In this document: piece after piece, positions 1 through 64,000 of the stretch
How positions within the stretch are numbered: the stretch's first letter is position 1
How the letters are laid out: every line of letters begins with the position of its first letter
Origin: an uncultured Chthonomonadaceae bacterium
Lineage (GTDB): Bacteria > Armatimonadota > Chthonomonadetes > Chthonomonadales > Chthonomonadaceae
Direction of reading: 5' to 3'
Assembly: GCA_963835065.1 (NCBI GenBank)
Contig: CAWIEK010000050.1
Span: 1 to 64,000 of the forward strand
DNA: 64,000 nt
Position numbers and translations under genes: made by a program
The notes under the pieces: generated by a model
Database searches by the model: none
Seen by the model: only the letters and a program-made list of their open reading frames with translations
What the model was told of the DNA's origin: nothing

Positions 1-948
1 GATCTTGCGCAAGACGCTCGAGTAGATTCGCGCCAAAAACATTCCGAGCAGCGAACCGCTAATGACATCGCCGGGATAATGCGCGCCCAGATAGATGCGT
101 GAGAAGGCGACCAGAGATGCCAGCCCGAAGAAGCCGCGCGCACTGCCAGGATATTCTCGTGCCAGCAACAGCGCGCCAGCAAATGCCGCGGCGCTGTGGC
201 CCGAGGGAAAGGAATAGCTGCCCGGTTTACGCCCCACGATGATTGCCTCCACCAAGGAGACAAAGGGTCTGCGGCGGCGAAACCACTTTTTGATCGGATG
301 CTCAACGGTCGTGGTGGCCAGCCAAAGGGCAGGCACCACGGCTCGCATCGCTTTCGAGCCACGCTGACGATCTATGAGCGTTGCGAGCAGGAGGAACAGC
401 AGCCAACCGGTGCCACCCGTCATCGCCCAACTCAGGCGAGTCATGAAGCGATCCGACAGCCGCGTGTGCGGAAGCTCGTTAATCTGCACGAAAGCGAAGG
501 TATCCACTGCCTGCAAAGGACCGAGCCGCTTAAACAGTTCTTGGCGCAAATGACGGCGGCCCCGACGCACGTCCGAAGGCGGCGCCTCGGATTCCTCTCC
601 GCCGCCCAAAGCCTCGGAGACGGATTCGTCCACGATCGCTTTTTCATCGGGTGCGGCATTCGCCGACTGGACGGCTGCGGTCGCGATCACGCTGGCCGCT
701 TGCGCCGCCGCCGGAAGGTCCCCGGCCTCCTCCATGGCTGCAGCCTGCTGCTCCGGCGAGGCGTCCGGCATTGCGCAGGCGACATCTTCTTCGCGCAAAT
801 CTCCTGCGGTCTTCTCAAGGGAATCCAGCGCACGCCTCGCCTGATCGGGAGTTTTGATTTCCTCGACGCCACGTTCGAGAGCCGCGCGCTCTCTCTCTTG
901 CGCTTTATCGTTATCGGATTTTCCGGTGCGGTCGTGCGAGTCAGGCAT
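1..948 (-). CDS. PAP2-family phosphatase (3' end outside window)
   Basis: Manual translation from ATG at 948 (AGAGGAG RBS) gives KKWFRRRRPF, SFPSGH and SRIYLGAHYPGD, the three PAP2 motifs. No stop in the window, so absent from the ORF track. Confidence 0.85.
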   Translation of the reverse strand, partial: MPDSHDRTGKSDNDKAQERERAALERGVEEIKTPDQARRALDSLEKTAGDLREEDVACAMPDASPEQQAAAMEEAGDLPAAAQAASVIATAAVQSANAAPDEKAIVDESVSEALGGGEESEAPPSDVRRGRRHLRQELFKRLGPLQAVDTFAFVQINELPHTRLSDRFMTRLSWAMTGGTGWLLFLLLATLIDRQRGSKAMRAVVPALWLATTTVEHPIKKWFRRRRPFVSLVEAIIVGRKPGSYSFPSGHSAAAFAGALLLAREYPGSARGFFGLASLVAFSRIYLGAHYPGDVISGSLLGMFLARIYSSVLRKI

Positions 949-960
949 GTGTCTCCTCTT

Positions 961-1914
961 TCAGGTCTCCACCACGGGATGTTTCGGCGCAAAGACTCTC
1001 AGAGCGCCAGGCAGGGCGCGCAGCTTGACCGGCGTCTTACCCAGCGGCCGACCGTCGATATGCACCGCAATGACGTTCGGCGACGCGAGTTCCATCTCCG
1101 CAGCGGAGAAGGTCTCGATCTTCGGCGAGTAGCGGTAGCGCCCTTGGGAGATCGAATGGAAATGACGAAATAGCTCCCATTTGCTAAAGCGCCGATAGAT
1201 GGAAAGCGTCAGTCGCCCGTCGCGCATGCGTGCGCCGGCGGCCACGGTGAACCCGCCGCCGTAGTAAGGACCGTTGGCTGCTACCACCAGCAGCGCCTTG
1301 CGGTGGATAGTCTTTCCGGCAAGAGCGCCCGCGCTCATCCGCGCTTGGCTTGGCGCGGGCAGCACCTCGGAGAGTGGACGGTCAAAAGTGATATTGAACT
1401 TTTGGGGCTGGTATTGGAGCGCGAGCCGCGCGGCCTGCACAATACGCGTCCAGCGTCCGCTTTTGATTTCCTCGCCAAGGGGAAACAGCGTCGCATCCAG
1501 TCCAGCACCCGCAGCTTCAAAGAAATAGTGGGTGTCGTTCGCAAGCCCGACGTCGATCTCACTGACATGTCCCTTGGCAATGATGTTCGTAGCGACAGGT
1601 AAATCCGCCAGCACGCCGATGCTGCGGGCGATGTTGTTGAAAGTGCCAATCGGCAAGATGCCCAGCGTTGCCGGCTTGTGAACCAATTCGCGCGCGACTT
1701 CGCTTACCGTCCCATCGCCGCCGCCGACGAGCACCACTTCGACACCTGCCGCCACGGCCTCCCGCGCTATCACCCCAGCGCCGCGCTTTTCTGTAATGTA
1801 ACAGACCTCCGCGACGAACGGCGCCGATGTCAGCCCCTTCTGAATCGTGTGGACCTTTTCCTCATTCGGTTCGTCGTCGCCTGAAACCGGGTTGATGATG
1901 AGCATGGCGCGCAT
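961..1914 (-). CDS. Diacylglycerol kinase family lipid kinase (YegS/BmrU-like)
   Basis: IINPVSG, GGDGTVSEV, LPIGTFNNIARS and NGPYYGGG motifs. Confidence 0.9.
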   Translation of the reverse strand: MRAMLIINPVSGDDEPNEEKVHTIQKGLTSAPFVAEVCYITEKRGAGVIAREAVAAGVEVVLVGGGDGTVSEVARELVHKPATLGILPIGTFNNIARSIGVLADLPVATNIIAKGHVSEIDVGLANDTHYFFEAAGAGLDATLFPLGEEIKSGRWTRIVQAARLALQYQPQKFNITFDRPLSEVLPAPSQARMSAGALAGKTIHRKALLVVAANGPYYGGGFTVAAGARMRDGRLTLSIYRRFSKWELFRHFHSISQGRYRYSPKIETFSAAEMELASPNVIAVHIDGRPLGKTPVKLRALPGALRVFAPKHPVVET

Positions 1915-2229
1915 ACTCAGGCCTCTTTATCGCCAGCGATAGTTGCTCGGCCGGCTCAGAGCCGAATCATTTTCATCCGGAGCGTCAAGGTGCGGACTAA
2001 CGAAAGCCAACAAAATCAGAAACCTTCCGGTCACGTAGTCGATGATCGCGGGGGAGCGGATGGAAATGTTTACCATACTTTGCTATTTCGCCAGACACGT
2101 GGCCGGTGGTTGCCCCGGTGAACTGGAGTTTGCAGAATACGCCGCTTTCTTTCGCTTGAGGGTTCACGGCTTTTACAGCCCCGCCTTTTTACGCCGCGGA
2201 CTTGCTTTTCGACTTCTGGAAGACTCTCC

Positions 2230-2433
2230 TCGGAGGACGGAAACCAAGTCGATCCGCCTATGACAAGGAGCGTTACCGCCAACGCAACCGGGTCGAGCGT
2301 TTGGTGGGCCGCCTCAAGCAGTTCCGGGCCGTGGCCACGCGCTACGACAAGCTCGATGGCATGTTTGGCGGCTTGGTCGTGCTATGTCTGGCGGGCATTG
2401 CCCTGAGATAATCTAACTGTGAACAGACCCTAG
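2230..2433 (+). pseudogene. IS5-family transposase C-terminal remnant with probable right end
   Basis: YDKERYRQRNRVERLVGRLKQFRAVATRYDKL is a typical IS5 C-terminus. It is followed by tgtgaacagaccCTAG. The N-terminus is absent. Confidence 0.75.
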
Positions 2434-2450
2434 CCCGCTTCATCGCCGGT

Positions 2451-4922
2451 CTATGCGGAAGCTTGGGCCCGGATCTGAGCGCCGACCTTCTTGGGATCGG
2501 GGCTGGGTTGCAGGGATACGCGAACGGATTTGTAAGTCGGCTGATTGCTTTTGTCGGCAACACTTGTGATCGGCACCAGGACGTTGCCTTCCGGGTAGTA
2601 GGTAGCAACGCAACCCCGCGGAATGTCATACGGCACCACCAAAAAGTGGGCGGCATGCCGCGTTCGATCCGCAAAGTGGCTCGTGATATCGACTGGTTGG
2701 CCAGCCACAAAACCGCTCGCTTCCACGTCTTTCGGGTTCATGAACAGCACCCGCCGTCCGTTGAAGATCCCGCGATAACGATCGTCCAGCCCGTAAATCG
2801 TCGTGTTGAACTGGTCATGCGAACGCATCGTCATCAGGGCAAACTCGCCGGAGCCGACTTCAAACGGACAGATGGGGTTGGCGGTCAGCACGGCTTTCCC
2901 TTCTTCCGTGGGGAACTCCCGCCGTTCTCGCGGAAGGTTTGGCAGGTAGAAAATGCTCTTCTTGATCCGGGTATTGAAATCTTTGAAGCCCGGAATCACC
3001 GCAGCGATTTCGTCCCGGATGCGGTCGTAATCGGCGGCCAGTTCTTCCCAGCGGACTTTCGATCGTTTCCCTAAAACGGCCGTGGCCATCCCGGCGATGA
3101 TCGCCACTTCGCTCAGAAGGTGTTCGGAAGCCGGCGGCAGGTGTCCTCGGGACGGATTTATAATGCCCATGCTGTCTTCCGCCGTCACAAACTGCACGGT
3201 ACCGTCCGGCTTCAAGTCGACTTCGCTTCGCCCGAGACACGGCAGCAGTAAGGCTCTACGGCCAGTCACCAGATGCGACCGGTTTAACTTGGTGGCAACG
3301 CCCACCGTAAGGCTGCAGCGCTGCAAAGCTTCTGCAATAAAATTGGTGTCCGGCCCGGCACCGAGCAGATTGCCGCCCAGGGACACAAAAACCTTGATGT
3401 CGCCGCGATGCATGGCGATGAGCGAGTCAACGGTGTCTTTACCTTCCTCACGAGGCGGTTTGAAGCCGTACCGTCCCTCTAGCGCATCCAGGAAGGCGGC
3501 GGGGGCACGTTCCCAGATGCCCATCGTGCGATCGCCCTGCACGTTGCTGTGGCCCCGCACGCAGCAGGGCCCTGCCCCCGGGCGCCCGATGTTGCCGCGC
3601 AGCAGCATGAAGTTGAGAACTTCCCGGATGGTTTCGACCGCGTTTTTGTGCTGGGTCAATCCCATTGCCCAGCAGCAAATGGTGGCCTTGGATCGCATCG
3701 CCATTTCCGCCGTGTGACGGATCTGTTCCCGGCTCAGCCCGGACACCGTCGTGATTTGATCCCAAGAGGCCGACCGGAGGCTTTCGATCAGGTCGTCGTA
3801 GCCGACCGTGTACCGGCGAATGAAGTCATGATCAAAAACGCTGCCCGGGCGTTTCTCCTCTTCGGCCAGCATTTCCTTCATGATCCCTTTGAACAGGGCG
3901 AGGTCGCCGTTGATTTTTACCGGCAGCCACACGTCCGAAAGTCTGGTGCCGTGGTGCAGAAGGTTCGGTACCCCCTTCAAAGGGTTCTTGAACTTCTGCG
4001 GATCCTCAAACCGGAAGTTGCCGGTCTCGGGCAGGGGATTGATGCTGACGATCTTCGCGCCTCGTTCCTTGGCCGCTTCCAGGGAACTGAGCATGCGCGG
4101 GTGGTTGGTGCCCGGGTTTTGCCCGATGACAAAAATCAGGTCGGTATGGAGAAAATCATCCAGCGTCACCGTTCCCTTACCGATACCGATCACCTTGTTA
4201 AGGGCGGTGCCGCTGGATTCGTGGCACATATTTGAACAATCGGGCAGGTTATTGGTGCCGAACTCGCGGACAAAAAGTTGGTAAAGGTAAGCCGGTTCGT
4301 TCATCAATTTACCGGACGTGTAAAACGTGGCCTCGTCCGGCGAAGATAAGCCGTTGAGTTCCTCAGCCACCAGGCGGAACGCCTCATCCCACGTGATCGG
4401 TTCGTAGTGGCTGGCGCCCTGCCGTATAACCATCGGATGGGTAAGCCGGCCTTGCTTGTTGAGCCAGAAATCGGTCCGGGCCAGCAAGTCGGCGACGCTG
4501 TGCTGCTTGAAGAATTCCAGGGTAACCCTTGCCTTGGTGCCTTCGTCGGCGATCGCCTTGGCCCCGTTCTCGCAGAATTCCGCCACCTTGCGGTGCTTAT
4601 CGGGGCTGGGCCAGGCGCAGCTCTGGCAGTCAAACCCGTCCACTTTGTTAACCTTGAGCAGGGACTCGGTGCCTTGGAAGACGCCGATGTTGCCCCAGAC
4701 GTACCGAAGCGTTTGCCAGACGGCGGGCAGACCCGCTGCCGCCTCGAACCGTTTGCCCAGGTGCACCGAAGCGGTGTCGTCAGGCGATTCCACCCCTGGC
4801 ACCGCACCGTCAGGAGCAAGGTTCGGGTCGTGTGTGGCGTCTTCGTACTCGTGCACATGGCCTACAGCGTCGGGTGGGTCTGAGGCAGGGGAAGATGAAC
4901 GACCGAGGGGATTTTCTGCCAT
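2451..4922 (-). CDS. FdhF/YdeP-family molybdopterin oxidoreductase
   Basis: GFDCQSCAWP, EFCENGAKA, NNLPDCSNMCHESSG, RGHSNVQGDRTMG and RSHDQFNTTIYG. Confidence 0.93.
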   Translation of the reverse strand: MAENPLGRSSSPASDPPDAVGHVHEYEDATHDPNLAPDGAVPGVESPDDTASVHLGKRFEAAAGLPAVWQTLRYVWGNIGVFQGTESLLKVNKVDGFDCQSCAWPSPDKHRKVAEFCENGAKAIADEGTKARVTLEFFKQHSVADLLARTDFWLNKQGRLTHPMVIRQGASHYEPITWDEAFRLVAEELNGLSSPDEATFYTSGKLMNEPAYLYQLFVREFGTNNLPDCSNMCHESSGTALNKVIGIGKGTVTLDDFLHTDLIFVIGQNPGTNHPRMLSSLEAAKERGAKIVSINPLPETGNFRFEDPQKFKNPLKGVPNLLHHGTRLSDVWLPVKINGDLALFKGIMKEMLAEEEKRPGSVFDHDFIRRYTVGYDDLIESLRSASWDQITTVSGLSREQIRHTAEMAMRSKATICCWAMGLTQHKNAVETIREVLNFMLLRGNIGRPGAGPCCVRGHSNVQGDRTMGIWERAPAAFLDALEGRYGFKPPREEGKDTVDSLIAMHRGDIKVFVSLGGNLLGAGPDTNFIAEALQRCSLTVGVATKLNRSHLVTGRRALLLPCLGRSEVDLKPDGTVQFVTAEDSMGIINPSRGHLPPASEHLLSEVAIIAGMATAVLGKRSKVRWEELAADYDRIRDEIAAVIPGFKDFNTRIKKSIFYLPNLPRERREFPTEEGKAVLTANPICPFEVGSGEFALMTMRSHDQFNTTIYGLDDRYRGIFNGRRVLFMNPKDVEASGFVAGQPVDITSHFADRTRHAAHFLVVPYDIPRGCVATYYPEGNVLVPITSVADKSNQPTYKSVRVSLQPSPDPKKVGAQIRAQASA

Positions 4923-5462
4923 AAAAACAACCTTTTACGTGTTTCGAGCCGGATGGCAGCGTGGATGTGCCGTTCGCTCCCAAACTCCCCGAAAGCTTAC
5001 GCGTGGCGTGGCGTTGTCAAATTCCAAATTAAATGCGACTGAATCTCCCAAATTATTTGCGAACTGAGAAGACTGCCAAACTGAAGCAGTAGAGATGAAC
5101 GGCAGGAGGCATAGCAGGAACGCTCGCCTTCTGGCAAAGAGCGGTTAAAGGCGGCCTGAAAGTAGCCGAATCGGGTCTGTTGGCAATTTTGTAAGCTTCT
5201 CTTGGCTAGCCATTTGCGATTTCCCGGTGGTTAATATGGGGATGACCGAGCGACCGTCTCCATTCGCAGATAATGTGCTACCGTTCGCGCTCAATTTGCG
5301 CGGAGCAGCCCATATTCGCAAATAATTTGCGACTTTACACTAGCGCGCCTGGCCGTATTGCCCTTCCGCTACGCTAAAAGCGTCGGCACCCTGAACTGTT
5401 TCCCGGAATACTGCAAGCCTCACGCCGAAACGTGTCGCTTTTCGGCGACTCCCACTCTTAGC

Positions 5463-6876
5463 GGAGCTATAACCGAAAGTTGTGGATGAGGAGATAAAGA
5501 AAGGCGCATCCTTTCAATCAGAAAAAGAAACAAGGCTGCCTCACTCGAGGACGCCAAAAAAGAAAGGATGCACCAGTGCCAGAGAGTAAAGTGATCTCGC
5601 TTGAAGAGCGAGCAAAAGAAGAACAAAAGCCGTTTCTGGAGCAGTTACTGAGGGAAGGAGCCAGGAAGCTGTTACAGGCAGCGATCGAGAACGAAGTGCT
5701 CGACTATATCCAATTCCACAAGGGTCGAGTGGATGAGAACGGGCAACGGCTGGTGGTACGCAATGGGCACCTGCCGGAGCGGGAGGTGGTCAGTGGAGCG
5801 GGCCCGATACCAGTTCGTCAGCCACGGGTCCGGCACCGGGACAAGGGTCGCTTTTCCAGTGCGATTCTGCCCAAGTATATGCGTCGGGTTCCCAGTGTGG
5901 ACGCTTTGATTCCAGCCCTGTACCTCAAAGGGATCTCTACCGGAGATTTCAGCGAAGCATTGAGCGCCATTTTGGGCGAAGGAGCCAGTGGGCTTTCTGC
6001 CACCAACATCGTCAGACTCAAGAGCAGTTGGGAAACTGATTACAAGGCTTGGAGTCAGCGTGATTTGAGTCAAAAGCGTTACGTTTATTGGTGGGCCGAC
6101 GGAGTCTATTTCAACGTTCGACTCGACGAAGAGCGGACCTGTGTGCTGGTCTTGATCGGAGCCACCGAGGATGGCACCAAAGAATTGCTAGCAGTGGTTG
6201 ACGGTTATCGCGAAAGCACCCAATCCTGGCGTGAACTGCTTGGGCAGCTCAAGCGCCTGGGCCTATCGGCCGCGCCGAAGCTGGCCATTGGTGATGGATC
6301 GCTGGGCTTCTGGATCGCTCTGCAGGAAGAATATGGCCCGGTCGCCAGAGCAGCGTTGCTGGGTCCATAAGACCGCCAATATCCTGGATAAAATGCCTAA
6401 GAGTGTTCAGGGCAAAGCGAAGCAACTGATCCATGAAATGTACCTGGCGCCGACCCGCAAAGCCGCTCTGGCAGCCTACGATCAGTTCATCTCCAGTTAC
6501 CAAATCAAATTCCCGAAAGCCTGCGAATGCCTGGCGAAAGATAAAGAGGTGCTGTTTACCTTTTACGACTTCCCAGCCCAACATTGGCCGCATTTACGGA
6601 CCACCAATCCCATCGAATCCACTTTTGCTACCGTCCGATTACGAACTCAGCGAACAAAAGGTTGCGGTTCACGGATCGCGACCCTGACGATGGTCTTCAA
6701 ACTTGGTCTGGAAGCCCAAAAGCATTGGCGCCGGCTGCAGGGATTCGAACTAATTCCAAAGGTAGTTACCGGTGTCCGTTTCGTCGATGGTGAAGAACAA
6801 ACCCAACAGGCCGCTTAATCAATCATTTCAACAAGGATGCGCCCGTCTTCGATACACAACATTTGACAATATCTCC
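5463..6876 (+). mobile_element. IS256-family insertion sequence
   Basis: Imperfect terminal IRs: ggagctataaccgaaagttgtggat versus ggagatattgtcaaatgttgtgtat (reverse complement of right end), 18/25 matches. They enclose a transposase. No clear TSD seen. Confidence 0.85.
5576..6818 (+). CDS. IS256 (Mutator-type) DDE transposase, one frameshift near 6345
   Basis: ORFs 5576..6370 and 6198..6818 join: LYLKGISTGDF, YWWADGVY, IGDGSLGFW, QRCWVHK, RTTNPIES. Confidence 0.9.
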
Positions 6877-7466
6877 CTCCGACGCGTCGGATACCTTTAA
6901 GCGTTCTGCCGTCGGTTGGCATTCCTACTAGTCTGAATACCTCTCGAACGGCCAAGTGAATGGTCCTGACAGATTTCCGTAACCTGGAAGCACCAGCATC
7001 CGCCACGACCAGTGGCGATACTGCTGCTCCCTTAAATACCCTTTCCTGGTAGAACCGCACCTGTCCTCGCAGCTCAATTTTCGCGATTTCTCGAAGAATG
7101 CGCTTCGCAAGTTGGGAGTACAGAACCTCTGACGCTTCAGTTTTGCCGACCGTTTGCTCGCGACGGGAGCGGCAATCTGCTCGCAAAATGTCTCACTGCA
7201 ATAATCACCAAAAAGCCATTGTTTCGCACGAAACGCGCTAATTAGTAACAAGAATGAACCTTAAATACAATATATAATATAACAACTACTCTAGAACAGT
7301 CTGGAATCTTAAAGAGTTTGTTCCGGTGAAGATTTCGAGCGGCCAATTTCAACACTGTACGATCGAGAACCTCATGGTTTCGGGAATGGTCTGGAGTCGC
7401 CAGCATGAGAACGACCGCGAGAATCGAGAGATGCACGGCTCAGTCCAACAGCAATCTCACCTTAGG

Positions 7467-7754
7467 ATGAAGTTCCTCCCAAGGCTTTTTTTCAGTTTCT
7501 CTATATTCATCGCGGCGTTGCTCTGCACCAACGAGACATCTAAAGCCGAGGAAAGAATATTTGGAACAATCCTCGATGAGGAAGCGGACACTTATCTAGT
7601 TGAAGCAGAAGACGGAACTCGGTACAAGGTCGAGTGGAACGCCGGTAGCACACTTTGGAGCGTCGGTGATGAGGCGATTCTGACGACCGGGTCTGGGTTC
7701 GGATTATGGTTTACGGCACCAATCGCACTTCACGTATCGATAGAAGACAACTGA
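7467..7754 (+). CDS. Small hypothetical secreted protein
   Basis: Signal-peptide-like start (MKFLPRLFFSFSIFIAALLC) then a beta-rich acidic segment. The C-terminus may be frameshifted. Confidence 0.4.
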   Translation: MKFLPRLFFSFSIFIAALLCTNETSKAEERIFGTILDEEADTYLVEAEDGTRYKVEWNAGSTLWSVGDEAILTTGSGFGLWFTAPIALHVSIEDN

Positions 7755-8263
7755 GGAAAGCAGTCTCGATGAAAGCACGAATGCGGATTCGGATTCAGAG
7801 CAGTGATTTCGCGATATATGCAACTCACTGGGACACCAATCCATCCGCCCGTTCAATTGCCGCGTTGAGTCGCTCGACGGCCTTTGCATAGTCGTTGCCT
7901 TGTAACGTGAGCGGTTTACTGTCGGTCTGCTTCCGGTACAGTCGGACAGCATCCACAAGTTCACTCAAAGCGTCTGTCCGATCTCTGAGCGCCTTATTTA
8001 CGCCGTCCTTAACAACGCGGCCTTCCAGATCGACAGTCTTTCTCGCTGGCGGCGGCAACTCGATGTTTGCAGATTTCTTTTAGCGCCCAACGGAATTCCT
8101 GAAGGTTTTCCTAAGCGCGGCGTCTGGACGTTCTGGATGCCTCGACTTCGTCCAGCAGGTTCTGCAACTCGCGGGGTGTCATGGCCTGACAGTGTTCATT
8201 AGAGTACATGTGGTCAAGCTCTGAAGAATCCGTCGCCCTTCCAACGGCGAAACAAGTTGCACT

Positions 8264-8440
8264 ATGGCCGACGACACCGCAAAACGCGATTACCGGGACC
8301 GCGATCGGATCAATGTCCACGAAGACTACGAACTCCGATATTGGACAAAGGAGCTTGGAGTGACCCCTGAAAAGCTTAAGCAGACAGTTGAGAAGGTGGG
8401 CGTAATGGCCACCGATGTTCGCAAGGCGCTTGGGAAATAA
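8264..8440 (+). CDS. DUF3606-domain small protein
   Basis: Manual translation: MADDTAKRDYRDRDRINVHEDYELRYWTKELGVTPEKLKQTVEKVGVMATDVRKALGK (58 aa, below the ORF-track cutoff). Confidence 0.8.
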   Translation: MADDTAKRDYRDRDRINVHEDYELRYWTKELGVTPEKLKQTVEKVGVMATDVRKALGK

Positions 8441-8669
8441 CCGGAGTTGGGTGACGAAGCGTGCGAAGGATTATCCAGATCAGCACCACAGCCTCCAGCA
8501 GAGAGTTATTTCGCCCTGTGCGATGACGGATAATTTATTGGGGTTCAGGGCCAACCACCCCGGCTGGGTGCGGCTGCCCGGACATCCCGCAGGAGTCAAC
8601 GCCGGAGGAACGCGAGAACCCGGTATGGCGATGGGAGTGAGAAAAGTTGCACGGAGTGGCAGCTTCCAG

Positions 8670-9512
8670 ATGGGACAGCGCATGAGCAGCGGAATGTGGA
8701 TGTTGGTGTCGTACAGGCCGTGATGGTCGAACCAGTGCCCGTGTTCGTCCAGTTCTTCGCCATGATCGGCAGTGACGACAACCAGCGTATCGGAAGCCAG
8801 GCCAAGTTCTTCCAAATGCGTCAGGATGTGCGCAAAGCAGGCGTCCATATACGCGATGCAGGCGTCGTACTGCGCTTTGGGAAATTCAATGTCCGTGACG
8901 CCGGGCATCCACTCGGCAAAATACCGCCGGAAATTTTCAAACGCCCACACTTCCTCCATGCTGCGGTTAGTGGGGTCTTTTTCATTGCCCGCGTAAAACA
9001 TGCGGTCGAACGGCGCGGGCGGCAGATAGGGCGTATGCGGGTCCCAAAAGTGGAAGAACAGGAAAAACGGCTGATCCTGCGCGGCGGCTTCGCTCAATAC
9101 TTTCAGCGCGGTTTGTGCCACCGCTTCGCCCTTGCGCCAGTCGCGGGGCGCGCTCGTATCCCATCCATACCCCTCGTAATGGTCTATACCGCGCGCAAAC
9201 CAGCGCCCTAAATTGTCCGCCGCGCCCGTATAATACCCTTCCTCCCGCAGCAGTTCCGCCAGCATTTTGATGTCAGGCGGCGGTTCAGGCGTTCCCGATT
9301 GACTGGTAATCTGGTGCGCGTACAAATCCTTGCCCGTCATCATGCGTCGTATGGCCGGGATAGGTCGGGATATGCGGGCTGAAAAAGTCCGTAAACAGCA
9401 CCCCTTCTTCCGCCAGGCGGTCAAGGTGCGGACTGGTACGCCGAAAATGCCCGTAGCAGGAAAGCCGGTCGGCGCGCGTGGTATCGAGGCTGACAAGGAT
9501 GATGTTGGTCAT
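8670..9512 (-). CDS. Sulfatase-like alkaline phosphatase superfamily enzyme, frameshift near 9345, C-terminus truncated near 8670
   Basis: NIILVSLDTTRAD, FFHFWDPHTPY, VTADHGEE and DHHGLYD. Sulfatase-like sequence ends after PLLMRCP. Confidence 0.8.
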
Positions 9513-9516
9513 AAAC

Positions 9517-9607
9517 GTAGGGAGTAGGGAGTAGGGGGTAGGGATAGGAGAAGCAAGTTTAACAGGCGCATTGCCTACTCCCTACCCCCTACTCCCTACT
9601 CCCTCCT
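9517..9607. repeat. Inverted heptamer-repeat hairpin (GTAGGGA)n ... (TCCCTAC)n
   Basis: Directly visible tandem 7-mers in inverted arrangement. Confidence 0.85.
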
Positions 9608-11030
9608 ATTTGTCTTTCCACTTCACATGGCCGTCGGCGTAGAGGATGGCGACGCCGCCGGGTCCGGGGTAGGTTCCGAGAATGGTTTCGGAGGGTTTGC
9701 CGATGTCCTTGAGCGCGCCACCGCCGTAGGTGTAATTCAGGCCATCCAGAACGCTGTCATCTCTCAGGTAGGGAGAAGTCACGTCAGCGGTTGCGGGGAA
9801 AACTTCGTCGTAATCCTGGCAGTACATAAGCAGTGAAACCGCGGCTTGTTTGGCGTTGCGCAGGACAAGGTCGCGCAGGGTTCGGGTAAACGCTTCGCGC
9901 GGCAGGTGGGCCAGGGGCGTGACAAGCGCGACGCCCTGCGACAGATACAAAACGGCGTCGCCACGCGGCGACATTTGCGCGTTCACGCCGTCCGCGCAAA
10001 GCAAGGTACGCGCCTGTTCGCTTTTCAGGTCACATTCCAGCCACAGGGGACGGGTATGGTGACGCGCCGCGCCTTCGCTCAACACCTGCGACGTTTGGCG
10101 AATATGGAGCGGCCCGGCATAGACTGCGACCCTCGGCGCTTTTTCCATTAAGGGAGCGGGCATTTTGTCCATCCGCGTGATTGCGCCGGTTGCGGCATCC
10201 ATGCGCGCGAAGCGTTGTACCTCCTTGTCGGCAATCGCTGCCGCGTTGCCGGTTTTGTCAGTTGTTTTATCACCGGCCACTTTTTCAAACCAATGCAGCA
10301 GCAGCGCGCTGCCGTCGGGCATCCATTCCACGCCAAGCGTCGGCTCTTTCGGCAGGGCAAGCGCAGGTCCGGCCACGCCACTGCTATCCAGAATACGCGC
10401 GGTCTGCTCTTTCATATCATGCAGCACAATTTGCGGCTTCGTGGGCGAAGTGACGAAGGGCAGCCAGGAGGGGAGCGATACCTCGCGCGCTTGTTCGCGG
10501 AGGGCGTCAATCAGCAGCAGCGCGTGGTGAGACGTTACCTCTATCTTTTGCACATTCTGCGCGTCCGGCTGCTGCGTCGTTTCCAGCCATTCAAGCGTCA
10601 GCACGGCGGTTTGCGAGGCGGGCAGCCATGACAAACTGCCCACTGTCGAGCGTTCTTCGGAGGGCGGCAGGCTGCGATGCTTCCACACGGTCACGCCCCG
10701 TTTTGTCGCCAGATTCCACAAAACCACGCTTGTTTCCACAGGCGGCAGTTCCAGCGTTTGCGCATTGGGACGCGCATCGGGAATATCCGCGCAAACGGCA
10801 AGAACGCGCCGGCCATCCGGCGACCACGCGGCCAAATCCACCTGTCCCGCCACCACGTGGGGCGGCTGCGCCACAATCGCTTCATTCGCCAACCAGACAT
10901 AATGCGGCAGGGCGGAACGGCCTCGATTTTGCGCCTGCCCTCGTAATCCCGTCAGCGCCATGGCCGCGCCGCCCGCCACTGCCGCCACTGCTATAAGCTG
11001 TTTCCATTCCGTTCTTGTGTTTCCGCGCAT
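9606..11030 (-). CDS. Secreted TolB/WD40-like protein with C-terminal DUF1559/H-X9-DG-like module
   Basis: N-terminal hydrophobic segment, WSPDG/WMPDG/MSPRG repeats, C-terminal NAKQAAVSLLMYCQDYDE...ILYADGHVKW. Confidence 0.65.
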   Translation of the reverse strand: MRGNTRTEWKQLIAVAAVAGGAAMALTGLRGQAQNRGRSALPHYVWLANEAIVAQPPHVVAGQVDLAAWSPDGRRVLAVCADIPDARPNAQTLELPPVETSVVLWNLATKRGVTVWKHRSLPPSEERSTVGSLSWLPASQTAVLTLEWLETTQQPDAQNVQKIEVTSHHALLLIDALREQAREVSLPSWLPFVTSPTKPQIVLHDMKEQTARILDSSGVAGPALALPKEPTLGVEWMPDGSALLLHWFEKVAGDKTTDKTGNAAAIADKEVQRFARMDAATGAITRMDKMPAPLMEKAPRVAVYAGPLHIRQTSQVLSEGAARHHTRPLWLECDLKSEQARTLLCADGVNAQMSPRGDAVLYLSQGVALVTPLAHLPREAFTRTLRDLVLRNAKQAAVSLLMYCQDYDEVFPATADVTSPYLRDDSVLDGLNYTYGGGALKDIGKPSETILGTYPGPGGVAILYADGHVKWKDK

Positions 11031-11253
11031 TGTTTTCCCACTTCCGCAACAAAGTTGAAAGTATCTCACGCCGGGCGTCCACTCGTGGAAATCCCCTCTC
11101 CTGACCGCCCATTCCTCGCCAGGAAATGGAGCAGGCGGCCTGATCAGGATAGTGGGCGCGAAGCATAAGGAAGGCTATTTGGTTAGAGGAGGCAGCAGGG
11201 TTTTTGGTTCATGCCTTGTCCTTATTTCTCAATTTCCTGTGTAGTTCCTTATG

Positions 11254-14200
11254 CTACTGCCAATCCCCCATGAGGATGAAGGGCGCCCAATAGCAGGGAT
11301 GCTGATAGGCTTTGTCATGCATCAGGGCCAGCATAGCCTGGCGTAACGCTTGGCCTTTGCGCAGTTTCTTTGTTGTGAGGCCGGCATAGAAGACCTGCAT
11401 AAATCGGGCGGTACTCTGATCGTCTACACTCCACTGGCTTACAATGGACGTAGGCGCCCCAGCCGCAAAGAGCGCCCAGGTTAAGCCGATGACGCCCTCG
11501 CCTATCTGCTTCTGCCCTTGCGCCGTTTCGCAGGCGGAAAGCACGACCAGATCGGCGGACAAGTTCATGGCGAAAATATCCCTGGCGGTCAGAAAGCCCG
11601 TCGCCTCTGTATTGGCGGGGGGCTGCGCCAGTACCAGGGAAGAAAGCATCGGCGCATCCGTGTTGATGAGGCCATGTGTTGCAAAGTGCAGGTACTTATA
11701 GTTACCCGCTATCGTCTTTATGGTTGTCTCCTGCGCCTCCTTTCCTGTGAGGAGAGTGGCATTGGGGAACAGGCGCTGGATTGCGCGGGCTTCCTCCTGT
11801 GTGCCCGGCAGCGGCGCGATCCCACGGCCTCGCGTGAACACGCGACGGCGTTTATCTTGCAGGCTCCTTCTCGTTTCTAACTCTTTTGGAGCCTGTTTTA
11901 CCTCACCCTCTGCCGACAGCGCGACGGTCTCCCCCTTCTCTTGGAAGCGGTCTGCGCCTCCAAAATCAGGATTTGCGCAGACCAGCATTGTAGCAGTGGC
12001 ATGGCGCCGCGCAGAATTGTGTTTGATGCGGCGTGCGGCCAGAGCCGTTGTAGCGGAGTAGGCGTAATCAATTTCGTATAGCTCGGTCAGAAATTTGTGT
12101 GACGGGGTGAGCAGCGCTTGAAACGGTACGTTCCAGAGAGGGCCGTCGGGACAGACAATCAGCCGTTTTTTACCGGCAAGCTGCTGCTGCGCCGGTTGGA
12201 GCAACAGGGCGTAGAGGTCCTGTCCTTTCTGCGCATACTCGCCTTCGGAAACAGCGCACTCATCTCGGAAAGCATTGGCGCGCGCCGCCAGGACGCGGTT
12301 CGACTTCGCAAGTGGATACGCCCTGCAAACCGGCTTACCCGCCTCCAGCGTCACACAAAATAACACGGTCTGTTCAAGGGAAACAGCCCGGTCGTTATGA
12401 TTAGCATGCAAAGAGACATATTCCAGTAACGCCGTGTCAGGCGAGAGAAGCAGGGGCATGTCGTGCAGGGTTACGGTAGCTGCCGCCGCTCTGTCTTTCA
12501 AGCCGGGGTATTTGCTATACAGGCTGTCCGCAAAGGTCTGCAAGGCATTCTCAGCCTGCTGCTGCTGCTGTTTAAGAAGCGCCAGTTTCGCCGGATCGGG
12601 TTTAGCTTGCTGAAATTGCGCAATGGCAGCCGCATAAATCCGCGCCGAATGTTGGGAAAGTTCGCGTTGCTTTTGTTTTTCTTCCGGCGTCAAACGGGCG
12701 GCAATATCCACCCGGCCATTGTTCACAAGATCCAACAGCGCGCGCGCTTTGGCTTTTTGTGTCCAGGCAAACGCCTCCGCTGGTTTGTTAGCTTTCAGCA
12801 ACAGATGAATATAGGCATAGTAAGTGCCCAGATATTTTGCAAGGAAGCTGACTTTGCTATCCGTTAAGCCGCTGATGTTAGCACGTACTCGCTCATAAAG
12901 ATGAAGCGCCTGCCGCATATCGGCCTCTGCCGATAGAAGTTGCCCCTGCATTTCCTGCACATCGGCGATGTTGGCAAGAGTAGTCGCTTCATCAATCTCA
13001 TTTCGGGTACTCCGACTTATGACAAGCGCTTGCCGGAAAAGTTCCAGCGCTTTCTCTGGCTGCTTCATGTTAGCGAAGGCATATGCCATTCCAGTCAGGG
13101 TAATGCTTTCCCAGCGTTGGTTGTGGATGCTGCGGTACAAAGCCAATGCCTGCTCATAGTAGTGTAGAGCTTGGGGTATCTGACCGAGATCGAAGCTGAT
13201 CGCCGCCAAACGATTCAGAACAAAGGCTTCGCCATCCGGGTTGTGCAGGTTTTGCTGCATCGATAACGCCTGCTGAAAGTAGTCCAGAGCCTTCCGGGTC
13301 TGTCCGAGAGCCGCACAGGCATTGGCGACATTGCTCAATTCAAGCGCTTCCCCCCGCTTGCTTTCGGCAACGCGATGCAGGGCTAATGCCTGCTCGAAGA
13401 ACTGAAGTGCTTTTTGCGGCTGTCCAGTACGAAGATAAACACCACCGATGTTGGAAAGAGCAAAGGCTTCGCCTCCAATGTTATGGGTCAAACGGCGCAG
13501 GGCAAGCGCCTGTTCAAAACACGTGAGCGCCTGCTGAAACTCTCCACCCTCCGAATAAATGCCTCCAATCTGCACAAGCGTATACGCTTCCGGAATCCTG
13601 GTTTCGCGCTGCTCGCAACGCAGGAAGCGCCTGATTGAGAAACTTGAGAGCCTGCTGCGGCTGTCCTATATCGGAGTAAAGCTGCGCCTATTTTGACAAG
13701 AACATCCGCTTCCGCTTCCGGGGCGTGGAGCGTACCGATGATGGCTTGTACCTGTTGGTATATCTCCAGAGCTTTTTGCGGTTGCCCAATTACAGCGTAT
13801 ACGTCACCGATGTTTGTCATCGTAATGATCGCATTGGGTTGATCCTTGATTTCCTGAAGAAGCAGCAGCGCCTGCTGATAATACTCCAGCGCCTTCACCG
13901 GCTCCCGATCACTATAAACAGAGCCTATCTGATTGAGCGCAACAGCTTCTCCGCGCTTGCTATGGATTGCGCGGAACAGAGGCAGGGCCTGTTGATACAA
14001 ACCAAGCGCCTTTGAAGCAGCCCTGGTACGCTGATAGATGTCGCCCATCTTAATAAGCGCATCAGCCTCCAATTCGGTATCGGTTGCCTCATGGAACAGA
14101 CGCGACCCTTCCTGAAAAGCCTCTACAGCCTGTTGAGACTGCTTCATAGCCTCATACATGCGGCCAACGCTGACGAACGCAAGCGCTTCTCCGTCTTTGT

Positions 14201-14424
14201 CGCCAAGCGTATGCGCTCTGGCAATTATCGTCTGGTAACGCCGCAGGCTTTCCTCGGTTTACTGGTATTTTCTGCCTTGATGCTTTCATCAGCAATTTCT
14301 GCACTTCGGGGAGCGGCGCAGGAGGGGTGTGGGGCAGGAAGCGGGCGTGTGCTGCAAACGGAAACAAGACAGCCCATGAGTAAACCAGAGGGAACACCCA
14401 CAAAATACGCTTGTTCACATCCAT
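11254..14424 (-). CDS. TPR + CHAT (caspase-HetF) domain protein, split by frameshifts
   Basis: ORFs 14152..14424, 13488..14159 and 11254..13575. Many TPRs, plus LHFATHG, LVVLSACETA and YWAPFILMG. Confidence 0.88.
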
Positions 14425-14569
14425 TACAATGCGCTCCTATAGCAATGCGAACGGCTGACGGCGAACTGCAATCTCACCGAGAAGCTTTTGTCAGTCAATT
14501 TTCAAAGGAACAAATCCTGCCCGCTTGGTTTAAGGCTGCTCAAAGAAATTCGTCTTGCCTGCCGCGCTT

Positions 14570-15229
14570 TCAACGCCCGATCAGCGCATGGTAGTAGCCC
14601 GTAAAGCCGTTGAGGACGAACTGCACCGCCAATGCCGCCAATGCTACGCCCAAGACGCGCGTCGCCACATGCGCCCCGGCTTCCCCAATCCGCGCCATCA
14701 CGCGCTCGCCGAGCCACATGACGATCCATGCCAGGGCAAATACGAACACGGTTGCCGCAAACAACGCGCCCGCCAGTATCGCCTGCCCATGCGTTTGCGC
14801 GGTGAGCAGCAGCAGACTGGTCATCAACCCCGGCCCGGTCAGGAGGGGAATGGCAAGCGGGAAAATCGCCACATCGGGCGCGGGATTGCCCTGCTCCTCC
14901 TGCTGCGGTGATTGCAGGCCGCCCCGCTGTCCGAACAGCATGGGCAGCGCGGTCGCAAACAGCAAAATGCCGCCACTGATGGCAAACGCATGAACGCTCA
15001 CGCCCATGTAGCGCAGTGCCGCGTCACCCACGAGCAGAAAAAACACGGCGATTGCAAACGCCGTGACAATCGCCCGCCGCAGCACGCCCCGCCGTTCCGG
15101 CAGCGACATTCCCGTCGTCAGCGCCGTAAACAGCGGCAGCATCCCAAGCGGATCCACAATGACCAGCATGGTGACAAACGCGGTCAGGCCAAATTGAAGT
15201 ACGGTGTGGAGCATGGAGATATTAGGCAT
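14570..15229 (-). CDS. MarC-family membrane protein
   Basis: IVDPLG, FAISGGILLF, AIFPLAIPLLTGPG and TRVLGVALAALAVQF. Confidence 0.9.
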   Translation of the reverse strand: MPNISMLHTVLQFGLTAFVTMLVIVDPLGMLPLFTALTTGMSLPERRGVLRRAIVTAFAIAVFFLLVGDAALRYMGVSVHAFAISGGILLFATALPMLFGQRGGLQSPQQEEQGNPAPDVAIFPLAIPLLTGPGLMTSLLLLTAQTHGQAILAGALFAATVFVFALAWIVMWLGERVMARIGEAGAHVATRVLGVALAALAVQFVLNGFTGYYHALIGR

Positions 15230-15324
15230 TAGGCATTAGGCATTAGATATTAGATATTAGGACAGGTACTCAGAGTGTTCGACATGGCTGCGGGCTTGCA
15301 TCTAATGCCTAATGCCTAATGCCT
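15221..15324. repeat. Inverted heptamer-repeat hairpin (ATTAGGC)n ... (GCCTAAT)n
   Basis: Visible tandem 7-mers. The right arm supplies the tdk C-terminus and stop codon. Confidence 0.85.
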
Positions 15325-16120
15325 CATCGGGCAGGTCGGGAAACATTTCCAGTTGCGTTTCATCGTGTGGCAGGGCGTTTTGTTCGCCCGCGCTGTGCTT
15401 GCCGTTTTTGTTGTTTTTGCCGTTTGCCGCGTGTTTTTGCGGGGTGCTGGCAGTAGCGCGGGGCTTGCGGCTTGTTCCCGCTTCCGACGTTGCGGCCTTC
15501 CCGTTGCTGCCGCGCTTTGGGGAGGTTCGGAAGGCGGGCGGCACGTTGCGTATCTGGTGGCAGCGGCGGCAGCGCGCTTCGTAGCTTTCGTCCGCGCCCA
15601 CCAGAATCGTCGGCTCGTCCCATCCCGCCGGACGGCCATTGACCAACCGCTGCGTTCGGCTCGCTTCCTGCCCGCACACTTTGCAAATGGCGTGAAGCTT
15701 CATCACGTTGTCGGCCAGCGCCATTAACTGCGGCATAAAACTGAACGGCATCCCCCGAAAATCCTGATCCAGTCCCGCCGCAATCACTTCCACGCCCCGA
15801 TCCGCCAAGCGCTGACACAGGCCGATCACGCCCTCATCGAAAAACTGTACTTCTTCGATGCCGACGATCTGCACGTTCGGTTCCAGCAGGCTTTCCATTG
15901 TCCGCGAGTCGGGCACGGCCAGCGCCGTAAACGTCATGCCGTCGTGGGTGCGAATTACGGTCGTGTCGCAGCGCGTATCCATCGCGGACTTGAATACCTG
16001 TACGCGCTTGCGGGCATGCATGGCGCGGCGCACCAGCCGGATCAGTTCTTCGGTCTTGCCGGAAAACATGCTGCCGCAAATGATAGTCAGGGAGCCGGGT
16101 GGGGCTTTCAAAATAGACAC
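15302..16120 (-). CDS. tdk: Thymidine kinase
   Basis: GSMFSGKTEEL, IEEVQFF, AGLDQDFRG, HAICKVCG and YEARCRRCH, with a low-complexity tail. Confidence 0.95.
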   Translation of the reverse strand: MSILKAPPGSLTIICGSMFSGKTEELIRLVRRAMHARKRVQVFKSAMDTRCDTTVIRTHDGMTFTALAVPDSRTMESLLEPNVQIVGIEEVQFFDEGVIGLCQRLADRGVEVIAAGLDQDFRGMPFSFMPQLMALADNVMKLHAICKVCGQEASRTQRLVNGRPAGWDEPTILVGADESYEARCRRCHQIRNVPPAFRTSPKRGSNGKAATSEAGTSRKPRATASTPQKHAANGKNNKNGKHSAGEQNALPHDETQLEMFPDLPDEALGIRH

Positions 16121-16148
16121 AGACAGCGTTCCTCAATACGGAAATTTC

Positions 16149-16479
16149 ACCACCCGCTGCGCTAGAGACACAGAGACACAGAGACACAGAGGGGGAGACA
16201 AGGAGAATATAGAAACCGCTAAACACACGAAATAAACGAAAAGAGGACGGAAAACAGACAGGATTAAAAGGATTTTTAGGATTAAACAGGATTACACAAG
16301 AGAGAGACTAATTCTCTGCTGTTCTTATCCGTGTCCATCCGTTTTATCTGTTTCATCCGTGGTTTATTCTTTTGTTTTTCCTTTTTTCGTCTTGGTTCGT
16401 GTGTTTCGCGGTTCCCTCTTCTCCTCTTCTCGCATTGGCTTTTCCTCTGTGCCTCTGTGTCTCTAGCGCAGCGGGTGGT
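16149..16479. repeat. Nested inverted-repeat (MITE/REP-like) element
   Basis: Outer arms accacccgctgcgctagagacacagag / ctctgtgtctctagcgcagcgggtggt. Inner arms aaccgctaaacacacgaa / ttcgtgtgtttcgcggtt. Confidence 0.8.
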
Positions 16480-17487
16480 TTATTTTCCTTTCAGGTTGGA
16501 TTGGAAGAAGGCTTTGAGAGTGGCCTCGTAGGTCGGGCGTTCTTCCGGGTGGATACGGACATGCCATGAGCGGGGCCACAGCGTCAGGGTTTTGGGCTGC
16601 TGCGCGGCTTCGTACAGGGCGCGGGCGTCGGCAGGGTTGACGATGCGATCCCGCGCGCCGTGCATCAGCAGGACGGGGCGCGGCGCGATTTGGGACACGA
16701 CGGCTAAAGGCGAAACCGTTGCCGGGTCAGCGCTCATCCAGCGCTTGCCCCAGTACGCGGCGGGACGGGAAAACGCGACCCCGGCAGGCCCTAAAACGGC
16801 TCGCCCGCGCTGGTCAATGGCGCGATCCAGGCTGGCGTACGCCCCGTGCGTGGCGACGGCGGCAAGGCGCGGCTCCTGCGCGGCAGCCATCAGGCACACG
16901 GCTCCGCCCATCGAAATGCCATACGCGCCGATGGGCAGGCCGTCCATTTCCGGGCGCGCGTCCAGATACGCCACCGCGCCGAGCAAATCCTTCACTTCAT
17001 GATACCCGATGCTGCACAGCGTTCCCTCGCTTTGGCCCAGGGCGCGAAAATCAAACAACAAAGTGTGAAAGCCCGCGTGGTGCATCAAACGCGCCCAGGG
17101 CAGCATTTCCACGCGGTTCATCGGGTGGCCGTGACACAAAATTACGCCGCCCTGCGCCGGGCCATTCGCAGGATTGGCAGCCGCGAACCAGCCCGCAATG
17201 TTCAGGCCGTCCGAAGTGGGAAACGTGACGCCCTGCCATTCCGGGTCGTTTTCCTTTTTGCCGTGCAGAATGGGCAGGCGCGCGGGATGCGTGGCAAGCC
17301 AGGCATACGCCAGCGTTCCCGCCGCCCATCCCGCGCCCGCCAGCAGCAGCCCGACGCCGATCAAGCCGGGAGATGGCTTTCCCCGTCCCGGCTCCTCGCC
17401 ACTCCCGCCACTCCCAAAAGGTTCTTGACAATCCGCGCCGATGTGTTTATACTTGTGTGCAGCATCACCAAACTTAGAAAACAACAT
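16480..17487 (-). CDS. Alpha/beta hydrolase with N-terminal membrane anchor (start uncertain)
   Basis: ILCHGH, FDFRALGQSEG, GISMGG nucleophile elbow, LMHGARD. Confidence 0.88.
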   Translation of the reverse strand: MLFSKFGDAAHKYKHIGADCQEPFGSGGSGEEPGRGKPSPGLIGVGLLLAGAGWAAGTLAYAWLATHPARLPILHGKKENDPEWQGVTFPTSDGLNIAGWFAAANPANGPAQGGVILCHGHPMNRVEMLPWARLMHHAGFHTLLFDFRALGQSEGTLCSIGYHEVKDLLGAVAYLDARPEMDGLPIGAYGISMGGAVCLMAAAQEPRLAAVATHGAYASLDRAIDQRGRAVLGPAGVAFSRPAAYWGKRWMSADPATVSPLAVVSQIAPRPVLLMHGARDRIVNPADARALYEAAQQPKTLTLWPRSWHVRIHPEERPTYEATLKAFFQSNLKGK

Positions 17488-17545
17488 TGTCGCATGAACT
17501 CTTTTCTTGTATCAATCAACCACCAACCACCAACCACCAAACACT

Positions 17546-18283
17546 ATGGCCGACACGGAACCGAAAAACAACACAGGCAATTCGCCGATTGTGCAGGAAG
17601 GCTGGGAAAGCGAGCGCGATACGGAACGCGCCAAAATCAGCATCCGCGTGATGGCAATTTTCATACTGCTTGGAACCGCGTTCTGGCTGCGCGGTCACGC
17701 AAACGGAACGGCGATTACTAACCGGATTCTGTTTGGCCTTGCTGTCGGCGCGGCTCTAATGACATTGGCTGAAGCGTGGTATTTGTACCGTCCCGGCTGC
17801 GTGACCATACCGCGCTGGTTCAAGTACGTCACCGTTGCGGGAGATATGGCGTTCGTGTCCGTCCTCATCTTTGATACGGGCGCAAGCCGCAGTCCGTTTT
17901 TCTTTGTTTACTTCGTGTTCCTGATCTCCAACTGCCTGCGCTATGGCCTGCGCATGAGCCTGTTCGTGGCGCTGCTGTTCAACATTCTGTACGCCATGGT
18001 TCTGGGGTTGGCGTCCGCCGCCGATTCGCAAACCTCGGTACAGGGCGGCGAAGGGCTGAAGTTTCTCGCCTTCTGGGCGATTGCGTTTTACGGCGGCAGC
18101 GTTTCGGAGCGGTTTCGGCGTCAGGCGGGGCAACTGCGCGTGTACGAGGAAACCCTGCTGGAACTGCGCGCCCGCCTGCGTACCCTGACGGAAGCAAGCC
18201 CACAGTCTGCGTCACCGCACAATGCGGAAAGCGTTCCCGCAAAATCGGAAACGACGAAAGCGGAAGGAGAAGCGCCAGCATGA
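17546..18283 (+). CDS. Integral membrane protein resembling a sensor input domain
   Basis: 5-6 TM segments, DTGASRSPFFFVYF, C-terminal coiled coil. Confidence 0.65.
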   Translation: MADTEPKNNTGNSPIVQEGWESERDTERAKISIRVMAIFILLGTAFWLRGHANGTAITNRILFGLAVGAALMTLAEAWYLYRPGCVTIPRWFKYVTVAGDMAFVSVLIFDTGASRSPFFFVYFVFLISNCLRYGLRMSLFVALLFNILYAMVLGLASAADSQTSVQGGEGLKFLAFWAIAFYGGSVSERFRRQAGQLRVYEETLLELRARLRTLTEASPQSASPHNAESVPAKSETTKAEGEAPA

Positions 18284-18540
18284 CCTCTCCGCACCGCCCT
18301 CCCCGAAAAGAAGAAAACGAACCGGACGCTTCGCCCACCTCCCGTCTAAAACCATTGCGCGTTACAGGCCACATTCTCGCCTATGCCGTCGCTGGAATTA
18401 TTCTTGGGGGAATCGGCCTGCTGCTCATCACGATTCTCCCCGGCTCGCCCTGGCTGTTCCTGCTGTATCCCGTTTTGATTGCCCTTGTGCTTGTTTCCCT
18501 GATTGCCATTGTACTGCACCTGCTTCACCGTTTCGCCTGA
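18280..18540 (+). CDS. Small two-TM membrane protein
   Basis: ATGA overlap with the previous gene, two hydrophobic helices. Confidence 0.55.
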   Translation: MTSPHRPPRKEENEPDASPTSRLKPLRVTGHILAYAVAGIILGGIGLLLITILPGSPWLFLLYPVLIALVLVSLIAIVLHLLHRFA

Positions 18541-18652
18541 TGCTTTGTACAATCGTGCTGGTCTGTGTACAGCCGGATTATAACTATTTTAATCTTTTGC
18601 CGGTTATTAGACCTTCGGCCAATTGTCCTGCTGACGTGAGATTGTGCAAAGT

Positions 18653-19267
18653 TCAAGTGGTTTGTCCATAAAGTAGTTGTCGCAGTCGCAGGGCATGACG
18701 CAGGCTTTTTACGTCGTGGGTCCATGTGGGCAACACGAGCTTCATGGCAAAACCTTCCAGATTGCTCGTCAGTCCGCAGATGATCGCCGGCCACAGCCAG
18801 ATTCCGCCCGCGTGAAATCCGAGTAATGCAATCGTTGCTACAAACAGAGCAATGCCCCATAGTTTGGCGGATAGGGCGTGAAATGAGGCAATGCGCCCGT
18901 ATTTGAGCAGGTCGAATCCGTAGGAGCAACCCTGCATTGCCAGCACCAGCAGGAGCGGCCCGCGTAGCGGCCTGATTACGTGCGGCGCGACGGCGCAAAC
19001 CGCCGCCACAACCCAGGCGTAGAAAAATCCGTCCGCCCAACTGTCCGCCACGCGCAGCCGCTCCGTTGCCACATTCAGCCGCCGCGCAATCACGCCATCG
19101 AAAATATCCGACAACAGCGCCAGAGTCAGGACCGCAACAATCCAGCCGCCTGCGACGCGGCAAACGCAAAGCCGGTACAAAACCGGCCCAAGCAGCAGGC
19201 GAAGCCCAATCAATCCGGCTGGAACCCGCTGCAAACCATGCCTGATACAAAAACGAGGTTGGCGCAT
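18653..19267 (-). CDS. CDP-alcohol phosphatidyltransferase family protein
   Basis: SDIFDGVIARRLN...ADSWAD motif. Confidence 0.85.
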   Translation of the reverse strand: MRQPRFCIRHGLQRVPAGLIGLRLLLGPVLYRLCVCRVAGGWIVAVLTLALLSDIFDGVIARRLNVATERLRVADSWADGFFYAWVVAAVCAVAPHVIRPLRGPLLLVLAMQGCSYGFDLLKYGRIASFHALSAKLWGIALFVATIALLGFHAGGIWLWPAIICGLTSNLEGFAMKLVLPTWTHDVKSLRHALRLRQLLYGQTT

Positions 19268-19394
19268 TGCAACCCTCCATTACAGCGCAAAAACGTGTTT
19301 TCCTGCTTCTTGAAAACGCAGCCGGAAAGCGCCATAGAGGATCAGTTTAACCGCATTGCTCCCGCAACGCATGAGGCGAAAGACCTAGTCTTCA

Positions 19395-22364
19395 TTAGAT
19401 TTGTTCATTAGATTCCAGAGGCGTTTTAGGAGAAGGCGCGTAGTTTGGATGGGCGTGAAGCCAGCGAAGCGCGAGATCGCGCGTGAGTGGCATGGGGTCG
19501 GCGGCGCGGGATTCAATGGCGGTTCGCATGTCTTCTTCCTCTGTCGTTTCCGTTGCGCCGCACAGGGCGTTTGTCAGCAGCAGGCGATGCTCGCTCCCCA
19601 CTTTGTCGCACCAGAAGGCGAGTTCGCGCCGGTACTGGGGATTGGCGGGATTGCGGGCAAGTGTGGCAAGCATCGCGCCCAATCCGTCTTCCGCGTGCAT
19701 GGCGAACTGCGCGGCCTCGTACACGTCGGGATGCGCGTAGACCTGCGCGAGTGGCTGAAGTTCCGGGGGCAGCAGGGACAGGGACTGCGCTTCGCCATCC
19801 GTAGCGGCCTTGCGAAACGCGAGCGCAATGTCCCCGGCGGCGTGTTCCGAAAAGCCCAAGCGCAGCGAATAGATTTGCGTGGCGGCGAGAAGCGCGTCCG
19901 GGGCGGCAAGCGCGGGGTCGTGGCGGTGCATCCGCGAAAGTTGCAAAGCGCCCCGCGCCAGGTCATCGCCCGCTGTCGCCAACGCCTGTATCTGCTCCTC
20001 ACTGCCCTCGCCCCACAGCAGCCATTTCAGTATCAGGGCGCGGGTACGCTCGGCTCGATCCAATTCCGGCTCATGCGCTTCTAAAATCGGGCGTATGATA
20101 CGCGGCTCGGTTTCCATCAGCGCCTGCAATGCCGGGTACGCATGACCGCGCAGGGCGAGCTCCACCAGACATTCCACGCCTTCGGTCTGCTGCGTTCCGC
20201 GCAGGGTGGATACGACAATCGGTTCGCCGTGATTGGCAGGAATGGCGTTGAGGAAGGGCGCAGAGTCCACGCGGGTAAAGACGCCGTGCGCCACCAGGAC
20301 GCAGGCGATATGCGCGTTTCGCAGGCCACGTTTCAGGTCGCCGTCACCGGGCCGGGCTTCGCTCCCATCCGTCAGCACATGCTTCAGCGCCTGCACACTG
20401 GCTTCTTCCAGACGCGGCAGGCGGGCCAGCACCGCAGCGGCGGGCGCGGAACCATCCCGCAGCAGCATTTGCAGCCACAAGCGCTCGTGCCGATCCCCGC
20501 TCATATCGGCAAGCAACTGAACCGCTTCTGTTCGCGCATCGGTTCCAACCGTTTCGTCTTTGATGATTCCCAACAGGGTTTCTTCGGCAAGACGCGGCGC
20601 ATGGCCGGAAATCAACTCCGCGCCGACAAGCCGCAGCCGTATATTGGGCGCGTGGAGCAACGCCAGCGTTTTGCTTTCGCAGGCGCGCGGATCGGCGTCG
20701 AGAATGGCGCGGGCCTGCCGCCGCACTGCAGGTTCCAGCAGGCGCGTGGGCGCATCCAGAACGCTTTCCAGCCAGCCGCGCCCACTGCGCCGTTCCAAAA
20801 CGGGCGCGTTGAAACGAAACTCCGGCGGCGCGGCGGCAACAGGCATCCGCCGCGCCAACATTGGATTCGTGCCTCCCGCTTCCAGGCCGGAAGAGGATTC
20901 CGATTTGCGGCGCTTGCCGAACAAAGCCAACAGAAAATCAGGCATCGTAATATATCCCATACGCCCGGCGAACAGGCCAATCGCCAGCAACGCGCCAAGC
21001 AGCAATACGAGCGCGCGCCAGGGCAAAGGCGCGGCAGGCGGGGTCGGCGGAGTAATACCGTCTGCGCTTGTCTGTAAGTTGTTTCTTTGGCCCGCCGCTA
21101 ACACGGGCATCGCCGCGCTGTTCTGAGTGATAGTGTCCCGGCTGCTGTTGTGGGGCAAGCGCAATTCGGGCAGTTGCCAGTCCGGGGAATTTTCGATTTT
21201 CGATTTTCGATCTTCGATTGAGGAGGGAGGATTGGTGACTGATGACTGCCGGTTGTCAGAGGATGTCGGCGGCTGCGCGTTGTTTCCGGAAACAGTAGAT
21301 TGGAATGTGTTCGGCGTTGCGGACGTGTTCGGCGTTATGAGCGCGTTATTCGTTGCAGACATATTCCGCGTTGTGAGCGCATGGTTCATGGCCGGCGCAA
21401 TAAATTGCGCCCCTACATTCTTGTCTTCTCTTCTTCTCTTCTTCTCTTCTTCTCTTCTGTTCCCTGTTCCCTGTTCCCTGTTCCCTTCTAACGCAAAGCC
21501 ATAATTCAGCAGGGCAACGGTGTCGCGCTGCCAATCGGGGCTGTTGAGGACGACGGTAATCAGGCGGGTTCCGTTGCGGCTGACTGCGCCGACAAAACAA
21601 AAGCCGGCTTCCTGCGTCCAGCCTGCCTTCACGCCTTCCATGCCGGGAACCGTCCACAAGAGCGCGTTTTCGTTGGTCAGCAACGTGGGCAGGCGGTTAT
21701 GGGAACGGGGCAGGGAATAGGTTCGCGTTTGTACCACATCCGCGAAAACAGGGTTTTGCAGGGCGGTTCGGGCGAGTAGCGCCAGGTCGCGGGCTGTGGA
21801 ATAGTGATTGGGCGCGGGCAGGCCGGTGGAATTGGCAAAATGCGTGTTTGCCGCGCCGCTTGCCTGCGCCCAGGCGTTCATCTGCGCGGCAAACGCTTCT
21901 TCGCGGCCTGCCGCATGTTCCGCAGTGGCGACGCTGGCATCATTGGCGCTGGCAAGCAGAACAGCCCGTAACAAATCTTGAGCGTGGAAGGTTTCTCCCG
22001 GCGTCATGCCAAGCGCGTGTCCGAGCGTTCGCGCCGCGTCCGGGGAGGTGGAAATCAGCGTTTCGGGCGGAACATCGCGCGCCAGGAGAAACCCGGTCAC
22101 AATTTTCGTGGTGCTGGCGGGCGGCAGGCGGCGGTCAGGATTTTTCGCCCACAGCGCAGCCCCGGTATCTCGATTAATGACAATGGCCGCCGCCGCATGA
22201 ACAGCGGGAGGCGCAAGCGCAGCCGTGTTTGCTTCCCCCGGATCGCCCGCTCCCCGCCGTGACAACAGCAGCATCAGCGCAAACAAGACAGTGACACAAC
22301 AGCCTGCCTGCCGCCTGTTGCCTGTAAGGAAGATATAAGATATAAGATATAAGATATAAGTCAT
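19395..22364 (-). CDS. D-Ala-D-Ala carboxypeptidase (S11) fused to a TM helix and a helical HEAT-like domain (start uncertain)
   Basis: PASTTK (SxxK), SAN (SxN), GVKAG (KTG-like) and HFANSTGL, then a low-complexity linker, a TM and about 500 aa of Leu/Ala-rich helical sequence. Confidence 0.75.
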   Translation of the reverse strand: MTYILYLISYIFLTGNRRQAGCCVTVLFALMLLLSRRGAGDPGEANTAALAPPAVHAAAAIVINRDTGAALWAKNPDRRLPPASTTKIVTGFLLARDVPPETLISTSPDAARTLGHALGMTPGETFHAQDLLRAVLLASANDASVATAEHAAGREEAFAAQMNAWAQASGAANTHFANSTGLPAPNHYSTARDLALLARTALQNPVFADVVQTRTYSLPRSHNRLPTLLTNENALLWTVPGMEGVKAGWTQEAGFCFVGAVSRNGTRLITVVLNSPDWQRDTVALLNYGFALEGNREQGTGNRREEEKKRRREDKNVGAQFIAPAMNHALTTRNMSATNNALITPNTSATPNTFQSTVSGNNAQPPTSSDNRQSSVTNPPSSIEDRKSKIENSPDWQLPELRLPHNSSRDTITQNSAAMPVLAAGQRNNLQTSADGITPPTPPAAPLPWRALVLLLGALLAIGLFAGRMGYITMPDFLLALFGKRRKSESSSGLEAGGTNPMLARRMPVAAAPPEFRFNAPVLERRSGRGWLESVLDAPTRLLEPAVRRQARAILDADPRACESKTLALLHAPNIRLRLVGAELISGHAPRLAEETLLGIIKDETVGTDARTEAVQLLADMSGDRHERLWLQMLLRDGSAPAAAVLARLPRLEEASVQALKHVLTDGSEARPGDGDLKRGLRNAHIACVLVAHGVFTRVDSAPFLNAIPANHGEPIVVSTLRGTQQTEGVECLVELALRGHAYPALQALMETEPRIIRPILEAHEPELDRAERTRALILKWLLWGEGSEEQIQALATAGDDLARGALQLSRMHRHDPALAAPDALLAATQIYSLRLGFSEHAAGDIALAFRKAATDGEAQSLSLLPPELQPLAQVYAHPDVYEAAQFAMHAEDGLGAMLATLARNPANPQYRRELAFWCDKVGSEHRLLLTNALCGATETTEEEDMRTAIESRAADPMPLTRDLALRWLHAHPNYAPSPKTPLESNEQI

Positions 22365-22672
22365 CCCGACACAGACCCAACCCCGAACACCTGAAAACCC
22401 TGAAACCCTAAAATCATAACACCCTAATACCTATTATTGGCGGCATCCTGTGTTTTCTGCTGTGTCCCGATGCGCGTTTGGGCAGGATTATGCCGCGCAT
22501 TTGGTGAACTTCCCCGCCGTACCGCTATTTTCAACTATTACAAACGTCGGGCGTTTCTCAACAATGCCGACGTTTTCAGGACAGTCCGCATGAACGACGT
22601 TCACCTTCAAGCAGGAACATGCCGGATTGTCCGAACACCGAACACCGAATACCGACATTTTCAGGAGGGATT

Positions 22673-23476
22673 ATGACGACAAAGAGCATACGGATTGGAT
22701 TGGCGCTTGGCGCGTTGGCGCTGGTGGGAACGGCGCGAATGGATTTGCGGGCGGGGGCGGCGCAGGAGGGCGCAAAACCGGAAAGCAAGGCGGAAACGCC
22801 CGACCTGATTACGCCAAAAGGGAAAACCATGACGTGGGGCGAGGCTGCGGATATGGACAGCAAAGTAAAGAACGGCAAGCCGATTGGCAAGGGCTGGAAG
22901 TCCTTGATTGACGGCAAAACGCTCAACGGCTGGAATTACGAAAAAGGCTACTGGCAGGTGAAGGACGGCGCGATTGTGGGCGACAAAAAGGGCGATACGC
23001 CGCACCACCATTATATGTTCAGCGACAAGGACTATGCGGACTTTGAATGTCACGTTGACGTGAAACTGGTCGGCTATAACAGCGGCGTGTGCGCCCGCAT
23101 CCATCCCAAAGATTTCGACGACGTGCCCGGCTATCAGGTGGATATGGCGGAAGGTTATTGGGGCTGTTTGTGGGACGAACACCACCGCCAGAAGAAAATC
23201 GTGGAGTATCCCCAGGCCGAAGCGGACAAGATCGTCCACAAAAACGACTGGAACCACTACTATTTTATAATGAACGGCCCGCATGTCGTGATGTATTTGA
23301 ACGGCGTGAAAACAGCAGATGTGGAAGACCCCGAAGGTTACGCTTCCGGGCCGCTCGGCTTTCAGTTGTGTCACGGCCCCAACACAATCGCCAGTTTCAA
23401 GAATATGTATGTGAAGCTGCTGAAGCCCGCTCTGCCCGGCACGGCTCCGAAATCCACCGATACGCCGCAGCCGTGA
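22673..23476 (+). CDS. DUF1080 (3-keto-disaccharide hydrolase-like) secreted protein
   Basis: WKSLIDGKTLNGW, NSGV, GYQVD, WNHY and GPLGFQL, with signal peptide and GGAGG RBS. Confidence 0.88.
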   Translation: MTTKSIRIGLALGALALVGTARMDLRAGAAQEGAKPESKAETPDLITPKGKTMTWGEAADMDSKVKNGKPIGKGWKSLIDGKTLNGWNYEKGYWQVKDGAIVGDKKGDTPHHHYMFSDKDYADFECHVDVKLVGYNSGVCARIHPKDFDDVPGYQVDMAEGYWGCLWDEHHRQKKIVEYPQAEADKIVHKNDWNHYYFIMNGPHVVMYLNGVKTADVEDPEGYASGPLGFQLCHGPNTIASFKNMYVKLLKPALPGTAPKSTDTPQP

Positions 23477-23560
23477 ACAGGTAAATGGTTGAGGGTTGAG
23501 AGTTGAGGCTGGTTCGGGTTCCTTGTTCGTACTGTTTTATTTTAACAATATGCCTTCTGT

Positions 23561-24559
23561 TTACTGCCCGGCTCCGGCGATGGTGGGCGCGGTGGGGCTG
23601 AAAAGGGTGTGCAGCAGGGGGATGTCTACGAGCAGGCAGAACACGACCACGACGCAGCACATAAGCACAGCCAGCATCAGGCCGCGTTCGCGGTACAGGC
23701 TTTCGGGGTTCTGCGCCGCGCTGTTGGGCTTAAAGGCGAGGGACAGATACACGGCCATCACGAGGGATACGAACGGAAACGAGGCGATCATTTCCAGCCG
23801 GTAGCGCATAATGAACGCGCCTAAAAACAGCATGGCGGACGAGCCGTAGAACACGATGCTGACGAGCAGCCTATCCAGCGTATAATAGCGAAATGAGCGG
23901 CGATAGGAAGCGGCAAGTTCCGGTGTGCCCAACTCGCGGAATTCCGCATACCGCTTGATCGCCATGAAATAGCAGCCGATCATCCAGTAACTGAGCAGGA
24001 GGGACGCGGGCGCAACCGACGCGGTTCCGGCAATGAACCAGCCCGCCAACATGCGAATGGGATTGTTCACGGCTTCGGAAAGTACGTCCACGTAAGGCAA
24101 ATCTTTGCTGCGCACGGGCGGGATGTTGTACGCGCAGCCCATGACCCATAGCGCCAGCAGGGTCAGGGCAAACGGCGTGGAAATAAGCCGGCCCAATCCC
24201 ACGCCCGCAATCATTAGCAGCAGCCATTGCGCATACGCCCACCGGACGCTGACCTCGCCGGAGGGAACGGGGCGGGCGCATTTGATGGGGTGCAGGCGGT
24301 CAAACGGCGCGTCCAGAACCTCATTCAGAACATAATTGCTCGACGCCACCAGCCCGATAGCCAGCAGGCCAAGCAGGATTCGCGTCGTCAGATGCGGCGC
24401 GACGTGCGCCCGGTCAATGCCCACAGCGGCAATGATGCCGGGAAACACGAACACGTTTTTGACCCAGTGATCCAGCCGCGCAATCCGCACATGCCCGCGC
24501 AAAGTAGGGTTTGCTTTATGAACAACGGCGGGTGTACCGGCAGCATTTATATCGCTCAT
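23561..24559 (-). CDS. UbiA-family prenyltransferase (decaprenyl-phosphate phosphoribosyltransferase-like)
   Basis: RLDHWVKNVFVF, SSNYVLNEVLDAPFDRLHPIK and RPVPSG. Confidence 0.88.
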   Translation of the reverse strand: MSDINAAGTPAVVHKANPTLRGHVRIARLDHWVKNVFVFPGIIAAVGIDRAHVAPHLTTRILLGLLAIGLVASSNYVLNEVLDAPFDRLHPIKCARPVPSGEVSVRWAYAQWLLLMIAGVGLGRLISTPFALTLLALWVMGCAYNIPPVRSKDLPYVDVLSEAVNNPIRMLAGWFIAGTASVAPASLLLSYWMIGCYFMAIKRYAEFRELGTPELAASYRRSFRYYTLDRLLVSIVFYGSSAMLFLGAFIMRYRLEMIASFPFVSLVMAVYLSLAFKPNSAAQNPESLYRERGLMLAVLMCCVVVVFCLLVDIPLLHTLFSPTAPTIAGAGQ

Positions 24560-25986
24560 AAGTTGTCGTTTTCCTTGAATTTGGCAGGCGGCAGCAATCC
24601 GTCCATCCCATAAGCGGCTAACGTTACCAGGCAGGGCAGAACCGGAACCGAATAGCGCCCCAGGGCGAGCAGCGCGGCCAGTAACACGTTGAGGTACAAA
24701 ATGGGCAGGGCAAGCGGCCAGACAGGTTTGTGTTCCCGCCGCCCCCGCTGCCAGCCGAGCAATGCCAGCAGGCCGAAGAACAGGGCAAGCAATCCGGTCA
24801 CGAGCGAGTTGGCGCGGCTGGTCATCTGATACCAGAAGGTAAACAGGCCGACGACGAATTTACGCGCCAATCCCGCCGGGTCGGTCAGCAGGCTGGTTTT
24901 GGCGGCCTGCGTTAGAATGTGATCCGATTCGATGTCGTTGCGCTCCCATACCGTGTTTTGCGCCCGGCACAAACCGCGAAAATAGGCGTTACACTCGTTT
25001 TCCGCGTCGGTATAGGGCGGCAAGCGCAGGGTGGCGTATGCAGGCTTGGAAAAGATCAATCCGCGCAGGTAAGCGTCGCCCAAGCCCGTTGTAATCAGCA
25101 CCCAATGCCCGGATACGCGATGGTTGCGCAGCGTCCAGGGCAGGACGACCCCGCCCATTGCCACAAAAAGGCAGGCAAGCAGCCAGGCGCGCTCTTTCCA
25201 CTCGCGCGTTCCATAATCTCTCGCCGTAAAATTGGGCGTATCGGATGGTTTTGCTCCCGCAGGTTTTACTTCCGTAGAGTTTACTTCCGCAGAGTCTACT
25301 TCGGGCGTACTCGCGTCCGCAGGTTCTATGTCGGAGGAATTCTCTTTCCATGTCCGGGTGTTGGAGGGCTTACGCGGAAAGGCAAGCCAGGCGATGGCGA
25401 ACACAAGCGGGTACAGCACGAATACGGCTTTGGCAAGGGCGGCAAGGCCGCAGCAAATCCCGATGGAAGCGGCGCGTCCTGCTGTTGGGCGTTCCAAAAA
25501 TAACACGGTTCGCCAGATGGTCAGCGTCCACAGGAACGTCAGCAAAATCTCCACGTGGAAGTCCGGCACGTAGCGGAGCAGGGCCGGATGCAGGGCGCAG
25601 CAAAGCCCGGCAATCAGACCGGCGCGGGGATTGAACATGCGGCGTCCCGTATCCCACGCCAACACGCAAATTCCGGCCAACAACACGCACTGCGCCAGTT
25701 GCAGCACAAACGCCTTCTCGCCAAAAACAAAGTAAATCAGGGCGATAAACAGGGGATACAGCGGCCCGCGCCGGTTGAGGACGGAGCCATACGCCCGGAA
25801 GCCTTCGCCATGCAGCACACTGCGCCCCATCGCTTCATAGGCATACGGGTCGGGATGCGTGGAGACAAAATGCTGCGCCCGCCAGCCGAGCAGCGTTGTC
25901 AGCAGGCCGACAAGCAGGCTGAACGCGGCGAGGCCGAACGGAACGGTAAAGGAAGCGGAGGTTGTGACGGGTCGTGTTTTCGTCAT
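24556..25986 (-). CDS. ArnT/PMT-like (GT-C) glycosyltransferase
   Basis: DPYAYEAMG, RGPLYPLF, multiple TMs, PWTLRN and RYSVP, with an inserted 5-aa repeat (EVDSA/EVNST/EVKPA). Confidence 0.8.
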   Translation of the reverse strand: MTKTRPVTTSASFTVPFGLAAFSLLVGLLTTLLGWRAQHFVSTHPDPYAYEAMGRSVLHGEGFRAYGSVLNRRGPLYPLFIALIYFVFGEKAFVLQLAQCVLLAGICVLAWDTGRRMFNPRAGLIAGLCCALHPALLRYVPDFHVEILLTFLWTLTIWRTVLFLERPTAGRAASIGICCGLAALAKAVFVLYPLVFAIAWLAFPRKPSNTRTWKENSSDIEPADASTPEVDSAEVNSTEVKPAGAKPSDTPNFTARDYGTREWKERAWLLACLFVAMGGVVLPWTLRNHRVSGHWVLITTGLGDAYLRGLIFSKPAYATLRLPPYTDAENECNAYFRGLCRAQNTVWERNDIESDHILTQAAKTSLLTDPAGLARKFVVGLFTFWYQMTSRANSLVTGLLALFFGLLALLGWQRGRREHKPVWPLALPILYLNVLLAALLALGRYSVPVLPCLVTLAAYGMDGLLPPAKFKENDNL

Positions 25987-26016
25987 GCGGTAACTCGTGC
26001 AAGGTTTGCCGGAATT

Positions 26017-26169
26017 GTAACTCTTCACCACCAAGCCCCCAAGAACACAAAGAAGAATGAGAAGAAGGACGTTACAAAATTGAAGAAGATATTGTAAACT
26101 TAACACACTCTAAATTTGATAGTACCTGCTTTACTTGGTGTTCTTGGCGTCTTGGTGGTGAAGAGTTAC
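26017..26169. repeat. Intergenic inverted repeat (MITE/REP-like)
   Basis: gtaactcttcaccaccaag..ccaagaacac / gtgttcttgg..cttggtggtgaagagttac. Confidence 0.8.
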
Positions 26170-26176
26170 CCGGAAT

Positions 26177-28231
26177 TCAGGGCTTGCGCAGGGAAACGGG
26201 AGCAAGCACCTGTGCGCTGCGCGGGGGCAGATACAGTTGGATACTCTGGCCGCGCCCGTACATGGGTACGGATTGGACGGGATAAACCATGTCGGGCTGA
26301 ACGTGTCCCTGCCCGCCGAATTGCGGGGCATCTGTGTTGAGAATCACCTGATAATCAACATTATCCGGGACAGGGATGCGCAGGCCGAAGAACGATTCGG
26401 AGAGGTTAAAGCTGAACACAAACACGAGCGGGCCGCGCCGATACACGAGTTGCCGGGTATCCTCGTGCAGCAGTAGTTGTTCGATGTACGAATCGTTGAG
26501 CAGATTATAGGTTTTGTCCAACTGCTGCATGGCATGGTCAAAGGCGTTGAGGTCGCGGTAGCGCAGGTGGTCGGTTTCTACGAGGGACCATTGGCGGCGT
26601 GCGTTCTGGTAGGATTGGTTGTTTTGGGGCGTGGGAAAATCAATCCATTCGGGGTGGCCGAACTCGTTGCCCATGAAGTTGAGGTAGCCCTCGCCGCCAA
26701 GCGAAAAGGTGAGCAGGCGTATCAGTTTGTGCAGGGCAACGCCGCGCTCCACAACGGGACTGTGCGCGAAACGGCTCATGCCCTGATACATTTCCCTGTC
26801 CATCAGCCGAAACGCGACGGTTTTATCTCCAACTAAGGCTTGATCGTGGGATTCGACGTACCCGATGTGCTTTTCTCCTGTCCGGCGGTCCAGCAGGCGG
26901 GTGTAAATTTCTCCCAATTTCCATTGTTCTTCGGGCACGTCTTCAATCAGTTCGATCCAATAGTCGGGGATGCCCATCGCCAGCCGGTAATCGAAACCCA
27001 ATCCGCCTTCGGGAACGGGGCGGGCCAGTCCGGGCATTCCCGACACGTCTTCGGCAATGGAAACGGCGGCGGGATCAAGTTGGTGGAGCAGTTCGTTGGC
27101 GAGCATGAGATAGGCAAGGGCGTCTTTTTCCACGTTTGGGCCGAAATAATCGTCGTAGCTGCGGAACACGCGCCCGATGCCGTGATCGTGGTACAGCATA
27201 CTGGTCACGCCATCAAAGCGGAAACCGTCAAAATGGTATTCTTCCCGCCAGAAGCGCAGGTTGGACAGCAAAAATCGCTGCACTTCCCATTTGCCGTAAT
27301 CGAAGAGGAGGGAGTCCCAGAGCGGATGCAGGCCGCGCTCACCGGCATGAAAATACTGATTGTCCGTGCCGTCGAAACGGTTGAGTCCCTCATCCATGTT
27401 GCGCACGGCGTGGGAATGGACGACATCCATGACGACGCGCAGTCCAAGTCCGTGCGCGGTGTCCACGAGTTCTTTAAGTTCTTCGGGCGTACCGAAGCGG
27501 GAGGAAACGGCGTAGTAGTTGCTGACGTGGTAGCCGAAGGAGCCGTAATAGGGATGCTCCATGACCGCCATCAACTGTACGGCGTTGTAGCCGAGCGCGG
27601 CTATGCGGGGCAGGATGTGGCGGGTAAACTCTTCAAATGTGCCGACGCGCTCGGCTTCCTGCGCCATACCGACGTGGGCTTCATAAATGCGCAGGCCGCC
27701 GGGTTGCTGCGCGAAGGGCGGGGGCGCGGGATGCCGCCACACGTAAGCGTCAGGCGGCTGCCAGTATTGCGCGATGAAGTGAGAAGAGTTGGGTTCCTGA
27801 ACCACGCGCCGGATATACGCGGGCAGGCGATCCCGCGCCCCGATTTCGGGCGCGTACACGTGGACTTTCAAGCGGCTGCCGTGCGTCAGGCGTTCGGCAT
27901 AGATCGAATCGGGCAGAAAACAGGACCACACGCCCCACTCGTCGCGCTCCAAAGGGTTCGCGCCCCGATCCCAACTGTTGAAATCGCCAATCAGCGCCAG
28001 ATAATGCGCGGCGGGCGCCCATTCCCGATACCACACCCCTTGTTCGCCCTCACGTTCGCCCCGGTTCAGCCCGAAAACATGGTGGCTCTGGCTGACCGCG
28101 CCAAGCAGCCCGCCTGACGTATCCAGCCGGGACTTGAAGGCCAAATACTGCGCGAACCGCTCCCGAAGCGGCTGCGTATAGGCCGCAAGCCAGGGGTCAA
28201 GCGCAATCAGTTGTGTGCCATCGGCAGTCAT
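26177..28231 (-). CDS. glgB: 1,4-alpha-glucan branching enzyme (GH13_8-like)
   Basis: IYEAHVGM, FRFDGVTSMLY, IAEDVSG, ESHDQALVGDKT and FMGNEFGHPEW. Confidence 0.93.
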   Translation of the reverse strand: MTADGTQLIALDPWLAAYTQPLRERFAQYLAFKSRLDTSGGLLGAVSQSHHVFGLNRGEREGEQGVWYREWAPAAHYLALIGDFNSWDRGANPLERDEWGVWSCFLPDSIYAERLTHGSRLKVHVYAPEIGARDRLPAYIRRVVQEPNSSHFIAQYWQPPDAYVWRHPAPPPFAQQPGGLRIYEAHVGMAQEAERVGTFEEFTRHILPRIAALGYNAVQLMAVMEHPYYGSFGYHVSNYYAVSSRFGTPEELKELVDTAHGLGLRVVMDVVHSHAVRNMDEGLNRFDGTDNQYFHAGERGLHPLWDSLLFDYGKWEVQRFLLSNLRFWREEYHFDGFRFDGVTSMLYHDHGIGRVFRSYDDYFGPNVEKDALAYLMLANELLHQLDPAAVSIAEDVSGMPGLARPVPEGGLGFDYRLAMGIPDYWIELIEDVPEEQWKLGEIYTRLLDRRTGEKHIGYVESHDQALVGDKTVAFRLMDREMYQGMSRFAHSPVVERGVALHKLIRLLTFSLGGEGYLNFMGNEFGHPEWIDFPTPQNNQSYQNARRQWSLVETDHLRYRDLNAFDHAMQQLDKTYNLLNDSYIEQLLLHEDTRQLVYRRGPLVFVFSFNLSESFFGLRIPVPDNVDYQVILNTDAPQFGGQGHVQPDMVYPVQSVPMYGRGQSIQLYLPPRSAQVLAPVSLRKP

Positions 28232-28348
28232 GGGTAATTATGTCCTTACCGCGTCGGTAATTCCGTTTCTAAGCAGTGGGGCGCTGAAAGTTCGCGGCTC
28301 CTGCATCTCTATCAACTATCAACTATCAACTATCAACTGCTTAACCGG

Positions 28349-29101
28349 TCATTTCAAGCCGCCGTTGGCAACAAGGGTTTGCCCGGTAATCCAGCGGCCT
28401 TCTTCGGAACACAGAAACGCGACTACATCGGCAATGTCTTCCGGCTTGCCTAATCGCCGCAGCGCGGTTGCGTTCGCCATCTGCTGCTGTATGTCGGCGG
28501 GAATCACTTGCTGTAGCATTTCGGTTTCGGTGACGCCCGGCGCGACGGCGTTGACCGTGATGCCGCGCGGGCCGAGTTCCATAGCGATGCAGGCGGTCAG
28601 GGTTTCCAATGCGGCTTTGCTTGCGGCGTACACGGCCCATTGCGCGGTGGGCGAACGGGTAATACTGGACGAGATGTTGACGATGCGCCCGCCGTCCGCG
28701 CCGAAATGTTTGGCTGCCAGCCGCATGGCAAGCAGCGGCCCGCGCGTATTGACGCTAAATAGTTCTTCATAAAACTTGTCGTCCGTGTCTTCCAAAGCGC
28801 GAAAACCCGACACGCCCGCGTTGTTGACCAGAACATCCAATTTGCCGAACGTTTCCAGCGTTTGCGCGAACAGGCGCTCCAACTGCGCCACATCACTGAC
28901 ATCGGCCTGTAGCGCAATCGCGTTTGTGCCCCGGCTGTTGAGTTCCGCCACTACTTGCCGGGCGGCAGAGGCATTGCGGCTGTAGCCAATTACAACCTGC
29001 GCTCCGTCGTCACTGAGCCGACGAGCAATCGCCGCGCCGATCCCCCGCGACCCGCCCGTAACGATGGCAACCCGCCCCGTCAAATCCGCCATTCCTGCCA
29101 C
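28349..29101 (-). CDS. Short-chain dehydrogenase/reductase
   Basis: TGGSRGIG, NNAG, YAASK and NAVAPG. Confidence 0.93.
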   Translation of the reverse strand: MAGMADLTGRVAIVTGGSRGIGAAIARRLSDDGAQVVIGYSRNASAARQVVAELNSRGTNAIALQADVSDVAQLERLFAQTLETFGKLDVLVNNAGVSGFRALEDTDDKFYEELFSVNTRGPLLAMRLAAKHFGADGGRIVNISSSITRSPTAQWAVYAASKAALETLTACIAMELGPRGITVNAVAPGVTETEMLQQVIPADIQQQMANATALRRLGKPEDIADVVAFLCSEEGRWITGQTLVANGGLK

Positions 29102-29602
29102 CCCGGTATTCCGCCCAATCCCTGATGATTGTCTGCCGCATTGCGCTGCGCTTGTTACGGCTATGTTTTCGCCAACGCGCTGTGAATTTCCTGCACAAAA
29201 ACGCTTACAGGGCGCGTTTCAAATTCAGAAGTTCTGCGCTGTTACCATTTGCCGGAGTGCCGGGGATTGAAAATTCCCGTCCGGGCAAAACAAGCGTACT
29301 GCGGACGCGCTGTTGTTATGGGAATTGCGCTTTACACGCATCTTGTCCTTGCCTCTTAGAACGTACCTGTTAGAGCGTACCTGCGTCTACGCCAAACTGC
29401 GGGTTTTTGCCCGACAAACGCGAAGTTCAACAGAAACGCTCCGTCGCCGGGTAAAATTAGTGACACCTGCGCTTAAAATCCGCGTCTATAAAGAGAATAC
29501 TCCACGCTGTAACATTCTGCGCCAACGCCACGCCATCTGAAACGAGAGTCCTGTCGCTCCGTCAAGCATGTCTTTTGCTTTGAGGATCGAGAGGAATTTT
29601 TT

Positions 29603-31506
29603 ATGTCTGACGCCAAGCCGAGTTCGCCCGGATTGGAGGCTTTGGTACAAACCGCTCCCAATATGGAACGCGCGGCGGAACGCCTGCTTCGGCTGCAAAG
29701 CCTTGCCCTCGCGCTGACCGGCGTTAGCACGGTGGAGCAGGCCGCGAACGTCGTGATTACCGAAGGGTTTGCCGCGCTCAACGCCACATCGGGCGCGGTT
29801 TATCTGCGTGATGCAGACGCGGATGGTTTTCGCCTTGCGCGCGCTGTGGGCTACCCGCCTTCCTCCGCGCCGTATGCGCCGCTGCTTCCTTCCACAGACG
29901 CCGCTTCGCCCTTAGCATTGGCGATCCGCGCCCGGCAGCCTTTGTTTTTGGAGGCTGTCACCACCCGCCGCGCGGAGGCTTCCTCCACGCCTGCGCCCGT
30001 TGCCGCAATTGCGGCAGAAGCAGCCACAAATACAGACGCCAATTTTGCCTTGAACATGCCGTCAATCCCCTTCGCGGAACCATTGGTCGCGCAGGTTGCG
30101 CTGCCCCTCCTGACGGATGACCATGTTTTGGGCGGGCTGGAATTGGATTGGCGGCAGGCGCAGATGTTCGATGCCGATGCCCGCGCCTTTATGCAGATCG
30201 TGGCGCAAATGTGCGCGCAGGCGATGGAACGGGCGCGATTGTATGAAGCGGAGCAGGCGGCGCGGCGTATCGCGGAACAAGCCATGGAGCGGACGGCCCG
30301 CCTGCAAACCGTGACTTCCCGGCTGGCGCAGGCCGTTTCCGTTGCGCAGGTGGGCGAGGTTATCATCAGCGAGGGAACGTCCGCGCTGGGCGCGCATCGG
30401 GGCGTCCTGGCCCTGCTTTCTCCTTCCGGTGACCAATTGGAAGTGGCGCGCGCGATGGGCTACGCGCCCGCAACGGTGCAGAACTGGCAGAGGTTCGATC
30501 TGAACGCGCCGATTCCTCTGGCGGACGTGGTTCGAAAACGGGAAGCGATCTGGCTGCACGATTTGGAAGAGCGCAATACGCGCTACCCGCAATTGGAGCG
30601 CATCCAAACTTCCTCGCAAGCGTATGCCGTGCTGCCGCTTAACGTTGAGGATCGCATGTTCTAGGGGGAATCAGTTTCGGCTTTGACCATCCACGCGCTT
30701 TTGAGGCTGAGGAACGCGCTTTTATCACGGCTCTGGCGCAGCAATGCGCGCAGGCGATGGAGCGTGCCCGTCTTACCGATGCCGCCGCCGCTGTCGCTGC
30801 GGAAATCGAAGACCTCAACGCGCGTTTGAAGCGGGCAATGGCCGAAACCCACCACCGCGTAAAAAACAATTTACAAGTGATTTCCGCGCTTGTGGAACTG
30901 CAAACCGACCCCGGCGTTACGCAGGTTCCCGCCGACGCCCTCAAACGCATCGGCCTGCATGCCCGCGCCCTCGCTACGCTGCACGACCTGCTGACGGATC
31001 AGGCGAAAGTTTCGTTTGAAACCACAACCGTTTCTTCACGGGCGCTGTTAGGCAAAATGCTGCCCGTGCTGCAAGCCACCATTGGGCCGCGCGCCCTGCA
31101 ATCGGACATCGCGGACGTTCGCCTGCCCATTCGCATGGGCGCGTCGCTGTGCCTGCTCCTCAGCGAACTGGTCAGCAACGCCGTCAAACACGGCGGCAAC
31201 GCGCTGCGCATTTCCCTTCTGGCTGCGCCCAACCGCCGCAATCCCGCGCCAACCGAGGACGCGCCTCCAAAGCCTGACCATCGGCAAAACACGCCGGACA
31301 CGCCTATAGAAGAAATCGTTTCCCTGATTGTAGCCGACGACGGGCCGGGCTTTCCTCTCGACTTCGATCCGAAAAAAGCCGCCAACACCGGGCTTGACCT
31401 GATCACCAACATCAGCCGCCTTGATCTGGCGGGAAGCGTCACCTACGCCAATAACCCACAGGGCGGCGCGCTCGTCACCATCACCTTTCCGCTGCCCACT
31501 GCCTAG
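29603..31506 (+). CDS. Two-GAF sensor histidine kinase (HisKA_2 type), frameshift near 30660
   Basis: Two GAF-like repeats, ETHHRVKNNLQ, ELVSNAVKHG, DDGPGFP and TGLDL. Confidence 0.88.
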
Positions 31507-32149
31507 ATAAGCCAGGGGTTTGCAATCCCCGGCAGGAAAGTACAAGCGTCTTACGGACGCAAATGCCGCGCCTATTGGGATAGGTTCTAACTTCCCAAAC
31601 CGGCGGGGAGCGCGACCTTTGCCAACGGGAAGTGGGGAAGCAAAGGAGAGGCATGAAGGATGAAAGCGCCGGAAAAAAGGCATGTAGAAAAAAGATATGT
31701 AGAGAGATCGTCGAAATCTTGGCAATGCAGCGCTTCCAGCCCGATGTCTCGTTGTGTCAAGTTGTAGGAGAGAGGCATCATGACCTCCAAAGCGTCAGGG
31801 CGGACGAGAGAGGCGGAACATAGGCTTGCACCTCCCTTCCTTTATGTTTAACGTCTGAAAAGTAGACGTTCGTACCACTGTTAGACGGCTGCGATGGGCA
31901 AAGGGTTCACATTTTTTCGCATTGGTTGGCTCTTTTTTCTGTCTTTTATTTGGATTATTTTTGCGGGATGGTTGCTGTTGGCATCGTGTGAGGAACGGGG
32001 AGGGCGCTTGTCTGGGGTTTGTAAATCTATCACTTCCCGTGACGCGGGCATGATGAATCACGCCCCTACGCATGTTTCAGGAACTTGTTCTTTTACAGAC
32101 CCTTAATGTGCTATAACAAGGACAGACAGATAGGACCTGTTTCCAAACA

Positions 32150-32354
32150 GGAACGCGCAAAAGCAGTTAATCGCTTCACGCTGGAGTTTCTAAACGAGTT
32201 TGCGGACGTAAACGGCGGAATTGATTGGGAGAAGCTGCTGCGCTTCAATAGTGGCAAGGAAACATACGCCCGTGCTGCCAAGCCAGCGACCGAGCGAGTG
32301 AGCAAGCGTAAAGCCAAAGGCAAGGAGAATACGCCTGGGCTTGAACCCTCCTAA
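32150..32354 (+). pseudogene. Possible C-terminal remnant of a type II restriction endonuclease-like (PmeII-like) protein
   Basis: NRFTLEFLNEF..NGGIDWEKLLRFNSG resembles that family's C-terminus (recalled, not searched). No N-terminal part is present. Confidence 0.35.
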
Positions 32355-35024
32355 TGAGCGGCTTCAACACCTACCGGCAGGAAGTTCCGTATAAATTGAA
32401 AGAAAAAGTTTTGTATATTTTACAGATTACCTCGTTCTCCGAAATCCGCGCAAATTCAAGGGCTACCCGCCGGTTATGGGTGGCAGTCGGCTGCCTGGCA
32501 ACTCCCGCCTTGCTGCTGGGCTATCTGTCGGCGGTATCCGCCAGCCTTGCCGCCCCGCCACCGCCATCCGAGTACGAGAAGGTGGTGAAGCCGTTCTTCA
32601 CGAAATACTGCGTTTCGTGTCACGGCGCAAGTCTCCAGCGCGGCGGGATTCGCCTGGACACGCTCAGTCACGACTTTTCCACGCCTGTCACCGCGATGCA
32701 CTGGGCCGATATTATGGAGCGCATGAACGCGGCGGAAATGCCCCCGAAAGGCTCCTTGCAGCCGAAGCCGAAAGAAGTGGCGAATATCGCCGACTGGATT
32801 ACCGCGCAGCTCAAGGAAGCGGATGCCGACCAGAAAGCCGGGTTGGGGGAAAAAGTGGCGTTTCGCAGGCTGACCCGCGAGGAGTACCGCAACACGGTAC
32901 GCGACCTGCTTGGCGTTACCGTAGATGTGACCGACCCTGCCGGGCTGCCGGAAGACCCGGACTGGCAGGGGTTCGAGCGTATCGGCTCCGTGCTGACCAT
33001 TTCGCCCGCGCACATCGAAAAATATCTGGCCGTTGCGGAATCCGCCCTGAACGAAGCCCTGCCGCTCGGCCCGCAGCCCCCACGCGACAGCATCCGTTGG
33101 ACGCCCTTCGACCTGCGCGGGTCGTCGGTGAGAAATCAGTTTATTGCCAGAGGAATCGCCGGTAAAACGCGCGCCGACATCGTGCCGAACAATGGCGCGA
33201 ACGGCACACCCGGCGAAAATCAACTGCTCAACATCAAAACTGCCGGGGAGTACAGCGTCCGGTTGAAACTGAGCGGCCTGCGTCCTCCCGGCGGCATCCC
33301 GCCCCGCGTGAGCGTGTATGCGGCAGACCTGGGACGAACGCTGTTCGAGCAGGATGTGGAAGCGCCGGAAGACAAGCCCATCACCATCGAGTTCCGTACG
33401 CATCTTCCCGCCGGGGCGCATCAGATTCGCATTCTCAATGCCGTTCCCGGCCCGAACCCGGAAGCGAGTTCTTCCCGCCCGGATGGCGCGCATCCCTTTA
33501 CCGATCTGCGCCGCCGCCAGCCCTGGCAGATCAAGCTGACCGATGACGATTTCAAGCCCCTGGTTCCGTCCATCCTGCTCGACTCGGTGGAGTGGGAAGG
33601 TCCGCTGCTCCCGTCCTGGCCGACGCCTGCCTATCGCCAAATCTTCTTTCGCGGGGAAGGCGCGACAAAGGATAGCGCGTACGCCCGGCAAATACTGGCC
33701 CGCTTTGCCGAACGCGCGTATCGGCGTCCCGCGCAGCCGGGGGAAGTGGAACGCCTCGTCAGGCTTTTTGAAAACTCGCAAAAGCTTGGGGACAGCTTCG
33801 AGGCTTCCGTGCGGACGGCATTGCTTGCGGCGCTATGCTCCAAGAGTTTTATCTATCTCGTGGAAGGGCAGGCAAATACGGCCACAGGAACGCCACCGCC
33901 AGACGCGGCGCGAATACAAACCGTAAGCCTCCCGCCCGCTCCTAAAGCAACCGCCAAACCGCTCAAATCTACTGCCATTGCGGCCACCATCCCTGCTGAC
34001 GGATTGGGAGATCGCGTCGCGCCTTTCCTATTTCCTGTGGAGTACGATGCCGGACGCGCGCCTGCTGGAACTTGCGCGGATGGGCAAACTGCATCAGCCG
34101 GCCATTCTGCGCGCGGAAGCGCAGCGGATGCTGGCGGATAAGCGCAGCGCGGCCTTTGCCGATTCCTTTCCGCGCCAATGGCTGCAATTGCGCCGCGTAG
34201 GCATGTTCCCGCCCGACCGGAAACTCTATCCCAACTATGACGACTATCTGGAAAAGAGCATGGTGGACGAAACCACCGCCTTCTTTCGCGAAGTCCTGAC
34301 ACATAATCTGGGCATCGGGCAGTTCCTCGACTCGGATTGGACAATGCTCAATCGGCGGCTGGCGGAACACTACGGCATCGCGGGCGTGGAAGGCGAAGCG
34401 TTTCAGCGCGTGGCCTTGAAACCGGAGTACCATCGCGGCGGTTTGCTCACGCAAGCCTCCATTCTCAGCCTGACTTCGGACGGCACGCGGCATCGCCCCG
34501 TGCATCGCGGCAAATGGATACTGGAGTCCATGCTGGGAAAAGCGCCGCCGCCCCCGCCCGCCAATGTGCCGGCCCTCAAGTCCAGCGCGTCCAACCAGCC
34601 CAAAATGTCGCTGCGGGCCAAGCTGGAAGCGCACCGCCAGGACCCCAACTGCGCCGCTTGCCACCGTAAAATCGATCCGCTCGGCCTGGCCTTCGACAAT
34701 TATGACGCGATTGGACACTGGCGCACAGTGGAGGCCGTGTCCGATGGCGCGGGCGCAAATCCCGCGCTTGACCCCGGCGGCGTTCTGCCCGATGGCCGCA
34801 AATTCGCCGATGCCGCGGGCTTGAAGAAATTGATGCTTGCCGATGAGGACAAGTTCGCCACAGCGTTCACGGAGAAACTCGCCACGTATGCCCTGCGCCG
34901 CGCCATGACCTTCCCGGATCGCGCCAGATTGCAGCGCATCACCGTACAAAGCAAATCGAACGGCTACAAACTCGCGTCCCTGGTTCAAACCCTGGTCACA
35001 AGCGACCTTTTTCAAGGCCGCTAG
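32354..35024 (+). CDS. Planctomycete-type cytochrome c / DUF1587-1592-1588-1585 protein, frameshift near 33980
   Basis: CVSCHG, RRLTREEYRNTVRDL, EIASRLSYFLWSTMPD, RGGLLTQAS and CAACHRKIDPLG. Confidence 0.9.
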
Positions 35025-35119
35025 TTTACTGCGGCGTAAGTTCATGGGCAGTTTGCCAGTCAGCGAAGTCGAATGGAAAAATCTGTTATCTGAAATCTAG
35101 ATAATGGTATAATGGAGGC

Positions 35120-35635
35120 ATGGAACTGAACACTATAGATGTCCTTGTCCTTCTTAAGATACAAGCGTTAGAGTCTGAGCAGTGGACGCAAACTTCTCTT
35201 GCTAACGAACTCTGTGTCTCACAATCGCAGGTACACGCCGCGTTAAAACGCGCGGAAGCGGCACGTCTCTTTTCCTCTGTGTCGAAACGCCTCTCCCGGC
35301 AGGCGCTTGCGGAGTTTCTTATTCATGGCGTGAAGTATGCGTTTCCTCCTGAGCGGGGAGGACTGACGCGCGGAATTGTAACAAGTTATGCAGCTTCCCC
35401 TCTCCACGACCTTATTGTGCAGCCGGATACGCCGCCTCCCGTATGGCCTCATGCCGAGGGCACACAAAGAGGATATGAGTTCGAGCCTTTGGATAAGCGC
35501 GCCCCCAGGGCTGCGCTTAAGGATTCAAAACTCTATGAGCTACTGGTACTGGTAGACGCGATCCGAGACGGACGCCCCAGGGAGACAAATCTTGCTGTCG
35601 GTATTTTGAACGAGCGATTAGGACAGGGCGCATGA
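35120..35635 (+). CDS. HTH protein, putative type IV TA (AbiEi-like) antitoxin
   Basis: N-terminal HTH (QTSLANELCVSQSQVHAALKR), EFLIHGVKYAFP, translationally coupled to a nucleotidyltransferase. Confidence 0.6.
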   Translation: MELNTIDVLVLLKIQALESEQWTQTSLANELCVSQSQVHAALKRAEAARLFSSVSKRLSRQALAEFLIHGVKYAFPPERGGLTRGIVTSYAASPLHDLIVQPDTPPPVWPHAEGTQRGYEFEPLDKRAPRAALKDSKLYELLVLVDAIRDGRPRETNLAVGILNERLGQGA

Positions 35636-36330
35636 CCAACCGGGAAATCGCCAGAGAGAATATCCTGCGCGTTGCGCGTAAGTTGGGCCATTTACGGGAA
35701 CGAGCCGTGTTTTTGGGAGGAGCCGTTACCGCGCTCCTGATCACGGACCCGGCTGCGCCCGATGTTCGTCCCACAAAGGACGTGGACATTGCTGTCCAAA
35801 CCGTCTCGCTTTCTGACACGGTGCGGCTGGATGAAGAATTGAGGGCGCTTGACTTTCAACACTGCATGGACCCGGGGGCGCCAATCTGCCGATGGGTTAT
35901 TGAGGACTGTCTGGTGGATGTAATCCCGGTCGGGACAGGCATCAATGCCTATAAAGATCGCTGGTCTCCGGCTGCTATCGAGCAGGCGCAGCATGTAGAG
36001 TTTGAACCTGGGCTTTGGATTCGCCATGTAACAGCGCCTTACTTCGTCGCCATTAAATTGGAAACCTTTGGCGACCGGGGAGCAGGAAACTATCAGGACA
36101 GCCAGGACATAGATGACATCATTCAATTGATTGATGGCCGTCCAGAACTTATAGCCGAACTCGCGGCTTCAGAACCTGCCCTACGCGCATACGTTGCTTC
36201 AGAATTTCGCGTACTCCTGGAAAGCAGCCGATTCCTGGACGCAATTTCCGCGCACCTTCTTCCAGACGCGGCGAGTCAGGCCAGAGAACTCCTTATTCTT
36301 GAGCGGATGACCCATATCCAAGTTTTATGA
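35632..36330 (+). CDS. AbiEii/DUF1814-like nucleotidyltransferase
   Basis: VFLGGAV...VRPTKDVDI, VDVIP, K...RG...SQDIDDI. Confidence 0.7.
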   Translation: MTNREIARENILRVARKLGHLRERAVFLGGAVTALLITDPAAPDVRPTKDVDIAVQTVSLSDTVRLDEELRALDFQHCMDPGAPICRWVIEDCLVDVIPVGTGINAYKDRWSPAAIEQAQHVEFEPGLWIRHVTAPYFVAIKLETFGDRGAGNYQDSQDIDDIIQLIDGRPELIAELAASEPALRAYVASEFRVLLESSRFLDAISAHLLPDAASQARELLILERMTHIQVL

Positions 36331-36348
36331 CCGCAGGAGGAGGTTGCC

Positions 36349-36684
36349 ATGCAATCTTATGCAGAAAAACGACCCGTCTACCCCATCCATCCCGGCGCAA
36401 TCCTGGCGGATGAATTAGCCGAACTCCAAATGTCACCTGCCGAACTGGCCCGCGAATTGCATGTTCCCTCGAATCGCCTGTATCAGCTGATTGCCGGCAA
36501 ACGCGCTATGACCGCCGACACAGCCTTGCGTCTGGAACAATGGCTCGGTGTTGAAGCAGCCTTTTGGATGAACCTGCAAAAAAGCTACGAACTTGACCTT
36601 GCCACCGAGCAAATCGGCGAGGAAATCAAGCGGTTAATCCGCCGCCGCGCCCCGGTTTCCCAGGAGCAGACAATAGCCGCCTGA
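36349..36684 (+). CDS. higA: HigA-family antitoxin (XRE HTH)
   Basis: IHPGAILADEL, GKRAMTADTALRL and FWMNLQKSYEL. Confidence 0.88.
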   Translation: MQSYAEKRPVYPIHPGAILADELAELQMSPAELARELHVPSNRLYQLIAGKRAMTADTALRLEQWLGVEAAFWMNLQKSYELDLATEQIGEEIKRLIRRRAPVSQEQTIAA

Positions 36685-36703
36685 CGTCAAAGGACAACAA
36701 TCT

Positions 36704-38095
36704 GTGAGCAACATTCTTACTCAAAACTGGCTTCTTTCGCGCCGTCACTTTCTGCGCGGGTGCGGGACTGTAATGGCCCTGCCGCTCCTGGACGCGATGA
36801 CGCCCCTGTTTGCCGGGGCAAGCGCGGTTTCCAAGCCGCGCCGCAGCGTCTTTGTGTATATTCCGAACGGCGTGAACGGCATGGCCTGGCAGGTCACGAA
36901 GCCGGGGCGGGGGTATGAACTTTCCCCCTCGTTGAAGCCGCTGGAAAAGCACCGCGACGATTTCACGGTTTTCAGCGGCCTGCACCACCCGAACGGGCTG
37001 GGGCAGGCGCATGTGTGCGCGGATACCTGGCTGACGGGCGCGAAGATTGACGCGCAAAGCGCGCGGCAGTACCACAACACGGTTTCCTGCGACCAGCTTA
37101 TGGCCGAAGTCACCTCCAAGCATACGCGCTTCGCTTCGCTGGAACTGTCCATCAGTTCGGGAACCGGGCAGCCGAACAACTCAACGACGCTTGCTTTTTC
37201 CCGTGACGGCGTGCCGCTCCCCGCCGAAGACAACCCCCGCAACATTTTCGACCGGCTGTTCGGCGCAGAGTCCGGCGGCGTGGCGGCGCAGCGCGCCCGT
37301 TTGAACAAACGCCATTCGGTGCTGGATGCCATACTCGATGACGCGAAATCCCTGCGTCTTGGGCTTGGCGTTAATGACCGCGCGAAACTGGATGAATACC
37401 TGCACTCGGTACGCGATGTCGAGCAGCGCGCGGAACGGCTGGATGCCTGGCTGGATGTGCCCAAACCCAAAGTGGATGGCGCTCCGTTCCAGCGCGAAGT
37501 TTCCAAAGCGCAGGCCGGGGAATACTGGCGCACCATGTTCGATCTGATCGTACTCGCCCTGCGCACCGACATGACCCGCGTGGTCACGTACATGAACGGC
37601 AGCGAGGGCAACGGGCTGGCGATCCCGGAAATCGGCATCACGCAGTCGCGCCATAACCTGTCGCACCACAACGGCGACCCGGAAATCCTTGCCCGCCTCG
37701 CGCACAGCGATGCGTTTATCATGCGGCAGTTCGCGCATTTCCTGGATCGTCTTCAGGCCGAAACCGAGGACGGGGAAACGCTTCTTGACCGCACGATGGT
37801 GCTGTTCGGCAGCGGCATGAGCTATGGGCACAGCCACTCCAACAGCAATCTGCCTATCCTGCTTGCGGGTGGGCGCGGCCTGGGACTGAAGCACGGCCAG
37901 CACATTGATTACAACAAGCCGCACGTTTCCGGCGAGTATACGCTCAGTTATGACGAGTGGCGCGATCTTTGCGGCAAGCCCCGTGACGAAAAGGCGCGTT
38001 TGAGCAATGTCATGCTCACCATGATGCAGAAGATGGAAGTGAACGCGGAGCGCTTCGTGGACAGCCTGGGGCCGGTGTCAGAGGTAATTGGATGA
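36704..38095 (+). CDS. DUF1552 (HXXSHH) protein with Tat-like N-terminus
   Basis: SRRHFLRG, YIPNGV, HNLSHH, TLLDRTMVLFGSGM and NLPILLAGG. Confidence 0.92.
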   Translation: MSNILTQNWLLSRRHFLRGCGTVMALPLLDAMTPLFAGASAVSKPRRSVFVYIPNGVNGMAWQVTKPGRGYELSPSLKPLEKHRDDFTVFSGLHHPNGLGQAHVCADTWLTGAKIDAQSARQYHNTVSCDQLMAEVTSKHTRFASLELSISSGTGQPNNSTTLAFSRDGVPLPAEDNPRNIFDRLFGAESGGVAAQRARLNKRHSVLDAILDDAKSLRLGLGVNDRAKLDEYLHSVRDVEQRAERLDAWLDVPKPKVDGAPFQREVSKAQAGEYWRTMFDLIVLALRTDMTRVVTYMNGSEGNGLAIPEIGITQSRHNLSHHNGDPEILARLAHSDAFIMRQFAHFLDRLQAETEDGETLLDRTMVLFGSGMSYGHSHSNSNLPILLAGGRGLGLKHGQHIDYNKPHVSGEYTLSYDEWRDLCGKPRDEKARLSNVMLTMMQKMEVNAERFVDSLGPVSEVIG

Positions 38096-40312
38096 GAGCG
38101 TGGCCTGCCCTTATCCTCCCGTTTCTGATCGCGCTTCTTGCGGCACAGGGCGCGAAACCCGCTCTTGTCCCGCAGGCGGCAAAACTCGCGCCTGCCTGTC
38201 AGACGGACGCGAAAGTTCCCGTTCGTGCCGACGCTGCGAACCAAAACCTGCCCGCCTACCGGCTCAAGCCCGGTGAATTTCCGCCCCTTCACTCCGAACA
38301 GCGGGTCGGCGGCGAACTGGTGGAAGCGGATTACATCCATCGCTGCGGCGTGTTCCGCAGGGAGGGCACGGGCGAACGGGTGAATTTCACCCTGCCGCCG
38401 TTCGGTTCCGTGTATTACCTCAACGCCGAGGCCGATCTGCGGGATGTGCCCATCGGAACGTATTTCCAGTTCTTCCTCTACCCGGACGAGAAAGGCGGTT
38501 TTACGCAAGCGGCTACGATGCAGGACGAGTATACCCTGACCGCCGCGCATGGCTTCAGCTATCGGTTGAATGAGGCAAGGCTGGCGGAGGGCAAACTGCT
38601 CATCACCCGGCAGAGCGTACCGAAGAACGAAGCGCAGAACGAATTAACAAATGAAGGGAAGAGCGAGCCGGAGGCCGCGCTGAACGAAATACGGGTAAAT
38701 AACCGTACCCGCGTGTGGAAAGGCGAGAAGCAGGGTACGCTGAACGATCTGGCGGCGGGGGATGAACTGCTTTTCAACTTCACGGGCGGTTGGGGGCAAA
38801 CGCCCCGCCGATGCGCCGACATTTGGGTTGGAGCGGATACCCACAAGTTCGCAACCGAGCAGCAGCGCAAACGACATGCGGCGTTCGTCAAAGAGCGCGG
38901 CGTACCCGCCTGGATAGACCGCGTGGAGGGCGATAAACTCACCGTCACCCTGTTCAGCGGCGATCCCGCCACGCTGCAAGCCCTGTTCAAAGCGGAAAGA
39001 ATTGACCCCGCGCTGTGGGCAAAGGAGCATCGCCGCATTGCCGTCGCCGTCGCCAACGAACACCTGCGCACCTACCTTCCGAACGTGACCAACCGGGGCG
39101 CGACGGTGCAGGAGTTTCAAAGCGTCCCGACAGACGGTTACGGGTGCAGCGGCATACGCTGCGTCATTCAGCCCGAACTGATGCTCGAAGGCTTCCGCAA
39201 AGGCCGCATCGTCCGTCTCTTTCCTCCTTCCTGGCCCATCGAAGCCATGCCGTTTGGCGAGGGGCTGTTTGCCGGAGGACACGATGAGGAACCTGCCGAC
39301 TTCGAAGGAACTCCAGCCCGCAGACTTCCCCTACCGCATGGATTTCGGGAACGAAAACCTGCCCTGGTATCAGCTTCAGCCCGGCGTGTTTCCCCCCGAC
39401 CACTCCGAACACCGTGTCGGCGGCGAACTGGTGAAGGTGGACGCCGCCCACCGCTCCGGCCAATTCCGCATGGATCGCACCGGGGAGTTGGTAAACTTCA
39501 CCCTGCCGCCGTTCGGCTCCGTCCTGTATCTGCAATGCCGATGCCGAATTGGAGGACTTGCCCCTGGGGATGCGCTGCCTCTTCTTTCTCTATCAAGGAC
39601 GAAAAAGGCGCGTTCACCAGAGCCGGCGTCGTCGATGGATGAATACTCTTACCTCGCCGGGAACACGCTGACCTACCGCCTTGAAACAGCGCAACTTGAC
39701 GAGGGCAAGCTGGTCATAGCCCGACACCCCGCGCCCGTGCAGGTGGATTACATACTGGAACCGCGAGTCGCGCCGGACTTTGGCCGTATTGAACTTGAGG
39801 TAGATGCCAAAACCCGCGTCTGGAAAGGCGACCATCAAATCAAACTCAGTGGCCTTGTGGCGGGCGATGAACTGCTCGTCAATCTTGCCGCCCGGACAAC
39901 GACAAGCCGGGGCCGCTGTACCGACATTTGGGTTGGAGCGGATACCCACAAACTCGCCACTGAACAGCAGCGCAAAAAACACGCGGCGTTCGTCAAAGAG
40001 CATGGCGTGCCGGGCTGGATTGACAGCGTGGACGGCAACGAATTCACTGTAACCTTCTTTGCCGGCAATCGAACGGGCTTTGCGGCGCTGTTAGTCCCCG
40101 ACCCTTACGGCAAAAGCGTCCGCGTGGCGCTTGCCGATGAGCAGCGCAATCCCCTGAGCGGCAGAGTGGATCAGATGATCTTCAAGGCCCACCTGCCGGA
40201 CAGGGATACGGCAGGGGTCTACGGGTGCAGTGGCGTATGCTGGGGCTTCGCCTCTGGAAAACTGCCCGAAGGCTACCGCAAAGGCCGTGTCGTCCGCGTC
40301 TACGTTCAGTAA
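38092..40312 (+). CDS. Secreted hypothetical protein with a tandemly duplicated ~370-aa module, several frameshifts
   Basis: NLP.Y.L.PG.FPP..SE.RVGGELV, NFTLPPFGSV, DIWVGADTHK and YGCSG each occur twice, about 1.1 kb apart. Confidence 0.7.
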
Positions 40313-40716
40313 CGATCTTCCGAACCGTCTTTCACGCGTTGTGCGCCTTGCAGCCAATGACCGGGCGCAACATACGGAAACAGCAGCGCGCTCCACCGTT
40401 CCTGTAAGGAAGCGAACAATTGTCTTGTTCCGCAGCCGGAATATAGTTTTGCCTCTGTAACCGGTTGTACCCTGCCCTAAACTTTAGAAGTGTTATTTCT
40501 GCCTGTCCTTCTTTCCGCCTCCTGTAAGGCAACTCTGCTCCTCCTTTTTCAGTAAACAAATGACCGGCCACGTCATAATGTCCTCTGAGTCTTGCGTTTC
40601 CATTTCCCTTCGGAACGCAACTGGAGTTCGACATTGCACATCGGGCTATTGTGGCGTTCGCGCGCAAAACGCAAACCGCGAAATGAAGACGCTCATACGA
40701 AAGGAAGGCAATCACA

Positions 40717-41307
40717 ATGTCGCTTGCCGGTTCGCGCCCCGCTCGTGAAAAGGCTTCCCACGCGCCTCTGGCCGATGTCATGGATCGTAATATCGCTACC
40801 CTGATCGCCATGCGCCAGAAAAGCGAACGCGCCAAAGGGATTCAGGAGCGCGCGGCGGACAGTATCACAGGCTTTACGGGCAGCATGATGTTCGTGTACG
40901 CGCATCTCATCTGGTTCGGAGGCTGGGTCATCTACAACCTGATTTGCCGACGGATGTTGGGCGCAGAGCCGTTCGACCCCTATCCCTTCGGCCTGCTGAC
41001 GATGATCGGCTCGCTGGAAGCGATTTTCCTGTCTACGTTCGTGCTGATCAGTCAGAACCGCATGGCGGCGGCGGCAGACCGGCGCGCAGAACTGGATTTG
41101 CAAATCAACCTGCTGGCCGAGCATGAGGTTACGCAGGTGCTGACGCTTGTGGACGCGATGGCAAAGCAGATGGGCATCCGGCAGCAATTCGACCCCGACA
41201 TCGAAGAGTCGAAAATGGATGTGAATCCCGCCGTCGTCATCGAGGAAATCGAACGGCGCGAGGCAAGCGGAAAGGCAGGCGACATAAGCGAAGCGCCTGT
41301 AACCTGA
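40717..41307 (+). CDS. DUF1003 membrane protein
   Basis: FDPYPFGLL, EAIFLSTFVLISQNR and DLQINLLAEHE. Confidence 0.9.
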   Translation: MSLAGSRPAREKASHAPLADVMDRNIATLIAMRQKSERAKGIQERAADSITGFTGSMMFVYAHLIWFGGWVIYNLICRRMLGAEPFDPYPFGLLTMIGSLEAIFLSTFVLISQNRMAAAADRRAELDLQINLLAEHEVTQVLTLVDAMAKQMGIRQQFDPDIEESKMDVNPAVVIEEIERREASGKAGDISEAPVT

Positions 41308-41397
41308 ATCGAATACTTCATTAAACACGAAAGCGCCTTGAATAGTCTTGAACATCCAAGCAGAGTTGACTTCAAGGCAGAAGAAGGAACCACAAGA

Positions 41398-42108
41398 ATG
41401 TCACTGCTAGACACCCGCGACCTGCTGGAATACGACCTGAGCGTGATGATTGCCGCCGAAAAACAAATACTGGAAATGCTGCCCTTACTTGCCAAAGAAA
41501 GCGACGATACGCTCCTGCGCAACGGCTTCACGCACCATGCAACGCAGACGCGCAAACAAATCGAAAATCTGGAGTCCTGCTGCAGCCTGCTCAACTTTCA
41601 GCCCCGGCAAGCCGTCTGCCATGTTACGGCGGGGCTGAAGCAGGATCATGACACGTTTGCGCAGGAAGGGCCGTCCGCCGCCGCGCAAGTCCTGTTCGAT
41701 ATGGGCGCGGCGCTGAAAACCGAGCATTTCGAGATTGCCTGCTATCGCGGCCTGATTACCAAAGCGTCGCTGATGGGCAAGCCGGAAGTGGTAAACCTGC
41801 TGCAGCAAAATCTGGCGCAGGAAGAGGAGATGGCGCGGCAGTTGGAGGAACTTGCGCCCCTGGAAGCGCGCAAAGCAATGGCAAGCGCAAACGGCGCGTC
41901 GGAGGCGGAGGCGGACGAGGATGAGGAAGCCGCCAATAACCATGTCAAACGCGACAGCGGCCTCCGCATCGGGGAAGGCAATCAAACCGGCAACGACATC
42001 GCCCCGCCCACCACGCTCCGGCATCCCACTGAACAGCGTTTGGAAGAAGCGGGCATCAGCCACAGCGCCGCAGAAGTGCAGCGCGAAGAAGCCGGCGACG
42101 AGCGCTGA
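41398..42108 (+). CDS. YciE/YciF (DUF892) ferritin-like protein
   Basis: AEKQI...LP, HATQTRKQIENL, KTEHFEIACY and NLAQEE. Confidence 0.85.
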   Translation: MSLLDTRDLLEYDLSVMIAAEKQILEMLPLLAKESDDTLLRNGFTHHATQTRKQIENLESCCSLLNFQPRQAVCHVTAGLKQDHDTFAQEGPSAAAQVLFDMGAALKTEHFEIACYRGLITKASLMGKPEVVNLLQQNLAQEEEMARQLEELAPLEARKAMASANGASEAEADEDEEAANNHVKRDSGLRIGEGNQTGNDIAPPTTLRHPTEQRLEEAGISHSAAEVQREEAGDER

Positions 42109-42181
42109 CCCCATCCCTCGGAATAGCTGCCAAAACGAAACCGGCAATGGCGTTCATTTTCCATTGCCGGTTCCCGCTCCT

Positions 42182-42919
42182 TTATTTTGCGGCGTATGCC
42201 GTTCCCTCAATTGCTTCGAGCGCGTCGGCTAACTCGTTGGGCGCTCCCTGCGCGTGGTGTTCCCCGCCCCGGATGCTTTCGTAGCAAAGCGAAGCCGCAA
42301 TCGCGCCAATGGCGGGGCCGACGACATAGACCCAATAAACGGCAAGCGGAGTCGCGCCCCCGAACAGCGCCGGGCCAAGCGAACGCGCCGGGTTCATGGA
42401 GCCGCCCGTAATCGCGCCGCCAATCAGCACGTCGAAGACAACGGTAAGCCCAATCGCCAATCCCGGAACCGCGCCGTTTGCGCGCTTGTCGGTGGCAACG
42501 GCGATGATGACGAGCATGAGAAAGAAGGTAAGCACGGCTTCCACGCCGACTGCGCGCAAAAGCGGACCGCTTGCGGGAATGTGGACGCCATGCCCGCCCC
42601 CGAACAACAGCGCCACGAGGGCAGCCGCCGCAATGCCGCCCAGGAACTCCGCAATCCAGTACGGCAGCACATACTTCCAGGGAAAGCGTTTAGCGACAGC
42701 GAAGCCCAATGTCACCGCCGGGTTGAAATGCGCGGCGGAGATGTGGCCGAGCGCGTAGATCATGGCAAGGACAGCCAATCCCGACACCCACGCAGCCGCC
42801 ATCAGGCTGCTGTCCGCGCCGGGAAAGCGGCCAACCGCCGACAGCGCAACCGGCGGAAAGACAATGCCGAACGTGCCGACAAATTCCGCCACGCAGCGCC
42901 GGAGCATAGCGTTTTCCAA
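42182..42919 (-). CDS. MIP-family aquaglyceroporin, probable arsenite channel
   Basis: ISAAHFNPAVT and GSMNPARS, last gene of the ars cluster. Confidence 0.92.
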   Translation of the reverse strand: MENAMLRRCVAEFVGTFGIVFPPVALSAVGRFPGADSSLMAAAWVSGLAVLAMIYALGHISAAHFNPAVTLGFAVAKRFPWKYVLPYWIAEFLGGIAAAALVALLFGGGHGVHIPASGPLLRAVGVEAVLTFFLMLVIIAVATDKRANGAVPGLAIGLTVVFDVLIGGAITGGSMNPARSLGPALFGGATPLAVYWVYVVGPAIGAIAASLCYESIRGGEHHAQGAPNELADALEAIEGTAYAAK

Positions 42920-42922
42920 CGC

Positions 42923-43330
42923 CTACCCTCCCATTTCTGAAAGCAGTGCTTCCACGCGGGCTTTGATTTCGTCGCGTATAGCGCGCACTTTTTCAAGCGG
43001 CTGCCCTTTGGGATCGTCAAGCCCCCAATCTTCGCTCAGGTGAATGCGCGCCGGGCAAGAGTCCGCGTCCACGCCGCAGCCCATCGTCACAACACGGTCC
43101 GCGCTATCGGCCATTGCCTGCGTGAGCTGCTTGGGTGTCTGCGCTTCCATTGAAACTCCCACTTCCCGCATAACCGCAAGCGCAGCCGGGTTTATCTCCT
43201 CCCCGGCGATGGTTCCGGCAGAAAGCGCGCGAACGGCAAGTCCACGTTCTTTTGCCAGGGTATTCGTGAACGCCTCGGCCATTTGCGAACGTCCGGCGTT
43301 GTGAACGCAGACATAAAGAACCGTTTTCAT
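42923..43330 (-). CDS. arsC: Arsenate reductase, LMW-PTP family
   Basis: CVHNAGRSQMAE, VTMGCG and DWGLDDP. Confidence 0.9.
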   Translation of the reverse strand: MKTVLYVCVHNAGRSQMAEAFTNTLAKERGLAVRALSAGTIAGEEINPAALAVMREVGVSMEAQTPKQLTQAMADSADRVVTMGCGVDADSCPARIHLSEDWGLDDPKGQPLEKVRAIRDEIKARVEALLSEMGG

Positions 43331-43353
43331 CAGGTGTTTTCTCCCTCACAGCC

Positions 43354-43914
43354 TCAGCAGCAACCCGACCCGCAGCATCCCGCGCCCGCGCTTCCTTGCG
43401 CCATCGGCAGCGTTGGCAGGCACACGTCTTTTGCCAGGCAGTCCGTATGCTTATAGCCGAGCGTGAGCGTTACCGCCTCCGCTGTGACCATGTAACCCGT
43501 AACCGGGTACTGCGAAATGGTCACATCTTCATATTCGATTTCAATGTCCAGGTCCCGGCCTTCCGGCAGAACTTTTGTCGCGATGTTCAGCACGTCGGCC
43601 ATTTTGCCCGCAAGCAGGCGGTGTTCGGTATCCGTCCATACCCAAGCCTGCAACTGGCAGGTATGCGTCGTATGGAGCCTGCCGCCGCAGTCAATGAACG
43701 TCTTCTGAATATAAGCGACTTCGGTAATGTGGAAGCAAACGGGAACTGCGTTCTTATTCGGAAGGACAAGGTGGAACGGCTTTTCGCGGTGCGCTTCGAG
43801 CAGACCCTTGAACGCGCTGAATTTCATAGTGCCGGTTTCTTCGTTCGCGTCATTTTCTTTCCTGTCGTTTGTCGGTGTGTTGCTTCTTGGTATGAGGGTG
43901 ATGGTTTCTGCCAT
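43354..43914 (-). CDS. DUF6428-like protein (in frame with the ArsM C-terminus)
   Basis: FHITEV, FIDCGG, QLQAW, IEIEY, TDCLAKDVC and a Cys-rich tail. Confidence 0.65.
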   Translation of the reverse strand: MAETITLIPRSNTPTNDRKENDANEETGTMKFSAFKGLLEAHREKPFHLVLPNKNAVPVCFHITEVAYIQKTFIDCGGRLHTTHTCQLQAWVWTDTEHRLLAGKMADVLNIATKVLPEGRDLDIEIEYEDVTISQYPVTGYMVTAEAVTLTLGYKHTDCLAKDVCLPTLPMAQGSAGAGCCGSGCC

Positions 43915-44845
43915 CGTTGTTCTCGCTTCTTTGTCAACTCCGAGAGTCGCTTCCGATTGGCAGCAGTCGGTTCCACAGCAGGGCGCGGGCTTTGTGGCGC
44001 GGATGAACGCGCCCATAACGCGCCCATCGAGCGCGGCCTTTTCTTCGGCAGGCAACGCCGCCACTTCGGGCGAGCAGCATGTTGTCGCTTCCAGATCGCC
44101 AAAGGTATAGCGGCGGGTCGGCTCAATCGAAGCCTCCGTAAAGCCGACGCGAGCAAGGCGGGCTAGGTAGTCACTCTTTTCAAGCGCGCCAGCGACACAG
44201 CCGACATACGCTTCCATGTCGGCGCGTACGGCAGGAGGGAAGTTCACCGTCTACAACCACATCCGAAACCGCGAACCTGCCGCCGGGTTTCAGGACGCGG
44301 AAGGCTTCGCGGATCACGGCGTCTTTGTCGGCGGAAAGGTTAATCACGCAGTTGGAAATGATAACATCCACGGAGTTATCGGGCAGGGGAATCTCCTCGA
44401 TATGCCCTTTCAAAAACCGGACATTTTCCGCGCCCGCTTTCGCCTTGTTCTTTTCGGCAAGCGCCAACATCTCGTCGGTCATGTCCAGCCCATAAGCAAA
44501 GCCTGTCGGCCCGACCCGCTTTGCCGACAGCAGCACATCAATACCGCCCCCGGAACCCAAATCAAGAACGATTTCACCGGGCTTGAGCGCCGCCAGAGCC
44601 GTCGGATTGCCGCAACCGAGCGAGGCCAGCAGGGCGGCTTCCGGGATACTTGCCGCTTCAACATCATCGTAAAGACCGCCCGTAATCGTGTCGCCATCGC
44701 AGCAGGAATCGCTTCCGCCGCCCGTGTTCCCGCCACAACACGCCGCGCCCTGACCGTTGAGAACGGTCAGCGCCGCCGCGCCGTACTTTTCGCGCACAAG
44801 GTTCCGCACATCGTTTCTATCCGTGAGCTTGATTGTTTCCGCCAT
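43915..44845 (-). CDS. arsM: Arsenite S-adenosylmethyltransferase, frameshift near 44245
   Basis: [35 protein letters not shown] and GCVAGAL. Confidence 0.9.
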
Positions 44846-44865
44846 TGTCGTTCTTTCCTTGTTGT

Positions 44866-45234
44866 TCAGCAGCAGGAGCCGCTTTCGTTCTTGTCTACAA
44901 CGTCGCCACTCAGGTAGGCTGCCAGCGCGGCTACGGCTTCCCGGTTCACGCCGCAGATCATGTTTTTGCCCCGGCGCTCAACCGTAATCAGTCCGGCAAG
45001 GCGCAGTTCTTTCAGATGGTGAGAAATTTTGGAGTTGATCTGCTCCGCGCCCGTGACGTGGCAGCAGACTTCACCCACAGTCGGCCCCACAACCGGGCGC
45101 ACATCGCCGCTTTCCTCAACCGCTACGGGGCAGCAGCACGAGCGCAGAAACGCGAAAATGTGTAAGCGCGTCGGGTCTCCCAACGCTTTGAACATGGCGG
45201 CGGCGTCCAGTCCGTTATCCTCAAGCCTTGTCAT
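44866..45234 (-). CDS. arsR: ArsR/SmtB transcriptional repressor
   Basis: [23 protein letters not shown] and Cys pairs. Confidence 0.9.
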
Positions 45235-45441
45235 TGTTTTCTCATTTCGTGAAATGTTGTAATGAAGATACCCTGACGGCTTTGCGCCTGTCAAGGCCGT
45301 TTCAAACTATTTCAAACTTAACACATTCTAAGCCCGGTTTTCTTCCTTCCCCGGTATACTATCCTTACACAACGTTTGCGGTACGCGCCCTTGTGTACGC
45401 GCTCCATTTTCTTCTGAATTTCTTCTGAAAGGGACAATTCC

Positions 45442-45897
45442 ATGAACCTCAACCGCGCTTTGAAGAGGGCTGTTGGCAGCCTCGCTCTCACCGCCCTGTT
45501 TTGCGCCGGAACCATGTCGGTACACGCGGGTCAGACGCCCAAAACGAAAATGTCGTCTTCGCAGGCCGAAGCCGCCGCGCTCAAGAAGTACAAGAGCGGC
45601 AAAATTCAGGGCAAGACCGAACTGGAAAACGAAGACGGCAAGTGGCAATACGCCGTGATGGTGAAAGTCGGCGCCAAGATGCATGAAGTGATGGTCAACG
45701 CCAACACGGGCAAGATCGAATCGGAAGAAACCGTCACGGCTAAAGAAGAAGCGGCGGAAAAGAAGGCCGAAACCGCCAAAAAGAGCGGCAAGATGGGCAA
45801 AACCGGCAAGGCCGCGAAAGCCGCCAAGCCGGAAGCCGGGGAAAAGGGCGAAAAAGGCGAAGCCGGTGAAAAAGGGGAAAAGGGCGAGAAAGAGTAA
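45442..45897 (+). CDS. Secreted PepSY-domain protein with Lys-rich (GEK)n tail
   Basis: Signal peptide, ELENEDGKWQYAV...EVMVNANTGKI. Confidence 0.8.
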   Translation: MNLNRALKRAVGSLALTALFCAGTMSVHAGQTPKTKMSSSQAEAAALKKYKSGKIQGKTELENEDGKWQYAVMVKVGAKMHEVMVNANTGKIESEETVTAKEEAAEKKAETAKKSGKMGKTGKAAKAAKPEAGEKGEKGEAGEKGEKGEKE

Positions 45898-45977
45898 CTC
45901 GCGCGAACAAAGGGGCTGTTCCTAATGGCGCTAACATCGCTGACGTGGAACAGCCCTTTGTACGCTGATACAGGCTT

Positions 45978-47249
45978 ATGAACTTATTGGAAGGGTTGCG
46001 GGTGGCTCTGCGGGGGCTTGCCAGCAACAAAATGCGAACCGCCCTCACGATGCTGGGCATGATTATCGGGGTTGGCGTGGTGATTGTCGTTGTGGCTATC
46101 GGCGAGGGCGCGACGCAGCGCGTGACGGAAACGGTCAACTCGCTGGGAACCAACCTGCTTTCCGTTTCCACCAACCGCAACCGCCTGCGCGTCGGCACGG
46201 TGACATCCCGCGCCGCCACGACCACCAACGGCGCGACAGCCAACAGCGTCGCGCCCAACCGCCTGACGCTTGCGGATGCCGACGCGATTGCGAAAAACTT
46301 TCCGCAGTCCGTAGAGCGGGTCGCGCCGCAGATTGATTCGGGCGTTCAGGTTCGATTGGACAGCGTAGACGCGAATACGGACGTGATCGGAACCACCGGC
46401 GACTACCTTTACGTGAAGAATACGGATGTGGCGAGGGGGCGATTTTTCACGCCTGAAGAACAGGAAGGCAGTTTCAAGGTGTGCGTTGCCGGGACAACCA
46501 TCGCGGAACATCTGACCGGGGACGCAAGCACAGACTTGACGGGCAAAATCCTCGCCATCAACCGGCAAAAGTTTCGCGTTGTCGGGATGCTGGCTCCCAA
46601 AGGCGCGACCTCGTGGGGGCAGGATCAGGACGACGTGATACTGGTTCCCGTAACAACGGCCATGCGGCGCGTCCTCAATCGCAACTATCTCAACGACCTG
46701 CTCATACGCTGCACCACGCAGGATATGATGCCGCTGGCGCAGGAGCAAATTTCCAATTATCTGCGCATTCGCCATCGCCTTACGCCGCCGTTCCCCGACA
46801 ACGATGATTTCCGTATCCGCAGCCAGACCGAACTGATGGAGTCGCAGCAAAGCATTACGGGAACCATGACTTCGCTGCTGTCGGCGGTTGCCGTTATTTC
46901 ACTCGTCGTGGGCGGCATCGGCATTATGAACATCATGCTGGTATCGGTGACGGAGCGGACGCGGGAAATCGGCATCCGCAAGGCCATCGGAGCCACGCCC
47001 CGCGATATTCTGATGCAGTTTCTCATTGAGTCGGCGATTATTTCGCTGCTCGGCGGGCTGATCGGAATTGGCCTGGGCATAGGCATTTCGCAAATCCTGG
47101 CGTATGTGGCGGGTTGGAGCGCGATTGTCAACATGACGGCGGTGCTGGCCGCATTAGGCGTTTCCATCAGCATCGGGCTGTTCTTCGGCATTTATCCCGC
47201 CAATAAAGCCTCGCGCCTGCATCCCATCGAAGCCCTCCGCTTTGAGTAA
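45978..47249 (+). CDS. MacB/FtsX-like ABC transporter permease
   Basis: RTALTMLGMIIGV, GGIGIMNIMLVSVTERTREIGIRKAIGA and PIEALRFE. Confidence 0.93.
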   Translation: MNLLEGLRVALRGLASNKMRTALTMLGMIIGVGVVIVVVAIGEGATQRVTETVNSLGTNLLSVSTNRNRLRVGTVTSRAATTTNGATANSVAPNRLTLADADAIAKNFPQSVERVAPQIDSGVQVRLDSVDANTDVIGTTGDYLYVKNTDVARGRFFTPEEQEGSFKVCVAGTTIAEHLTGDASTDLTGKILAINRQKFRVVGMLAPKGATSWGQDQDDVILVPVTTAMRRVLNRNYLNDLLIRCTTQDMMPLAQEQISNYLRIRHRLTPPFPDNDDFRIRSQTELMESQQSITGTMTSLLSAVAVISLVVGGIGIMNIMLVSVTERTREIGIRKAIGATPRDILMQFLIESAIISLLGGLIGIGLGIGISQILAYVAGWSAIVNMTAVLAALGVSISIGLFFGIYPANKASRLHPIEALRFE

Positions 47250-47251
47250 CT

Positions 47252-47971
47252 TTACGGCTTCTGAAGGCGGTTCTGCATGGTTTTGAGGTCTTTGTAGGCT
47301 TCCTGAAACGCATCGGCGTTGGTCTGGTCTATGGCTTCGGGCGCGAGTTCCTCAATCAAGGCCAGACGGTTTTCAATGCGCGGCAGGTCGGTGGCTGTCA
47401 GATTCTTGGGGTCGGCAAACCCTTCTTCGTTGAGGTCTTCGATCAAGTCCTTGCGCTGATTGGCGGGAAGATTCGGGTCGTTGATGGCCGCAATCCAAAC
47501 CGCTTCCGCTTCAGGGTTCGCGCCGACTTCCCGCAATGCGTTACGCGCTTCCTCCGGCGAAATCGTCCGGGCGGGCGCACTGGCATCGGCAGTCGGTGGA
47601 GCCGGGGCAGCATGCATTGCGGCTGTTTCCGGCGTGTTCGGAAAATGGGGAGCCGTATTTGCCGCTGTTTGCTTGTGCCTGCGCGGTATCGCTGACACGG
47701 TATTCGTTTTGCCTGATTTCGTCTGCGGTGTTCCTGCGCCTGTCTGCGATTCCGGTTTACGCGAAGCCGATTTTGAGGCCGTTTGAACGCCGTCTTTAAC
47801 AACAAGCGGGGCGGGCGGCGCAGTCTGCTGCCCTACCGTGTCGTATTCGGATTTCGCGTCTCTGTCAGGGGCGGGTATTGCCGTGTTCCGTGACGTGAGC
47901 GCCCAACAGCAGACGAGGGAAAGGCAAGCGCCTGCCAATCCCGCCAAGACAATATCCTTCCTGTGGTTCAT
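47252..47971 (-). CDS. Hypothetical membrane-anchored protein
   Basis: N-terminal TM, Pro/Ala/Thr linker, helical C-terminal domain. Confidence 0.6.
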   Translation of the reverse strand: MNHRKDIVLAGLAGACLSLVCCWALTSRNTAIPAPDRDAKSEYDTVGQQTAPPAPLVVKDGVQTASKSASRKPESQTGAGTPQTKSGKTNTVSAIPRRHKQTAANTAPHFPNTPETAAMHAAPAPPTADASAPARTISPEEARNALREVGANPEAEAVWIAAINDPNLPANQRKDLIEDLNEEGFADPKNLTATDLPRIENRLALIEELAPEAIDQTNADAFQEAYKDLKTMQNRLQKP

Positions 47972-48216
47972 CCCGCTTCTCCTGTTACTGCCCTGCCTGT
48001 CGCTTGCTTTCTCTCTGGATTTCGTATCTCTGATACCGAATTTAGAATAGCACAAAATTTTGGATACTCACTCTGAGACATTTCTAAGCCCTCAGCAACA
48101 TATTCCACGTATAGTTGTTGACGAGGCACGGCAATCATCCCTGCTCAGGCAACCCTGCTCTCGAAACCGCGTAAATAAGTGTAAAATTTTGGTTTTTATT
48201 TGAAGGGGAATGCTAA

Positions 48217-49365
48217 ATGGGGCAGTTTCTGAAGGCGGCGGAGATTGGGGCGCAGGGGGCTATGACGCTGCCGGGGCGTTTCTACACGTCGCCGGAACTC
48301 TTTCAACAGGAGCAGGAAAGCATCTTTTTCCGGCAGTGGATTTGTGTGGGGCGGGAAGAGCGCATCCCACAGCCGGGCGACTACTTCGTTCGCACAATCG
48401 GGACGGAAAGCGTGATTATCGTTCGGGGGCGTGACGGAACTGTTCGCGCCTTCCACAACGTTTGCCGGCATCGGGGCGCGCAATTGTGCGAGGCTGGCGA
48501 AGGCCATTTCAAGAACGCCATTCGCTGCCCGTACCATGCGTGGGCGTACGGATTGGATGGCCGACTCCTTGCCGCGCCCTCAATGGAGGAAGTGATGGGC
48601 TTTGCGGCGGATGATTACCCGCTGCATCCCGTGTCCCTTGCCCGTTGGGAAGGGTTTCTCTTCATTTCGCTTGCCGCCGAACCGGAGCCGTTTGCCGTTG
48701 CGTATGCGCCCCTGCTGGACAAGTTTCGCCCGTACAACCTGCCCCTGTTGCGGATGGCGCGGCGAATTGATTACGATGTACGCGCCAACTGGAAATTGAT
48801 GTTTGAAAACTATTCGGAGTGCTTTCACTGCGCGCCCGTGCATCCCGCGCTGGTGAAACTCTCGCCTGCCGACAGCGGGGCCAACGATCTGGTGTCGGGC
48901 GCGTTTTTAGGCGGCTACATGGAAGTCAAGCCCGACAGTGGCAGCATGACCTTGAGCGGCAATTCTTGCAGCCTGCCCGTAGGCGACTTATGCGCCGAAG
49001 ACCATCATCGCGTCTACTACTATTCGCTGTTTCCAAACATGCTGCTCAGTCTGCATCCCGACTATGTGATGGTGCATACCCTCTGGCCGGAAGCGCCCGA
49101 CCGCACCCGTATTGAGTGCGAGTGGCTGTTCCACCCGGATGCCGCCACGCACCCCGGCTTCCATCCCGATGATGGCGTAGAATTCTGGGATCAGACGAAC
49201 CGCGAAGACTGGCACGTCTGCGAACTCAGTCAACTTGGCATCTCCTCCCGCGCCTACACGCCCGGCCCCTACTCCCCGCGCGAAAGCATTTCCGCCGCCT
49301 TCGACCGCGAGTACCTGCGCGTCCTCGGCTTGCCAACAAACCCTTGCAGCGGGACACAAGGCTAA
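48217..49365 (+). CDS. Rieske ring-hydroxylating oxygenase alpha subunit (GbcA/choline monooxygenase-like)
   Basis: NVCRHRG, CPYHAWAY, NWK..ENYSECFHCAPVH and EDWHVCE. Confidence 0.92.
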   Translation: MGQFLKAAEIGAQGAMTLPGRFYTSPELFQQEQESIFFRQWICVGREERIPQPGDYFVRTIGTESVIIVRGRDGTVRAFHNVCRHRGAQLCEAGEGHFKNAIRCPYHAWAYGLDGRLLAAPSMEEVMGFAADDYPLHPVSLARWEGFLFISLAAEPEPFAVAYAPLLDKFRPYNLPLLRMARRIDYDVRANWKLMFENYSECFHCAPVHPALVKLSPADSGANDLVSGAFLGGYMEVKPDSGSMTLSGNSCSLPVGDLCAEDHHRVYYYSLFPNMLLSLHPDYVMVHTLWPEAPDRTRIECEWLFHPDAATHPGFHPDDGVEFWDQTNREDWHVCELSQLGISSRAYTPGPYSPRESISAAFDREYLRVLGLPTNPCSGTQG

Positions 49366-49739
49366 GGAGGCGGGATGCGGCGCAGTGTGAACGTTGCTCC
49401 ATCCAAGACAGGCAACACCAATTCGTAACCGTACATCAGCGACATCCCCACCAGCGAATCGGCTTCCAGTTCGTCTATGCGGATAGTCATCGGCTGACCA
49501 TCCCATAAAACGACGCCCTTGTAGATATTGAACGTGGTTTCACTGCCGTCCGCGAGAATAGCTCGCCCAAACCTGTGCCAGCGTAAGCCGAGTATGGCAA
49601 TCACATCCGGCGGCAGCGTCAAAGTACCATTGTAGCCGGTATCTATAAGCGAGTTGTACGTATGTTCCTGACCATTCGCATCATGTAAGGTGAGGCTCAA
49701 AATAGCCTCGCGCCGTGCCGTAACAACCCCTGTCATCAT
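49362..49739 (-). CDS. Clan AA aspartic protease-like protein
   Basis: LIDTGYNG, LADGS and LVGMSLM. Confidence 0.8.
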   Translation of the reverse strand: MMTGVVTARREAILSLTLHDANGQEHTYNSLIDTGYNGTLTLPPDVIAILGLRWHRFGRAILADGSETTFNIYKGVVLWDGQPMTIRIDELEADSLVGMSLMYGYELVLPVLDGATFTLRRIPPP

Positions 49740-50011
49740 GCGCTTTGCTCGCTCCGTCCTGCGCCAAACCGACGCACATAGCGTGAGCCAACACGCAGCA
49801 CCATGATCTGCGCGTCAGGCAATCGCGCTTGCAGGCGGTCTGCGGCAATGTCTTCATCAGCATCTATTTCCCACGCGCCGGTATCCAAGTCAACGGCGAC
49901 AATCTCATCGTTGTGCGCCGGTTCCACCTGAGAGCGAATATCGCGGTCGTATATCTCCTCACCGCGCCGCCTAGCTTCCTCTTTACTGTAGCGTGGCTGA
50001 TGTACTATCAT
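49736..50011 (-). CDS. Small conserved hypothetical protein coupled to the aspartic protease
   Basis: RRGEEIY, IVAVDLDTG and LRVG, with an ATGA overlap. Confidence 0.7.
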   Translation of the reverse strand: MIVHQPRYSKEEARRRGEEIYDRDIRSQVEPAHNDEIVAVDLDTGAWEIDADEDIAADRLQARLPDAQIMVLRVGSRYVRRFGAGRSEQSA

Positions 50012-50023
50012 AAATATTCTCCT

Positions 50024-51313
50024 CTATGCCAATTGAGGTTTGCCATATATCTCCATCCGACCGCGCAAAGGACTGTCGTGGTCGAACGAGATGATGACGG
50101 AAAGACTGTGTTTGTCCAATGAGTGATCTATGCTATACATATCCATAAGTTCCGGCCAGCGTTCGGCTAGAAATAGTCCCGCCGCAAACGTACCCTGACC
50201 ATCATGTCCTCCGCACACAAAGTACGGTTTGCCCTTACCGTCGAGCGTCCGCACAATGAGAGCTTGGTCGTACTTGACACCCCTGTCTGGTATCGGCTTA
50301 GCAAAAAAGTCAATGCCGTTGACTTGGAAATTAGCCATCTTGGTTTCTTCGTCAGGCCATACGTCAAAGAAGCCCTCCGGGCACAATCCACGTGCTTTGT
50401 AGGCGGCACCGTTATGTAATCCTATGGCGATGATCCGCTGATTATCGCGTATATGCTCGTAACCATCCCGCTCAACCTGCATATGGATGCCCAGGTTGGC
50501 GCACAATCCGGCGATAGCACTCGCCGCCCGCAAGTCCCAAAATACGGCAGCTTGGTCGGGCCGTTCCTTCTTATCGGGCGTTGATAAGGGAGTAGGATGA
50601 TCATCTGTGTCGTGTATCCGAATGGTAAACGCAGGTGCGTATGTATCTTGAAACACGGCCACAATAGATGGAGCATCATTAAGACCGAAGAACTGGAGGA
50701 ACTTACTACGCATAATCTCCTTACCGGAAACTTCCGGGCTAATCATAGTTACTTCTGCCTTGTAATTTTCGTTGACCTGAGTAATAGTGTCAATTGATGG
50801 ACTTGCGTATATAGTTCGTTCGTACTTTCGACTGTTCAAGACGTAGGAGTGGTTTTTATACGGGGTGAAAAGGCTCTGAAGATGTTCATCCAGTTGTCCG
50901 TAAACTTCTTCTGTAACAGTTACTCGGTTTTCAAGACCGATAACTTTTTCCGATTTTAAGAAGTCATTTACGGCCTTTCCGTACAGATTTTTTAGATCCG
51001 GGTCCCATATAGCCTCTCCTTTATGGCAGGAAACGCGAATATGCAACGGCACTTTCAAAGTATTAAGTGTCTTCAGGGCATTGAAAAGACGCATAGATGC
51101 TTGGATATGAAGCGCGCCCGTAACCATATAGTCAAGTACCTCGTCTTGATCTATCAGAAAGAGATAGGCTCCCCCATCACCATCGAAGTCCAGTTCTTGG
51201 GCACCGTGCGAAGCAAGAATTTCACCAACCTGTCGTTGGAAGTTCTGCCGAGTTACGCTTATGTGCCGGTCAGCTCCTGGCAATAAGCTATGGCCTGCAA
51301 TATCAACTTGCAA
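50024..51313 (-). CDS. Class III nucleotidyl cyclase domain + unknown C-terminal domain (true start may lie further upstream)
   Basis: VDIAGHS and FDGDG acidic motifs, IRVSCHKGE, LYGKAVN. Visibly lower GC than the flanks. Confidence 0.65.
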   Translation of the reverse strand: MQVDIAGHSLLPGADRHISVTRQNFQRQVGEILASHGAQELDFDGDGGAYLFLIDQDEVLDYMVTGALHIQASMRLFNALKTLNTLKVPLHIRVSCHKGEAIWDPDLKNLYGKAVNDFLKSEKVIGLENRVTVTEEVYGQLDEHLQSLFTPYKNHSYVLNSRKYERTIYASPSIDTITQVNENYKAEVTMISPEVSGKEIMRSKFLQFFGLNDAPSIVAVFQDTYAPAFTIRIHDTDDHPTPLSTPDKKERPDQAAVFWDLRAASAIAGLCANLGIHMQVERDGYEHIRDNQRIIAIGLHNGAAYKARGLCPEGFFDVWPDEETKMANFQVNGIDFFAKPIPDRGVKYDQALIVRTLDGKGKPYFVCGGHDGQGTFAAGLFLAERWPELMDMYSIDHSLDKHSLSVIISFDHDSPLRGRMEIYGKPQLA

Positions 51314-51506
51314 GAAACCAAAAACACGTCTTGTTCCTTTGCTGGAGGGATTTTGCCCACGGCTGTAAAATCATCACTCGACCTTTGCCTTTCAAACTGG
51401 CCTCGCTTCATACTCCGATAAACATAAATGAGCAGTTCACATGCTACCCGACAGATGCAAGCCTAAATCTCTTCACAATGTTTGCAGCCTGTCAGTCTTA
51501 CAGTCT

Positions 51507-51842
51507 TTACGCGACAGCAAAATCGGTGTACTGGCGCAAGTCTGCCGGATGGAACGCGAGTACGATGTTTTGTCTCGGAATGCCTTCCCGCATCAGCATA
51601 TCTGCAAGTCGCAGGTTGGTTCCGTCGCGCTGAATCCAAACCTTGTCTTCCAACACGTCTACATGCAGGTACATATCATCCACGCGGCGCTTGCCTTCCC
51701 ATCCTACCTGCCCTAATTGATAATGCCCGGTCGTTTCATCGCAAATAAGTTCGGTTCGCAGATCAGCTTCCGACGGCATCATTTCTCCAACCTCCTCAAA
51801 AACACGTCGGACAATCCTTTTAAATTCGCAGATTCGATCCAT
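51507..51842 (-). CDS. XisI-family protein
   Basis: HYQL..VGW, LHVDV..KVWIQRDGT, GIPRQNIVLAFHP and YTDFAVA. No XisH adjacent. Confidence 0.88.
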   Translation of the reverse strand: MDRICEFKRIVRRVFEEVGEMMPSEADLRTELICDETTGHYQLGQVGWEGKRRVDDMYLHVDVLEDKVWIQRDGTNLRLADMLMREGIPRQNIVLAFHPADLRQYTDFAVA

Positions 51843-51883
51843 TCCAATGCCTCTTTCTCCTGCGGGTCCTAATAGAGAAGATG

Positions 51884-52216
51884 TCACGATGCAGGTTGTG
51901 CGGCAATTTTGACAATCTGCCCCGGCGCAAGAGAAGGCAACACAGCCAATACCTGCGGCATTAGCGGAAGCAGAGTTTCGATGGTATTGTCTTGTGCCGT
52001 CAACACGATTAAGGCAAAGGAGCGCCCGCTCATATTCTGCTGATAGCGCATATTGCCATCAATGGTGAGAAACGCATCGAACTTGCCTGCTATCAGCGGC
52101 AACAGTTCGCCATTCTGAATACCGGCCCAGCCCATTTCCGGCACAGTCTTCACATCATGGCCGGACAGACCACCTTTGAGTTTGCGCGGCAGGCACTCGT
52201 CAAGCAACAGGTTCAT
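51884..52216 (-). CDS. DUF5615 PIN-like toxin
   Basis: LLLDECLP, MGWAGIQNGELL and FLTIDGNM.YQQN. Confidence 0.85.
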   Translation of the reverse strand: MNLLLDECLPRKLKGGLSGHDVKTVPEMGWAGIQNGELLPLIAGKFDAFLTIDGNMRYQQNMSGRSFALIVLTAQDNTIETLLPLMPQVLAVLPSLAPGQIVKIAAQPAS

Positions 52217-52436
52217 ACACCGCCTCGTTGTCAGGTTCCTGCAACCGTTGCTGAACAGCGTCTAAAACTTGCTGCGCGTGTCCGCGCGTGACCGTTGGGA
52301 AATCATCCAGAAAATCGTCCAGAGGATGATTCGCTTTCAAGTAGTCAAACAACGTCTTGACGGGAACGCGCGTACCTGTAAAGACGGCAATACCGCCCAG
52401 GATATTCTCGTTGCAGGTAATTATGTTTTCTGTCAT
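52200..52436 (-). CDS. DUF433 antitoxin
   Basis: ILGG.AVFTGTRVPV, FLDDFPTV, overlaps the PIN gene. Confidence 0.88.
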   Translation of the reverse strand: MTENIITCNENILGGIAVFTGTRVPVKTLFDYLKANHPLDDFLDDFPTVTRGHAQQVLDAVQQRLQEPDNEAVYEPVA

Positions 52437-52481
52437 TATCATTTTACTCCCATTCACCAAATACTCTCACTCTCACTCTCA

Positions 52482-53912
52482 CTACTTGTTCAGCCAGGCA
52501 TGACGCTGGCGTATCTTTTGCGCCTGTTCGGGGTTGACCATGTGGAGGAAGGACAGGTAGCCACCGGCGTACAGCAGGGCGTTCTTGCCGATACGCTCCG
52601 ACATGGTTTGCAGCCCTTCGGTTTCGCAGTGGTGCAAAAAGGCGCGGAACTTGCGCAGGTCGCGGCGGGACAGGCGCGGCGTTTCGTTCACCACCACGCC
52701 CGTCACCACCTGCCGATGCTGCGGGCGCATCACGCGGGTTTTGCCCTCATTGATAACATAGCCTTCTTCCGCAATGATGTGCCGCAAGCGGGTGAACAAC
52801 ATGCCGGTCGGGGCTTCCTTATCCGCATGGGAAAAGACAAGATCGTCGGCGTAGCGGGTATACGTGAAGCCGTAGCGTTTGGCGATCCCGGTTAGGCGCG
52901 AATCCAGACGGCGGCACAGGATGTTGGTAATCGCGGGGGATGTGCAGGCTCCCTGCGGCAATTGGCGCTCACCAATCGCAACGTGCCGTTTTTGCCCGTC
53001 CAATGTCAGGGCGACGCGGGGCGATTCGGTGCAAAGCAGGGCCAGAATGGACGCTACGCCCTCGTTGTACCCCAAATGCGTAAACAAGCCCTTCACGCGC
53101 CGAAACTGAATGGACGGAAAAAAGTCTTTCAAGTCCACGCGCACTACCAATTGCTTGCCCGTATGCCGCTGCGCGTTGTGCAGAATGGAACGTTTGGGAC
53201 GGAACGCCATCGCCGCGTCGTGGATGTTGACGCGGTTCAGGATGCTCGTCAGTACCCACGATTGCGCGGTTCGCAGTTGCTTTTTGGGCGCGGAAATCGC
53301 CCGCATCCCGCCGCTCCGCTTGGGAATGGAAAAATGCGCGTAGTGGTCAATCACGGTTGCGCCCCGGTGGTAGGTGAGCCACGCCAGTGTCTTTGTTTCT
53401 ATGCCCATCGCGTTCGCCAGTTCTTCCGCCGAACTCAGCGCAGGCAGGCTTGCGCCCTCTACTTTCGCCGCATCCCCGCCCTCATACCGCAGTCCCGCCG
53501 ACACGCCATGCCCGAGATACGGCAGCGTTCTCGCCCGCCATTCCTTCACCTGCTCCGAACGCGCGGCCTGTTCCGCTTCCTTTTGCTGCTTTTTGGCGAC
53601 CCGCGCCGCCCGAACCCGCTCGATCCGCTTTTTGCGGATGTCCTGTATCAGCGCGGGAATGTTACGGCCTAAATTGATCTCTTTATCCAACTGCTGCAAT
53701 TCCGCCCGCGCGGCCTGCAAGCCCGGATACAATTCTTTCAGTTTGGCTTCCGCATCCGCAATCTGCTGCGTCACTCCGGCCTGCGGCGGCCAGAATCCCA
53801 GCCGCTCCATCTCTTCTTTGATGAACGCTTCCTTGCCGATTTCGCGCATCCGGTCGCGCCAATTGGCCTGCGTCACGGGCTGGTTCGGGGTTACGGTGGT
53901 GTCGGTGGTCAT
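52482..53912 (-). CDS. Retron-type reverse transcriptase with long N-terminal helical extension
   Basis: IPKRSGGMRAISAP, NAQRH (NAxxH, region X), DLKDFFPSI, LPQGACTSP, YTRYADDLVFS and VTGVVVN (VTG, region Y). No maturase or endonuclease tail. Confidence 0.93.
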   Translation of the reverse strand: MTTDTTVTPNQPVTQANWRDRMREIGKEAFIKEEMERLGFWPPQAGVTQQIADAEAKLKELYPGLQAARAELQQLDKEINLGRNIPALIQDIRKKRIERVRAARVAKKQQKEAEQAARSEQVKEWRARTLPYLGHGVSAGLRYEGGDAAKVEGASLPALSSAEELANAMGIETKTLAWLTYHRGATVIDHYAHFSIPKRSGGMRAISAPKKQLRTAQSWVLTSILNRVNIHDAAMAFRPKRSILHNAQRHTGKQLVVRVDLKDFFPSIQFRRVKGLFTHLGYNEGVASILALLCTESPRVALTLDGQKRHVAIGERQLPQGACTSPAITNILCRRLDSRLTGIAKRYGFTYTRYADDLVFSHADKEAPTGMLFTRLRHIIAEEGYVINEGKTRVMRPQHRQVVTGVVVNETPRLSRRDLRKFRAFLHHCETEGLQTMSERIGKNALLYAGGYLSFLHMVNPEQAQKIRQRHAWLNK

Positions 53913-53924
53913 GGGAAATCCTTG

Positions 53925-54044
53925 AGTAGTCAGTAGTCAGTAGTCAGTAGTCAGTAGCTGTCCTACTCATTACCTTTGCCAACGCACAAGGTTTTGAGTA
54001 AGCAGGGATTTCTACTGACTACTGACTACTGACTACTGACTACT
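53925..54044. repeat. (AGTAGTC)n-core-(GACTACT)n hairpin element, copy A
   Basis: Inverted heptamer arms around a ~55-bp core. Supplies the stop codon of the SWIM gene. Confidence 0.85.
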
Positions 54045-56022
54045 TCTTCATCATCTCTTCAAACTGCCCTTCCGTTAAAACCGCCACGCCCAACTGCTGC
54101 GCTTTGGCGAGTTTGGAGCCGGCTTTGTCGCCGGCGACGAGATAGGTGGTGTTTTTGCTCACGCTGCCGGACGCGGTTCCGCCGTACTGCCGGACAAGGT
54201 CTTCGGCCTGTTCGCGGGTGAACAGGGTTAAGGCTCCGGTGAACACGAAGGTTTTGCCTGCGAACAGCGTGGGGTCAATGCCGCTGCCGGGTTTGGCGTC
54301 CTTGCTTGCCTGCTGCAAAGCGACTTGTTCGGACGCGAGGGCGGCAGCCGCGAGAATGTGGGCGCACGGCCCCTTGCGCAGTTTTTCGCGCTTGAAGAAC
54401 GAACACGAGCATTGCGCATACTGAACGCGCCCGTCCAGGTCAACGTCCAAAATCACGTCCTGCGTTTTGTTGCCCCGCGCATCGTCGCGTACTTCGGCCT
54501 GAACGCGCACCCGGTCTTCCCCGCCATTGGCGGGAGCGCCGAACGTCAGTTTGCTGTCGTCTACCGCATCCGCCCACTTCACGCCTTTCGCCGTTACAAT
54601 GCGCCTCGCCTGCGCCATGCGCTTGTCCTGATCGGTTTCCGGCAGTTTGATGGGAACCGGCAACAATGCCCGCCAGCGATACTGCCCCGTGATATGGTCA
54701 TACATCGCCTGCCCCTGCGCGCAGCACTGCTGCAAGGCGGAAGTTGCGGCATCGCGGGGTATGGACAGTTCCGAAGCAAGGGTTTCCGGCGTCAGGTGCA
54801 GTTTGTCGGACAGGGTTTTTAGGGCTTTTTCTACCACATCGGGCGGAGCCGTATTGGTGGACGCCAGCAAATCGAAACGCGCCGCCTGCGCCCAATCGTT
54901 TTTTGTCCAGCCGGACAAGCCCAGATCGAAACGCTGGTTTTTCTGAAATACGGTCCAGTAGGAAGGCAGGCCGCCGCCGAGCAAGCGCACCTGTACCCAA
55001 TCGGCGTGAGGCAGCAGCGACTCCATCACCAGCAAGCGCCGCCGTCCCCAAATGCGGATTTCGCCCTCATACTCGCCATTATAAACGTGTTCGTGTTCCT
55101 GAACCACGTCGTTCCACGGCTCCACGACAATGGACGGCTTTTGTCCCGGCTTCACGACAAACCGCAGCGAACGCGGCCCGACTTTTTCCCGCTTTCGGCG
55201 CAGAATGGCAAGCACATCGGCAACCGTCGCCGCGCTGAGTTTCAAATCCACCGTGCCGAACGCGGCTGCCGACTGCACCTGCAAAAAGCCGCGTACCCAC
55301 GTCGGCGGCAGGTCTATTTTCTTTTCTACCGACTCGCCCGCGCTGGTCGCAACGGTCACGCCCTCCGCGCCGATCTGCAAAAAGGCGGGGCGATAACTGC
55401 GAATACGCCGGATTTCATCGGCAAGCGGGCGGCTGTAATCAATGTTGGTCGTGCCGTACACGGCCTGCCCGAAAATGTCCAGACTTTCGGTGGGAACCGT
55501 GACGCGCCCGTAACTCAACTCGTCCTGCGAAAACACTTCAAAAATCAGGCAGTCGGGATGAACGCTGACAACCGGATCAAGCACCCACCACGCTTCGCGG
55601 TCATGCTCCAGCAGCCAGCCGAAATAACGGCGCTTGTGCTGATAGTACACGCCCCCGGACGCCAGATTTTCCAGATCCCGCACTTCTTTGTAACGCTTGT
55701 TGACGTCGGCCAGCGCTTCTTTACGCCGCTCCATCAGGGCGGGCAATGTGGCGGCGCGTTCCGTCAGTTCCGCGCCCAACTCTTCCAGATACCGCTGCTG
55801 TACCCACTCCTGATACGCGGTATGGTCTTTGGGCGCGTTGCGCAAGTCCGACGTGACGACCTCGTACAGGGCCAGCATCAGGCGCGCATACGCCAGACTG
55901 TCCTTAACCATCGCGTCCAGATGCACGGGCGGACGCGACTGCTCGGCGGACACATCCAGGTGCATCCCGTCCGAAGCCATATTCCCGCTGCTCGGGCGCG
56001 CATAATGTTGTGTTATTTCCAT
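54040..56022 (-). CDS. SWIM zinc-finger protein with C-terminal BRCT domain (retron accessory)
   Basis: AQCSCS...GPCAHILA (CxC...CxH). C-terminal [10 protein letters not shown]...[28 protein letters not shown] is a LigA-type BRCT. GGAG RBS before ATG 56022. Confidence 0.88.
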
Positions 56023-56033
56023 GTTGAACTCCA

Positions 56034-56153
56034 AGTAGTCAGTAGTCAGTAGTCAGTAGTCAGTAGAAATGCCGCACTGCTCAAAGTTTTGCGTAATTGC
56101 AGAAGTAATAAGTAGGACCGCTACTGACTACTGACTACTGACTACTGGCTACT
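56034..56153. repeat. (AGTAGTC)n-core-(GACTACT)n hairpin element, copy B (core inverted relative to A)
   Basis: Core matches the reverse complement of core A at 37/55 positions ungapped (manual count). Confidence 0.85.
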
Positions 56154-59100
56154 TCGACCCCTTCAATCTCCACCCCCGCCACCGCCAGCCTTGCCAGTTG
56201 GCCTAATGCCCATTCCGCGTCGCGGGACGAGCGGCCGCGCGCCAGTTCCAGCAGGAGGGGAATGTCCTGCGAGGTTTCCGCGTCCAGGCGGCGCTTGACC
56301 AGTTCTTTGGCTTTGCGGCCTTGATTGCGGGCGCGCAGTACCTGACGGTCGAAGGCGGGAGCCTGCGCGAATCGTTCCTCGGTTTGTGAGCAGGCGGGAC
56401 GCGAGAAACGCTTCCATTTGCGGGTCGGTGTTTTCCGACAGGCGGTTGAATATCGCCTCGTGGGAAACGGCTTCCCAACGCGCTTCCAGGTATTGCCGGC
56501 CATAAGCGCGAACCGGGGCTTTGGGGCTGTCGCACAGGGCGGTAATGAACTCAATGGCGTGTTCGTCGTTAGTCGGCACGGCCTCAAAGAACGTTTTGCC
56601 CATAGCCACAGCGGGCGGCAGTTCGGACTCCAGCAGGCGCAGGGCGAACGGCATCCTCATGCCCACTTGCGCAACGCGCTCCAGCCCCCAGGCGCGAATG
56701 TCGGGCAGCATATGCGTGGCGATTTGCAGCAGGGCGGGCGAGTCGGCGGTAAACAGCGCGTCATGCGCCTGTACCCATCGGCCTAAAATCGGGCCGTAAA
56801 CCGGGTTGGCGGTGTTCAGAAATTCGGGATCGTCAAGCGTCAGGAAGGTGGCGCTGACGATTTCATCTTCGAGCAGGCGGGAAGATGAGAACCGGGTTGT
56901 TTGCCGTACCTACCTGCTTCCATGCCAGTTGCCAGAACGCGGCGATTTGGCCCGCCTGTTCCAGGCCGTTGACAATGGTTTGCCGCAGTTCGGGCCACTG
57001 CGCGTCCGTTGCCGCTCCCACCAGTCCAAGTATGGAGGCGACGGGCAGAACCCGCACAATGTTTTGCAGTGCGGATTGCGGCAATAGCCTGACCAGAAAC
57101 GGGCGCGTTTCCAGCAAGCCTTGCAGCCGGGTTCCATCCAGCGACAGGCGATTAAACAGGGCAATGGCAGCCGGGGAACCGGTTGCCGAGCGCAGGGCGT
57201 CCGTTTCCGTTGTGGCGGCAAGCAGTTCGTCCCAGACAGGAATTAAGTTGCTGTCGGGCGTCATACTGGCGGCAATCAAGTCCCATCCGGTGCGCCGTAT
57301 CCATTCGGAAGGGGCATTGACCAGTTCCTTCATTTTGGCTGTTGGAATCGGTTTGGAGCGGATACTTTCCGTCAGGGCGCCCAGGGCTTGCGTCCGCAAA
57401 TCATCCGGCAAGTTTTCAAGATTTTGCAGCCACACGTCCAGTTGCGCAATTGACGCCTGCCGCAGCGTGTCCAATCCCCATTGCAGCAATTCCGGCCTGC
57501 GCGTGGCATATAACTGCACGGCAAGCGCGGGAGATACCTGCTTACTCAGCACGGTGGGGAACTGCGCGACAAGGTATGCGAAAGCAATCCCCTGTCGGCG
57601 CGTCAGTTTGCCGTCTTGAGCGTTGTCGCTTGCCAGTTTGTACAGGCGGTACGCGAAAGGATTGATCCATTGGCTGCTCAGATTGGCTTGCCGCGCAATA
57701 TAATCTTTTATGGTCTGGCGCGTTCGGCCACTGCCCTTGAAAAAAACTTCCGCCGCTATATCTGCGGCTACGGTTTCCCCGTTGGCGAGTTTGGAAGCGA
57801 GGGCGCGGGATGCAAGCGTTGCCAGCAGGGGCGAGGGCGACTGCAAAAAGAACAACAGTCCGACATCCGGCACGTTGGGCAAAGGCCGCTTCATGCCGCG
57901 CAGCATTTTGCAGGCCGCTTCATGGGTTTGCCAGGGCAGTTCGGGCGTGACAACGAGGCTTTCCACCTGCTGCGGATAGCGATCCCAAAATTCGGGATGG
58001 CGCTCTTCGCGGGTGCGCAGGCTCAGATGCCTGCCGCGCAGCAGGTACGCGCCCCGTCCGTGCGATGCCTGTTCGTAGCGGCGGGAGTTGCCGTACAGAA
58101 TGTCCATCGAAACCCATTGTACGCGGGTGTCGAGTTCCTGCCGATCCTTGCCCGTTGTCAGCAACATTTGCGTTGCCTGCTGAACATACTGCGCGGGGTC
58201 TTGTTCGGCCAGGCTGCGCAGGGCGCGGCGGACGCGGCGTTTCATGTAGCCGAAGGTTTTGTTGGACGGCAACGCGCCGAGCAGATAGGGACGCTCCGGC
58301 TGGCGAACATCCAGGATTTGCAGGGACGAGGCGTGATGAGGCCGGGTTTGCAGGTCAAAAAAGACATGGTTCGGGTCATCGGCGGAAGCGGCTATCGGCC
58401 CGACAATGCCGCCGATAAACGCGCCCATAAGCCGGGGCTGTGTGGGAACGGCAATGTCAACAACTTTCAGGCCGCTTTGCTTGACATTGTTATAGCCCGG
58501 CCCTTCAAAACTGACGAAGGCGTGATTTTTGCCAAGCGCAAGCGATTTGGCGCTTTCAAATTCCAGCATGGTGGCGGGTGTGAGGGGGATTCCATGTGCA
58601 TCCAGCCGATACACGTTCAGCCCCAATTTTTCCGCAGCCGTCTCATAATAGCTGGCGCGTCCCACAGTGACAAACAGGTGATTATCCTGAATTCTAATGT
58701 CGGTGGCTCCCGGCACATCCAGTGAGTTCGCCTGACGCGGCTGAAAGGGGTTGGACAGATCGTAAGTGACGATTTTCTGGCGGTTGTTGTAGCGTTCGCC
58801 GGACAGAACGTAAATCTTTTGCCCCAAAACGGCAAAATCGATAGGCGCGTCCACTTTGGTCTTGCTGACCGTTACAACAGCAGTGAGGATTGGAAACGTT
58901 CAGAATTGTCAGAAAACACTCGCGGTAGTAGTTGCTGATGACTGCCACACTCATGCCCAGGCGGGCAATACGAACCGGATATTTCAACTCACTGGAAGCA
59001 ATGCTTTGAGGATGGGCCGGATTGGACACGTCCACGATATGCAGCATTCCTGTCTGCCGATTGTAATACCCGCTTTCAAGGACGTAGGCCGTTTTGCCAT

Positions 59101-59599
59101 TCTCCACTATCAAATCTTGTGGATTAGGAATGTTGAGGTAGCCCAAAGGCCGGGGCTGCGCAGGATCGGAAATGTCCAGAATATGCAGGCCGGGGCGATT
59201 GCCTCTGGTCAGCAGATACGCGAGGCTGCCGGATACGAACACCCGCGCAGTGTTGTTGATACCCGCCGACGTGAGGGGCGTCGGCAGCATTTCCGGCGTT
59301 TCGGGCAAGGGCTGAACGTCCAGCCGACACGCAAGCGGCTGCAAAATATCCCAATCCTGCAACGTTTCCGCCGCCTTGTACAAGCGCTTCACCTGCGCCC
59401 AATAGCCATACGCAAACGGCGCGGTCTGCGCCACCTGTTTCCATTCGGCGCGGTTTGCCTCCGTAATGGCAATCGGCGCGGGTGGGGCGCTTGTAGCCGT
59501 TGGCATATCAGCGGCAGTCGGAGCGGCAGCGCCCCCACCGAACAAACGTTTGAACAGGGACGCAATCGCCCCCAATCCTGATGGTTCATCCTGAGCCAT
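56135..59599 (-). CDS. Large (~1150 aa) LVIVD-repeat propeller + HEAT/ARM-like protein (retron accessory), three frameshifts
   Basis: Pieces 58694..59599, 56863..58854, 56163..~56885 and 56135..~56385. Repeats such as LHILDISDPAQP, LHIVDVSNPAHP, LKVVDIAVPTQP and LQILDVRQPERP precede a long Leu-rich helical region. Confidence 0.75.
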
Positions 59600-59624
59600 A
59601 ATGGTTTCTTTCAGGTTTAACAAA

Positions 59625-59691
59625 GAACCCCTGCTTGAGCGGTTCCCCTTCTCCCAGGCTTTTTTGGGAGAAGGGGTCAGGGGTTGAGGGC
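59625..59691. repeat. REP-like hairpin between the ncRNA array and the first CDS
   Basis: ccccttctccca-ggcttttt-tgggagaagggg stem. Confidence 0.6.
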
Positions 59692-59704
59692 ACGTTGGTA
59701 CAAC

Positions 59705-59926
59705 CGCGAACACAGCCACTAATCACGTAAAGAACCGGCGGCAATCACTGTAGGCCGGGGATTAAATGCAAATTTTCATGTCTCGCATGAACCTGTTACC
59801 ACAGCGTCAAAAACATGAAATTTGTATTTTATCCCCGGCTGAGTAGAATTGCTGCCCGGTGATGGATGGCAGGCGAACCAACAGCCATGGCGAAGCGCCA
59901 CAGGCTCAATGCTGGCAATGTTCGCG
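59705..59926 (-). ncRNA. Retron msr-msd unit 1
   Basis: a1/a2: cgcgaacacagcca (59705-18) with tggcaatgttcgcg (59913-26). Candidate branching G at 59912. msd inner stem 59754-59781 / 59813-59839. Confidence 0.8.
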
Positions 59927-59970
59927 CAAACGACGGCAATACCAAACCACTGCAAACAAGCGAGATGAAA

Positions 59971-60196
59971 GCGGAAAGTCTCTGCCACTGATCTTGTAAG
60001 CAACCGGCGGCGATCACTGTAGGCGTCCGGGGACCCTGCCTTTACTCGCTAGCGTGATTTTATATCTCTCAGCGCCGAATCGAGTAAAGGCAGGGTCCCC
60101 CGGACGCTGAGTAGAATCGCTGTCCGGTGACGGATGACGGGCAATACAGCAGCCACGGCGAAACGCCGCAGACGGAATGCTGACAGAAAACTCCGC
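59971..60196 (-). ncRNA. Retron msr-msd unit 2
   Basis: a1/a2 59971-87 with 60181-96 (G-U pairs on the minus strand). Candidate branching G at 60180. Inner stem 60023-48 / 60081-107. Confidence 0.8.
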
Positions 60197-60205
60197 GGAG
60201 AATTC

Positions 60206-60281
60206 AGGACAAAAGGCAAAAGGAGAAAGGAAAAAGTAACATGGCCGATCACTTTCTCCTTTTTCCTTTCTCCTTTCTCCT
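60206..60281. repeat. Purine/pyrimidine heptamer hairpin (AAAGGAG-like) between ncRNA units 2 and 3
   Basis: aggacaaaaggcaaaaggagaaaggaaaaagt ... actttctcctttttcctttctcctttctcct. Confidence 0.75.
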
Positions 60282-60532
60282 GTAACTGCATGTGCCGAAA
60301 AAGCTACTAATCCTGTTGGGAACCGGCGGCGATCACTGTAGGCGGCAGGGTGCTAGTTGTCGCCGGGACGAGCATGGGCGCGTCTTCTCAGCGTCGAAGT
60401 TGCGGCGACAACTAGCACCCTGCCGCTGAGTAGAATCGCTGTCCGGTGTTGGATGGCAGGCGATACAGCAGCCATGGCGAAACGCCACAGACGGAATGCT
60501 AACCTGTTTCGGCTCTGGTGTTCAGTTACAGG
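60279..60532 (-). ncRNA. Retron msr-msd unit 3
   Basis: a1/a2: cctgtaactg..gccgaaa with tttcggc..cagttacagg. Candidate branching G at 60499 in UUAGC context. Perfect 24-bp inner stem 60342-65 / 60403-26. Confidence 0.82.
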
Positions 60533-60710
60533 GCTTTCACTGTCGGACGATGCGCCGAACCGGAAAGCCGTTCTTGGAAATACGTTGGTTGGTCTGGAAA
60601 ATTCCTGCGAACGCGCTTTTTGTTGCTTGAAAACGGCGTCACCCTCACGGCTGCGCATTGATTGGGCGCAGAAGGTTTTCCTGCCGACTTGTAGCGCTGG
60701 GGCAAAGGAA

Positions 60711-61541
60711 TTACGGCTGCGCGCCGTGTTGGATTAGAAAGGGGATGAGCCGCGTATTGTTCTGTTCGCGGGCAATCGTCAGGGCGGTTTTGTGGTACTT
60801 GTTGCGTTGGTTGATGTCGGCGTGGTACTGAAGCAGCAGAGCGGCAATGTCTACCACGTCGCCATCCGGGGAGGTGGCAAGGTTCATCAGGGGCGTGTAG
60901 CCATAGTTGTCCCAGACGTTGGGATTGGCGCGGGCTTGCAGCAGCAATCGCGTTGCGGCAAGTTGATGCCCGTAAATGGCGTGGTGCAGGGGCGTCGCGC
61001 CCGAAGTGTCTCGAATGTTGATGTGCGGATGGCGCAGCAGCAAAGCCGCGATTATTTTCGGGTCGCCGCGTTTCGCCGCCAGCATCAGCAGAGTGGTATG
61101 CTGATCCGATTCAGGATCGTCCTCCACATCCACGTCGGCCCCATGCCGCAGCAGCGCCTCGAAGACCGGCCAGCACTCATATGATGCCGCCCTCGCAATA
61201 ACGGGAGGTCCACCATGCCTGTGATACATGCTGAACGTCTCCTGTAAGGTGGAGCGAAAATACCAGGGACGGAATATGTCCCGGCTGAACCAGCGGCCCA
61301 AAACACCGGTTGAGGAACTTTGCTCATAAGCATAGAGGCGTACATTCGGGTCCGCGCCCTGCTGAAGCAAACTTTCCACCTCGACGGCGTGTTCTGATTC
61401 TGCCGCTTTCAGCAGGGCGATGTTGAGCGTTTTGCGATGCGCGGCGTGGCAGACCCAAAGGGCAAACACGCCGCAAACCAGCAGCCCGCTCACGAAATAA
61501 CGCCGGAGCAGGCGAAGGAGACGGAGAAAGCGATTTTTCAC
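60711..61541 (-). CDS. Ankyrin-repeat protein with N-terminal TM
   Basis: LLQQGADPN, GATPLHHA, GYTPLMNL and TALTIA. Confidence 0.88.
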   Translation of the reverse strand: MKNRFLRLLRLLRRYFVSGLLVCGVFALWVCHAAHRKTLNIALLKAAESEHAVEVESLLQQGADPNVRLYAYEQSSSTGVLGRWFSRDIFRPWYFRSTLQETFSMYHRHGGPPVIARAASYECWPVFEALLRHGADVDVEDDPESDQHTTLLMLAAKRGDPKIIAALLLRHPHINIRDTSGATPLHHAIYGHQLAATRLLLQARANPNVWDNYGYTPLMNLATSPDGDVVDIAALLLQYHADINQRNKYHKTALTIAREQNNTRLIPFLIQHGAQP

Positions 61542-61627
61542 AGCAGTTCCCTCCTTTCCCTACCGCAATTTCTCAATGCCCGGCCAAAGGTGAACAAGCA
61601 TCTGATTCATCCTTCATCCTTCATCCT

Positions 61628-63469
61628 TCATCCTTGCATCTCCGGCCATTGCGTATGCCAGTTTGTGGCGCGTTCGTATGCCAAGCCCAGGCGCAAAATC
61701 GCCGCTTCCTGATACAGATTGCCGACGAACTCGATGGACTGCGGTACGCCTTCCACCAGGCCGCAGCGCGTAATCAGCGTGGGATGCCCGGTCAGATTGG
61801 TGTAAACGAGGGTAGGGCCGTGAAAAGGAACGGTCACGTAACAGTCAATATCGGCGAACGTTTGCGCCATTTCCTGCTGCAAGCGCGTTCGCAGGCGCAT
61901 GGCCTGCAAATAATCGGACGCGGGAATGGTGCTGCCGATGCGGAAGGTATTGGGCCAACTGCCGTCTTCCTGCTGCGCCAGTTCGTCCAGTTTGCCGCTT
62001 GCCGACAGTTTATCGAATGCCGCCGCGCCCTCCGCGTCAATGGTCAGCCAGGCAATCGGCTGGTACATGGCCGCGTTTTTAGGGAGTTTAATGGGAACGG
62101 GCGTGACGCCCAGTTTGTGCAAAACTGCCAGCGCATCCGCATACGTTTGCGCCCGCTTGGTTTCCTTGCCGACCGCATCGAACGCGGCCTGGTCTATCCC
62201 GACGCGCAGTTTTTTCAGGGGCAGGTTGGGGTTCCAGCGAAACGGCACATCCGCTACAGTGGTGTCGCGTCCGTCCGGCCCGTAAATGGCGTTCAGGACA
62301 AGGGCGCAGTCTTCCACGCTCCGGCACATCGGCCCGATTTTGTCCATCGTCCATGACAGGGGCATGGCTCCATAACGCGAAACGCGCCCAAACGTGGGAC
62401 GCAGACCCGTCACGCCATTGCGCACGGACGGGCTGACGATGCTTCCCAACGTTTCCGTGCCGATGCTAAAACCAAGCAGTCCTGCCGCCGTCGCGCTGCC
62501 CGGTCCCGCTGAGGAACCGCTCGAACCCTGCTTGGTGTTCCACGGGTTGCGGGTCATGCCGCCAAACCACACATCGCCCATCGCCAGTTCGCCCATCGTC
62601 AGTTTGGCGACAAGCACCGCGCCCGCCGCTTCCAATCGCTCCACAACCGTCGCGTCGTAATCGAAAATCTGATGCTCATACGGCTTTGCGCCCCAGGTCG
62701 TGGGAATGTGGCGCGTGGCGAGCAGGTCTTTCGCGCCCCAGGGGATGCCGTGCAGCGCGCCCCGGTATTTCCCCGCCGCCATTTCCCGATCCGCGCGCTC
62801 CGCCTGCGACAAAGCCAGCTCTTCGGTCAGGTTCACGACATTGAGCAGGCGCGGGCCGTAACGCTTCAGCCGTTCCAAATACATGCGCGTCAACTGCATG
62901 GACGTGATCTTGCCGGCGCGTATCAGGCTGGACAGTTCCCCCACGCTTGCAAACGCGAGGCTTTCCGCATTGCCGTCATAAGCGGGCAAAGGAACGCGGC
63001 TCTGGCGAAAAGAACCTTTCCCTGTGGGAAACTTCATACCCGGCAATTGCGGGTCGAAACGGACGGCGGGCGCAAGCAGGGGATCGGTATCGCCCTTGCG
63101 CAGCGCCTGCATGTTCTGCCGAATGTCGGTCAGCGAACGCGCCATCTGTTCGCGCTGCTTGTCCGTATAAGCGCGTCCCGCCAATTTGTCGGCAGCCGCA
63201 ATGTCGGCAGGCGTGATTGCATCAGCAGGAGCGGCGGGCGTTGGCGTTTCCTGCGTTTCTTCCCCGCCGGCGGTGGCAGCCGTTCCCGCCAACCCCGCCG
63301 CCACAAGCCCCTTCACAAAATCCCGACGGCCTACTTTCTTACCATCACCGGTTTTGGCGCGGCTTTTCGCAGTGGGAACTGTGGCTTCCGGCGCGTCGGC
63401 AACGTTTTCCCCGGCAGAGTTTACTGTCGCAGAGTTGTTTGCATCAAGCGTGGTATGTTTCTTCGGCAA
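61628..63469 (-). CDS. Amidase signature family enzyme with Tat-like motif
   Basis: GIPWGAKDL, GSSGSSAG, IGTETLGSIVSPS and GRRDFVKG. Confidence 0.92.
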   Translation of the reverse strand: MPKKHTTLDANNSATVNSAGENVADAPEATVPTAKSRAKTGDGKKVGRRDFVKGLVAAGLAGTAATAGGEETQETPTPAAPADAITPADIAAADKLAGRAYTDKQREQMARSLTDIRQNMQALRKGDTDPLLAPAVRFDPQLPGMKFPTGKGSFRQSRVPLPAYDGNAESLAFASVGELSSLIRAGKITSMQLTRMYLERLKRYGPRLLNVVNLTEELALSQAERADREMAAGKYRGALHGIPWGAKDLLATRHIPTTWGAKPYEHQIFDYDATVVERLEAAGAVLVAKLTMGELAMGDVWFGGMTRNPWNTKQGSSGSSAGPGSATAAGLLGFSIGTETLGSIVSPSVRNGVTGLRPTFGRVSRYGAMPLSWTMDKIGPMCRSVEDCALVLNAIYGPDGRDTTVADVPFRWNPNLPLKKLRVGIDQAAFDAVGKETKRAQTYADALAVLHKLGVTPVPIKLPKNAAMYQPIAWLTIDAEGAAAFDKLSASGKLDELAQQEDGSWPNTFRIGSTIPASDYLQAMRLRTRLQQEMAQTFADIDCYVTVPFHGPTLVYTNLTGHPTLITRCGLVEGVPQSIEFVGNLYQEAAILRLGLAYERATNWHTQWPEMQG

Positions 63470-63511
63470 TGTTCTTCCTCACAAGATCAAAAATAGAGTT
63501 GATTTTCAATA

Positions 63512-64000
63512 TCACCGCCGCTTGGGAACCGCTAATCCCTGCGCGGCTTCCTGCGGGTCGAGTTGAAAACTGTCGGTAAGCAGGCGCTTTGTTTCTTCGG
63601 AAGGCGCGGCTCCGTGTTTTTCCAGCAGGCTGACCAGTGTTTGCAGGGGCTTCAACTGCCTTCCAAACTGGCGCGTAACCATTTGCGGCGTCGGGCTTGC
63701 GGCCCGGAAGGGAGCGCCCGGCGCGGTCGGCAGCGCCGCAGGATGCGCGGATTTTGGCGCGGCAATTGCGGTCATATAAGCCGCCAGCCATTGGCGATGA
63801 ACATCGGCGGCGAGAACAGCAAGCGCGTCCAGCGGCGTTTGTCCCTCCCCGTTGGCAAGGTTGGGATTTGCGCCATGCTCCAGCAGCAGAGCGCAACTCA
63901 CAGGATTCTTCTGGTTTACGGCAAGATACAGCGCGGTGTTACCCGGCTGGTTCTGGTGGTTGACATCGGCATGGGCGTTGAGCAGGTCAATCAGAATATC
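63512..64000 (-). CDS. Ankyrin-repeat protein (5' end outside window)
   Basis: ADVNHQNQPGNTALYLA and LLEHGANPNLANGEGQTPL. Confidence 0.8.
   Translation of the reverse strand, partial: DILIDLLNAHADVNHQNQPGNTALYLAVNQKNPVSCALLLEHGANPNLANGEGQTPLDALAVLAADVHRQWLAAYMTAIAAPKSAHPAALPTAPGAPFRAASPTPQMVTRQFGRQLKPLQTLVSLLEKHGAAPSEETKRLLTDSFQLDPQEAAQGLAVPKRR

Follow-up and report, generated by a model that had tools for sequence, protein, structure and literature searches.

Three distinct msr-msd templates in a type XIII retron whose SWIM protein has a predicted clamp fold

Organisation of the locus

The window, a stretch of 64,000 nucleotides from an uncultured Chthonomonadaceae bacterium, contains a retron locus whose every part lies on the minus strand: three msr-msd units, followed by the genes for a propeller/HEAT protein, a SWIM-BRCT protein and a reverse transcriptase (RT) of retron type. 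The features, in operon order, are:

60294..60513, minus strand: msr-msd unit 1; priming G predicted at 60499, within TAGC; msDNA of 142 nt predicted, with its template at approximately 60307-60448
59971..60196, minus strand: msr-msd unit 2; priming G predicted at 60180, within CAGC; msDNA of 142 nt predicted
59705..59926, minus strand: msr-msd unit 3; priming G predicted at 59912, within CAGC; msDNA of 143 nt with an AT-rich stem predicted
56135..59599, minus strand: large accessory gene of type XIII, coding for a helical start, an LVIVD beta-propeller and a long HEAT/ARM solenoid; frameshifted
56034..56153, no strand assigned: second (CTACTGA)n hairpin; host repeat, outside the system
54040..56022, minus strand: type XIII SWIM protein, 660 aa (Pfam, PADLOC, structure model)
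53925..54044, no strand assigned: inverted repeat of (CTACTGA)n forming a hairpin; found between genes across the host genome, outside the system
52482..53912, minus strand: retron RT of 476 aa with a long N-terminal extension; motifs NAxxH 246, YADD 354, VTG 403

This co-oriented order (ncRNA array, LVIVD/HEAT gene, SWIM/BRCT gene, RT) had been proposed in a sequence-only reading and is borne out by the open reading frames, Pfam, PADLOC and an ncRNA model; Pfam confirms the LVIVD, SWIM, BRCT and RVT_1 domains, and PADLOC the HEAT/ARM repeats. The array (59705-60513) forms the head of the operon and, as that reading had also stated, is located approximately 5.8 kb upstream of the RT, measured from the end of the nearest unit to the RT start at 53912. 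A promoter scan of 59550-60760 revealed no sigma-70 consensus, and we therefore infer co-transcription of the operon from spacing only. Between the SWIM gene and the RT there is nothing but a heptamer hairpin, again as originally described. Hairpins of this kind occur between genes throughout the genome, 63 in all, and at the loci of relatives the hairpin is replaced or absent; for these reasons we rejected it as a retron ncRNA or as any component of the system.

A distant ncRNA is the norm for the whole clade around this RT. The SWIM gene precedes the RT in 56/56 related loci, and the ncRNA lies at least 5 kb upstream of the RT in 37 of 38; it adjoins the RT at locus L014 and at 7 of 80 metagenome loci.

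The large accessory gene falls into four frames because of extra single bases inserted near 58886, 56882 and 56390. Were it truly pseudogenised, the system would be inactive in this strain, whatever its mechanism. The density of the lesions (three insertions in 3.46 kb, compared with approximately 10 breaks in 50 kb elsewhere) is consistent with this, as is a break at a different place in another close relative (P0283/P0282). However, the protein is intact in relatives (1154 aa), including a near-identical strain (RT 99.4%, SWIM protein 98%), the extra bases are absent from contigs of independent runs, and 7 of 50 other orthologues are frame-split in the same assembly, some of them clustered; moreover the RT, the SWIM gene and the ncRNAs are all intact. 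The insertions are probably assembly errors, and we consider inactivation unlikely, if by no means far-fetched.

Assignment to the type XIII retrons

All three proteins score best against the PADLOC type XIII models, which supports the earlier assignment to the type XIII or Mx162-like retrons: the RT matches RT_XIII with 540.7 bits (313.9 for the next model), the SWIM protein matches SWIM_XIII (E 7e-169), and the large protein matches both the WGR_XIII and HEAT-ARM_XIII models. The RT possesses the retron motifs NAQRH (region X, 246), YADD (354) and VTG (region Y, 403); among related RTs NAxxH and YADD are present in 56/56 and VTG in 51/56. A quick tree, which did not include Mx162 itself, places the RT apart from six other retron-like RTs with a support of 92. 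The RT belongs with those of retrons, and at the loci of homologous RTs the accessory genes are likewise conserved.

Type XIII, equivalent to RT clade 10, comprises Retron-Mxa1/Mx162, Mxa2/Mx65, Sau1/Sa163 and Nex2/Ne144 (Mestre et al. 2020, PMC7736814). In common with this type, the locus encodes an RT with an N-terminal extension, a cluster-114 protein with a DEDE motif, a winged helix and the SWIM signature CxCx12CxH, and a HEAT/ARM protein whose gene is upstream of the SWIM gene. In contrast to known members, in which the ncRNA is contiguous with the RT gene, the ncRNA is here separated from it by 5.8 kb, at the operon head; this is a layout variant within type XIII and no ground for exclusion. 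The locus also differs in having three distinct ncRNA units, a BRCT domain added to the SWIM protein, and a beta-propeller within the HEAT protein, in which no WGR domain was detected. The sequence-only reading had described a variant without an obvious catalytic effector. That description is only partly right. Pfam and fold searches recognised no toxic domain in the two accessory proteins, but both standard type XIII accessory genes and the DEDE motif are kept and the locus consequently lacks nothing that other members have. Our literature searches found neither a demonstrated effector nor defence or toxicity data for any type XIII system. We classify the locus as a type XIII retron in which three msr-msd template genes, all different, are present.

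Three ncRNA units with unrelated stems

The ncRNA units were found as repeat families D1/D4, and are matched by the ncRNA model at 60306-60504, 59987-60185 and 59718-59917 (units 1, 2 and 3 respectively). Each unit beats all of 200 shuffles in its fold (z -7.6, -7.3 and -5.2) and contains the features of a retron ncRNA, namely the a1/a2 repeat, a priming G, msr hairpins and a long msd stem. The TAGC/CAGC context of the priming G is that described for Mx162 and Sa163 (PMC6868368). No Rfam family reaches its cut-off for the units, the only matches being chance miRNA-type hairpins below it. The msr regions of the three units are 80-89% identical and the base of the structure is also common to all, whereas the stem arms show only 12-29% identity and the stems are unrelated. 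The predicted msDNAs (142, 142 and 143 nt) have double-stranded stems of 22-28 bp, and it is likely that the RT makes three msDNA hairpins that match in size but have stems of unrelated sequence.

The structure of the ncRNA is kept by selection: across 9 units, 24 of the 26 stem pairs have changed on both sides, with a score that 0/500 shuffles reach. Stem length is near-constant among relatives (median 29 bp, IQR 26-32, for 63 of 76 units, those in which the script found an anchor). The model matches 42 of 52 RT-bearing genomes but 0/20 RT-free genomes of the same family. A single unit is found in 31 of the 42 ncRNA-bearing genomes and several in 11, and multi-unit loci sit on several separate RT branches in the quick tree. 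Literature searches located no multi-ncRNA type XIII loci in print. In viral contigs a loose motif picked out 53 loci, none of which (0/53) was confirmed by the ncRNA model. Two further ideas about the stems were set aside. They are not copies of host DNA, as their 20-mers match their own arms alone in the genome; and a richness in palindromes was not adopted, as the 121 4-mer palindromes observed are significant relative to base shuffles (99.8) but not to dinucleotide shuffles (114.8).

The additional units may be no more than near-neutral duplicates, or they may serve to adjust dosage, such that a stem needs pairing and the right length while its sequence is uninformative. That most loci have one unit would be expected in this case, as would stems that vary freely with compensation, have no arm matched elsewhere in the genome and share no strong common motif that we could find. 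Duplicated msr-msd copies do occur in Nannocystis, a myxobacterial retron host in which one genome has several msr-msd-like copies of Retron-Nex1/Ne160, although these are described in PMC6868368 as scattered duplicates with no nearby RT, whereas the units here are intact, arranged in tandem at the operon head and kept across genomes. Nevertheless, the priming, msr and base motifs are intact in every unit across genomes, and positional counterparts retain their type of stem: the unit 1 stem arm is 96% identical to its counterpart at L001, where coding DNA is 77-86% identical, and unit 2 is 96% identical to L091 in the msr and 67% in the stem arm. Stems within the array are also far more divergent than the msr. 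On balance we regard redundancy of this kind as rather improbable. The divergence of the stem alongside a conserved msr suggests that the units differ where a bait would.

Predicted fold of the SWIM protein

The core of the SWIM protein (residues 34-374) is predicted to adopt a two-domain PCNA-type clamp fold with a helical insertion at approximately 58-148, and is followed by a winged helix (approximately 393-451), a SWIM finger (C538, C540, C553 and H555) and a LigA/RFC1-type BRCT domain (584-657). The model (pLDDT 90.7) aligns with human PCNA with a Z score of 16.2 and an rmsd of 2.8 Å over 220 residues, and the clamp match ranks top among 48,161 chains. PCNA, 9-1-1 and beta clamps resemble the predicted fold (Z 16, 14 and 12 respectively) and likewise have basic helices; in the SWIM protein the average net charge of the four helices of the clamp is basic over 130 sequences, with R327 and R329 present in at least 95%. 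Strand pairings of clamp type are also recovered by covariation, among them S170-F365 and V174-Q363, which link one domain to the other. Winged-helix matches were also obtained, and the best structure match of the BRCT domain is the DNA-binding BRCT of RFC1 (Z 12.2). An Atlas feature search added SWIM-labelled clusters only. A clamp fold for the type XIII SWIM protein was not found in print in our literature searches.

In contrast to sliding clamps, with which sequence identity is approximately 9-11%, the protein has the long helical insertion and the fused winged-helix, SWIM and BRCT domains, the operon encodes no AAA+ loader, and the host carries its own ordinary dnaN. A ring is putative: covariation at the expected interface does not rise above background (the edge strands reach rank 355 at best and the helices rank 85). 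The structure matches include UL44, a clamp-fold protein that is not known to form a ring.

Mestre et al. (PMC7736814) proposed that the DEDE motif of the cluster-114 protein is nuclease-like, and according to this published proposal the SWIM protein would be a transposase-derived nuclease, a toxic effector held inactive by the RT and msDNA. The motif, Dx7Dx4Ex32Dx37E (D149, D157, E162, D195 and E233), is indeed 85-100% conserved in 130 sequences. However, in the model the acidic residues fall within strands and loops of the first domain of the predicted clamp, the best matches are to clamps rather than RNase H-fold enzymes, and no transposase or nuclease fold is among the structure matches listed for the protein. 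It is highly unlikely that the protein acts in this way; the prediction for its core is a clamp of PCNA type rather than a transposase fold. For the large protein a propeller-solenoid fold is predicted, and fold searches returned generic propeller-solenoid matches only (TM 0.1-0.2).

A clamp fold together with very stable stems could also indicate that the accessory proteins are biogenesis factors, the SWIM protein serving as a clamp that keeps the RT processive across the hairpin. There is a precedent in UG27 (bioRxiv 10.64898/2026.09.22.753630), where all three proteins are required for cDNA. Against this, a census preprint places clade 10 RTs with ncRNA alone among the highest RT-DNA producers in E. 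coli, so that the accessory proteins probably act on the msDNA after its synthesis; a role in biogenesis seems very unlikely. UG27 resembles the present locus in combining one RT and two accessory proteins with a variable array of ncRNAs that are conserved in structure but diverse in sequence and that serve as templates for short DNA hairpins (predicted here). It has, however, a class 2 UG RT with bORF and sORF and is mostly phage-borne, whereas the present locus has a retron RT with a1/a2 and priming G, and type XIII accessory proteins. We rejected membership of UG27, as the RT scores as type XIII and the locus is chromosomal, among housekeeping genes.

Genomic context and possible function

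The neighbouring genes are housekeeping genes and no defence-island context was seen, PADLOC matching 4 of 95 flanking proteins, all four of which look like housekeeping homologues. The flanks are non-syntenic among relatives and presence is patchy (58 of 401 genomes of the phylum, and 5 of 31 in the family). The housekeeping flanks would suit a domesticated, non-defence role, in which a complex of msDNA, clamp and HEAT protein handles host DNA damage or replication stress, for example by titrating, or signalling via, DNA-end-binding proteins. Consistent with such a role, the RT tree largely follows host families, and type XIII is reported to correlate with host 16S (Mestre et al., PMC7736814). 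Domains associated with break sensing are also represented, namely a clamp near PCNA and 9-1-1, the RFC1-type BRCT, and the WGR and WGR-PARP genes that lie inside Saprospiraceae loci. Millman et al. note two retron clades, not named in the portion consulted, that are rarely near defence genes. In contrast, the patchy presence, the non-syntenic flanks and the repeated gain or loss of units whose stems diverge are more in keeping with conflict-driven evolution than with a core function, and we think domestication unlikely, while giving it serious weight.

The reading that we favour, with a confidence a little short of even, is that of a type XIII retron whose three templates yield msDNA baits bound by a SWIM protein of predicted clamp fold, disturbance of the baits probably leading to a protective response. 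The RT would likely copy each template into a hairpin msDNA of approximately 142 nt, and the SWIM protein, through its predicted PCNA-type fold, would bind the double-stranded stems of 22-28 bp, perhaps by forming a ring or threading the DNA. The RT, large protein and clamp protein may form a complex, and the three msDNAs would then constitute a set of DNA baits, the putative triggers being DNA-binding and DNA-processing proteins of phage or stress origin. Several results speak against this reading: the flanks are not rich in defence genes, the accessory proteins show no recognised toxic domain, covariation gives no sign of a ring, the operon has no loader, most relatives have a single unit, palindrome enrichment in the stems is weak, and the large gene is frameshifted in this assembly. 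A broader picture, possible but distinctly more doubtful, is that type XIII places a PCNA-like clamp on self-made DNA, with an ncRNA array supplying an expandable series of equal-length duplex baits that a BRCT-bearing clamp ring and a propeller-solenoid scaffold watch, a multi-input DNA tripwire unlike any solved retron.

Implications

Screens for ncRNA limited to 500 bp around the RT, the distance given in the census preprint, would miss the whole clade, which occurs in 52 of 400 sampled relatives at the level of the Armatimonadota. Type XIII is the family of the first retron found, and the function of Mx162-type retrons has been unsolved since 1984; a predicted clamp fold for their constant partner provides a testable model to replace the transposase guess. 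The natural multi-template retrons indicate that one RT may serve several msDNAs, as in engineered retron arrays.

A type XIII retron preceded by three ncRNA units

Gene calls and Pfam domains place all parts of the system on the minus strand, in the co-oriented layout proposed by the sequence-only reading, and the distance from the end of the last ncRNA unit to the RT was measured at ~5.8 kb, as that reading had it.

Features of the system in the window
52482-60513, minus strand: system span; in transcription order, three ncRNA units, large gene, SWIM gene, RT
60306-60504, 59987-60185 and 59718-59917, minus strand: ncRNA model matches
59599-56135, minus strand: large accessory gene (Pfam LVIVD)
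56022-54040, minus strand: SWIM-BRCT gene, 660 aa (Pfam SWIM, BRCT)
53912-52482, minus strand: RT gene, 476 aa (Pfam RVT_1)

Assignment to the Mx162-like, type XIII group, also made from sequence at the outset, was borne out. The best PADLOC model for the RT is RT_XIII (540.7 bits; runner-up model 313.9), the 660-aa protein scores as SWIM_XIII (E 7e-169), and fragments of the large gene match WGR/HEAT-ARM_XIII, whole homologues doing so at E 4e-35. The RT contains the NAxxH, YADD and VTG motifs, and its sister sequence in a quick RT tree comes from a Chthonomonadaceae (Armatimonadota) record. The available text of Mestre et al. 2020 (PMC7736814) defines type XIII by a clade 10 RT with a wH-SWIM protein, which carries a DEDE motif and is thought to be transposase-derived, and HEAT/ARM proteins. 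On these scores, motifs and this definition the system therefore belongs to a known retron type whose mechanism is unsolved. A 2026 survey (PMC13712802) classes 143 type XIII candidates as known-type expansion, and the words “array” and “tandem” are not used in the parts of it available to us.

The (CTACTGA)n hairpins on both sides of the SWIM gene are host repeats, because they are 2 of 63 such hairpins genome-wide and the SWIM-RT gap of relatives is either empty or occupied by different repeats (median -4 nt; <=30 nt in 40 of 56 loci, a few with uncertain start calls); this rules them out as a part of the system. Heptamer tandem arrays are very numerous throughout the genome (AACAGGG 192, AACTATC 174, AATGCCT 149, AAGGATG 99, ACTACTG 88), those of CTACTGA type frequently forming inverted pairs within intergenic spacers. 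Downstream of the RT, 51507-52460 and 49362-51313 hold a DUF433/DUF5615-PIN pair, XisI and a low-GC 429-aa ORF without annotation, all absent among the flanking genes identified at related loci.

Structure and variation of the ncRNA units

In every unit an a1/a2 repeat is directly followed by a G within TAGC or CAGC, and msr hairpins and a long msd stem are present; this priming-G context is given for Mx162 and Sa163 in the accessible portion of PMC6868368. The folding of each unit beats all 200 shuffles, and across nine units 24 of 26 stem pairs show changes on both sides, a score reached by none of 500 shuffles, the structure having been derived from the same sequences, which inflates the slide control. 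Between the window's units, identity is 80-89% in the msr, 84-87% in the 3' base and 12-29% in the stem arms. Predicted msDNA lengths are 142, 142 and 143 nt, with end points inferred from motif positions. Stem length is near-constant among relatives (median 29 bp, IQR 26-32, for 63 of 76 units, the other 13 not being anchorable and 4 Bacteroidota units being mis-anchored). The ncRNA model found no units beyond the three in a search of the whole genome.

The hairpin tip CGCTGAG is kept in nearly every unit (CGCTGTG in unit 3); it is complementary to CTCAGC at the stem base and could possibly serve as an alternative pairing or a protein site. Among 51 stem arms of related units, 16 contain a TAG[TG]G motif, often mid-stem (7.6 expected), and none contains GATC or CCWGG (1.7 and 3.7 expected). 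An enrichment of stems in palindromes was also considered and came out weak on two tests. By eye, -10-like boxes (TATACT, TATAAT) precede some internal array units, suggesting that these may have separate promoters.

Related loci with -10-like boxes seen by eye
L215:4460-4990
L219:4120-5000
L223:4185-4760

Distribution in related genomes

A phylum-wide sample of 401 genomes gave RT matches in 58; with the window's genome and five partial matches that have no N-terminal extension set aside, 52 remain. The SWIM gene lies 5' of the RT on the same strand in all 56 loci with both genes, and the large gene precedes it in most, being missing from the contig in two (L107 and L109). The ncRNA lies 5.0-8.3 kb upstream in 37 of 38 loci with a match and adjoins the RT in the remaining one (L014). 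In metagenome loci it follows the SWIM gene immediately in 7 of 80, with the RT next in all five examined. The ncRNA model matches 42 of the 52 genomes that have the RT, and none of 20 from the same family that are without it.

More than one unit is present in 11 genomes, in tandem in eight and dispersed in three; further arrays of 2-3 units occur at L001, L004, L007, L215, L219 and L223. Multi-unit loci, among which kin are not independent, are spread over several separate branches of the quick RT tree, so units appear to have been gained or lost repeatedly. Dispersed msr-msd duplicates are known from Nannocystis, according to the available part of PMC6868368. Some units lie off-operon with no large gene within ~1.5 kb (G366:C198, G040:C65 and G256 in related genomes; loci L288, L313 and L298), and are possible trans-acting templates. 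In a divergent subclade (L134, L137, L138, L139) BRCT is absent and the stems are longer (46-49 bp); two genomes carry both this subclade and the other.

In a literature search mostly outside subscription papers, we found no description of tandem msr-msd arrays occurring naturally at the head of a retron operon. The nearest system in array logic, from the accessible text of its description, is UG27 (bioRxiv 10.64898/2026.09.22.753630), of which the window's system is not a member.

The large accessory gene

Compared with the intact 1154-aa gene of the related locus L001, the window's large gene has three single-base insertions. Contigs from independent runs are without a base at these places, and the protein is encoded whole (P0284) in a strain whose RT is 99.4% identical. 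Frame splits also affect 7 of 50 other orthologues in the assembly, which amounts to ~10 breaks in 50 kb, including one that is probably an IS remnant. Assembly error seems to us clearly likelier than decay, although in another close relative the large gene is broken at a different place. A gene at 43354-44845, which from its motifs we take to be arsenite methyltransferase-like, also appears to be split over two frames, in the manner of other frameshifts in the assembly.

The L001 protein model (pLDDT 89) predicts a short helical start, a beta-propeller (~120-435) and an alpha-solenoid, with generic structure matches; a WGR domain was looked for in the large protein and none was found. Type XIII loci of Saprospiraceae have additional genes in the SWIM-RT interval, coding for a WGR-PARP protein and a WGR protein, possibly a catalytic output or passengers.

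Extra genes of Saprospiraceae loci, from domain matches (PARP E 4e-25)
L004:7681-9973
L007:8919-9872

A predicted clamp fold in the SWIM protein

The SWIM-protein model (130 sequences, pLDDT 90.7, pTM 0.81) has PCNA as its first Foldseek match, covering the whole PCNA subunit (Z 16.2, rmsd 2.8 A, 220 residues). PCNA also topped an unbiased search across 48,161 chains, where 9-1-1 (Z 14.3) and beta clamps (Z 12.6) came next. Mean-field covariation (382 sequences, Meff 191) recovered clamp-type pairings, with no clear signal at the ring interface. All the DEDE residues occur in the protein, are 85-100% conserved and lie on the first predicted clamp domain. The best-conserved motifs, FSxDE 164-168, P353 and GLSGW 368-372, presumably correspond to the partner-binding face of PCNA, judging by the order of secondary-structure elements. 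The host carries a normal dnaN. No published mention of a type XIII clamp fold was found in the literature, including the available text of PMC8632793 and of the census, Millman and Buffington preprints, subscription papers being mostly outside the search.

The BRCT domain best matches an RFC1 BRCT-dsDNA model (Z 12.2, 35% identity). It shares 62% identity with another BRCT encoded elsewhere in the genome, and is missing from Bacteroidota loci and one Armatimonadota subclade. The structures nearest to the winged helix (54670-54846) are Z-alpha domains (Z 10.4). Among stem arms of related units, alternating purine-pyrimidine runs of at least 8 occur in 14 of 51 (4.5 expected from base shuffles, 8.1 from dinucleotide shuffles); this test was post hoc, a single family supplies 9 of the 14 arms, and the stems in the window have no such run.

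Possible role of the system

In retrons of known mechanism an effector is kept in check by RT and msDNA until a phage disturbs that DNA, and clade 10 RTs give abundant RT-DNA without accessory genes (census preprint, available portion). The accessory proteins therefore probably act after msDNA synthesis. The same literature search, with subscription papers mostly outside it, returned no paper in which type XIII had been assayed for defence.

We recognised no toxin domain in the accessory proteins and no loader in the operon. PADLOC matched four of the 95 flanking proteins scanned, and these four are similar to ArsM, an ABC transporter, a dGTPase and PcrA (95 of 144 candidate ORFs were scanned, some of the other 49 overlapping the system and the remainder dropped to limit the size of the set, and there was no control set). 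The neighbours are housekeeping genes. These results, together with the lack of a clear signal at the ring interface, are real weak points for a model in which msDNA is bait, and they keep two other readings alive: a role of the system in DNA stress, which we regard as rather unlikely, and neutral duplication as the origin of the extra ncRNA units, which we rate slightly lower still.

The bait model is the one we tentatively favour, at somewhat less than an even chance. The SWIM protein, with its predicted clamp fold, basic helices and extra DNA-binding modules, would act as a clamp-like holder on msDNA, whose constant feature as bait would be a paired stem of fixed length; additional units, with unrelated stems, may then widen what is sensed.
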